NCBI GenBank assembly: GCA_951406725.2
Contig: OX597817.1
Span: forward strand, 168,826,001 to 168,890,000
DNA length: 64,000 bases
Source of the DNA: Octopus vulgaris
Taxonomy: Eukaryota
Direction of reading: 5' to 3'
A model generated the notes under the pieces. That model did no database searches and was not told the origin of the DNA. It worked only from the letters and a program-made list of their open reading frames with translations. The position numbers were made by a program, and so were the translations under genes. Shown one piece after another: positions 1-64,000 of this stretch (its first letter is position 1; each line of letters opens with the position of its first letter).

Positions 1-242
1 CACATAGACAGACAGACAGCATCACACATGTATGTATACATATACATATATATGCAACATGCTTCTTTCAGTTTCCATATACCAAATCCACTCACAAGGC
101 TTTGGTCAGCCCAAAGCTAATGTAGTAGACACTTGCCCAAGGTGCCATGAATTAGGACTGAACCGGGAAGCAAGCTTCTTACCACACAGCCACTCCTGCC
201 CTGTCCACTTGTGCACCTATATATATATATATATATATATAT

Positions 243-470
243 TGGCGGCGAGCTTGGCAGAAACGTTAGCACGCCGGGCGAAATGAGTAGCTATATTTCG
301 TCTGCCGTTACGTTCTGGGTTCAAATTCTGCCGGGGTCGACTTTGCCTTTCATCCTTTCGGGGTCGATAAATTAAGTACCAGTTACACACTGGGGTCGAT
401 GTAATCGACTTAATCCGTTTGTCCTTGTTTGTCTCCTCTGTGTTTAGCCCCTTGTGGGTAGTAAAGAAAT
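243..470 (+). mobile_element. SINE family B monomer (tRNA-like head; core resembles the Meta-SINE domain)
   Basis: ggcggcgagctggcagaaacgttag (A box), gttcaaattc (B box), gcctttcatcctttcggggtcgataaattaagtaccag core, aaagaaata end. Other monomers at about 19831-20067(-), 20359-20593(+), 21295-21510(+), 37142-37340(+), 40483-40750(-), 48880-49105(+), 63888-64000(-). The Meta-domain resemblance is from memory. Confidence 0.85.
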
Positions 471-669
471 ATATATATATATATATATATACATACACAC
501 ACACACAGAACAAGCTTCTTTCAGTTTCTGCCTACCAAATCTACTCACAAAGCTTTCATTGGGCCAGGCTACAGTGTAAGACACTTACCCAGGGTGCCAT
601 GCAGTGGGACTGAACCGGGAAGTAAGCTTCTTACCACACACCCACTCATACATCTAAATATATATATAT

Positions 670-1078
670 ACTCTTTACTCTTTTACTTGTTTCAGTCATT
701 TGACTGCGGCCATGCTGGAGCACCGCCTTCAGTCGAGCAAATCGACCCTGGGACTTATTCTTTGTAAGCCCAGTACTTATTCTATCGGTCTCTTTTGCTG
801 AACCGCTAAGTGACAGGGACGTAAACACACCAGCATCGGTTGTCAAGCAATGCTAGGGGGACAAACACAAACACACAAACACATACACACACACATATAT
901 ATATATACATATATACGACAGGCTTCTTTCAGTTTCCGTCTACCAAATCCACTCACAAGGCATTGGTCGGCCCGGGGCTATAGCAGAAGACACTTGCCCA
1001 AGATGCCACGCAGTGGGACTGAACCCGGAACCATGTGGTTGGTTAGCAAGCTACTTACCACACAGCCACTCCTGCGCC
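670..1078 (-). mobile_element. SINE family A, full copy (tRNA-like head, internal TA/TG microsatellite, (gtaaaaga)n tail)
   Basis: Head ggcgcaggagtggctgtgtggtaag (A-box-like) and ggttcagtccc (B-box-like); many copies in the window. Confidence 0.9.
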
Positions 1079-1464
1079 TATATATATATTTACACACACA
1101 CACACACACCTTCTCGACTTACAACTGTCAGGTCATAAGTTGGTCTGGTCATATGCCGGATTTATATTTTTCAACATTATTTTCATTCAAACTCAACTAA
1201 TACCTGAAAGTGAATGAGAGACAGTGGCAGGCTGTAGATGCCTGGGTCTGAGGGAGGCCTGCATAGCCATATGCCGCTATAGTTATCATACGCTCAGCTG
1301 CTCAATGTCCAAGAATCGATGTTTTATCTATTTATTTATTTCCTAATTTTTTGTGGTGCTCCAGCATGGCCGCAGTCAAATGACTGAAACAAGTAAAAGA
1401 GAGTAAAAGAGTAAAGAGTATAAGTCGCATAGGTTGTAAGCCGAGGAGAAGGTGTGTATATATA

Positions 1465-1977
1465 CCGTAAATCTTTGAGTATAGTCCACCCTTGAGTATA
1501 ATACGCAGGGGATTTTTAGGGGGTTGTACCTCTGAAAAACCTAAACCTTGTGTATAATACGCACCCACTTCTCTAACTTGAGTCAAGGAAGTCTATATAA
1601 CGTCCTTGGTTTGTAAAAATGTATATGGTAATGTCCTTTATTATTATTGTGTATATAACATAATGCAAACGTGTAGCTTTTTTGTCCATTTTGTTTGCAG
1701 AAAATAAAGTAGTAACAGTAATAACGTTTAATAAATGTTGCTTACTGCAAGTTATGGATGATTCTTTTATGACTTCATTGCTTTCAGGCCTAGCTGAAGG
1801 TATTTTCCTGCTCGACATCACAAAATGCGTCTGAATAAACATTGCCGGACAGCAAATAGAGACTCGGACATTGCTTAGAATATATTTTTCATTTTTAACC
1901 TCATATATAGTACGCACTAGGGATTTTGACCTTTAAACTTTGGGAAAAAAATGCGGATTATACTCGGGGATTTATGG
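1465..1977. mobile_element. Non-autonomous Tc2/pogo-like MITE
   Basis: TA|ccgtaaatctttgagtatagtcc ... ggattatactcggggatttatgg|TA imperfect TIRs; subterminal repeats of the gtataatacgca type. Confidence 0.8.
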
Positions 1978-2424
1978 TATGAATCAATAAACGAATGGAA
2001 ATGTGACTGAGTGACATTCATTACACTATATAATGGCAGTAAAATAGAATCTACCATACTATGAATTGTATAATATCTACCTCACCTTGTGTGTATGTTG
2101 AATACACAGAAAACCCTAAAAGAAATTCTACAACACCCAATTTGTTATTTCAATGACTAAGGAAGGTGAGGGCATCACTTAATCTCCCTCTCTCCCCCTC
2201 CCCTCCCTCCCTCTCTCTCTCTTAAATTTCAGGAATTATCTGAGAGTTTCAGTTTGACATTTCACTTCCGTATTCTTAATTGGCTTTGAGTAAATTAATT
2301 TGAAATTTGGAATTTAAAGAGAAAGTGGTTTCTGGCTCCTCCTGCTACCACTGCTACTACCGCCGTTGTTGTGGTAGTATATTGGGATGTAGATTCTGAT
2401 ATTCTGGAATTTCTCCTTTGCTAC

Positions 2425-2479
<55 letters not shown>

Positions 2480-4006
2480 GTTACTATGTAATTAAATCCA
2501 TAGCATTGTTTTGTGCAGGTCTCTTTGTGAATACTTAAGCAACTCTCAGTGGATATGAAGTGGAGTTGGTAAATGTATTTTCTGTGTGCGTATGTAGGTA
2601 TGTATGTACAACAATATATCTGCATCATCATCACCACCAGCATCATTATCGTCATCATCATCGTTTTAACATCTATTTTTCTATGTTTGCAATAGATCAG
2701 ATTAGACTATGTTCATCATCATCATCATCGTCGTTTAACGTCCGCTTTCCATGCGGACGATTTGACTGAGGACTGGCAAACCAGATGGCTGCACCAGGCT
2801 CCAATCTTGATTTGGCAGAGTTTCTACAACTGGATGCACTTCCTAACGCCAACCACTCAGAGGGTGTAGTGGGTGCTTTTACGTGCCACTGGCATGAGGG
2901 CCAGTCAGGCAGTACTGGCAACGGTCAAGGAAAATCGTTTTTTTTTTTTAACTGTCACCTGCGTACTGGCACAAGTGCCAGTAAGGTGACACTGGTAATG
3001 ATCACGCTCGAATGGTGCTTTTTACATGCCACCGGCATGAACGCCAGTTAAGAAATTTCTGTGGTTAGATACCCTTCCTGATACTATCACCTGTCACTTA
3101 TTTCCAAGAAAGGTAATTACCCAGTATATTGGACAGAGAACTGTAAGGAAGCAGCATTGTTTTGTTTATAATCAAACTCAGGTATGTCAAGAAACTGGCA
3201 CAAACCCTTTTCCATGCACTGCAAACAAAGAGCATTATCTGTATGGAGAGTGAGGCTTTTGTTCACAACCATTGTACACACATGCCAAAACAAAAGTAAA
3301 TACAAGCTCAGTCATGCACATCCACACATCATCATCATCATCAAACATCGTTCTTCCATGTTGGTATGAGTTCAACAAGATCTGGTGAGCCAGAGGACTT
3401 GTGACATGCTCCCATGTCCGTTTTGGCATTTGTTCCTTTGGTTGGATCTTCTTCCTGACACCAAACACTTTACAGAGTGACTGGGTGTTTATTTTTTTTT
3501 TCTCATGGCACCAACATTAGTGAGGTCCATCATGTAACTCACAAAATTAAGTTCACCTGCCCCCCCCCAACCCCACCATCTAGGGCTTCCTTTAGCAATT
3601 CCTTTGAAAGCATGTCAAAGTACTCTTTGACCTTTACGAAGCAGCAGTTTGTCACTTTCCCCACTTACTTGTTTTTGAACAAATTCCACATGCAGGGAGT
3701 CACACTTTTTTCTGTGCCATTCTGCTGTCACACTTCTTGTGACTGGATTGAATAATGATGACGACAATGATGATGATAATCCTTTCAAATTCTAGGCACA
3801 AGGCCTGAAATTTTACAGTGATCCAGTATTTGACTGGTACTTATTTCATCAATTCATAAAGGATGAAAGGCAAAGTCAACTTCAGCAGAATTTGAACTCA
3901 CAACATAATATAGTGGAAATGCCTCTAAGCATTTTGTCTGGTATACTAGTGACTCTGCCATCTTGTTGCCTTCATAATAATAATAAAAATAATAATAATG
4001 ATGATA

Positions 4007-4406
4007 GGCATAGGAGTGGCTGTGTGGTAAGTAGCTTGCTTACCAACCACATGGTTCCGGGTTCAGTCCCACTGCGTGGCACCTTGGGCAAATGTCTTCT
4101 ACTATAGCCTCAGGCCGATCAAAGCCTTGTGAGTGGATTTGGTAGACGGAAACTGAAAGAAGCCCGTCGTATATATGTATATATATATATATATATATGC
4201 TTGTATGTGTTTGTTCCCCCCAATATCACTTAACAACCGATGCTGATGTGTTTACATCCCCGTAACTTAGCGGTTTGGCAAAAGAGACCGATAGAATACA
4301 TACTAGGCTTAAAAAGAATAAGTCCTGTGGTCGATTTGCTCGACTAAAGACAGTGCTCCAGCATGGCCACAGTCAAATGACTGAAACAAGTAAAAGAGTA
4401 AAAGAG
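4007..4406 (+). mobile_element. SINE family A
   Basis: Full alignment to the 670-1078 copy. Confidence 0.9.
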
Positions 4407-4917
4407 ACTTTCCTGTTGAAGACAACATATGAATGTTCAGCTTCAGGCAAACAACCTGCGCAAATGATTTATTTATGGTGATTGAAGGTATGTTCTGTAT
4501 GTACATTAGCTCACTCCTTCTATCAAATGGATGTTGCCTGAACAGGTGCATAGTGTACCACACATCAGGTGTCAAAGAGATCACAGTGATCGTGAGATAA
4601 AATGTTTTGTTCAAGAACACAACGCACTACCTGGTCTAGTGATTGAAACCACAATTTTGCAATCATGAGTACAACATACTAACCACTTGGCCATGTGAAT
4701 AATAATTCTTCCATTTTATTTGGCATGAGTACCACTTTATTCAGACGACAATATGTTACAAAAATGGCTGACAAGACATGTGAGGTTGTAACATTGTGGT
4801 ATGAGAAAAAGACCTCAGGCAAAAATATTTTACAATATATTAAGTCATTAAAAAATGGTAGTAGAAACACATATATCATAAAACAAAATAAGTAAAACAA
4901 TATATATATATATATAT

Positions 4918-5530
4918 CATCATCATCATCATCATCGTTTAGCGTCCGCTTTCCATGCTAGCATGGGTTGGACGGTTCAACTGGGGTCTGGGAAGCCAGG
5001 AGGCTGCACCAGGCCCAGTCTGATCTGGCAATGTTTTTACAGCTGGATGCCCTTCCTAACGCCAACCACTCCCTGAGTGTAGTGGGTGCTTTTTACGTGC
5101 CAGACAAGGCTGGCAAACGGCTACGATCGGATGGTGCTTTTTACATGCTACCAGCACGGAGGCCAGTCGAGGCTGGCAATGGCCACGATCGGATGGTGCT
5201 TCTTACGTGCCACTGGCACAGAGGCCAGTTGGGGCGGCACTGGCAACGGCCACATTCGGATGGGTCTCTTACATGCCACCGGCACTGGTATCACAGCTAC
5301 AATTTCCATTCATGTTGATCGATTTCGATTTTGATTCTGATTCTCACTTGCCTCAACAGGTTTTTACAAGTAGAGTTTTGTGTCCCAAGAAGGAAAGGTA
5401 TGCATAAGTGGACCGGCTACATCCCAGGTAGAGGCCATGGGTTATGGTCTCACTTGTCCTGCCGGGTCTTCTCACACACAGCATACTTCCATAGGTCTCG
5501 GTCTCTAGTCATTTCCTCGGTGAGACCTAA
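4918..5530 (-). mobile_element. Family C: RTE-like LINE 3' end with long repeated 3'UTR (longest copy)
   Basis: Minus strand starts with LTEEMTRDRDLWKYAVCEKTRQDK* (RTE-like C-terminus), then 55-65-nt repeated modules, the core ggcgttaggaagggcatccagctgta and a (gat)n tail. Confidence 0.75.
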
Positions 5531-5535
5531 AGTTC

Positions 5536-5589
<54 letters not shown>

Positions 5590-5875
5590 TATGGTAAAAT
5601 AAACAATGGACAAGTAGTTATTTATGACATCAAAGAATTTATAAGTTATACAGACATATAAAAATATAATCAGACAGAAAGCAGGATGACAGTCCATAGT
5701 TGACAAGTAGGTCAGATATCCAAAGATTTCACATACAGAAATCAGAGAGAAGAAAGGAAAAAATTCTAGGTAGACCATTACAGCTGTTTCAGGAATTCAG
5801 TGACAAAAAGATGCATCAGTACCCATTGTGCATATATGTATGTGGAGGGGCTAAATTGATGTTAGTAAATATATA

Positions 5876-7109
5876 CAGGGGTTGGACAGAATAATGGAAA
5901 CACCTAACATCATAGCATCATAATTTTGAAATATCAATAGAACTGTGAAAAGCTTGTTTATTTTTATGTTTTTTGATTTATTATTAGTGTTGCTTAATAT
6001 GTTTGTTTTCAGATATGAGAAAAAGGTAATTAAAATTCATTAAAATGATAGATATATCAGATTTTCAAAGAGGTCAAATTGTTGGTGCTCATATGGCAGT
6101 CACTAGCATAATGAAAGCAGTCGAAATATTTGCTGTATCAAGAAGTACTATCTTGAAAGTAATAACAGCCTTTGAGAAAGAGGGAAAAATTTCCTCGTTG
6201 AAGCAAAACTCCAGAAGAAACCAAAACTTTCAGATAGGGAATGTTAGAATTTTATGCGAATTGTCAGAAAGGATCATAAAAGTACAGCTGCCCAAATTAC
6301 TGCAGAGCTTAATGACCACCTCGCGAACCCAGTTCCCACAAAAACTGTTTGCTAGGAACTGCACAAAGCCAGATTTCATGGGAGGGTTGCAAACAGAAAA
6401 CCACTACTTTCAAAAACAAACATTGCAAAGCATTTAGAGTGGAGTAAAAACCTACAGAATTGGTCCCTAGATCAGTGGGAGGGTGTTATTTTCTCTGAAA
6501 GTCATCCTTTACCTTATTTCCAACCACCAGCCGAGTATACGTATGGAGACAGCCAAAAGAAGCATTTCACCCAGACTGCCTTCTTCCATCTGTTAAACAT
6601 GGAGGAGGATCTGTGATGATCTGGGAGTGGGGAGCTATATCTTGGAAATCCACTGGCCCAATGGTTTCCCTTCATAGCAGAATTAATAGTCAAGACTATT
6701 TAAGCATTTTATCTGATCAAATTCATCCTATGGTTGCGGAACTGTTTCTGGAGGGAAACACAATCTTTCAGGATGATAATGCACCAATTCACACAGATAA
6801 AGTTGTTACTGAATGGCACGAGGAACATTCTAGTGAACATCTTATCTGGCCACTACAGACCCCACATTGCAATAGTATTGAACATTTATGGTGCATTTTA
6901 GAAAAACAAGTAAGGAGTCGATATCCTCCACCATCATCACTACAAGAACTGGAGACTGTTTTAGTTGAAGAATGGACAAAAATTCCTTTGGAAACAATTC
7001 AAACTTTGTAGAATTCAAGCTATAATTACAGCCAAAGGTGGTCCTACCCCATATCAAAATAAATTTGTTTGAAATTTTAAGGTGTTTCCATTATTTTGTC
7101 CAACCCCTG
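5876..7109 (+). mobile_element. Full-length decayed Tc1-family DNA transposon
   Basis: 30-bp TIRs caggggttggaca(g/a)aataatggaaacacct with 1 mismatch; TA on both sides (5874-5875, 7110-7111); transposase remnants inside. Confidence 0.95.
6045..7011 (+). pseudogene. Frameshifted Tc1 transposase
   Basis: N-terminal HTH-like segment ISDFQRGQIVGAH..VSRSTI; C-terminal IFQDDNAPIH...WPLQTPHCNSIEHLW (degenerate Tc1 DDE signature); split across frames. Confidence 0.9.
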
Positions 7110-7326
7110 TAAGTATGAAATAACACAATTCCTTGATGAGGTAAATGATATCACAATCATAACTTAAATTGTGTTTATATCATATTTATTTGCTAACATC
7201 AATTTAGTACAGATATATTTTATAATGCACATCACTCAGTATTTTTATCAAGGATCTACCAGTATTCTTCACCGTGATCCTTGTTTAGCATTTATCCCAA
7301 ACATTAGGACATCAGTTTATAAATAG

Positions 7327-7711
7327 ACTAGCAGTATCGCCCGGCGTTGCTCAGGTTTGTAAGGGAAATAACTATAAAGCATTTTTAGAGAGTTATAGCC
7401 AAAAAATAGCAAAAAAATGGGAAAAAAATGATAGTAAATTTTTTTGAGAGTTAAAAAAGGTGGAGTTGCGTCCCCTAGACGGTCTGTGGTTTGGGTTTCT
7501 GATTCTCGACCCCATGTCGAATTTATCGATTTTTTTCAGAACTGGGGGAACTTTTCAAAATTTTCGCTGCGTTAGTTTTGAATTATGACATTGGGCTATG
7601 TGTGTGTCAAGTTTCATCAGAATCGGTTGAAAGCCGTGGTCAGAGTGAGGGTACGAGAAAACAGACACACAGAAAACGCACAGACAAACTGCCGTTTATA
7701 TAGAGAGAGAT
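7327..7711 (+). mobile_element. Non-autonomous Helitron/Helentron-associated element (HINE/Lep1-like)
   Basis: Starts actagcagtatcgcccggcgttgc; 3' part has caagtttcatcagaatcggttg..ccgt, an acagac microsatellite and tttatatagagagat, the usual HINE layout. Family assignment is from recalled motifs. Confidence 0.65.
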
Positions 7712-7924
7712 GAGTGATGTATCATCACTATCTCTCTTCTTGCTTATTCCCCAGTTTTGAAAACCAGGCACACACTTCTATATGCCCTGCACTGAGCAAC
7801 TGAAAAAAATATGACGTCATATACCATTTAGTGCCTCCTTGATCTTTCTTTTAAGGATATTTGGAAAACCTTTCCATTCTTAAGTTAGAGTTAAGTAACC
7901 TTTATTCTTGCCAGTTTTTTATAG

Positions 7925-8345
7925 GAAATACCTATTTCTTTACTACCCACAAGGGGCTAAATACAGAGAGGACAAACAAGGACAGACAAACAGATTAAAT
8001 CGATTACATCGACCCCAGTGCATAACTGGTACTTATTTAATCGACCCCAAAAAGATGGAAGGCAAAGTTGACCTCAGTGGAATTTGAACTCAGAACGTAA
8101 CGGAAGACGAAATACCTATTTCTTTACTACCCACAAGGGGCTAAACACAGAGAGGACAAACAAGGACAGACAAACGGATTAAATTGATTACATCGATCCC
8201 AGTGCATAACTGGTACTTATTTAATCGACCCCAAAAAGATGGAAGGCAAAGTTGACCTCAGCGGAATTTGAACTCAGAACGTAGCGGCAGACGAAATACT
8301 GCTAAGCCTTTCGCCTGGCATGCTAACGATTCTGCCAGCTCGCCA
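7925..8345 (-). mobile_element. SINE family B, one head plus two bodies
   Basis: Internal junction aaagaaata|ggtatttcgtc on the minus strand (~8107-8123). Confidence 0.9.
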
Positions 8346-8898
8346 TCTTTTTATTGGAAATACCACAAGGAAAGAGGCTCTTTCTGTAGCGACATACATT
8401 CTTTCTTTCTCTGTACTATGGAGCACTATTGAGCTGGAAGAGTTGTCAAAGACTGAAAGACACAGCTAATGTATGTAGGAGACACAAGTTTGCTGGTGTG
8501 GACCTGTGATGTCATTGGATGAAGGATTCTGAGTCGGGGGAAAAGTACTGCATATCTTTTATTGAAGTTACATATGGCAGAGAAAGGCCAAGGACAATAT
8601 AAAAAGTGGTGAGACCAGACTTCAGCATTCTGGGCTTCACAAAGAAGATATGAAAGAATTAAGACGAGTTAGGATATAGAGCATTGCAAACCTGTCTAAC
8701 CATGCCATCATTTTAAAACATTTATTAAAACAGGTAGTATTGGGCTGCTGCTGCTGCTGCTGCTGCTACTTATGATTTAGTATGTGCATGCAATAACTAG
8801 GATTTCAAATCAATACCCAAAATTTCCTACAGCCAGACTTGCACTTAGGTGATTGCAAATATGAGTTGATGTGCTGTAAAAAAGAAAAAGAAAACATG

Positions 8899-8948
<50 letters not shown>

Positions 8949-9834
8949 TATTTTAGCTTTAAGCTTCAGTTTTTGGACTAAATATAGAGGTGTGTTAGGG
9001 TATGCACAGTCTGGCTACAGAGAACCCCATGATTTTTAACCATGGGGGCCTATTTTCACAGCAACTTACAATCACATTGAACACATAATTATAACTTTGT
9101 TTATAAATGTAATCACTAATAGGCTGTCAATTCTCTAGTTAATTAATGTATAGAAATATAGTGTGTGTGTGTGTGTGGCGTGTGTGTGTGTGGCGTGTGC
9201 ATGCATGTGAATGAGAAAGAGAGGGAGAGAGAGAAAGTATCTGTGTATTATGACGAACTTCGTCATTGATTTCAAAGACTGAATGTTTCATTTATTGGTC
9301 ATTAGAACTAATTGCTAATTATTCTTTCTAATTTTGGTACAAGGCCAGTAATTTTGAAGGGTGAGTGTGAGTTATTTATGTTGACCCCAGTGCCCAACTG
9401 GTACCTTATCTTATCTGTCTCAAAGGGATAAAAAAACAAAGCTGGTCTCAGCAAGATTTAAGCTTAGAAAGTAAAGAGGCAGTAGAAATGTTGCTAAGAG
9501 TTTCTTCCAATGCACTCATGATTCTATCAACTTTCCACCTTAATGCATGGAACTGAGTCTTCTGCAAACATTTATGTGATACAGCCTAACAAGTCTGACC
9601 CCTTAGAACTACATTTATATAAAAAAAAAATAATGAAATTATTGTATACAGTGCTCAGGCACACCGCAACTTGTCGAAAGTGCGTATGAAGCATATGCAG
9701 TAATGTACAAATGTCTGGAGAGTGAACAGTGTATGAGTCAGACACATGATGCAAGAAGACCTAAGGCTAGCAAAATCCTGAGGCCAATAACATAAAAACC
9801 AACTGAGGTACAAGTCATCATCCTCATCATTTAA

Positions 9835-9869
<35 letters not shown>

Positions 9870-10350
9870 AATTATTGTATACTGTGCTCAGGTGCACCAC
9901 AGCTTGTCAAAAGTGCATATAAAGCATATGCAGTAATGTACAAATGTCTGGGAAGTGAACAGTGTATGAGTCAGATACATGCTTGCGTGTGTATGGAGGG
10001 GAGAAAATCAGGTGTAGTGTTGGTGAATCTCAGGAAGCATGGAAGTTTTGAAGGATGCAGTGCTCCGACAACTAACAACTAATGCCGGCAGTTTGTTCCA
10101 TGCTTCAGCAACTCTCAGCGTGAAAAAATGTTTCCTAAAGTCATGGGTCTGTGCTGTTTTCTGACTTTGTAAACATGTCTACAGGTGTTTGACAGGTGGA
10201 GTTTGAAAAGGTGCTCAGAGCTATTGTTTGTAAGATGGTCAATAATTTTATGGGTGTCTGCCAAGTCAGCTGCCAGATGTTGGAGTTTCAATGTGTCCAT
10301 GCCCAGGGAAGTAAGGCGTTCAGAATATGGCAAATGTCTGATGGAGGGTA
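9835..10350 (-). mobile_element. CR1-type LINE 3' end (same family as 15305), with an extra 3'UTR piece at ~9625-9750
   Basis: PYSERLTSLGMDTLKLQHLAADL..HKII; shared 3' terminus gtgcacctgagcac..tacaataattt and (tta)n tail. Confidence 0.85.
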
Positions 10351-11649
10351 TTCTCTTGAGTTCATCTTGTGGGGGACTAAGAATTCCAAAGACTTCTGAA
10401 TGCTTGACATTTTCCTCAAGTCACATGTTCCACTCAGTTGTACTTCATACATGTAGTGTGTTCTGTGACATACAAGTTGAATTTTCCTGACCAAAATTTA
10501 CAGCCAGAAATGGTAGCTCAGCTTATATACCAATACAGCTTTGGAGGACAAGATGGTGATGAGGATTGAGTGTTTACACTACAGGTGCAGACACGGCTGT
10601 GTGGTAAGAAACTTGCTTTCCAACCACATAGTTCTAGGTTCAGTCTCACGGCATGGCTGTTTAGGCAAGTGTCTTCTACTACAGCCTCAGGCCGACCAAA
10701 GCCTTATGAATAGATTTGGTACACAAAAACTGAAAGAAACCTATCATCATGTATATATTTACATATACATGTGTGTGTCTCCATTTGTCCCCTACCACAG
10801 CTTGACACCGGTTTTGGTTTGTTTACATCCCCATAACTTAATCGTTCAGCAAGAGAGTTTGATAGAATAAGTACCAGATTTAAACAAAGGAAAATAAGTC
10901 CTGAGGTTGATTCATTTGATTGAAAATTCTTCAAGGTGGTGCTCCAGCATGGCCGCAGTCTAATGACTGAAACAAGTAAAAGATAACAGATAAAAGATAC
11001 ATCATCATCATCATCATCGTTTAACGTCCGCCTTCCATGCTAGCATGGTTGGACGATTTTGACTGAGGGCTGACGAACCAGACAGCCGCACCAGGCTCCG
11101 ATCTTGATCTGGCAGAGTTTCTACAGCTGGATGCCCTTCCTAACGCCAACCACTCCGAGAGTGTAGTGTGTGCTTTTTACATGCCACCGGCACGGGGCCA
11201 GTCAGGCGGTACTGACAATGACCTCGCTCGAATCTTTTTACACATGCCACCGGCACAGGTGCCATTAAGGCGACATTGGTAACAATCACGCTCGAATGGT
11301 GCCCTTTTACGTGCCACCGGCACGGAGCCAGTTGGCTGCTCTGGCAATGATCATGCTCAGATGGTGCTCGTTTACATTATACACTATATCAGCTTGTATA
11401 CCAGAAAGTACAATATGTCTTCACATATATTTTAGCTGTGGTGTTTGCTACATGTCACAATAACTACGAAACCTAAGACCCTTGGTCCATCGTAGGAATC
11501 GGTACCATGAGTTTCATCATCAAGGACTGTTACATAGTACAACAAACATGTTTCTCATAATTGATGCAAGGGATTCAAGTCCAGCTGACTGAGGTATCAG
11601 GCAGTTGGCTCCTAGAATGTTATGATTATGATGCAAGCTTCTTAATCTT

Positions 11650-11941
11650 GGAGGCACATGGCCTAGTGGTTAGAGCAGCAGACTCACGGTCGAGGGATCA
11701 CGAGTTCGAATCTCAGACTGGGCGATGTGTGTGTTTATGAGTGAAACACCTAAGCTCCACGCAGCTCCGGCAGAAGGTAATGGCGAACTTCTGCTGACTC
11801 TTTCGCCACAACTTTCTCTTACTCTTTCCTCCTGCATCTTGTAGCTCACCTGCGACGGACTGGCGTTCCGTCCAGGTGGGGAACCTATATGCCAAGGAAA
11901 CCGGGAAACTGGCCCTATGAGCCAGGTGTGGCTCAAGAAGG
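11650..11941 (+). mobile_element. SINE family E
   Basis: ggaggcacatggcctagtggttagagc (A box), gagttcgaatctc (B box); 13-bp TSD aagcttcttaatc (11635-11647, 11942-11954). Confidence 0.85.
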
Positions 11942-11952
11942 AAGCTTCTTAA

Positions 11953-12198
11953 TCCTTTAAAACTACAAGCATGTTTTAGCAGGTACAATTCAGTTTGACT
12001 ACACACCTGTAAGTAACCAACCACATAGTTTTGTATGTAAACAACCTCGTGGTTTTGTATGTGTGGCTGAAAAATAACGATGTTTCTGTCAATTAGTAAA
12101 CCATAAACAAAACCATATGTGGCCTCCACTTTTGAGTTTTCCAAGGGCACACCGAAACAAAATTGTGCCTGCTAAAGTATATCTGCAGGTTTAAAGGG
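11953..12198. mobile_element. Second piggyBac-like MITE family
   Basis: TTAA|tcctttaaaactac ... gcaggtttaaaggg|TTAA. Confidence 0.65.
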
Positions 12199-12474
12199 TT
12201 AACCACACTATCCTTTTGCATGTATGCTTGTGTATATGGTTACATGTACTTATATCATCATCATCATCATCATCGTTTAACGTCCGTTTTCCGCGCTAGC
12301 ACGGGTTGGACGGTTTCGACCGGGGTCTGGGGAGCTCGGGACTGCCCCAGGCTCCAGTCTAGTCTGGCAGTGTTTCTACAGCTGGATGCCCTTCCTAACG
12401 CCAACCACTCCGCGAGTGTAGTGGGTGTTTTTTACGTGCCACCTGCACAGGTGCCAGAGGGGTCTGGCATTATG

Positions 12475-12526
<52 letters not shown>

Positions 12527-12781
12527 GGTAATATGTATATATTATTGTATATGCGTGTAATCTCCGTCATTCGTGTACCAAACATTGTTTACTGTTATGA
12601 TATAATAGTAGTTATGTCATTGATATATAATTTATGTATAGCTGTAGGTACATCTAAGTATTACAGCACAGTTATATATTTTTTATCTCTAAGTGTTTAT
12701 GTAGGTATATATTATTCAGGTACAATATCATATATATATACATACATGCATGCATACATACATGTGTGTGTGTATTTATAT

Positions 12782-12841
<60 letters not shown>

Positions 12842-12997
12842 ATATATATATGTTCTCTTTTTAATTTTACTGAAATTAAGTAGTTTTGCTCTGCCTAAGT
12901 GGAATGGTATTTTAATCTGACCGATAGTTTTAAATGCAGAAATCAATAATGTGTTTCGCTTGCAGTTGAGGATTTGCAGTTTCAAACCTCAACCCAA

Positions 12998-13034
<37 letters not shown>

Positions 13035-13263
13035 CAAGCTCATAGTTTTTTTTTGTCATATTTATTATATCCTGCTTTTTGTTCTTTTTGGAAGGGAGGG
13101 AGGTGGGGGGGGGTTAAATTTATTCTTAAATGCTTTACATTTTATATTGTATACATTATATTTGTCTCACATTGTTTTTCTGTCTCTGTCTCTCTCTCTC
13201 TATTTCATTTTCTTCGTCTTTCTCTCTCCCTCTTTATCTGTCTCTCATTTTTTAATATTTTTT

Positions 13264-13319
<56 letters not shown>

Positions 13320-13374
13320 GTTTTTCATTCCTACTTTTGTTCATTCCTTTATCTCTTTCTCTCCTTCTGTCCTT

Positions 13375-13416
<42 letters not shown>

Positions 13417-13425
13417 CTGTGTGTT

Positions 13426-13467
<42 letters not shown>

Positions 13468-13629
13468 CATACACACATACACATATATATATAATGTATG
13501 TGTGTGTATATATGTATATGTTTGAGTTTATATATTCATATACTATATAAATGCATATATATGTATATATGTATGTATGTATATATGTATATATATATAT
13601 ATATAATTTCTCATTTCATTTGCTTCAAC

Positions 13630-13688
<59 letters not shown>

Positions 13689-14247
13689 GAGTCTCTGTTT
13701 CCATTTCATTTTCTTTTATACACTTCCTCTCACACCCAATCATCTTTCTTTCCTCCTCCTCCTTTTATACACTTTAACTCTGTGTTTACTCACTTCATTT
13801 TCTCTCCTTTCTCTCCACTTTCTCTTTCTCTCTCCCTCTCTTTCTCTCCTTTACTTTCCTCTCTATATTAAGAAAGGATAATAGAAATACAGCTGCTCAT
13901 ACAATATCTGTGTATGTCTTGATGTGTATGTAGATATGACTATATAATTATGTGTGTATGTTTGTATCTGTGTGTATATATATGTATATATATACATGCA
14001 TATATATATATGTATATATATGTATGTATATATATATATATATATATATGTATGGGTGTATATGTGTACATATGTTTGTTTGTAAATTCGTGTGTGTAAT
14101 GAAATAAACATGCATATATATGTGTGTATAATAAAATATATGTGTATATGTGTGTATATGTATGTATGTATATATGTGTAGGGTAAAATAATGAACATTA
14201 AAATGATAATGAAAATATTCATGTATGTTCATATATATATACATAAT

Positions 14248-14289
<42 letters not shown>

Positions 14290-15304
14290 TCACTCACATA
14301 TCTATATCCCTACATGTGTGTGAATATGCATGTTTTATATATATATATATATATACACACAAATATTTATATAGATATGTATGTGTACACATACAGATAT
14401 GAAGCCATATGTATACATGTGTGTTCGTGTACATGTACTCATACACATGCATACACACACACATACTTATACATGCATGCACATATGCAACTATGTATGA
14501 TTTCTAATTGCCGTTAATATGAAATAATGATGCATAAATGCAATTATGTGTATGATTGTATAAATGCATCAATGCATGTATGGTATGGGTGTATATGTAT
14601 GACTGAATGTATACACGTGTCAGTGTATGTGCGTATATGTATGCACATATGTGCAGTTGTGCACTAGCTTCTGCACAGATATGTGTATGTGTACATATGT
14701 ATTTAAAATCTGTTGTGTATTCATCAAAGAGAGGGAGAGATATTTTGTGATTGTGTGTGTGTGTGTGTGTGTGTGTGGATGTCTACATGTGTGTCTGTGG
14801 AATGGCTGGCGGAAGTGGTGAGAATAAGAACGAAGAGGTGTGTGGTGGTTGGGGCATTCATCTCAATTGTGTATGTTCTAAGTTAATATCCTAGTCTATT
14901 ATTGAAGAGTTCTAATCCAGTTTTGTCTTTACCTGAATTGCTTATGGAATTTCTGAAGCTTAAATTCTCACATGTTCACCATTGTATTATTGCTACACTG
15001 TCTTGGACAATTTTATTTCCTACCCTTCATCTCAAATCTCTTTATCATAATATCTGAGCAGCATTTTACCTTATATGTACAAATGTAGTTTATTGTGACA
15101 TTGTTGCTTCACTGCAGGTGAGCACTGAATGAGGAAACTTATGATATGATCAAAAGCATTCTAACCATGACCATCTCATCTATATTTCAAACAGCGTATC
15201 TAATCATCTAAGACACTTATCTGAAGTGCCCTTTTTTTTATGTCAAATAGGCTATGATTTTATGACTTGAAGCCAAATTTGGTTACTATTTCTAGGCTGA
15301 GTGA

Positions 15305-15890
15305 TAATAATAATAATAATAATTGTGTACAGTGCTCAGGTGCACTACAACTCATCTAAAGTGTATATATAATCAGGTGTAGTTTTGGCGGATTTCGGAA
15401 AGCATGAGGGCCTTAAAGGATGCAGTGTCATGGCAGTCAACAACTGACGCAGGCAGTTTATTCCATGCTTCAGCAACTCTGAGCGTGAAAAATGTTTCTG
15501 AAAGTCATGGGAGCTGTGTTGTTTTCTGACTTTGTAGGCATGTCCACGTGTGTTAGACACATGGAGATCAAAAAGGTGTTCAGTGTTGTTGTTGGTGAGG
15601 TGGTTGATAACTTTGTGGGTGCTTACCAAGTCCGTCGCCAGACGCCGGAGCTTCAGTGAATCCATGCCCAGGGAAACAAGGCGCTCAGAATATGGTAGGT
15701 GTCTGATGGAGGGTATGCATTTGGTTGCACGTCTCTGGACAGATTCCAGGAGGTCAATGTTCTGAGCAAGATAGGGGTTCCAAACTGATGATGCGAATTC
15801 CAAGTGTGGTCGTACCATAGCTGTATACAGTTTTAAATAGATGGCTGGAGAGCGGCTAACAAAAGACCTGCTGAGTGATGCCAAGACACA
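15305..15890 (-). mobile_element. CR1-type LINE 3' end (ORF2 C-terminus plus (TTA)n tail)
   Basis: LYTAMVRPHLEFASSVWNPY...LESVQRRATK...YSERL..LGMDSLKLRRL..DL is typical of CR1/L2-group ORF2 C-termini. Confidence 0.9.
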
Positions 15891-16033
15891 TAATTTATGC
15901 AATCTGTGCTTCTTAGGACTTTCCGAGTGGCTGAATGAATTGAATTGTCTTTTAGCAGAGCTGCGTGCCTAATAATGGTGAGCCATATTTCATGCAGCCT
16001 GCTTCTCAAAAGAGGTTGCCCATGACTGATGTA

Positions 16034-16250
16034 TGAGGGGACACTGAAAAGTTCCTGGCTTTGGATAAAAGAAGATACAGGAAGATCAGTTAATCATGAT
16101 TTTATTTAATATATTCCCCTCCCAGGTTCACACACTTATTGTAGTGGTCCTTCAGTTTTTCTAAGCCCTGTAAAAAAACTCAGAAGGTTGGGCTTCCAAC
16201 CAGGCCTTTCACAGTACCCTTAAAGCAAGTGACTTTTCAGCTCCCCCTCG
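16034..16250. mobile_element. Mariner-type MITE
   Basis: TA|tgaggggacactgaaaagtt ... gacttttcagctccccctcg|TA imperfect TIRs. Confidence 0.75.
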
Positions 16251-16719
16251 TAGAATATTCTTGCTCTACTAGAAATACCTCAGTGATCTAAGGATTAAGT
16301 TTTATGCACCTATGATTCAAGTTCTATTCTGACCCACATGATATTCTGACTGGTTTTTATGGTTATTCATAATTGGGAGCTATCTCATTTGTATGACTTT
16401 TTTGGCTGTGCCTGACAGTAACTGGCCACACTCATAAATGGTGGTCTCCTGGAATGCAAAGCGGGTGGATTTTCTTGCTGGGATGTTTCCCATGGTACAT
16501 AATTATTCCTGACACTTGTTATGCTGTGTCCCTTTTGAGGTCCCTTTAATCTATGGACTATATTACCTGAATAAAAGTCTAGTAGGTTATAACTCTATGA
16601 ATTGGAGTTGATCTCAAGTTAAAAAAAAACAATAAAGCATTTCAACCTACAAGAAGGACCTCTTTGTAAAGGTCATTTTATTCTCTGTAGAGGTCAATAA
16701 AATGTACTTTGTATTATCA

Positions 16720-16881
16720 TGCCCAAGAGTGGCTGTGTGGTAAGTAGCTTGCTAACCAACCACATGGTTCCGGGTTCAATCCCACTGCGTGGCATCTTGG
16801 GCAAGTGTCTTCTGCTATAGCCCCGGGCCGACCAATGCCTTGTGAGTGGATTTGGTAGACGGAAACTGAAAGAAGCCTGTC

Positions 16882-16931
<50 letters not shown>

Positions 16932-17144
16932 TTGTGTGTCTGTGTTTGTTCCCCTAGCATTGCTTGACAACCGATGCTGGTGTGTTTACGTCCCCGTCAC
17001 TTAGCGGTTCAGCAAAAAGAGACCGATAGAATAAGTACTGGGCTTACAAAAAGAATAAGTCCCGGGGTTGAGTTGCTTGACTAAAGGCGGTGCTCCAGCA
17101 TGGCCGCAGTCAAATGACTGAAACAAGTAAAAGAGTAAAAGAGA
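16720..17144 (+). mobile_element. SINE family A
   Basis: Near-full alignment to the family. Confidence 0.9.
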
Positions 17145-17408
17145 GCCTGGACATTGTGACTACTACCTTATCTGACCAATTGGTGCCAGCTCCTGTTTGG
17201 GTTTTACTCACAAAATGAATTGAACTTTAACGAGCAAAACTCATTAAGCACTTCTCTCCTTTCACACTAGTATTGCTTTTACTATTGTCTGTTACAACTA
17301 CAATGATAAGTTACATCACTCCACACTTTGTGTATTTACTTACTGTGGATAGTGAAGTGTCTTGGTCATGTCCATAGGTACTTATGTACACTTTAGCAAG
17401 TAGTTGTG

Positions 17409-17750
17409 AAGGCGCATGGCTCAGTGGTTAGAGCGTCGAGCTTACGATCGTGAGGTTGTGAGCTCGAATCCCGGACCGGGCTGCGTGTTGTGTTCTTGAG
17501 CAAGACACTTTATTTCACGTTGCTCCAGTTCACTCAGCTGTAGAAATGAGTTGCGACGTCACGGGTGCCAAGCTGTATCGACCTTTGTCTTTCCCTTGGA
17601 TAACACTGGTGGCGTGGAGAGGGGCGGCTGGTATGCATGGGTGACTGCTGGTCTTCCATAAACAACCTTGCCCAGATTTGTGTCTAGGAGGGTAACTTTC
17701 TAGGTGCAATCCCATAGTCATTCATGACCGAAGGGGGTCTTTACCCTTTA
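17409..17750 (+). mobile_element. SINE family D: tRNA-Arg-like head plus CORE-like domain (resembles octopus OR-type SINEs)
   Basis: ggcgcatggctcagtggttagagcg (A box), cttACGat anticodon-like loop, gagctcgaatccc (B box), then ttcttgagcaagacactttatttcac..ctcagctgtagaaatgag similar to the MIR CORE. Other copies: 23037-23368(-), 38548-38745(+), 43555-43880(-). Confidence 0.85.
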
Positions 17751-17902
17751 GTAAGTACTTACAGTTAGATAGACAAGACTGTTTACATTAAATGTCTTGA
17801 CCATGGACAGAATACTGTGAAATATACTTCACTTTAGTACTTGAATACTTGTTGGATAAATAGAACTTTTTACAGTTAAGTATCTTAGGCATGTACTTAA
17901 TA

Positions 17903-18290
17903 CATCATCATCATCATTGTTCAACCGTGGTCGAGACAATGGAATTTACCATACTACGCCAGACTTCACGGTCCATCATGGCATTACGGAGGTCCTGTTG
18001 CTGGATGCCTGTATCCCTGGAGATTACATCAGGGTAGGAGAGTGTGCGCCCTCTGGTATTGCGAGTAAATGGCTTTTAAGAGGAGAAGAGTAGAAATTAC
18101 CTCTTTTTCAGCTCTACAACAATGTCCAGCAAACTGGACTCTCCTACCTTTCACAAGAGATGACACAGGTGGTAGTTTCCCATATATTTGCATTTTGGTT
18201 GGATGGCGCTTCCACGAGAGATTTTGAGCTCTCATAAGGAGGCGAGTGTAGGTTCCATCCAACCGCCTCTCAAGCTTCTTTGACATAATA
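17903..18290 (-). mobile_element. RTE-clade LINE 3' end
   Basis: KKLERRLDGTYTRLLMRAQNLSWKRHPT..IYG.LPPVS..VKGRRVQFAGHC, frameshift, then DREVWRSMVNS..*; (tga)n tail. Confidence 0.85.
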
Positions 18291-20071
18291 CAGTGAACTC
18301 TATCACACTTTGGTTTACATACAGATAGGCAGTCAGGTCGGTTGAATGATGTTTTTGTCATAAACAGTGCAGAAAATTACACTGTAGCATTGCTCCTGCA
18401 TACACCTAGGTAGACTGGGTTGTTGATAGTTAAGTGTCTTGGTCAGGGCCTGATACAGTGGACTGTGTCATTCTGTAGTACAGGCAGCAGGAGAACTCAC
18501 TGATAGCAGTTTACTGACCAAAATTTCATTGATTAGCAAATTTCACTTACAAGCAATTGATCGAATAACTTATTTACCAATGGAACATTATTGATTAATA
18601 ACTTGATTTCAGTGAAGGGTTAAAAAAGTAAATAGTGTATATTTATTTCTCAGAAAATTCATTTAAAAAATTATTAAAATATCGATAAAATTTTGAAAGA
18701 TTTCTAAGATGAGATGTTATGAGTTAAGCCTCTTAAATATAAAATGATAGATTCATTAGATTTGTAGTGAGTCTTTTAGTGAGCTGTTTTTATACTCCTA
18801 GTTTTTTTTCTTTTTTTTTTCATTGTAAGTTAGTCTTTTTATACTTTCAGCATGACCATAGAATTTTCATTTCTTTAAGGAGGCTGTTGTAACTGGTGAA
18901 TTGTTGGTTGATGTGTTGCTATTGGTAGATTGTTATCAATAGATTACTATTGGCAAATTTCCTACACATGTATGGCATCTATTTGCAACTAGCAGTTAAA
19001 TATCTTGGCCATAGACTCAGAACTCTGCTCCATGTTCCTTAAGGTCATACTCACTTACAGCTAGGTAGACCGGTCTAACGTTTCTTAACAATGAACACAT
19101 TGCTCTACTGGTAACGAATGATTAACTATCAACCATACTGAGTCAATGAAATAAATACCAATAATATATTAGTATTAATTCAATCAACTCTGCTTTCTCT
19201 TTTCCAAAAATTGGCATGTAGCTGGTCGAAAGAAATCTATTTTATTATTGAGATCAAATAAGCTGATTTAATCAAGTTAGTCAGTGTAAATATATTGCCT
19301 ACCCTGTTCATTTGATTATCTTGAAGAGCAAACATGGAAACCAAGCTGAAGAGTTATCTCCCTCTCAGTAAGCACTCACCTGTGTTCAAATAGTGTGTGT
19401 GTATGTGTGTGTTATGCATCAATCTTTTTGTGTATGAGTGTTCAAAATCTGGGTGGTGAAGGAGAATGAAGGGAGTGAGTGTGAATGATAGTTGGTGAGA
19501 GGTGATAGTAAGACACAGATAAAGTGACAGAGAGAGAATGAATGAAAGACAATGGTACTTTCATTGCTTTGGAGTAAATTCACTGATTGGAGGATACTTT
19601 GTATCTCATGATCAAATGGAAGAGGCAATGTATCACATGACCTACTCACAAAAGAAGAAAACACAGTGTTACCATAATTGTCTCGTTTCTTTTGTTGTGT
19701 TATATCATAGTCATAATGTCATTTTTGATGATCGTTATACATTAAACTTATTTAAGATATATATCAGAAAAGTAAAACAACAACAAATAAAAAACAAAAT
19801 ATACAAAATCTGTTGGTCCATACTACACAGAACCTATTTCTTTACTACCCACAAGGGACTGAACACAGAGGGGACAAACAAGGACAGACAAACGGATTAA
19901 GTCAATTACATCGACCCCAGTGCGTAACTAATACTTAATTTATCGACCCCAAAAGGATGAAAGGCAAAGTCAACCTCGGCGGAATTTGAACTCAGAATGT
20001 AACGGCAGACAAAATATGGCTATGCATTTCGCCCGGAGTGCTAACGTTTCTGCCAGCTCGCCACCTCATAA

Positions 20072-20325
20072 AATAAATGCGCCCTTTTAAAGCCTAGCCA
20101 GGCTCATGGGCCCGGTTTCTGGGTTTCTGTGGTGTATGTGTTCCCCAGCTGGATGGGGACGACAGTCCATTGCAGCGTTACTCATTTTTGCCAGCTGAGT
20201 GGACTGGAGCAACGTGAAATGAAGCGTTTTGCTCAAGAACACAACACAATGCTCGGTCCAAGAATCGAAACCACAATCTTACGATCATGATGCTGGCACC
20301 CTAACCACTAAGCCACGTGCCTCCA
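20072..20325 (-). mobile_element. CORE-like SINE with D-type head/core and a different tail
   Basis: Same CORE-like block as family D; tail homologous to the tail of 11650-11940. An older copy lies at ~23560-23785. Confidence 0.8.
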
Positions 20326-21089
20326 CTCCATACTACACAGTACCTAGTGACCTAGTTTAAAGGCGGCGAGCTGGCAGAAACGTTAACACGCCGGGCGAAA
20401 TGCTTTGCGGTATTTCGTCTGCCGTTACGTTCTGAGTTCAAATTCCGCCGAGTTTGACTTTGCCTTTCATCCTTTCGGGGTCGATAAATTAAAGTACCAG
20501 TTACGCACTGGGGTCGATGTGATCGACTTAATACCTATGTCTGTCCTTGTTTGTCCCCTCTATGTTTAGCCCCTTGTGGGTAGTAAAGAAATAAGTACCT
20601 AGTGACCTTGCAGTTTCTCAAATTCACCAAACCAACCAAGAAACAGATGGAAATTTCATGACTTGCTTCCGTTGTTTTTATCAATTTATTTGAGTTATTT
20701 AACTGTCTCCCTTTTTATATCGCTTCCCTCCTACACACACATCTTCATTGTTGATGGAAAGAAAATACAAAAATCAATACGTACTGTGAAGAAATTCGAC
20801 TAATCTACCGACTCTCATACAAAAATACAGTTTTCACAAGATGGTACTTTGACTTACATCTTGGTCAGTGATTGTGTTACATTGATTTTGTGCTATTACC
20901 AGACTAAGGGGCAGGAGCATGTTATGGTACAGATTCTTGGAAATTTAGATATCCACGTGTGAACTATTAAAGCCTCTGTCTTCACAGCTGCTTGTCTCTC
21001 CTACTGTTAACCACTGAACATAGCACCTTGTTTGTCAGCCATCATTGTCATCATCATTATCATCATCAACACCGTAAAAATCACTTTAA

Positions 21090-21529
21090 CCCTTTCACAT
21101 TTAAACCGGCCATATCTGGGCCACATATTCTACCTGTTTTACACTAAAATCAGCCAGATTCCATACAATGCTTCCCTACCACATGGTTCCAGGTTCAGTC
21201 CCACTGCATGGTACCTTCGGCAAGTATCTTCTACTATAGCCTCGGGCTGACTAAAGCCTTGTAAGTGTATTTAGTAGACAGAAACTGAAAGAAGGCGGCA
21301 AGCTGGCAGAAATGTTAGCACGCCGGGCGAAATGCATAGCTATATTTCGTCTGCCAGTATGTTCTGAGTTCAAATTCCACCAAGGTCGACTTTGCCTTTC
21401 ATCCTTTCGGGGTCAATAAATTAAGTACCAGTTATGCAATTGACTTAATCCTTTTGTCTATCCTTGTTTGTCCCCTCTGTGTTTAGCCCCTTGTGGGCAA
21501 TAAAGAAATAAGAAACTGAAAGAAGCCTG

Positions 21530-21569
<40 letters not shown>

Positions 21570-22310
21570 GTGTGTGTGTCTTTGAGTCTGTGTTTGTCCT
21601 CTCATTACTGCTTGACAACCAGTGTTGGTGTGTTTACATCCTTGTAACTTAGCAGTTTGGCAAAAGAGACCAATAGAATAACTACTAGGCTTAAAGAATA
21701 TATGTTCTGGGATTGATTTCTTCGACTAGAATCCTTCAAGGTGGTACTCCAGCATGGCTGCAGTCAAATGACTGAAACAAGTAAAAGAATATAAGAATAA
21801 AGAATATCATCGAAATTTTGAAGCTACAAGATAATACTCTTACTCTTTTACTTGTTTCAGTCATTTGACTGTGGCCATGCTGGAGCACCGCCTTTAGTCG
21901 AGCAAATCGACCCCGGGACTTATTCTTTTTGTAAGCCCAGTACTTATTCTATCGGTCTCTTTTTGCCGAACTGCTAAGTGACAGGGACGTAAACACACCA
22001 GCATCGGTTGTCAAGCAATGCTAGGGGAACAAACACAGACACACAAACACACACACACATACATATATACGACAGGATTCTTTCAGTTTCCGTCTACCAA
22101 ATCCACTCACAAGGCATTGGTCGGCCCGGGGCTATAGCAGAAGACACTTGCCCAAGATGCCACACAGTGGGACTGAACCCGGAACCATGTGATTGGTTAG
22201 CAAGCTACTTACCACACAGCCACTCCTGCGCCGATAATACATTATTATTGAAAACAATGAGAATAAATATGCATTATGTTTGACAAAATAATCTGACTGC
22301 TAAAAGGCTT
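21090..22310. mobile_element. piggyBac-type MITE in opposite orientation, broken by nested SINEs
   Basis: MITE pieces at ~21090-21160, ~21806-21837 and ~22233-22310 are collinear with the reverse complement of the 35524 copy. Confidence 0.7.
21838..22232 (-). mobile_element. SINE family A inserted in a piggyBac MITE
   Basis: TSD gataatac at 21830-21837 and 22233-22240. Confidence 0.9.
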
Positions 22311-24344
22311 AAAATTTGTTTACAGTGGCAGATAGAATAAGTGCCAGACTTAAAATATGTACTGGGTTCAACTTGTTGGGCTAAAGCCATCAAGGTGGTA
22401 CCCTAGCATGGCTGCAGTCCAATGATGAAAACAAGTAAAAAATAAAGAAAAATATAAATAAATGAAAATGGAGTAAGGTACTTGATCAATAATGCAGACT
22501 TCCCATTTCCTCTTTCAGAACATAATCAGAAAATATTTGACCCAATATTTTAATTAGATATTTAATGAATGAAAACAAAATGAAATTTTCTTCTCTTTTG
22601 TGGTCAATATTTATTAAAGTTACCAATAACTGTTATAACTACCAGTAATAGCTATTATTACTACCACTTGTAACAACTAATCTCAGCAGAAAGAGCTTCT
22701 GCATGGACAGTCAGAGTGCTAAAAATAGCAGCCTAATCTCCCTCAAATAACATTCCAGTTAGGAAAAGGGAAAGGCTGTCCTTGCATGTAATCAGAATGG
22801 TAGTCTGGTCATGACTGGAATGGTTTCGATCTTTGGTTTGCTTAATCAGTGCTGACATGTGACTAAACAATGACAGTAGCAACAACTAAAACTACTATAA
22901 GTCAAAGAGAGTGCCTTTACATGGTTGCTTGACCTGTTAGAAGTAGCAGCCAAATCTCCCTCAAATCACAGCCCTGTTGTCTTTAAAAGCTATAAGGAAC
23001 ATTGAATAATGTTGTTTTCGATACAGTGTTTAAATTATGACCCCCTTTGGTCAGACGCTGACCATGTGTTTGCACCTAGAGAGTTACCCTCTGAGGCACA
23101 AGTCTGGGCAAGGTTGTTTTTTTATGGAAGACCAGCAGTCGCCCATGCATACCGGTCTCCCCTCTCCACGTCACCGATGTTGTCCAAGGGAAAGGCAAGG
23201 GCCGATACAGCTTGGCACCTGTGACGTCGCAACTCATTTCTACAGCTGAGTGAACTGGAGCAACGTGAAATAAAGTGTCTTGCTCAAGAACACAACACGC
23301 AGCCCGGTCCGGGATTCGAGCTCACAACCTCACGATCGTAAGCTCGACGCTCTAACCACTGAGCCGTGCAGGATATTGTGTTAGGAAGGGAATATTCTGT
23401 AGAAACCATGCCAAAGCAGACACTGAAACATGATGCAGTCCTTGGTTCCGTTAAATTCTGTCAAACTATGCCAGCATGAAACACATGGTTGATAAGTGAG
23501 CTTCTTAACCATACAGCCATGCCTATGCTTCAACATATAACAAGGATAAAGCATCCTTCTTGAGCCCTCTGGACACATAAGGGCTGATTCCCTGGCTTCC
23601 ATGGTGCATATATATTTACCCCCTAGACGGGATGCGGGTCTGTCACAGAATTACTCATTTTTACCACTTGAATGGAAATAAAGAGTTTTGCTCACAAACA
23701 GAACACTTCACCCAGTCCAGGAATTGAAACCACAATCTTATGATTATGAGTCCAACACCCTGACCACTAAGCCACATGGCTCTACACACTTAATTTTATT
23801 GATCTTGGATGATTCAAAGACAAATAAAGATTTTGGGAGGACTTGAACTCAGAGCATAAAAGCTAAAACAAAAGCATTATGGCCGACATGCTCATGGTTC
23901 TGCAAATCCATTGCTTTTAATAGTTTCTTACATCGGCATAAGGTCAGAAATTTTAGGAGTGGGGTCGGGGCAATGTTGATCAATTAGATTGACTCTAATA
24001 CTTGACTAATAATTTATCCAATCAATCCCCCAAGAAGATAAAAGGCAAAGTTGACCTCCGTGGGATCTTAAGTCAGAACATAAAAAGTCAGAACAAACAC
24101 CATAAGGCATTGTTTCCAATGCTTTTAACATTTCTGCCAACTCGCCACTCTAATACAGCAATTAATAATAGCTTTAATAAGCAATTATCTTTACTTTAGT
24201 CACATATACTAACTGTAATAGCCACTAAATATCTGTAAGAACTTCTGTTGCTATGAAACTATGGCTCTGAATATCTACTCTCTTTTGTGCAACAGATTTC
24301 CTAGAAACTCTCCACCACACACACATACACACACATCTATCTGT

Positions 24345-24347
24345 TTT

Positions 24348-24419
<72 letters not shown>

Positions 24420-24432
24420 CCTATCTACCTAC

Positions 24433-24467
<35 letters not shown>

Positions 24468-24491
24468 ACTGACTATATATATATCTATCTA

Positions 24492-24526
<35 letters not shown>
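24345..24526. repeat. (CTAT)n followed by (TA)n compound microsatellite
   Basis: Direct reading. Many other (TA)n, (CA)n, (CT)n and (CAT)n tracts occur, notably at 12480-14770, 29260-29390 and 45040-46220. Confidence 0.95.
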
Positions 24527-24529
<3 letters not shown>

Positions 24530-25749
24530 ATATTACAATGGACTGGACTGCTCACTTAAATATATAAAAGAATAACTTAGTGGTGGTGGGGGATATCACA
24601 ATTTATTTTTAAAAAAGTATAAAAAAAAAACCAAAAGGACAAAAAAAAAAGATCATTTTTATGTTGCTTAGTAATTATTGATAAAAGAAAAACGAAATAA
24701 TTTGAACTTGCTAGCTTCGGTAGTTTGTGAGATATCTGAATGGATACTGTGGTAATAAACGGATATATGTTGTTAGATGGAGGAAGATAATGATGATTGT
24801 ACAGTATGAGGCCATTAAAAGATGGATATTAATGTTGTCTGGGATTTTGTGTGAGAATAGGATAGGAACGAGCCGGTGTTAGAGTTTCTAAATAGTAGTT
24901 GCTGGACCTGCTAGAAATAGCAGCTAAATGTAAATCTTTTTCAAATTACACTTTACTGTTTAAAATAAGCAACTGGCGTATTAGAGTGTGTAGTTTTAGA
25001 TTTCCTGAAAAAGGATAAAATGATCATAGGTGGAATGTCTTTGATGATGTTTGCTCAATCAGGTCTGACCTTGGGCTAAATAATTACAATAGCAGCAAAA
25101 CAGGAATAGTAGTGTAAACAATGCCCCTAGAATGGAAGTGTACTTTTGTTGAAGAAAATATAGGCCAAATAGACCAAGTAAAATATAGGCCAGTGAGGTT
25201 AAGGAGTTCATTCCACAACCACATGGTTCTGAGTTCAATTTCACTATGCAGCTCCTTGGACAAGTGTCTTATATTACACGCTCAGGTTGATGAATATCTT
25301 GGGAGTAGAATTTGATTCATAGAAACAGTGTGGAGACCCATCATGTGTATAAGCATGTGTGTGTGTACATGGGTGCATATGTGTGCGTGTATATATATAT
25401 ATATCCTATGACTGGCACCCAGCAGATGTCAGGACCCCTACGTAAAAAGCATTATCCGACTCGTGGCCGATGCCAGCGCCGCCTCGACTGGCTTCCGTGC
25501 CAGTGGCACGTAAATTGCACCAATCCAACCGTGGCCGTTGCCAGCCTGGCCTGGCACCTGTGCAGGTGGCACGTAAAAAGCACCCACTACACTCACGGAG
25601 TGGTTGGCGTTAGGAAGGACATCCAGCTGTAGAAACATTGCCAGATAAGACCGGAGCCTGGTGCAGCCTTCTGGCTTCCCAGATCCCCGGTCGAACTGTC
25701 CAACCCATGCTAGCATGGAGAACGGATGTTGAACGATGATGATGATGAT

Positions 25750-26334
25750 GATATCCTTGGCACGCTGTTTCTTCTCCCCTCTTTAATTCCTTCCTTCTCT
25801 CTCTCTCTCCCCCTTGGTGCCTTTGTCCCTTTCTTTCTCTCTCTCTTTGATTCCTTGCCCCCTGCTTTTCTTTCTCTCTCTTCTGTCCTCTCACGTGACT
25901 GCCGCCGCTCAAACTGGTCTTTTCGGCTTGACCACTGCCATGTTAACACTGTTGTCTTCGTTTGCCGCAAAGGCATTTTTTTCAAAATACGCCAGCCAAG
26001 ATAAGTTAAAAATTGTCTGAAGTCGTAAGACACCCGCTGTTTTGTCCTGTTATTACTATTCTTGTTTTTTATTTCTATTTTTTGTTTCTTGTATTTATAT
26101 TCGTGTGGCATTCTGTCCTTGTTTCGTATGCATTCGATCCTAATGCTCGTAGCTTAGTTTTTCTTTGGGGCTGGCCGTATCGGAGCGATATCAGGATTAA
26201 ACAGCCGAAATTGCTAAGATGATCCGGTTCCCGACTGAAGATTAGAGGCTTCGAATGACCCGTCTGTTTTTTTGTGTCGTCTCTTTGTGTGTTTTTACAT
26301 TCTTGCCCCATTTTGTAATTTATATTTAATTTCT

Positions 26335-26340
<6 letters not shown>
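25750..26340 (+). mobile_element. Unclassified repeat, possibly a Penelope-like pLTR, with a structured RNA motif
   Basis: Homologous to 61915-62640(-): pyrimidine tract, tcacgtgac, conserved block 26165-26265, ends in (TA)n. Confidence 0.6.
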
Positions 26341-26375
<35 letters not shown>

Positions 26376-26391
26376 TACATATATATATATG

Positions 26392-26427
<36 letters not shown>

Positions 26428-26846
26428 TACATGTGTGTGTATATTTATATATAAATTCACACACACACACACGTGACTGGTTTCTTTTATGGGTACTTCC
26501 CAACTACATGGTTTCAGGTTCAGTCCCACTGCATGATACCTTGGGCAAGTATCATCTATAACCCCAGGCTGACCAAAACCTTGCGAGTAGTTTGAAGGAA
26601 ACTGAAAGAAGCCCATATGTGCATGAGTGTGTGTGTGGTTACTGTCTCCTTGCCTTGACATCACGTGATAGTTGTGGTTGTCACTGTCATACAAGTGGTG
26701 TCCATTGTTGCCAATCTTCGTAGATGTTTGGTCACTGGAAAATATTATCTTACAGGACAATTGACAACAGGAAGGGCATCCAACTGTAGAAAATCTGCCT
26801 CAACAGATTCTGACCCATTCAAACATGGAAAACTGGACATTAAAAC

Positions 26847-26877
<31 letters not shown>

Positions 26878-27226
26878 GTTTAACGTCCGTTCTTCATGCT
26901 AGCATGGGTTGGACGGTTCGACCGGGGATCTGGGAAGCCAGAAGGCTGCACCAGGCTCCAGTCTTATCTGGCAACGTTTCTACAGCTGGATGCCCTTCCT
27001 AACGCCAACCACTCCGTGAGTGTAGTGGGTGCTTTTACGTGCCACCTGCACTGGAGCCAGGCGAGGCTGGCATCGGCCACAGTCGGATTGGTGCATTTTA
27101 TGGAAGCCAGTCGAGGCGGCACTGGCTTCGGCTACGATTCGGATGATGATGATAATGATGTTTATATATAAAAATATTTATTCATTAGTTTAACATTTGT
27201 TTTTCCATGCTGGAATATGTTGGATG

Positions 27227-27646
27227 CAGCTCTGGATTAATCAATAAGCAAAATAAGCATGTATTTAGGGCACCAAGGGAGGGAGAACCACAGAAATGAT
27301 AAATGGTTTACAGCACAAAAGAAATTACTTTAAACTTGTTAAAATAATGTTTGAAGTCAATTTACATGGTTGGAAATATAATTTCGAAGTGTTTATGGTA
27401 TCATAGTGAAGATCTGATCAAAGACTTAGCATTTATAAAAGTAGGAGCAAACTTCTCAAATATAAATAAAGTGAAAGTATACAAAAATAAACATTATTTT
27501 CCATCTTACTGTTAGTTTTGTTTCATTTTGAAAAATGAAAAATTTATTTTACGGTTTATTATTGTTTATATTTTGAATTACAAATATATGTGGGCATGAA
27601 TATCTTTTAAGTGGTTAGGGTTGCTATGGGTCTTAATCTGGCCCTG
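27227..27646. mobile_element. hAT-type MITE
   Basis: TIRs cagctctggattaa / ttaatctggccctg; 8-bp TSD gttggatg / gttgaatg (1 mismatch). Confidence 0.75.
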
Positions 27647-28071
27647 GTTGAATGGGAAATTATTTGAGGTAGAATTTTATGGTTCGACACTTTTCCCACC
27701 ATCAAATATCGTCTGTTTTGCAAGCAAAGAATTTTTTTTTTATTCTAGTGGTGTTTGAAAGTGCAGAGAAATTAGTCATATTGTCATTGTCGTTTTAATG
27801 TCCATTTTTTCCATGCTTGCATTGGTCTGACAAAATTTGTTGAAGCAGATTTTCAATGGCTGGATGTCCTGTCTGTCACTGACCTTCACCTGTCTCCAAG
27901 TGAGATAATATTTCTCTATGGCCAGATATGTTTTCACAGAAGATTCTTAACAAAGGATGCCACCTATATGAGAGTGACATTCATTTAGAACAATCTTACA
28001 GATGTCAAGACAAGGTGACAGTAACACATACACACGTGTATATACATATACATATATATATATATATATAC

Positions 28072-28146
<75 letters not shown>

Positions 28147-29252
28147 AATTAGAAAAAAACACCTTTTATCAATTCAAAATGAACAATTGAATTACACCAT
28201 CTAGAAAATTACATAATTTTTCTAATTTTTCTATATTAGTATATCTATATTAGTATTTCTAAATTGAATTTTTCCCTGTAAGTTAGGATTAATATTCCCT
28301 CAAAAAATGATTATATATATATATATATAATAGGTTTCTTTCAGTTTCTGTTTATCAAGTTCACTCACATCGCTTTGGTTGGTTTGGATCTATAGTAGGT
28401 GACACTTGCCCAAGGTGCCATACAGTGGGACTGAACCTGTGAACACATGGTTAGGTAACAAACTTCTCAACCAGACAGCCATGCCTGAACCTCTATAATC
28501 ATGGTAATCTTGTAATCCATTCTACTGCTACCTGTTTCATGGCCAGGCCATCAGCAACTAAGCCAGCCATGCCACACTAGGGACCGAACCTGGAACCAAG
28601 TGATTAGAAAGCAAACTTCTTAACCACACAGCTATGCCTGTGCCTAACAACAAGGAATATTACCATCACTACCTCAGCTTTCAATATATATCATTTCACT
28701 CCTCCTGGGGTCAATAAAATAAATAGAATTCTCTACCTGAGTATTATTGAAATATGTGGAATGGTTCCCTAACAACCTACGCTCACACTCTTACTCTTTG
28801 TTATATCATATTTTCATAATATATTATCATACACCTTACACTCCCATCATCATCATTATATAGCATTACTCGTTATATGATAGGTAACTTTGGAAATATA
28901 CTTTACTTTTGCCGCCATGGGTAATATCAGAAAAATTTTGGCATACATGCAATAATTATAATTTAACATTTATGAAATTTCTTGGTGCTTATACAAGATG
29001 ATGAAATCAATACTAATTTTCAAAAGAAAAATATTTATTAGCCTAAAATAAAATGAAATAAAACAGTATTCAAAAGGAAAAAAAAAAAAAAAATGAAATT
29101 GAAAACAAAATTACATTCAGTGTTGATTTTGTATTATGCAAGTTCTCTCTCTGTCTGTCTGTGTCTCTCTCACATACACACAATTTTGTACACACACCTC
29201 TTTCTCTGTTTCTCTATATATACATGTATGTGTGTTTTTTTGTATGTATGTA

Positions 29253-29310
<58 letters not shown>

Positions 29311-29332
29311 TGTATGTATGTATGTATGTATG

Positions 29333-29376
<44 letters not shown>

Positions 29377-30134
29377 TGCACACACAACACTCCCTCTCTT
29401 CTTTCTCCTCTATCTATGATTCTTTCTTATAAATGAGTGTGTGTAGCATTCATTTACTCATTGCCTGCCATCAAGCCTAATATTTTCATTCATTTTGTAT
29501 CTCTTATGTCAACTCTCTCTCTGTATCTCTGTTTTACTCTCTCTCTCTCTTTCTCTCTTCCCACCTCTACATACAATGGAAAGCATGATGGAAAAAAATC
29601 AACCAGCCAACTCACTCACCCACCAATGTTTATATTGGCTATTATTACATAGAGATTGCATTAAGATACTCACTGTAACTAATAACCAACATCATTACCA
29701 CTGCTCTTCCACATATGCCATCATTCTCATCATCATCATCATCAACGTCATCATATGTCCACTTGTTCAGCACCAACAATAGCTTCACCACAACCATATC
29801 TCCACCGTTACTGTTACCATCACCACCACCTCACTATCACCGTCTTGATCACCACAACAATATTTTGTTAGATCTTTGGTGCTTGTCAACAATATTTGTT
29901 AGATCTTTGGTGCTTCAAGAGTTTTCACTTTTGTCAAAACTCTCTCCTGAAAACAACACTCCAAATAAAAATCTCACGAATAAAAATATTTTCATACCCA
30001 GCTTTAAACAACAATGCCAGTCTCAGGGCTTTATACACCACATTAAACCCAGAAACTAGGCCTGATTCCCCTTCAGGAAAATCAAAAGGCACTCAAAAGG
30101 GTTTCTGTAGAAGAAAGTTCAAAAGAAAGCTACT

Positions 30135-30720
30135 AATAGACCTTTGCCTTTCATCCTTTTAGCCTCAATGAAATAAATATGCATTGGGGTTGAGGTAATC
30201 AACTATTCCCCTCCCCCAAAATCTCAGGCCTTGTGTCTATAGTAGAAAGGATTATTATTGTTTACCATTGAAGGAATCGTTAGCACATCGGGCAAATGCT
30301 TTGTGGCATTTCATCCATTTTTGTTCTGAGTTCGAATTCCACCAGGGTTAACCTTGCCTTTCATCCTTTTGGGGCCAATAGAATAAGAACCTGTTAAGCA
30401 CTAGGATTGATGTAATTGACCTATCCCCTTCCACAAAATTGCTGGCATTGTACCAGAATTTGAGAACATTATTATTGTTTACCATTGAAGGTGATGAGCT
30501 GCCAGAATCTTTAGCATGCTCAGCAAAATGCTTAGCAGCATCTCATCTGTCTTTACATTCTGAGTTCAAATTCCACCATGGTCCACTTGGCCTCTCATCC
30601 CTTCAGGGTTGAAAAAATAACTACCAGTTGAATACTGGGGTCAGTGTAATCAACTTAACCCTTCCTTGCAAAATTGATGGCCTTGAACCAAAATATAAAA
30701 TCAGTATTATTGTTTACCAT
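30135..30720 (+). mobile_element. Three consecutive old SINE B-related copies
   Basis: Degenerate gcctttcatccttt core three times, each followed by tattattgtttaccat. Similar old copies at about 3775-3970, 9330-9540, 23930-24150 and 62850-63300. Confidence 0.7.
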
Positions 30721-32119
30721 GCCCTTTTTTTTTATCTTTGTAACCCCTTCTGTGTGACCCACATAGGTGGACCATCACAGCAGCATTGTAGGCCCCTGGG
30801 TAAGTCACTGTACTGGGCCTTATAGTGTTTTTCCATAGACAGCAAACCACATAACATACATAGATCAAATTGGGTCCCTGGACATGTGGAGTCCCTGGGC
30901 AACCCCACAGTGTGCCTTTGTCTTAAGATGGCACTGCCACACAGTTCTTCTACATTGACTTTGCAAGTTCCTTCATCTGTCACCCTTGTGGCAAATAAAA
31001 AATATTACTATTGATACTATTATAATCGTTATTATTCTTATTCTAATCACTATCATCACTATCATCATCATCATCTATCTTGCCCTGTCCCAAGCCTTCC
31101 CACTCACCCTCATCAAACCCTTTCTGCTGACTTCTGTGTTTAATTACCCCATTTTTTCATAGGAAATGCTTCTTTCTGAACAATTCAAAGGCTTTCTCGT
31201 CTACATGGCGCTCTAGTTTTCCTCGCATAAAAAATAAAAATATTGTTTGATGTATGTTCCAAGGTATACACACATACATTCATATAAATTATATTTCATA
31301 TATATATATATATATATGCACATGCACAAACACACATACGCACGCACTCACACACACATCCTTACTGTGCTACAAACATCATCATCATCATGATTTTGAT
31401 AAAAGGAAGCAACATCCATTTTATTGCTGTTTTATAATTTGCGTGTTCGTTTATTAATTTCTGCATTAGTTCATGGTTTTGATTTCGTGTTTTTTTTTTT
31501 TATTAATTTTTCTCCATTCTTCGTTTAACCCCTGCTGACATGGAAAAAACAAATGTTAAAATAACGATAATGTCTGTTGTAACAACACATTCGCACACAC
31601 TACCACGTACAATTATATACATACACACATGTAATACATGTATACATCATAAACATATGTATACATTTGTATATACATATATATATGTAGGCATATAAAT
31701 ATTCATACATATATAGTCATATATAAATATACATATAAAAACATATATATATATATATATATATACACGCTCACACACTCACACTTGTGAGTGCGGTTTA
31801 TTTGTCTGATATAGTATTATATGTTCAGTTTGTTATTTGCTGTTAAATATGATAGCCTCATCTCCAAATAACCATTCTTTTTTAGACCTTTTATGAAACA
31901 ATAGTGGTTAGTTGATATAATTGATGAAAACCCCTGAATGCAGTGCTGCTCCATGGCCTCAAACTAAAACTAGTAAAATAACAGAATAGTAATTTATGAT
32001 TCTAAAGAGCCCCTGTTGAAAACATGATTTTCTTAATAGTCAGTGTATTTAATAGTCAACCAAAGAGTGAACTACCATATCTGTATGTGTATGTGTTTAG
32101 ATATGTGTGCATGTATGTG

Positions 32120-32156
<37 letters not shown>

Positions 32157-32390
32157 TTATCTATTATTCATTTATATGTGCAACTGAAGATGGCACTGCA
32201 TTTAAATTGATGTAATGATTGCATTGTTCAATTAAATGGAGCTGCTTGAAACGGTTATACTGCATCACCCCTTGATGTTCTGTTGCTTATTTTGATTTTA
32301 TTCACCTTACTCCCAGCTGTGCAGATAATACCGGACTGACTTGGTGCTTCAACTTAAGTATCTAATTCCACAGAATCTCAACAATTACTT

Positions 32391-32425
<35 letters not shown>

Positions 32426-32459
32426 AATATTAGGGAATAAATCCAAATTTTGTCTCTAA

Positions 32460-32502
<43 letters not shown>

Positions 32503-32505
<3 letters not shown>

Positions 32506-32803
32506 CGTGACCGACCAGGCCATCAGATGTTGTTACACATCGCTGGTCACAATGCGCTTTGCATTGTTTTAGCCTTTAAATGACGCCACCCCGCTGGCTA
32601 AAGGAGCAGGCCAACAGAAGAAAGAGTGAGAGAAAGGTGTGGCGAAAGAGTACAGCAGGGATCGCCACCACCCCCTGCTGGAACCTCGTGGAGCTTTAGG
32701 TGCTTTCGCTCAATAAACACTCACAATGCCCAGTCTGGGAATCGAAACCGCGATCCTACGACCGCGAGTCCGCTGCCCTAACCACTGGGCCATAGCGCCT
32801 CCA
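32503..32803 (-). mobile_element. SINE family E variant with a different tail
   Basis: tRNA-like head tggcccagtggttagggc..ggtttcgattccc; body (aagctccacg..ctctttcgccaca) shared with 11650; tail unrelated. Confidence 0.8.
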
Positions 32804-32863
32804 ATATATATATATAAATTATATAAATAAGGATAAGATTGATATTTAAATATCGAACTTATA

Positions 32864-33026
32864 GGCGCAGGAGTGGCTGTGTGGTAAGTAGCTTGCTAAC
32901 CAACCACACGGTTCCGGGTTCAGTCCCACTGCGTGGCATATTGGGCAAGTGTCTTCTACTATAGCCCCGGGTCGACCAATGCCTTATGAGTGGATTTGGT
33001 AGACGGAAACTGAAAGAAGCCTGTCG

Positions 33027-33061
<35 letters not shown>

Positions 33062-33490
33062 ATTTGTGTGTCTGTGTTTGTTCCTCTAGCATTGCTTGAC
33101 AACCGATGCTGGTGTGTTTACGTTCCCGTCACTTAGCGGTTTGGCAAAAAGAGACCGATAGAATAAGTACTGGGCTTACAAAAAGAATAAGTCCCGGGGT
33201 CGAGTTGCTCGATTAACCCTTTAGTGTTCAGATTATCCTATCAAACATAATGCTTATTGATTCCCATTGATTTGAATTAATCATGCATTATCTCATATCT
33301 TCAAGATCTTGATGGTGTAATTACCTAATGTAGAATAACATTGTAGGGTAGGTGTGAGAGCCTGGATCTGGTCAGTTTGAACATAAAACAGATTAGCTAT
33401 TCGGCCGGATATGGCCGGTTTAAATACTAAAGGGTTAAAGGCGGTGCTCCAGCATGGCCGCAATCAAATGACTGAAACAAGTAAAAGAGT
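32864..33490 (+). mobile_element. SINE family A containing a piggyBac MITE, with a ~59-bp flanking duplication
   Basis: Direct repeats at ~32804-32862 and ~33495-33553. Confidence 0.9.
33217..33434. mobile_element. piggyBac-type MITE nested in SINE A
   Basis: TTAA|ccctttag ... ctaaaggg|TTAA; interrupts the SINE A tail (gctcgattaa / aggcggtgctcc). Confidence 0.9.
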
Positions 33491-34220
33491 ATATATATAT
33501 ATATATAAATTATATAAATAAGGATAAGATTGATATTTAAATATCGAACTTATCAAGAGGCCAGCATGAGTTCAAATTCCACCAGGGTTAACTTTGCCTT
33601 TCATCCTTTTGGAGCCAATAGAATATGTAATTGTTAAGCACTGGGATTGATGTAATATATATATATTAGAAGGTTTGGAGATGATGTACAGGTATTTTAT
33701 ATTAGAAGAAATGCCAGCACCGCCCCAACTGGCTTCTGTGCCGGTGGCACATAAAAAGCACCATCCGAACGTGGCCGATGCCATAAAAAGACCATCCGAA
33801 TGTTGCCAGCGCCGCCTTTGCTGGCTTCCGTGCCGCTGGCACGTTAAAAGCTCCAACCGATCGTGACCGATACCGGCCCCCCCCCCTGGCACCTGTGCAG
33901 GTGGCACATAAAAAGCACCCACTACACTCGCGGAATGGTTGGCGTTAGGAAGGGCATCCAGCTGTAGAAACTCTGCCAGATTAGACTGGAGCCTGGAGCA
34001 GCCCCTGGCCTCCCAAACCCCGGTCGAACCGTCCAACCCGTGCTAGTGCGGAAAACGATGATGATGATGATGATGATGAAGTACTCAGAAATTCGGATGG
34101 TTTTATATTTACAGATATTTATTTGTTTGTTACATGTTTTTTATACATCATATATTATATATTAGCACTTTCATCCATTCTAGTGGAGTCTTCAAATTGA
34201 AAGTGTGTGTATGTATATTG

Positions 34221-34557
34221 AGGGATTACCAATTCAGGCAGAATACTTTATAAGTTCTCTGTTAGTACAGGGATTACCAATTCAGGCAGAATACTTTATA
34301 AGTTCTCTGTTAGTACAGGGATTACCAATTCAGGCAGAATACTTTATAAGTTCTCTGTTAGTACAGGGATTACCAATTCAGGCAGAATACTTTATAAGTT
34401 CTCTGTTAGTACAGGGATTACCAATTCAGGCAGAATACTTTATAAGTTCTCTGTTAGTACAGGGATTACCAATTCAGGCAGAATACTTTATAAGTTCTCT
34501 GTTAGTACAGGGATTACCAATTCAGGCAGAATACTTTATAAGTTCTCTGTTAGTACA
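34221..34557. repeat. Perfect 48-bp minisatellite, 7 copies
   Basis: agggattaccaattcaggcagaatactttataagttctctgttagtac repeated identically with no spacers. Confidence 0.97.
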
Positions 34558-34779
34558 CCAGGTTAACAGTATTGTTTGGATTAGTAAAAAACTCCACATA
34601 CAACCATAACAAAATGACTGACAAAAGTTGCATTAATTCTCTAGGTCATTCAATTTTTCTTAACTGATCAATGGACTGTGTGAATCAATCAATAACAAAC
34701 CTATAATGACTACTGGAAACAGCTGTGAGTCAAATTTACTCCAGTAAAAAATATGTAATGACAATTATTTACGGCTTGT

Positions 34780-35329
<550 letters not shown>

Positions 35330-35523
35330 TATATATATATATGTATGTATATAATTTTTATTGCTTTAATGTCCATCTTTCCATGCTTGCATAGGCCGGA
35401 TGGAATTTGTTGTGGATTTGCTACGATGTGCTGTGTTCTTGAGCAAGACACTTCATTTCACATTGCTCTGGTCCTATCAAGTGGCCACAGGAAGAGAATC
35501 CTGATGTAGAAAACTTGCTTTAA

Positions 35524-35744
35524 CCCTTTAGTGTTCACATTATTCTGCCAAAATTAATCCTTTTTTATCCACATTGTTTTGAACTAATCATGCATTATCT
35601 TGTAGCTATGAGATTTTGATGAGGTAGCTGTTAATTTTTAAAATGATATTGTAGGGTTGGTGTGAGAGACCAGATCTGGCCAGTTTGAACATAAAACAGG
35701 CAGAATACTTTTGGCCGGATATGGCCGGTTTAAATGCTAAAGGG
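35524..35744. mobile_element. piggyBac-type MITE (same family as 33217)
   Basis: TTAA|ccctttag ... ctaaaggg|TTAA; internal sequence aligns with the 33217 copy. Confidence 0.9.
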
Positions 35745-36475
35745 TTAATAAGTTTTGTATGACATGACATATGCCAGCTTGGAAACGTGAACGTTAGAAT
35801 GATGATGATGATGATGAAAATGAACAAACATATATTTATATGCATGTGTATGTGTGTGTGTATGTGTATGTATAAGTATCCCTGTGTGTGTGTTCGTGTT
35901 TGTGTGCATGTATGTGCGCGCATGCACACATACACATATGCACAAATGGAGTGAGTCGGTGTACTTCTGCAGCTGCAGTCGGGTTATTGCAGTTGCGTAA
36001 AATGTTGCTAGATTTTGTTTGTAGTTGGATATTTGTGAGCCTATATTATCCAAACAGCCATAACTGGTTTTCATAGATTTTATTTTTTTTAAAATAATGT
36101 TTTATGGTATTTGTGTGATACATGGAAATGTGTACTTATCAGTGAAAGGAAGAAGTTCTTTGGACAATGTTTGTGGACGCGTGTACGCTATATGGGATTA
36201 TGTCACATGATAATTCCTGTTTTATATGTTTGCTGTGTTTTTTTGTCTGTGTTGTTCTATGTACATAAGTTTCTCTTTGAAATTATATCTCTTGCTCAGC
36301 TTTTGTTGTTGCTGTTGTTGTTAAAGGCAGCTGTATTAAATATTTTCCCATGTAATGATAAGTTTGATATTTGTTGACTAATGTCATCTGTATTTATGTG
36401 TGCGCATACTTACACACACACACACACACACAAACACATTCATGCTTGCACACACATACACACACTCATACTTGA

Positions 36476-36507
<32 letters not shown>

Positions 36508-36921
36508 GGCCATATCCTTATTATTGTTGTTTTAACGTCTACTTTTTCCATGCTTGCATGAGTCAGACAGAATTCATAAAAGCAGATTTTCAACAGCTGG
36601 GTATCCTCTTGTTGCCAACCCCCTTCTGTTTCCAAGCAAAGTAGCTGGGCAGGTTTCTATGAAAAACTTGAAACAAAGGACTCTGCTTTTATGATGGAAC
36701 ATTTTATTCTTTTATTCTTTTACTTGTTTCAGTCATTTGATTGTGGCCATGCTGGAGCACTGCCTTATAGGATTTTTTTAGTCGAAAAAATCGACCCCAG
36801 GACTTATTCTTTGTAAGCCTTGTACTTATTCGATCGGTCTCTTTTACTGAACCGCTAAGTTACTGGGATTTAAACACACTAACATCAGTTGTCAAGTGAT
36901 GGTGAGGGACAAATGCAGACA

Positions 36922-36993
<72 letters not shown>

Positions 36994-38931
36994 AGGCCAT
37001 ATCCTTATCAATGTTGTTTTAACGTCTACTTTCTCCATGCTTGCATGAGTCAGACAGAATTCATAAAAGCAGATTTTCAACAGCTGGGTATCCCTTTTTG
37101 CCAAACCCCATCTGTTTCCAAGCAAGGTAATATTTTCTCATGGCGGCAAGCTGGCTGAAACATTAGTGTGCCAGGAGAAATGCTTAGCGGTATTTCGCCT
37201 GCTGCTACGTTCTGAGTTCAAATTCCACTGAGGTCAACTTTGCCATTCATCCTTTCGGGGTCGATTAAATAACTACCGGTTATGCACTGGGGTCGATAAA
37301 ATCGACTTAATCTGTTTGTCCTCTCTGTGTTTATCCCCTAGGTAATATTTTCTCATGGCTATGCAGGTTTCTATGAAAAAACTTGAAACAAAGGACTCTG
37401 CTTTTATGGTGGAACATTTATTCTTTTATTCTTTTACTTGTTTCAGTCATTTGACTGCGGCCATGCTGGAGCAATGCCTTAAAGGAATTTTTTAGTTGAA
37501 AAAATCAACCCCAGGACTTATTCTTTGTAAGCCTTGTACTTTTTCTACCGGTCTCTTTTACCAAACCACAAAGTTACTGGGATTTAAACACATCAACATC
37601 AGTTGTCAAGTGATGGTGAGGGACAAACGCAGACACACACACACACACACATGACAGGCTTTTTTCACTTTCTCTCTATTAAATCCACTCACAAGGCTTT
37701 GGTTGGCCTGAGGCTATAGTAGAAGACCCTTGCCCAAGGTTCCATGCAGAAGGGTTGAACCTGGAACCATATGGTTGGGAAGCAGGCTTCTTACCACAAC
37801 AGCCACACCTGTTCCTTTGTTTGTAACTAAAAGAATAAAATGTTCCATCATAAAAGCAGAGTCCTTTGTTTCAAGTTTTTCATAGAAACCTGCCCAGCTA
37901 CTTTGCTTGGAAACAGAAGGGGGTTGGCAACAAGAGGATATCCAGCTGTTGAAAATCTGATCACCCACAGAAATAGAGAAATATTACATTGCTTGGAAAC
38001 AAAATGAATTGCTTGGTGACAGGAAGGGTATCTATCTATAAAAAAATCTGTAAAAAATCTGCCTTAACAGATACTGTCTGACACGTATGAGCATGGAAAA
38101 GTGAACATTAAAATAATGATAAAATCATCATCATAATCATCATCGTTTAAAGTCCACTTTCCATGCTAGCATGGGTTGGACAATTTGACTGAGGACTGGC
38201 GAACCAGATGGCTGCACCAGGCTCCAATCTTGATCTGGCAGAGTTTCTACACTTGATAAAGGCATGCACCTCACAACTTCTTTTTACACCTCCCTGAAAG
38301 TTATTAGATTCATGCCTACTTGGGAACGATAATAACAGGAAGCAACCCCTGATACATTCTGATAATCTTATCAGACATGATAGGCCTCTGAGTGTATAAC
38401 ATTTGCAACTGTCTTCAGGAGTGTTGTTAAGATTTTGTTTGATAAATGTTCATTTTACTAACCCTTCTAAGATGACTGGACTGATTTATTGGTCTACCAT
38501 TTTTATGACAGAGAGAAAACAAAGTAAATAGCTTCAAGAATGTGTGTGAAGGCGCATGGCTCAGTGGTTAGAGTGTCAAGCTTACGATCGTGAGGTTGTG
38601 AGTTTGAATTCCGGACCGGGCTGCATGTTGTGTTCTTGAGCAAGACACTTTATTTCACGTTGCTCCAGTTCACTCAGCTGTAGAAATGAGTTGTGATGTC
38701 ACTGGTGCCAAGCTGTATTGGCCCCTTTGCCTTTCCCTTGGATAACATATATATATGTATATATATATATTTCATTAATGGGAGAGACAGAAGATGGCAG
38801 ATACGAGAATGTTTATTGATCACTACAATTGTTTCAACCCATCTTTTGTCTCTCTCATTAATCCAACAAACACTGTGAAAATGAACATGCTTTACCATTA
38901 AGTTATCAGGTGTATACTTTACAATTTATTA

Positions 38932-38994
<63 letters not shown>

Positions 38995-38996
38995 AT

Positions 38997-39143
38997 CAAA
39001 TGAAATCATCAGGAAGCTTCCTGATTTCATTTGAATGAAACAGTTCTAGTCCTGTAGAAGCTCCTTCTATAAAATAAATTAATTTACTCTGCTATGTATT
39101 GAGTACCTTATTTACTGTGGTTAACCCCGACTCAACCCGGGAC

Positions 39144-39146
<3 letters not shown>
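38997..39146 (+). mobile_element. Short Penelope-like end with damaged hammerhead and a small inverted 5' piece
   Basis: agcttcctgat[3-nt deletion]ttcatttgaatGAAACAGttctagtcCTGTAgaagct. The inverted stub 38997-39017 reads gcttcCTGATGAtttcatttg on the minus strand. Confidence 0.7.
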
Positions 39147-39180
<34 letters not shown>

Positions 39181-39867
39181 TACACACATAAATATGTATA
39201 TATACATATGTATGCTATATACACATACATACATACATACACACACATATATATATATATATATATATGTAAGCTCCTACCATCTTACATCATCTCAGAG
39301 ATATAACTCTTGACATTTTTGCTCAATTCACCTCCCATAGATTTGTTTCATCCTTTTTCATAACACAAACTAACTGGATGTCATTTTTCACCTCCAATAA
39401 CAGAGAGCAGTTGCCATAATTTTTCTGGACGTGCCAGCTCTGAAGAACACAATATTATTTAACCGTGCTGTTATCCACCTTCTGTTTTTAATACCAGTGC
39501 AAAACTGCTTGATAAGATCAGTTGTAATGGATCTATAATACTGTACATTTTGATTAATGCGCGCGTGTGTGTGTGTGTATGCATGTGTGTATATGTGTGT
39601 ACACACACACACACACACACTTTTCTTTGTTTATGGTGATTTAAATATTTTTGACTTTTAAAGAAATTTGTGAAAATGGATCCCTTCTTAGTGTAGAAAT
39701 ATTTGTTGTCTTCTTTAAAAGATTAAGATCCAGATTAAAAAAGATTACAACTGACTGTTGTTTCAATTAAATTTTCCATTAATTTGAAACCTTAATAATA
39801 ATATCCATTTATACAATTTTTGTCTAATGTATTTGTTCTTTTTTTTTAATTTTCAAAATTCATCCAG

Positions 39868-39933
39868 TTCTCCAAGGAACCCTCACCAAAAACTCGTGAA
39901 ACGAATCATTGCTCTTGAAGGAGACAACATTCG
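39868..39933 (+). CDS. IMMP2L: Internal coding exon of mitochondrial inner membrane protease subunit 2 (signal peptidase S26 family, catalytic Lys region)
   Basis: T-rich tract then CATCCAG acceptor (AG 39866-39867); GTAAGT donor at 39934; 66 bp, phase 2 at both ends. Translates SPRNPHQKLVKRIIALEGDNI(R), versus human IMMP2L [22 protein letters not shown] (recalled). Fits IMMP2L better than IMMP1L (SPSDPKSNICKRVIGLEGD). No other exons found in the window. Confidence 0.9.
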
Positions 39934-40009
39934 GTAAGTTGTTTCAAGATTTCCCTGTTTTAATGATTATGTTGGGTGTTCTAATGACATCTTTATCCAA
40001 TATGAGCTA

Positions 40010-40270
40010 TTGAATTTGTGGGATGACGTCAGCAGCTTGGGGAGCTGACCAGAACTTGGGGCTGACCGGAAGAGGAAGGGGGCAGCAGTGACACGCGCGC
40101 AGGCAGGGCAGCTTTGGGCCTTTTGGATCGAGGTAACCAACAGAGTTGGATGGGTGAGCACTTTGTCAAGGTAGGGGAAAAGCAGCTGCTATTTCTAGCA
40201 TTCGGGTTGGGCCGCGTGGAAGGGTGCATTACCACTGGGGAGGTCTCTGGCGACAAAAAGAAGGTAGGTG
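40010..40270. promoter_or_regulatory. GC/CpG-rich promoter-like island just downstream of the exon
   Basis: TGACGTCA (40024-40031), CCGGAAG (40066-40072) and ACGCGCGCAG (~40093-40102) in an otherwise AT-rich intron. Function not shown. Confidence 0.35.
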
Positions 40271-42147
40271 TCCTTATTTCAAATCTCCCGCATACACCAC
40301 AGAATTATTGTGTTGGTAATGACTAACCTGCTTGTGGATTTGGGTGTATTAACGATGTATTTGTGAAGTTTCTTGGTGTAGGCATACTGCAATGACTTGC
40401 TGAGAAACTGACACAGCTGACTTGTTTATTGTGATCTAATGCTTGTGGTATACACTAGCTCACTCCCTCAATCAAATTAATATTTATTTCTTTGCTACCC
40501 ACAAGGGGCTAAACACAGAGGGGGAAAAACAAGGACAGACAAAGAGATTAAGTCGATTATATCGACCCCAGTGCGTAACTGGTAATTAATTTATTGGCCC
40601 CAGTGCATAACTGGTACTTAATTTATCGACCCCGAAAGGATAAAAGGCAAAGTCGACCTCAGCGGAATTTGAACTCAGAATGTAACAGCAAACGAAATAC
40701 GGCTAAGCGTTTCGCCCGGTGTGCCAATGTTTCTGCCAGCTTGCCACCTTTCTCAATCAAATTAATATTGCCATTGCAGGTACACAGTGTGCCACAAATC
40801 AGATATTACAGAGGTTAGAGAGTAACATAAGATGAAGTGTCTTGCTCATAAATACAACACACACCCTGGTTCAAGAATCAATTTTGTGATCTTGAGTGCA
40901 ACACCCCCAACCACTAAGCCATGCTTATATTAAATGTTTCAGTATTGAAGTGAGTGAAGAAATAATCATGGATCAAATTTTCTGTGGATTTCATTATTAT
41001 TTCTGATGGAACTTCATTTTTTTCTCTTCTTTGTTCAGAATTTTCACATCTGATCTTTTAAAAATTATATTGTTAACTGGATTGTGACACAGTAATGTGA
41101 GGCCAACAGGTGCCTCTGTAGTGAGAACCAGACATCAATACAGGGTTGAGGAACCATATGGGAACATGAGAATGTAGTAGTGTAGAAGAAGGTTAAGACA
41201 GTGATCTGTTTTTACTAATTTCAGTCATTGGACTGCAGCCATGCTGGGGAAATCCCTTGAAGGATTTAATTGAACAAAGCAACCCCAGTACCCACTATAT
41301 TTCTTTTAAAGTCTAATACTTATCCTATGGGTCATTTTCACAAAACCTCTTAGTTACAGGGATGTAAACAAACCACCACTGATTGTCAAGTGGTGATGGG
41401 TAGGGGGACAATCACAATGACATACACACATATATGCATGTATGTGTGTGTGTATATATGTGCTATTGATGATTTCTTTTCCTGCTTCGGACTTTTCCCT
41501 TTCTCTGTTGAAGAAGCTATGCTTGAAACATCAAAAACTCTCTCTTTTTTTACTGGGTGTCAAACCAATACATTCCTTATGCACATCCTCTTGTTGTGTG
41601 TTATTGTTAATTTTATTGTTCCTTTATTCGAATTCATCATCATTATCATCGTTTAACGTCCGTTTTCCATGCTGGCACTGGTTGGACGATTCGACCGGGG
41701 TCTGGGAAGCCTGGAGGCTGCACCAGGCTCCAGTCTTATCTGGCAGTGTTTCTACAGCTGGATGCCCTTCCTAACGCCAACCACTCCATGAGTGTAGTGG
41801 GTGCTTTTTATGTGCCACTGGCACAGGTGCCAGAGGAAGCTGGCAGCAGCCATGATCAGTTGGTGCTTTTTACATGCCACCGGCACAGAAGCCAGTCAAG
41901 GCGGCACTGGCATCGGCCACGTTCGGATGGTGCTTTTTACATGCCACCGGCACAGGTATCACAACTACTATTTCCATTTGATATTTATTTTGATATTGAT
42001 GTACTTGACTCAATAGGTCTCCTCAAGCACAGCTATATATATAAGTATATATATATAAAGTTATAAATGATAGAGAAATAGTTTGATGAAATTTTATTTA
42101 ATAAAAGAAAATTCAAATATCATGACATTGCTTCGTAACTTAAAATA

Positions 42148-42560
42148 TGCGCAGGAGTGACTGCGTGGTAAGTAGCTTGCTTACCAACCACATGGTTCCA
42201 GGTTCAGTCCCACTGCGTGGCACCTTGGGCAAGTGTCTTCTACTATAGCCTCGGGCCAACCAAAGCCTTGTGAGTGGATTTGGTAGACGGAAACTGAAAG
42301 AAGCCCGTCGTATATATATATGTATATATATGTGTGTGTGTATGTTTGTGTGTCTGTGTTTGTCCCCCTAGCATTGCTTGACAACCGATGCTGGTGTGTT
42401 TACGTCCCCGTAACTTAGCGGTTCGGCAAAAGAGACCGATAGAATAAGTACTGGGCTTACAAAAAGAATAAGTCCTGGGGTCGATTTGCTCGACTAAAGG
42501 CGGTGCTCCAGCATGGCCGCAGTCAAATGACTGTAACAAGTAAAAGAGTAAAAAGAGAGA
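42148..42560 (+). mobile_element. SINE family A
   Basis: Full alignment. Other partial or older copies at about 58-200, 510-645, 10585-11000, 21165-21805, 36705-36930, 37420-37812, 56690-56857, 57925-58310, 59422-59640 and 62645-62815. Confidence 0.9.
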
Positions 42561-43882
42561 GTATGTAGATAATTTATATTATTATATTTAACAATAAATT
42601 ACTTACATCATCATCATCGTTTAACGTCCGCTTTCCATGCTAGCATGGGTTGGACGGTTCAACTGGGGTCTGTGAAGCTGGAAGGCTTCGTCAGGCCCAG
42701 TCAGATCTGGCAGTGTTTCTATGGCTGGATGCCCTTCCTAACGCCAACCACTCCGTGAGTGTAGTGGGTGCTTTTTACGTGCCACCCACACAGGTGCCAG
42801 ACAGAGCTGGCAAACGGCCACGAACGGATGGTGCTTTTACGTGTCACCGGCACGGGGGCCAGGCGAGGCTGGCAACGGACACGAACGGATGGTGCTTTTA
42901 CGTGCCACCAACACAGGGGCCAGACAGAGTGTGTGCATTAATGTATGTGCATTACATGTGTGCATTAATGCAAAATGTAAAAAATCTTTGAAAATAATGC
43001 AGAAGTTATGTCCTCAGGTGAAAGAAAGTCTTTGTTAAATATTGTTGTAATATTTTAATTTTCTAATTGTTAAAGAAAATTTCATCAAACTATATCCGGA
43101 GTTTATGACTTTATATTCTCCTTACCGTTTCCTTTGTATCTTATTATATATTCTATGATTTGGAGAGTGATACTTTAAAAAGCTTTTCATGAGTATTACT
43201 GGATTACTTAAATTCATATATTGTGACATTATATCTATATATACATATATATATGGCTTCTGTGCTGGTGGCACATAAAAAGCACCATCCGAACGTGGCC
43301 GATGCCAGCACCGCCTCAACTGGCTTCTATGCCGGTGGCACATAAAAAGCACCAACCGATCGTGGCCGATGCCAGACCCCTCTGGCACCTGTGCAGGTGG
43401 CACGTAAAAAGCACCCACTACACTCGCGGAGTAGTTGGCGTTAGGAAGGGCATCCAGCTGTAGAAACACTGCCAGATCAGACTGGAGCCTGGTGCAGCCA
43501 ACCCGTGCTAGCGCGGAAAACGGACGTTAAACGATGATGATGATGATGATATATGAGATCCTCTTCGGTCATGACACTGACCATGGGGCTGCATCTAGAA
43601 TGTTCCCCCCTCCCACCGGCACATGTTCGGGCAAGGTTGTTTATGGAAGACCAGCAGTCGCCCATGCATACCGGCCTCCCATCTCGATGCCACCAGTGTT
43701 ATCCAAGGGAAAGGCAAAGACCGATACAGCTTGGCACCAGTGAGGCTGCAACTCATTTCTACAGCTGAGTGAACTGGAGCAACGTGAAATAAAGTGTCTT
43801 GCTCAAGAACACAACACGCAGCCCGGTCCGGGATTCGAGCTCACAACCTCACGATCGTAAGCTCTGAGCCATGTGCCTTCAC

Positions 43883-43946
<64 letters not shown>

Positions 43947-44254
43947 AACATATATGAAGTTCATTTGGCATTATGCATGCTTGAGAAGAAGACCCATCAA
44001 GCCAAGTAAAACTGCAGTTGTGGCAGATACTGGTGTCATGCAAATGTATCCATGCCAGAAGAACATAAAAGCACCTATTACATTCTCAGAGTGGTTGGCG
44101 TTAGGAAGGGCATCCAGCTGTAAAAACCATGCCAAAACAGACTAGAGTCTAGTGCAGCCTTCCAGCTTGCCAGCCCTCATCACACCATCCATCCCATACC
44201 AGCATGGACAACAGACATTAAATAATGATGATATATAGTAGAAAACTATAGTAT

Positions 44255-44673
44255 AAGGCGGCGAGCTGGCAGAAACGTTAGCACACCGGGCGAAATGCGT
44301 AGCCGTATTTCATCTGCCGTTACGTTCTGAGTTCAAATTCCGCAGAGGTCGACTTTGCCTTTCATCCTTTCGGGATCGATAAATTAAGTACCAGTTACGC
44401 ACTGGGGTCGATGTAATCAACTTAATCCCTTTGACTGTCCTTGTTTGTCCTCTCTGTTTTTAGCCCCTAGTGGGCAATAAAGAAATAGGTATTTCATCTG
44501 CTGCTACGTTCTGAGTTCTAATTCCACCGAGGTCGACTTTGCCTTTCATCCTTTCGAGGTCGATAAATTAAGTACCAGTTACGCACTGGGGTCAATGTAA
44601 TCGACTTAATCCCTTTGACTGTCCTTGTTTGTCCTCTCTATGTTTAGCCCCTTGTGAGTAGTAAAGAAATAGG
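44255..44673 (+). mobile_element. SINE family B, one head plus two bodies
   Basis: Junction aaagaaata|ggtatttc at ~44488; flanking tatatagtagaaaac duplication. Confidence 0.9.
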
Positions 44674-45047
44674 TATATAGTAGAAAACACCCGATAGTTA
44701 CAGTAGATGACACTTCCCAAGGTGCCCTGCAGGGGGACTTAACCCAAATCCTTGTGGATTGGAGGCAGACTTCTCAACTACGACAAGATGCACAGCATGG
44801 CCACCACATCTATACCTTACTCCACATCTACAGGGACTGTAGTTTTGAAAGAGACCACGGTGGCCAGTTAGTGGTGGTGGTGGTGGTGGTAGTGATGGCT
44901 GTGTTGCAGTAAGCAATTATTTCTTTTGTGACACGCTGCACGTTGCACCTGTCCATGTATTACTAACACATCATGCTGCGCTGCACCTGATGTATGGTGC
45001 CGTGTGACATTGAGGAGACCAACCTCTGACAACCAGAACATGTGTGT

Positions 45048-45089
<42 letters not shown>

Positions 45090-45182
45090 ATTTGTCTATA
45101 TGTGCATCTTTGTGTTTCTGGCTTTATGAGTGTAACATTCTGTATGTTGTGTGTGTGTTTCTGTTGTTAAGACAGTACAAGG

Positions 45183-45224
<42 letters not shown>

Positions 45225-45837
45225 GGAGAGTGGAAGATGTACTAATTAACTTAACAAGATCTTCACAGATCTTCAACATTGATTTAATGTCTATTGATAC
45301 TGTAGAGGTGTGTGTGTCTGTGTATATGTGTGTCTGTCTGTGTGTGTGTGTGTGTAGATGTGTTTGTGTGTAAATGTGTCTGTGTGTGTGTGTCTTGCTA
45401 TGTTTGTAATTGTATCTAAGTACACGTGTGAGTAGTTGTCTGTATTTGTAATTATTACATATGTATACGTGTAGGCTGTCTGTGGGTGTATGACTGTATG
45501 GCTCTCCCTTTCTCCTTTCTCTCTCTCTCTCTCCTGGTGTTTGTTTGTGAGTGTATGTATATATGTATATGTGTGTGTGTATGTATGTATATGTGTGTAT
45601 GTGTGTGTGAGACATATTTCTGTGTTTCCATACATATACCATGTGCAAGTGTTTGTATATGTTTGCGTGTCTGTTTGTGTCTCTGCGTGTTTGTAAATGT
45701 TTGTGTGTGTGTTTGTACCTCTGCTTGTGTTTTTATATATGTGTCCATACCTATATGAATATACATGTGTCTGTGTATGAATGTGAGTCCATAGATATAT
45801 ACATATGTATATGCATGTATGTGTGTTTGCATATGTG

Positions 45838-45887
<50 letters not shown>

Positions 45888-45985
45888 CATACATATAGAT
45901 ACACAATCTATATGTAGTATATATATATATATATAGATAGATAGATAGATAGATAGATATATACATATATATATATATGTATATA

Positions 45986-46022
<37 letters not shown>

Positions 46023-46559
46023 GTGTATATGTGTGTGTCTATATGTGTGTTGTGGTTGTGTCTATATGTCTGTAATAGACATGTGTGTATGTATGTTTGG
46101 GCATATTTGTATTTTTTTATTTATTTATTTATTTATATATGTGTGTGTGTGTGTCTATATATACACACACACACACAAACACAGCTGCACACACATATAC
46201 ATATATACATGATGTGTGTGTGGTACAATGTTATAAAAGCGTTTTCTCGAATGCAAAGTCAAAACTACAAAAACAAAATCTAACACCTGCATCACCATCA
46301 CAACCATCATCATCACTACCATCATCACCTCCACCATCACTATCACCGTGAATAACAACAACAACAGTCATAGAAATCAATACAACATTATACAGAAGTG
46401 TATCGGTACAGTTTTAATACTACCAATTCGGTTATCACCTTCAGTTTCTTGTGATTATTAACACTTGTGTATATGTGTGTGTATATATGTTTAATAATAT
46501 GGATGTGTGTGTGTGTCAGTGTGTCCACGTATACATACACCCAGACCCATGCTCATATG

Positions 46560-46634
46560 CGTGTGTATCTGTGTGCATGTGTATATATACATATGTGTGT
46601 ATGTATGTGTGCGTGTGCACATACACCCACACTC

Positions 46635-46668
<34 letters not shown>

Positions 46669-47500
46669 CTATGTGCATGTGTATATATACATATGTGTAT
46701 ATATACACACGTGTGTATGTATGTATGCGTGTGCACATACACCCACACTCATATGTGTGTGTGTGTGTATCTATGTGCATGTGTATATATACATATGTGT
46801 ATATATATACACACGTGTGTATGTATGTGTGCGTGTGCACATACATTCACACTCATATGTGTGTGTGTGTGTATCTATGTGCATGTGTATATATACATAT
46901 GTGTATATATACACACGTGTGTATGTATGTATGCGTGTGCACATACACCCACACTCATATGTGTGTGTGTGTGTATCTATGTGCATGTGTATATACATAT
47001 GTGTATATATACACACGTGTGTATGTATGTGTGCGAGTGCACATACACCCACACTCGTGTGTGTGTGTGTGTATCTATGTGCATGTGTATATATACATAT
47101 GTGTATATATACACACGTGTGTATGTATGTGTGCGTGTGCACATACACCCACACTCGTGTGTGTGTGTGTGTATCTATATGCATGTGTATATATACATAT
47201 GTGTATATATACACACGTGTGTATGTATGTGTGCGTGTGCACATACACCCACACTCGTGTGTGTGTGTGTGTATCTATATGCATGTGTATATATACATAT
47301 GTGTATATATACACGCGTGTGTATGTATGTGTGCGTGTGCACATACAACCACACTCATATATGTGTGTGTGTGTATCTATGTGCATGTGTATATATACAT
47401 ATGTGTATATATACACACGTGTGTATGTATGTGTGCGTGTGCACATACAACCACACTCATATATGTGTGTGTGTGTGTATCTATGTGCATGTGTATATAT
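46560..47500. repeat. About 100-bp higher-order minisatellite built from TG/TA/CA microsatellite (about 9 units)
   Basis: Landmark gtgcacatacacccacactc recurs near 46625, 46741, 46845, 46947, 47047, 47147, 47247, 47347 and 47449. Confidence 0.9.
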
Positions 47501-47754
47501 ACACACTCACCCACACATGCATGTGTGTGTGTGTATACTTACACATACAGTCATCAGCACCACTGGATGTGTGTGTGTATGTCAGTGTGCATACACCCAC
47601 ACTCATATATGTGTGTATCTGTGTGCATGTGTATATATACATATGTGTATATACACACACACATGTGTGTGTATGTACACATACACCCACACCCATACTA
47701 TGTGTGTGTGTGTGTGTGTGTATATCTGTGTGCATGTGTATATATACATATATG

Positions 47755-47790
<36 letters not shown>

Positions 47791-48532
47791 TGCATGTGTG
47801 TACGTGTATACTTACACATACATCATCATCACCACTTCATCATCATTTTAGCATCCAGTTTTTATCCCCCCCCCCCCATGCTTGCTTGTGTCAGAAGTAA
47901 GTCATTGAACCAGATCTTTCTGTTCTGCGGCCTGATGCTCTTCCAGTTGCTAACACTCACCTGTTTCCAAGTAAAACAATATTTCCTCCATTTCTTTGAA
48001 ACATCCCTAGTGCAATGGCCAGACATGTTTTCATGCCAGATTGCAAATGAACAATACTGTTTGCCTGTTGACGAATCTTTTTATCTTTTTACTTGTTTCA
48101 GTCATTTGACTGCGACCATGCTGGGACAGTACCCTGTTTTTACAATCTCAGTGTGATGTCAAGATAAAGAAACACAACCACACACACACACACACTCATG
48201 CATTCATGCATTCAATTAGCTTCTTTCAGTTTGTATCTATGAAATACCGATGCCGGACCCCACCCCTGGCACCTGTGCGGGTGGCACGTAAAAAGCACCC
48301 ACTACACTCACGGAGTGGTTGACGTTAGGAAGGGCATCCAGCCGTAGAAACTCTGCCAGATCAGACCGGAGCCTGGAGCAGCCCCTGGCTTCCCAGACCC
48401 CGGTCGAACCGTCCAACCCATGCTAACGTGGAAAATGGACGTTAAACGATGATGATGATGATGATTATGATGATGATGAAACTCACTCACCAGGCTTTTT
48501 TCAGCCCTGGGCTATTGGCAATACTGGCTTAG

Positions 48533-48752
48533 TCCTTTAGCATTCAGATTTCTCTGTCAAATGTGATGCTTATTTATTCACATTATTTTGAATTAATCAT
48601 GCATTATCTTGTAGCTTTGACATTTCAATGATGTGGTTGTTTATTTTTAAAATAACATTGTAGGATAGGTGTAAGAGGCTGGATCTGGTCAGTTTGAACA
48701 TATAACACATAAAATATTTGAGCCAGATAGGGCCAGTTTAAATGCTAAAGGG
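48533..48752. mobile_element. piggyBac-type MITE (same family, mutated left end)
   Basis: ttag|tcctttag ... ctaaaggg|TTAA; same internal sequence. Confidence 0.8.
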
Positions 48753-49214
48753 TTAAGGCATGGGCTCACCAGGAGTTGCCCAGGAACCTCCCAGATCTAG
48801 GGTCCAGTTCTAATCTATGTATGTTGTTGTTTGCTGTCAATACATAAATACGAGTTGGCAGTATTGTTAGCAAGACAATGAGTTCACAGAATCGTTAGCA
48901 CACCGGGCAAAATGCTTACCAGTATTTCTTCTGCCATTACGCTCTGAGTTCAAATTCCACTGAAATCGACTTTGCCTTTCATCCTTTCAGGTTCAATTAT
49001 ATAAGTACTAGTTATGCTCTGGGGTCATTATAATCGACTTAATCCCTTTGTCTGTCCTTGTTTGTCCCCTCTATGTTTAGTCCCCTGTGGGCAATAAAGA
49101 AATAAATACATAAATACTATGGGAGACCAGTGCATTGACTTACCCAGGGCCTATAACGCTACAGAAAAAGCCTAGCTATTGTAGATGGCATTTGCCCAAG
49201 GTGCACAGTAGAAC

Positions 49215-49483
49215 TCAGAGCTGTGGAGTTGGAGTCATGGAGTCAGAGTTGGAAACAATTAAGTGGTAGCTGGAGTCAGAGTCAGTAAAACTATAAAGAC
49301 TCCAACTCACAATATCTTTATTCTTTAATATAGACCAGTTATAACACAGAGGCCTTCTCAAAGTACAAGTGTATGCATATGCTTTATGAGATATGTAGAC
49401 CACAATCACTTAATTGCATAAAGAGGAGTCTGAGTCGGAGGTGCCAATAGTAGAGGAGTCTGAGTCGAAGGTTCTTGTTTTTG
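49215..49483. mobile_element. Truncated non-autonomous DNA element with ggagtc(a/g)gagtc subterminal repeats
   Basis: Starts cagagctgtggagttggagtc with several ggagtc repeats; sits inside a SINE A remnant; no matching right TIR seen. Confidence 0.45.
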
Positions 49484-49989
49484 ATAGAACTGAACCCAAA
49501 GTACTGTGGTTGTAAACAAATTCCCTAACCACAAAGCAATACCTGTGGTCAATTTAACCCCACCTGTGAGATATAAATTGACCAACACTTGTGGTCAGTT
49601 TATATCTCACTCATCTTTGGTATCAATAACTACTATATATTGTGTTCCATCCTTTAACCATGCAATTAAGTTTCATGATTAAACACTATGGAACCTGTTA
49701 TGGTCCCTGGCCTTGCCAGTTCCTGTCAGTCTGTCCAACCCATACCAGCATGGAAAGCACACATTAAATGTTGATGAAGATGATGATTTCGGTAATGATG
49801 TTAAATATCTACCAAAACATAGAATTGGTATTTTCTGCAAGTCCCGTTGACTCAATAAACACGACATACCTCAATGAAAAATGGTTTCAAACATGACATT
49901 CTGCAACAAAAGACAGACAGGTGTATCAAATTGATTTTTGAAGTTAAAGGTAATGAAATTTTGAGTATATCTATCTGATTTCCACAGTA

Positions 49990-51044
49990 AAAGGATATCC
50001 AAAAGTTCCTCGTCTAGTTATGTTTAATAAAAGATAACTTATTTACCTAAATTTTAACATCATATCCTTCAAAATAGTTACCTTGCACAGCAATACACTG
50101 ATCCCACTTTTGGAATCCAGTCTGTAAGCCATTTTCTGTAAGTGAGTCAAGAACCTTCTGTGATTCACTCTGGAACTTGACAACGGTGTTAAAACAGTGA
50201 CCTTTGAGCTGCATTTTCATCTTGGGGAAGAGTCAGAAGTTCACAAATGCCAAATCTGGTGAATAGGGTGGGTGTGGAAGCAATACCAAGTTGTTTTTGG
50301 TGAGAAACTCACAAGTGAGGAGAGATTGCTGACAGAGTGGATTGTCATCATCAAGAATCCAATTCTTCATGCTTCACTGATCCGGTCACTTTCACTGAAT
50401 GTCCTCGCTCAAATGCTTCAAAATGTCGCAGTAGAACTCTCGGTTGATGGTCTGGTCCTGGGGAATGAATTTTCAATGTACAATACAACATTTCTGAGGG
50501 TGATCCTCATGGCAGGTCTTCCAGGTCACTCATCATCTTCCAGAGATGTTCTTCTGTTTTTGAATCACCCAAGCCTCTCAAAATATTGTGTATGACCCAT
50601 TGCCTTGGTAGGTGAAGAGAAAAAATACAGACACACATAAATATATACATATACGATCGGCTTCTTTTAGTTTCCATGTACCAAATCCATTCATAAGGCC
50701 TAAGTCGGTCTGAGGCTATAGTAGAAAACATTTGCCCAAGGTGTCAAGCAGCAGGACTGAACCCGGAACCATGTGGTTGGGAAGTATGCTCAATATCTCT
50801 GTAGCAGACTTCTCAAGTTTAATGCAAAATTTCATGTTGGCTTTTTGTTCCTGTCCACGACAAAATCGCAAACTACGTGATCACAAAAATACTAATTTTA
50901 CAACTTGTGAAGTAAACACAGTGATATCACTCAGCACACTGCCTCATGAAGGTCACTGCTAACTCTCAATATGCATGCAACCATATGCTGCCATCTGTTG
51001 GTGTGCTACAGAACTAGTCCAGAAACATTTTCATACCACCTCAT
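49990..51044 (-). mobile_element. Decayed, internally deleted mariner transposon interrupted by a SINE A fragment (~50610-50785)
   Basis: Minus strand translates EQKANMKFCIKLEKSATE (N-terminal), EDDE*PGRP, and WILDDDN...LLPHPPYSPDLAFVNF*LFPKMK...WDQCIAVQGNYFEG (mariner YSPDLAP motif). Ends approximate. Confidence 0.85.
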
Positions 51045-51369
51045 ATGTCCATTGTTCAATGATGGCTGACAAACTGAAAATGTCAGTGAAACACCTAGAT
51101 GTCCCATAAGACAACATGATGAATATTTTATATTTTCTTCATATGGTATATTTGAGGTCAGTTTATCCTGTTTGTTTAATTCCCATGTGGTCCATCTTCT
51201 GTTAACCCATCTTTTTATATGCACAGATATGGCTGTGTGAGTAAGAATCTCACTTAGCAACCACATGGTTTCAGGTTCAGTCCCACATTACAACACCTTA
51301 AGTATGTGTCTTTTACTGTAGCTCCAGCTGACCAATATCTTGTGAGTGAATATGGATATATATGTATCT

Positions 51370-51837
51370 CTGGAGATATGCTGTGACTGCGAAAACCCGA
51401 CAAAATGAAGTGAGTTCATGGCTCATAGGATGGCCTGCTGTGCTAACCTTGGATCGTAGGTTAGCACGTTGTGCTTGAGGAGACCTATTGAGTCAAGTAT
51501 GTCAACATCAACATCAAAATAAAAATCAAATGGAAATTGTAGTTATGATACCTGTGCCGGTGGCACGTAAAAAGCAACATCTGAATGTGGCTGATGCCAG
51601 CACCACCTGATTGGCGTCCGTGTTGGTGACATGTAAAAAGCATCAAGCAATCGTGGCTGTTTTCCAGCCCCCTCTGGCCCCTGTGCCGGTGGCACGTAAA
51701 AAGCACCCACTACACTCACGGAGTGGTTAGCGTTAGGAAGGGCATCCAGCTGTAGAAACACTGCCAGATCAGACTGGAGCCTGGCGCAGCCTCCTGACTT
51801 CCAGACCCCGGTCAAACCATCAAACCCAAGCTAGCAT
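51370..51837 (+). mobile_element. Family C RTE 3' end
   Basis: WRYAVTAKTRQ remnant, then the same modules and core. Confidence 0.75.
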
Positions 51838-51937
51838 ATATATATATATATGTAGGTCCCGGGTTGATTCGGGGTTAACCACAGTAAATAAGGTACTCAA
51901 TACATAGCAGAGTAAAATTAATTTATTATATAGAAGG

Positions 51938-51988
51938 AGCTTCTACAGGACTAGAACTGTTTCATTCAAGAGAAATCTTCAGGAAGCT
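51938..51988 (-). ncRNA. Type I hammerhead ribozyme (inverted twin of 52441)
   Basis: Exact reverse complement of 52441-52491. Confidence 0.75.
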
Positions 51989-52440
51989 AGTTAACAAGAA
52001 TTGTATTGGCATTTATACATTTAGGCAGGTTTAAAGGGGTGGTGGTGGGGGACTTTTTGGGGGTAGGCATAGCGCAAAATATCATACTTGGGGGAGTGGT
52101 CAAGGAGTCAGTGGTAAATTAGATGTATGTATATGTATGTGTATATATGTATATATGTGTGTGTGTGTATGTATGTGTGTATGTATATGTGTGTGTGTGT
52201 GTGTATATATGTATACATATGTGTATAGGTATAAGTGAGAATCTCCTTATTTACCTAAAACTCTATTCTTTTATATATTTTTTTATTCTTATATTTATTC
52301 TTTTATCTAATTTACCACTGACTCCTTGACCACTCCCCCAAGTATGATATTTTGCGCTATGCCTACCCCCAAAAAGTCCCCCACCACCACCCCTTTAAAC
52401 CTGCCTAAATGTATAAATGCCAATACAATTCTTGTTAACT

Positions 52441-52491
52441 AGCTTCCTGAAGATTTCTCTTGAATGAAACAGTTCTAGTCCTGTAGAAGCT
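52441..52491 (+). ncRNA. Type I hammerhead ribozyme
   Basis: Stem I agcttc/gaagct; core CTGAAGA; stem II ttc-tctt-gaa with a U.U at its base; GAAA; stem III acag/ctgt with loop ttctagtc; GUA triplet, predicted cut after 52485. Confidence 0.75.
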
Positions 52492-52501
52492 CCTTCTATA
52501 T

Positions 52502-52563
<62 letters not shown>

Positions 52564-52613
52564 TTGCATTACAAGTCACCATGTGGGGATAATTGAAATT
52601 CTCTCAATTTTTT

Positions 52614-52650
<37 letters not shown>

Positions 52651-53932
52651 TATATACCTGGGCTGGTGGCATATAAAAAGCATCCAGTACACTCTGTAAA
52701 GTGGTTACCATTAGGAAAGGCATCCAGTCATAGATACCTTGTCAGAACAGATAATTAGAGCCTGGTGCAGCTCTCTGGCTTGCCAGCTTTTGTCAAATCA
52801 TCCAACCCATGTCAACATAGAAAACAGATATTACATGACGATAATGATGATGATGATATATCTGTGTGTGTGTCTGTACACATATATGATATTACTATAT
52901 ATTTAACTTCATCATATATGCATGTATATATATGTATATATATATATACTGACATACTGTGCACATTTGCAGTTGATAGCCTATATATCTATTCATATTT
53001 GTGTATGTGAATGTATGCCAGTGTATCTCTGCATTTGCATCTGTTTATTAATCAGTGTGTGTGTCTGTGTGTACATGCATGTGTGTGTATGCATGTCAGT
53101 ACTGTAATACAAAGGATTTTACTGTGTGTATGTGAATGTATCAGTCTCTGTTTGTGCGTCAATGCGTACGTGTGTATGTGTGTGTATGTCACTTTGTGTC
53201 CGTGCTACAACAGAATCTTCTGCTAACAAGATCATTTCTCAGTTTATTGATTTCTTCTTTGAATTCTCTAACGACACATTTCCTCAGCTGTTGACACAGT
53301 TTTGATATCGGAATGAGGTCTGGGTTCTTTACCACATCTGCTTCTATGCAGTCTATATACATTGGGAAAAAAGAAAAAAGAAAAAATTGCTAACAACTAT
53401 ATTGGAATCAATGATTATACTGGAAGTGGTGTTGCAGAACTGTGTGAAGGTTGTGAGTCAGTTGAGTTCTTGACTCTGACATATCATATTGTTGATATTG
53501 TCACTGCAATGTCAGAAACAGTGTGAAGGTTCGAGAAAGTTAAATTCTTGAGTCTGACAGCTCTCTTTATTGAAATGATAACCCTTATGCTAGTAATAAT
53601 TGGAAGCTTTTGTATTCCTGAGGTCTTGACTGTTACATCTTCTATTGCTGAATGGGTCTTTCCTATGAGAGATATGATGTGGAAGCTTTAGAGATGCTAA
53701 GAATTTTGAATCTGACAGCTTGTTCTCATCATTGAAATAGTTTGTAGTTTAATATCAGAAATGTTATGAATGTTTCGTGCAAGTGAAAGCTTGAGAAAAC
53801 AACTTTTACTGTTGAAATGCTATTATAATAAAGAAATGTTGGTACTGATAACTGTGGCTATGGCGAGGCAAGTAATGTTAGGAATGATGATGGTGGGAGT
53901 GGTTTCAATAGTGGTATTAGCTATAGTACTCT

Positions 53933-54899
53933 GGCAGCGACCTGGCAGACACGTTAGCATGCCAGGTGAAATGCTGAGCAGTATTTCGTCTGTCGTTATG
54001 TTCCGAGTTCGAATTCTGCCGAGGTCGACTTTGCCTTTCATCCTTTTGGGGTCGATTAAATAAGTACCAGTTATGCACTGGGGTCGATATAATCGACTTC
54101 ATCCGTTTGTCTGTCCTTGTTTGTCCTCTCTGTGTTTAGCCCCTTGTGGGTAGTAAAGAAATAGGTATTTCGTCTGCTGTTACGTTCTGAGTTCAAATTC
54201 TGCCGAGGTCGACTTTGCCTTTCATCCTTTTGGGGTCGATTAAATAAGTACCAGTTACGCACTGGGGTCAATATAATCGACTTTATCCGTTTGTCTGTCC
54301 TTGTTTGTCCTCTCTGTGTTTAGCCCCTTGTGGGTAGTAAAGAAATAGGTATTTCGTCTGCTGTTACGTTCTGAGTTCAAATTCTGCCGAGGTCAACTTT
54401 GCCTTTCATCCTTTTGGGGTCGATTAAATAAGTACCAGTTACGCACTGGGGTCGACATAATCGACTTCATCCGTTTGTCTGTCCTTGTTTGTCCTCTCTG
54501 TGTTTAGCCCCTTGTAAGTAGTAAAGAAATAGGTATCTTGTCTGCTGTTACATTCTGAGTTCAAATTCTGCCGAGGTCGACTTTGCCTTTCATCCTTTCG
54601 GGGTCGATTAAATAAGTACCAGTTACGCACTGGGGGTCAATATAATCGACTTTATCCGTTTGTCTGTCCTTGTTTGTCCTCTCTGTGTTTAGCCCCTTGT
54701 GGGTAGTAAAGAAATAGGTATTTCGACTGCCGTTACGTTCTGAGTTCAAATTCTGCCGAGGTTGACTTTGCCTTTCATCCTTTCGGGTCGATTAAATAAG
54801 TGCCAGTTATGCACTGAAGTCGATGTAATCAACTTAATACCTCTGTCTCTCCTTGTTTGTCCCTTCTGTGTTTAGCCCTTTGTGGGTAGTAAAGAAATA
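53933..54899 (+). mobile_element. SINE family B, one head plus five ~184-bp bodies
   Basis: Units restart at 54164, 54348, 54532 and 54717; flanked by a ~108-bp direct repeat. Confidence 0.95.
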
Positions 54900-55189
54900 T
54901 TATAATAAAGAAATGTTGATGCTGATAACTGTGGTTATGGGAGGCAAGTACTGTTAGGAATGATGATGGTGGGAGTGGTTTCAATAGTGGTATTAGCTAT
55001 AGTACCATAAATCTGTGATTACTGTTGTTTTCTCTTGGTCTGTCTGTGTGAGCAAACTTATGATCAAAGGTATTCTCTGTGATTCATCATATCTTTTTCT
55101 GCAATTAAAACTGCATTGTTTAACCCTTTTGATACCAACCCAGCTGAAACAGCCTCTGTCCCTGCAGTACAAATGTCTTGTTTTATATT

Positions 55190-56695
<1,506 letters not shown>

Positions 56696-57419
56696 GACAG
56701 GCTTCTTTCAGTTTCCGTCTACCAAATCCACTCACAAGGCATTGGTCGGCCCGAGGCTATAGTAGAAGACACTTGCCCAAGGTGCCACGCAGTAGGACTG
56801 AACCCGGAACCATGTGGTTGGTTAGCAAGCTACTTACCACACAGCCACTCCTGCGCCTATTTGGATATTATTTATATCTTGTTGGTTTCATGAGATCTCA
56901 TTCTGATGTACATATAAAACCTTCCATAGCCTTTCTTCGAACAAGCAACATAGCCATGCCAGCACCAACTCGCAGCTTTATCCTCAGTCAAGCATTCTAG
57001 ATAACATCCAAAAGCAGACCTTTTCATTGACTGGCAATGATTCAATCTCATCACCACAACAACTGCTAGCTCACAGACATGTTGTTTACTCTCACTGTCT
57101 CCTGTACCACTACTATAATGGCCTCTGCTCCTCTTAACTGGTGAGCTACTTACTTCACCTTGCCCAACCTCAGGAAAAACACGTTTCTTCCATTTGTCGT
57201 CCCTGTTGTGTGTCATCTTCTTGATCAGGTATTAATTACTTTGTCTAGCCCTTTCACATCTCCCCTTGGGATTCCCTCTTCACCCATATTTTACATTCAA
57301 ATTTCAACTGCTAGGTATTCAAAATAAAGCATCAATGAAGAAAACGTTATCATTTTGGGAGATCATGGACCATGAGTGCTATCCCTTATTTGATTGTTAA
57401 CTAAGAGAGTACAGGATTC

Positions 57420-57922
57420 AAGCCTCTTCTCCTTATCTCCTCAAAGACATACAGCATCTCGAAAGAGTCCAGAAGCTGGCTACCCGCATGGTTCATGGTC
57501 TCAAGAATTTGTCTTATGAAGAAAGGCTGAAGACGCTCGACCTTTATTCTCTAGAAAAACGACGACGCCGTGGTGATCTCATTCTTGCTCACAACATCAT
57601 AAGCGGAAAGTGTAGCCTCTCAAAAGAGCTGTTCTTCACTCCTGCTCCAGAGCGTCGGCTGCGGGGTCATTCCGAAAAGCTCTATCTGTGACGATTTCAT
57701 CTCAATCAAAGGAGAGGGGCTTTCTCCGTCCGGGTTGCAGAAACGTGGAATAAGCTGCCGGACTAGATGGTGAAGATGCCGACGACCGCTCGGTTCAAAG
57801 TCTCCCTTGACCACAAGTGGCCTGAACTCTTTACATGAGCACCACCCTGTACATAACTCCTTGTCCCCATGGGGGGGGGGCTTGCTTTTTGCTTTTTGAG
57901 CCAAAAATTAACTAACTAACTA
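57420..57922 (+). mobile_element. CR1-type LINE 3' end (different family)
   Basis: PYLLKDIQHLERVQKLATRMVHGLKNLSYEERLKTLDLYSLEKRRRRGDLI...WNKLP with internal stops; (taac)n tail. Confidence 0.9.
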
Positions 57923-58504
57923 AGAAGCTCACTTTTAAACCACGTGGTTTTCAGGTTCAGTCCCACAGAATGGCACCTCTAGTAAGTGTCTTCTACTACA
58001 GCCCTGGGCCAACAAAGACATTGTGAGTGGATCTGGTTGACATAAATCTGTGAGAAAGCCTGTCATGTGTGTGTGTGTGAATGGGTGGGTGTGTAGGGGT
58101 GTGTATCTTTGTGCCTGTGTTTGTCCCTCCCACTGCTTGACTGACAGTTGGTGTTAGCTTGTTTACATGCCCTGTAACTTAGTGGTTCAGCAAAAGAGAC
58201 TGATTTAATAAGTACAAGACTTAAAAATGAGTACTGGGTTTGAGTCTGTTGAACTAAAACCCTTAAAAATAGTGCCTCAGCTGGGCCACAATCCTACGAC
58301 TGAAACAATGAATATATTTTTAAATATTGTGTGTGTGTGTGTCTGTGTGTGTGGGTGTGTCTGTGCATGCGGGTGCATGTACACCCGTACACAACCCCAA
58401 CCTTTATTGATGTTGTCAAGATGTCTCCAGTCTCTGTCTGCTCCCCTTTAACTACTTCAGTCTCTACGCCTCAACCTATCCACTTAATCCCACTCATATT
58501 TCCC

Positions 58505-58815
58505 CTTCTCCTCCTCCTCCTCCTCCTCATCATCATCATCATCATCCTCGTCCTCTTCCTCCTCCTCTTCTTCTTCTCCCTCCTCTTCTTCCTCCTCCTC
58601 TTCTTCTCTCTCCTCTTCTCCCTCCTCTTCTCCCTCCTCCTCCTCTTCTCCCTCCTCCTCTTCTTCCCCTTTCTCCTCTTCCTCCTCCCCTTTCTCTTCC
58701 TCCTCCCCTTCCTCCTCCTCTTCTTCTTCCTCCTCCACTTCCTCCTCTTCCTCTTCCTCCTCCACTTCCTCCTCTTCCTTCTCCACTTCCTCTTCCACGT
58801 CCTTCTCCTCCTCAC
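58505..58815. repeat. Long (CCT/CTT)n pyrimidine-rich tract
   Basis: About 310 bp of mostly C/T triplets; source of the spurious poly-E, poly-R and poly-L ORFs. Confidence 0.95.
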
Positions 58816-59187
58816 TCACTCACTCTTAGAAACAGAAGCCAAGTTTCCCTCAAAGCGCATCCCACCGGCTTGTAAAAAAAATAGAGTATATTGGATGAAT
58901 TGATTCTAATAACCGTAAATTAATATGGGATGGCTACATTAGGAATGTCTTTGTACATATGTTTACTGGAACAGGGCTGATCTAAGATTAATCCAAAGCA
59001 ACAACTTTAATCAATAAGTCCAATTTGTATCACAGATAGTCTACTTAATTTCATCCAAAGTCTATCCTTGTGTTCTACTGACAGCCAACTCCACATTATT
59101 TTTGTTCAGAAGACTTAATGACCATCATAAAATTCTCTTTTTCCAAGCTGTAATAATCTTCTGTATTAATGTAAAACACACTACAGC

Positions 59188-59240
<53 letters not shown>

Positions 59241-60093
59241 CACACAACTAGGTTATAAGTAATGGATTGTTTTGTAAACTGAAGCAATCCCACAGCAAAT
59301 ATTGTCTGCTGACTCATTCACTTCTGAACCAATCACACTTCTCACTTCTACTTAGCTTTGCTAAAAAGCGAATTATTCAAAGTTCTCACTCCTATGAGAA
59401 ATAATTTAGCACTTTTATTAATACTCTTTTACTCTTTTACTTGTTTCAGTCATTTTGACTGCGGCCATGCTGGAGCACCGCCTTTAGTCGAGCAAGTCGA
59501 CCCCAGGACTTATTCTTTGTAAGCCTAGTACTTATTCTGTCGGTCTCTTTTGCCGAACTGCTAAGTTACGGGATGTAAACACACCAGCATTGGTTGTCAA
59601 GCGATGTTGGAGACACACACACACACACACACAAACATATACATATATACATACATCATCATCATCATCATCGTTTAGCGTCCGCTTTCCATGCTAGCAT
59701 GGGTTGGACGGTTCAACTGGGGTCTGTGAAGCCAGAAGGCTTCATCAGGCCCAGTCAGATCTGGCAGTGTTTCTACGGCTGGATGCCCTTCCTAACGCCA
59801 ACCACTCCGTAAGTGTAGTGGGTGCTTTTTACGTGCCACCCGCACAGGTGCCAGACAGAGCTGGCAAACGGCCACGAACGGATGGTGCTTTTTATGTGCC
59901 ACCGGCACAGGGGCCAGGCGAGGCTGGCAATGGACACGAACGGATGGTGCTTTTTACGTGCCACCGGCACGAGGCCAGTCGGAGCGGCACTGGCAACGGT
60001 CGCGAACGGATGGTTCTCTTACATGCCACCGGCACTGGTAACACATCTGCAATTTCCATTGATCGATTTCGATGGGTGACATTCATTGACAAC

Positions 60094-60197
60094 TATTGCA
60101 CAATGTCAAGATGAGGAGACACCAACATGTGTGCATGTATGTGCATATTGCACAATGTCAAGATGAGGAGACACCAACATGTGTGCATGTATGTGCA
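60094..60197. repeat. 52-bp tandem duplication
   Basis: tattgcacaatgtcaagatgaggagacaccaacatgtgtgcatgtatgtgca twice. Confidence 0.9.
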
Positions 60198-61437
60198 CAC
60201 ACACATGCATGTGCACATGCGAATGTATGTATGCATGATGGAATTAAGAAAGGCATCCAACTGTAGAACTATACTAAAACAGGCAATGGAACCTAGAGTG
60301 GCTCCTAGCTTTGCCAGCTTCTGTCAAACTGTTTGCCCTATGCTAACATGGACAATAGACATTGAATGATAATGATGATGGGCTCTTTTCAGTTTATGTC
60401 AACTAGATCCACTTACAAGGGTTTGATTGGCCTGACACCTAGGTAGCAAACACTTGCCCAAAGTGCCATACAGTGGGACAGAACCCAGAGTCATCTCAGT
60501 GGGAGGGTTTCCATTGGTCAGGTTTGATCATGAATCAGAATCTCTATGAGCTGATGTGAGCAAGGATTTTTTGTAAGACAGACAGTTGCCCATTTATACA
60601 AATCTCCTCTCTCCAAGCTACAAGTGCTGTCCAAAGGAAAGACCACTGGTCCAGGGTTGATAGAGCCTAGCACCAGTGTCATCACAAACATGGCTGTTAG
60701 AATGCAAAAGGGTATCTCGTTCAACACTGTAACATCATTATCATAATTTAACATCTGTTTTCCTAGCTAGCACAGGCCGGATGGTTTGACAGGAACTGGC
60801 AAGCCAGAGAGCTGCACCAGACTCCAGTTGTCTGTTTTGGCATGATTTCCTAACAATCATTTACACATTGCAATGCTTCAAATAAATCACAATACTCTTA
60901 AAACTATGTTTGATTTTTCTTTTCTTAGAAGAAAATCTGGATTTTGCCTCAAAACATTCACTTCACTTGAAAACTTCAAAACTGCATGAATTTTACACAG
61001 GCTCATGAACTGTGGGTACAAGCACACCCACTAAAATGTTTGGGTGGGGCAATGAAAATGCTTTGAACATCCTGGGTTGGATGTGGGTTTGCACCCATTA
61101 AACAAATTTTGTTCCTGCACTTATGGAATTTTGTAATCATCAACATTATCATCATCATCACCACCACCACCATCATTGTCATCAACATTTAATGTCCATT
61201 TTCCATGCTGATATGAGTTGGATGGTTTGACAGGATTTGGCAAGTTACAGGGTTGTGTTGAATTCTAATGTCAGCTTTGGCATAATTTCTATGGTTAGAT
61301 GCCCTTCCCAATGACAACCACGTTATACATTTTACAATGTGAATATATATTACAACTAAACAAAAAAAATAAGAAGAAGAAATGTGCAAAGTAGATGTTT
61401 CAAAATAGGTAATTTTGTTAAATAAATTATATAGAAA

Positions 61438-61473
<36 letters not shown>

Positions 61474-61914
61474 AAAAATTGATTAAAAAAGCACACAATT
61501 AATTACAAGTGATGTCTGTCATTTGCAATCTTCCCTGAAAACCTACCTAGCCATTGTTCTGGTCATGTTCAAAGGGCTAGAGGGATGTATTTCTTTGCTT
61601 GGAAACAAGAGTTGGTGACAGAAAGGGCATCCAACTGTAGAAAGTTTGTCTTGACCTTGTTTTATATCCTTCCATAGGTTGGTATAGATAAATTATGCAG
61701 CAGAGGTTAAATCAATGTGTTCACATGAAGTACTTGGCGAGACTACCAAATGTTCACTGACTACTACCAACCACTATTAATAAGAGTTGGGCTAGTCCAT
61801 TCTTCCAATCCCCCAGTGGTATCAATGACTCTCGCCACAACACCCTGCAATGTGATGATAATGTTGATGATTATGTGTTTAAAATTAAAGATGTAGGGAA
61901 ACTTCTTATTTGAA

Positions 61915-61935
61915 CATTACTTAATCTATTTATAG

Positions 61936-61981
<46 letters not shown>

Positions 61982-62640
61982 GTAAAAAAATATACAAACT
62001 GGGACAAGAACGTGAAACATGTAGAAGACGACACAAAAGACACTGACGGGACATTCGAAGCCCTCAATCATCAGTCAAGAACCGGATCATCTTCGCAATT
62101 TCGGCTGATTAATCTTGAGATTGCTCCGATCTGGGCAGCCCCCAAGGGAAATCTAAGCCAAGCACATTAGATTCCTTGGAAGAAAGCCTCGAATGTATAC
62201 AACACAGGGACGGAAAACGGACGATGTTACACGAATAAAAATACGTAAAAACAATAATAACAAAACCAGGACGTCAGGACAAGCTTCTTTTCGACAGGAC
62301 GAGTTAAGTTTGGGGCTGGCTATGGAAGAGTGCCTTAAGGCCACAGGAGAACAAACAAATGTGTGTTGCCACAATGACTGCTGGATGCGAAAAGGCAGTG
62401 GTCGCTGGCTGGTCACGTGAGCACAAGAGAGAGGAGAAAGGGACAGATGAAGAGAGAAAGAAGGGGAACAAGGGAGGAGAAGAAAGAGAGGGAAAGAGAC
62501 AGATCAAGGGGAGTGCAAAGGGTGAAGGCAGAGAAATGTAGGAGAGGGGGGGAAAAAGAGACAGTGTAGTAGAGTTGTACCAATGTTAGAGAGTAATATA
62601 CTTACGTATAGAGTCAAAAAAGTGGGTACGTAGCCGCCAT
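61915..62640 (-). mobile_element. Second, diverged copy of the 25750 repeat
   Basis: Minus strand reads ggctgcccagatcggagcaatctcaagattaatcagccgaaattgcgaagatgatccggttcttgactgatgattgagggcttcgaatg, which aligns with 26169-26257. Confidence 0.65.
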
Positions 62641-62823
62641 GTATATATTTACGACGGGCTTCTTTCAGTTTCCGTCTACCAAATCCACTCATAAGGCTCT
62701 GGTCGGCCCGAGGCTATAGTAGAAGACACTTGGCCAAGGTGCCACGCTGTGGGACTGAACCCGGGACCATGTGGTTGGTAAGCAAGCTACTTACCACACA
62801 GCCACTCCTGCACCTATAATGGC

Positions 62824-62856
<33 letters not shown>

Positions 62857-64000
62857 CCTTTCTCATATCGGTACAAGGCCTGAAATTTGAGGGGAGGGGT
62901 TAGTCAATTACTTTGATCCCCCAATAATCAACTGGTACCTATCTTGTCGATCCCAGAAGGATCTCAGTATAATTTGAATCCAAAACAAAGATGGATGAAA
63001 TGCTGCCAAGCATTTTGCCCAGCTTGCTAACGATTTTGCCATCTCACCACCTTACAGTAATGGTAATGATAATAATAATAATAATCCTTTCTATAATAGG
63101 CAAAAGGCCTGAAATTTGGTGGGGAGGGGTAAGTCGGTTACATTCACTCCAGTGTGTATCCAGTACTTAATTTATCGACCACGAAAGGATGAAAGACAGA
63201 GTCGACCTCAGTGGTATTTGAACTCAGAACATAGCAACAGGCGAAATAGCGCTAAGCGTTTCAACCAGCATGCTAACGACTCTGCCAGCTTGTCACCTTG
63301 ATGATGATGATGATGCCGCCGCCACAGGTACTCCTTTGTGGTTAACAATCAAGTTGTTTCAGGTTGAGTCTCACTGTGTGGACTTTGAGCAAATGTCTTC
63401 TACTGTAGCCCAGGATCAACCAATGCCTTGTGTGGGAATTTGGTTGATGGAAACTGTGTGAATCCCATCATGTGCGTGTTTGTGTGTGTGTGTGTGTCAC
63501 TACACGACAACCAGTCCTGGTTTGTTTATATCTCTGTAAGTTAGGTTTGGCAAAAGTAACTAATAGCATAAGCAACAAACTAATACAGAATCTGTGAAAA
63601 AGATGGAAGTATTAACCATCTCTTAAGCGAATACAGTATGTCAGCACAAAAAGTGAGTTAGCACCAGCATAATGGTGTCAGTAAAGGTCAAACAGTTGCC
63701 TGATATTACCATCAATCTGTTGTAGACATGCCTAGGTTTACACAAAGTTGAGTAACTTTTGCTATGATCTTTTTAATTTCAGATTCAAATAATCTTCCCA
63801 TAATTTCACTCCAGCCTCCACAGATCTTCTATATTTAGGATCTGTATCTTACTGCCATTTAGTAGAGCACCTCTCACATATTTTATAAATACCTATTTCT
63901 TTACTACCCACAAGGGGCTACACACAGAGGGGACAAACAAGGACAGACAAAGGGATTAAGTCGATTATATCAATCCCAATGCATAACTGGTACTTAATTT

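Follow-up and report, generated by a model that had tools for sequence, protein, structure and literature searches.

A probable hammerhead-type self-cleaving fold with a split core at the 3′ end of non-coding Penelope-like repeats in Octopus vulgaris

Introduction

Does a 64,000-nt stretch of the Octopus vulgaris genome (contig OX597817.1, positions 168,826,001 to 168,890,000; hereafter the window) hold a hammerhead ribozyme whose parts stand in an unusual order, and if so, what kind of element carries it? A reading of the sequence alone had proposed two diverged copies of a pseudoknotted, non-circularly permuted hammerhead at the end of a Penelope-like element (PLE). The numbering of the hammerhead and its core consensus, made up of the pieces CUGANGA, GAAA and UH, are long established. 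We denote the blocks carrying these pieces C, G and S, respectively; in hammerhead types I–III they follow the circular order C-G-S, with no pseudoknot in the core. Eckert et al. (2023, PMC10085705) described three types of non-circular hammerhead, SGC, CSG and GCS, and validated them in vitro; in these, a fourth helix links stems I and II. In the passages of that paper used here, CUGANGA and its flanking stem strands are assumed to be inseparable, and the search descriptors demand the stem II strand 0–1 nt past the core.

Results

The repeat and its copies

Both proposed copies are present, at 26169–26241 on the forward strand (copy 1) and at 62140–62068 on the reverse strand (copy 2), and they are 80% identical over 185 nt. 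Helices A, B, C and D (stem II, the stem I–II helix, stem III and stem I in Table 1), their order and the core pieces can all be read directly from the sequence, as can the G-C to A-U change that distinguishes helix D in the two copies. Two further helices, E and F, which flank A9 and G10.1, had escaped the sequence-only reading, and so had a 15-nt deletion in copy 1 that takes out part of E/F. Because of this loss and of the A·C mismatch in the SF1 stem I, copy 1 itself may be a dead ribozyme. A structure descriptor (stem II strand, B, UH, GAAA, B′, CUGANGA) matches exactly two places in the window, namely the two copies, and an Rfam scan of the window yielded no hammerhead or other ribozyme family among the best 150 of 248 matches (E ≤ 1). 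The window also contains tandem arrays at 34173–34605, 46449–47662 and 53931–54899, with periods of 48, ∼100 and 184 nt, and open frames of 170 aa (6499–7008, +) and 207 aa (15348–15968, −), which we take to resemble a Tc1-type transposase and the tail of a LINE reverse transcriptase (RT).

Table 1. Coordinates of the two repeat copies in the window and of the predicted ribozyme parts within them
Feature	Position	Strand	Remarks
Copy 1, an SF1 member of the non-coding Penelope-like repeat	25765–26337	+	5′-truncated, (TA)n at end; 92% to positions 188–767 of the SF1 unit of locus L029
Copy 1, helix E 5′ strand (outer part) and what is left of hairpin F	26131–26157	+	inner E/F lacks 15 nt
Copy 1, stem II 5′ strand, then helix B 5′ strand (stem I–II interaction)	26169–26181	+	G10.1 = 26169
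Copy 1, block S: stem III strand, UH, stem I strand	26185–26196	+	U16.1 = 26189, H17 (A) = 26190; predicted cut 26190/26191; one A·C mismatch in stem I
Copy 1, block G: stem II 3′ strand, GAAA, stem III strand	26202–26214	+	GAAA 26207–26210
Copy 1, helix B 3′ strand, stem I strand, CUGAAGA core	26221–26241	+	CUGAAGA 26235–26241
Copy 1, helix E 3′ strand	26242–26257	+	immediately 3′ of A9
Copy 2, full-length SF2 unit	61972–62644	−	no ORF, (TA)n at end; 88% over the whole 723-nt SF2 unit of locus L244
Copy 2, helix E 5′ strand and hairpin F	62142–62195	−	intact; E 62180–62195, F 62142–62179
Copy 2, stem II 5′ strand, helix B 5′ strand, stem III strand, H17, stem I strand	62113–62140	−	stem II strand 62136–62140; H17 (C) = 62119; predicted cut 62119/62118
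Copy 2, stem II 3′ strand, GAAA, stem III strand, helix B 3′ strand, stem I strand, CUGAUGA core, helix E 3′ strand	62052–62107	−	CUGAUGA 62068–62074; E 62052–62067

Both copies are members of a non-coding Penelope-like repeat of ∼720–790 nt. A degenerate core pattern found 8,102 exact matches in the 2.8-Gb genome assembly of 227 contigs, against 0 for a control pattern, and genome searches with four queries gave four families, SF1–SF4; a further family, SF5, is of the Naiad type (see below). The copies have a common 3′ end ∼147 nt past the predicted cut, where they run into (TA)n; their 5′ ends are truncated to varying degrees, and they also occur as partial or full tandems. At one locus (L244, C1:79498500-79503500) five SF2 units of 720–726 nt lie head to tail with 98.6–99.9% identity, the pattern expected from rolling reverse transcription on a circle. 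No ORF was found in SF1–SF4 units or in the window copies. This is the anatomy of a non-autonomous PLE (compare PMC8557442), and the repeat has the Naiad traits of a (TA)n insertion bias, 5′ truncation and partial or full tandems, which other PLE clades of this genome share. By eye, a CACGTG box ∼270–300 nt upstream of the motif is kept in all four families (L027, L053, L064, L111) and a splice-donor-like GTA(A/G)GT lies close to the 5′ start of the unit in SF2–SF4; these might be an internal promoter and an intron, like those of other PLEs.

Secondary structure

For a pair test we picked 17 natural copies whose upstream parts are intact, namely copy 1 and four from each family; 16 of them are distinct. 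Among these 16, 89% of cells are paired, compared to 25–47% in slid controls, and two-sided changes occur in 14 of the 45 pairs. Kinship of the copies raises the shuffle control, and SF4 is scored with helix B unpaired owing to a shifted register. At the level of families (131 copies, five families) pairing is kept in 29/30 pairs of stem I and in 25/25 each of stem II and stem III; the stem sequences of SF4 and SF5, although unrelated, still pair. Helix B, the contact between stems I and II, shows two two-sided changes and a register shifted by one in SF4. Alignment of genomic copies, which had been suggested as a check, bears the helices out: stems I, II and III, along with the stem I–II helix, covary across five families. 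A set of 15 further variants adds compensations in stems II and III; 3 of the 15 are without the upstream part.

The core is retained as well. All 13 invariant positions are kept in all five families, with variation at N7 (A, U, G) and H17 (A, C), as in hammerheads, and each family has CUGANGA, GAAA, UH with H not G, the pair G10.1–C11.1 and stems I–III adjoining the core. An intact core was found in 24/29, 26/29, 15/29, 15/24 and 15/20 individual copies of the five families. The predicted H17 of copy 1 in the refined fold is the very base after which the cut had been placed (26190). The order of the blocks is S-G-C (UH, GAAA, CUGANGA) and not the circular C-G-S, and its position at the 3′ end of the repeat agrees with what had been proposed. 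This order had been taken as possibly undescribed; it is, however, already that of type SGC (PMC10085705) and hence no novelty. Inspection by eye also led us to drop a reading as an HDV-like, twister or pistol ribozyme, as the helix order does not fit.

Could short motifs have fallen into this arrangement by chance within a repeat? They are short indeed, and copies of one family are not independent; however, the same-order descriptor gave one match in 100 dinucleotide shuffles of the window, against two in the real window, and the covariation between families and across phyla refutes chance, to which we give practically no weight.

The sequence-only reading had left the 5′ strand of stem II undecided between an upstream ggctg and a ggct downstream of the core. 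The upstream strand stands: with it stem II is 96% paired and shows three two-sided changes, whereas pairing with the downstream GGCU drops to 80% and is broken in SF3. The downstream strand would make an ordinary type SGC hammerhead, with stem II formed by GGCU five bases past A9 and a 5-nt bulge in between. That pairing is possible in SF1 and SF2 (12/16 rows per pair), and SGC-1 and SGC-2 carry one extra U at the same point (PMC10085705). Yet it is broken in SF3 (2/4 pairs) and partly in SF4 and is absent in SF5, while the upstream strand follows every change; the bases downstream of A9 are taken up by helix E, and the published split Naiads, read by eye, have no downstream partner (PMC8557442). 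We therefore hold an ordinary SGC hammerhead to be quite improbable.

Because stem II takes the upstream strand, the core is opened between A9 and G10.1. The bases 3′ of A9 pair with an upstream strand to form helix E, E adjoins hairpin F, and the 3′ end of F adjoins G10.1. Unconstrained folding recovers E and F in SF1–SF4 copies (z −2.0 to −3.7); z is +0.45 for SF5 and −1.35 for copy 1. Since outer E and most of F hardly vary, their support in this genome is partly conservation and not covariation. In SF1 and SF2 the two E pairs adjoining A9 are U·U, and nested-only folding favours rival pairings of the stem II strands in these families. The secondary structure supported by covariation is one in which two extra helices replace the A9–G10.1 bond, giving a four-way junction and a ribozyme of ∼150 nt; in three dimensions, E and F may stack coaxially within this junction.

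Insertion ends at the predicted cleavage site

We determined where the 5′ ends of insertions lie relative to the predicted cut (position 0). Sample 1 was drawn from the first 100 matches listed to the core pattern; it used 80 of them as loci and comprised 88 copies. With a pattern that needs a match from +7 on, 58 ends lie beyond −100, 14 in −99 to −3, none in −11 to −1 and 16 in 0 to +6 (5 exactly at 0), a pile-up with p = 1.4e-9 against a uniform distribution. For sample 2 the sole criterion was a motif at +85; of its 340 matches the first 90 were taken, of which 88 aligned and 2 were dropped. This sample has 3 places in common with sample 1, and 5 come from one tandem array. Here 35 of 88 ends fall in 0 to +19 (6 exactly at 0), 3 in −9 to −1, 9 in +20 to +84 and 15 in −100 to −3 (p = 6.6e-6 for −2 to +7 versus +8 to +82). 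The edge of the pile-up falls on the predicted bond, and most of the piled-up ends lie 5–19 nt inside it, on AT-like bases able to pair with the target. Fragments upstream in tandems gave no clear peak, with 2 real ends at −3 to 0 among 33 rows. About half of the copies read through the predicted site, so some templates were presumably uncut or re-joined. We regard the pile-up as an indirect sign of cleavage in vivo; it might serve as a genomic read-out of this reaction.

The same ends could be read differently, namely as the trace of a hammerhead-derived fold that has lost cleavage and now acts as a structural signal for the RT of the element, the pile-up then resulting from stalling of the RT in the knot and from (TA)n microhomology. 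The many ends at +5, +7 and +9 on AT-like bases, as well as the read-through in about half of the copies, would suit such a fold, and Naiads are said to proliferate without canonical ribozymes (PMC8557442). On the other hand, the catalytic bases are invariant and H17 is never G in five families, and the edge is sharp, with 5 and 6 copies in the two samples starting exactly at the predicted bond. Furthermore, the RT meets E, I and B first (+37 to +66), yet few ends are found there (9 in +20 to +84). Loss of cleavage is thus an unlikely explanation in our view, and a fold that still cuts is the preferred one.

Ribozymes of Naiad elements

The passages of Craig et al. (2021, PMC8557442) used here report no canonical hammerhead in Naiads and hold 10 mentions of a ‘core’ and 8 of a ‘half core’, cases left unexplained there. 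Of the 54 Naiad sequences published in the supplement of that paper, we inspected 22 by eye over their final ∼600 nt. Six of the 22 (two octopus Naiads, Acropora nasuta, Clytia Naiad-3, Morbakka Naiad-2 and Beroe) clearly have the split form together with E and F, and by eye they share the fold, with different stem sequences. In A. nasuta every one of the six helices is fully paired, and stem I of Beroe has only 2 pairs. An imperfect split form was seen in the Euprymna Naiad. Complete type CSG hammerheads were recognized by the same means in 5 of the 22 (Pristionchus arcanus, Nippostrongylus Naiad-2 and -3, Heligmosomoides, Stegodyphus mimosarum), and for 9 of the 22 no ribozyme was seen by eye in the last ∼600 nt. 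The 3′ end of Naiad-1_Movir has a twister-like motif whose P4 loop matches the twister alignment in the supplement of PMC10085705, so some Naiads may use twister instead. Naiad-1_Chem and Naiad-2_Chem have in common a structured-looking motif of ∼80 nt at the 3′ end, which is not a hammerhead.

In the octopus genome a short Naiad-type pattern has 292 matches, against 0 for its control, and Naiad-like copies closely resemble, by eye, the octopus Naiads of the PMC8557442 supplement. Naiad_Ovul, annotated ‘HHR_half_core’ in that paper, and the RT-bearing copies of this genome end in the same fold; in the Naiad-like copies L208–L210 and L226 it lies ∼1.1–1.5 kb behind the RT core, and L210 retains a 292-aa RT frame (RVT_1 E 2e-4, below the cut-off). 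Of 20 loci around Naiad-like RT matches, 10 have an SF5-type motif and none a motif of SF1–SF4 type. RT fragments were found for SF5 only, and the N-terminal GIY-YIG that a Naiad ORF has along with its RT was not seen in any copy examined from this genome. A search for the parent of the ORF-less families gave 30 + 15 GIY-YIG loci. All were PLEs with a C-terminal endonuclease or fragments, and none carried the motif; one of the 30 matched the descriptor, apparently through an unrelated inserted copy. Among these 45 GIY-YIG and the 20 Naiad-like RT loci there is no ORF-bearing element with an SF1–SF4 ribozyme. SF1–SF4 and the autonomous Naiad have the same architecture and a similar helix B, without an SF1–SF4 profile match behind the RT; the window copies differ from SF5 in stem sequence. 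The form of the predicted ribozyme ties SF1–SF4 to Naiads, and their direct parent is not among the loci examined.

Five further loci (L217, L222, L223, L213, L220) belong to a Naiad family that is older and diverged; its SF5-type motif has decayed, and its hairpin F covaries. The genome also contains a young family of 781-aa PLEs with a C-terminal GIY-YIG and many intact frames, inserted in (TA)n, whose 3′ end (L243:4182-4230, L242:4293, L127 ∼2665) carries a minimal type I hammerhead-like motif with U3–A8 in place of C3–G8 and a palindromic loop III. This family could mobilize SF1 and SF2 in trans.

Discussion

Taken together, covariation and insertion ends point to a pseudoknotted hammerhead-type fold whose order is non-circular; it lies at the 3′ end of a Naiad-type PLE without coding capacity and likely cuts itself after H17 (26190 on the forward and 62119 on the reverse strand); we put the probability of this reading at about 80%. 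In such a ribozyme the three stems and the core would assemble like any hammerhead, with G12 as base and the 2′-OH of G8 as acid, the roles given to them in hammerhead catalysis (PMC11300833), acting at H17. Helix B would clamp stems I and II, as in types SGC and CSG, and A9 would run into helix E, stacked on hairpin F, which in turn would run into G10.1. The cut, ∼147 nt from the 3′ end of the unit, would release the RNA of the element from tandem or read-through transcripts, and reverse transcription would be primed at (TA)n. On a cleaved template the RT would stop at the cut and leave short copies starting there, whereas on an uncut or circle-rejoined template it would read on, giving full units and tandem arrays. 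Processing of tandem transcripts, and possibly circles, are suggested here by analogy with PMC4209133 and bioRxiv 10.64898/2026.07.22.740005. The split form itself probably arose from a CSG-type Naiad ribozyme via circular permutation in a tandem repeat.

More broadly, and with somewhat less assurance, we think that Naiads do have hammerheads, hidden as non-circular forms: a split A9/G10.1 core bridged by a four-way junction in a ctenophore, cnidarians and cephalopods, which would be a fourth, undescribed topology, and CSG in nematodes and spiders. These would cleave in vivo and set the 5′ ends of insertions. If true, this would explain why Naiads seemed to be without the ribozyme of other PLEs; these would be the first hammerheads of non-circular form in animal genomes, and with a biological setting, hammerhead permutations would exceed the six thought possible while the CUGANGA block was assumed indivisible, and descriptor-based counts of ribozymes in animal genomes would be underestimates. 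Our literature search, which covered few subscription journals and no bioRxiv supplements, found no split-core form, no non-circular hammerheads in Naiads or animals and no precedent for a core that is active although A9 and G10.1 lie on different strands; the passages of PMC13725137 and PMC10162972 used here likewise report no split-core or non-circular animal hammerhead.

Among known systems, the minimal type I hammerheads that occur in PLE pLTRs and in non-LTR retrozymes (PMC4209133; bioRxiv 10.64898/2026.07.22.740005) likewise sit close to a 3′ end, either of a PLE or of a non-coding unit in tandem, and are likewise proposed to process tandem transcripts. They are circular, however, and often have a stem III of 1–2 bp that needs a dimer, whereas the octopus fold has a 5-bp stem III, with which activity as a monomer is to be expected, and two pseudoknots. 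The repeat is tandem and non-coding like a non-LTR retrozyme but has no type I hammerhead. The PK hammerhead (Zhan et al. 2024, PMC11300833) shares with it a pseudoknot, an extra helix and an unchanged core; there, A9–G10.1 is continuous, the pairing partner of loop II is a 5′ hairpin loop and the block order is circular, while here the stem II strand lies upstream.

Closest are types SGC and CSG, which have the same cyclic strand order, core and four helices including that between stems I and II, and which cleave in vitro with these helices (PMC10085705). The linker from stem I to stem II is 5 nt here and typically 3 in SGC/CSG. According to the passages of PMC10085705 used here, SGC was found in metatranscriptomes (583 sequences) and CSG in metagenomes (2), with no genome of a known organism having a non-circular form save for one GCS candidate; here there are thousands of copies in an animal retroelement. 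Type SGC further has an unbroken block C, with the stem II strand 0–2 nt past A9, and in SGC/CSG it follows CUGANGA directly (0–1 nt), whereas in the octopus fold it stands at the 5′ end and the gap is filled by E and F. Because it is opened at A9/G10.1, the motif would work like SGC and CSG and yet fall outside both. What is new, as far as the fold predicted here goes, is the upstream stem II strand together with the replacement of the A9–G10.1 bond by two helices, which breaks the block rule of PMC10085705.
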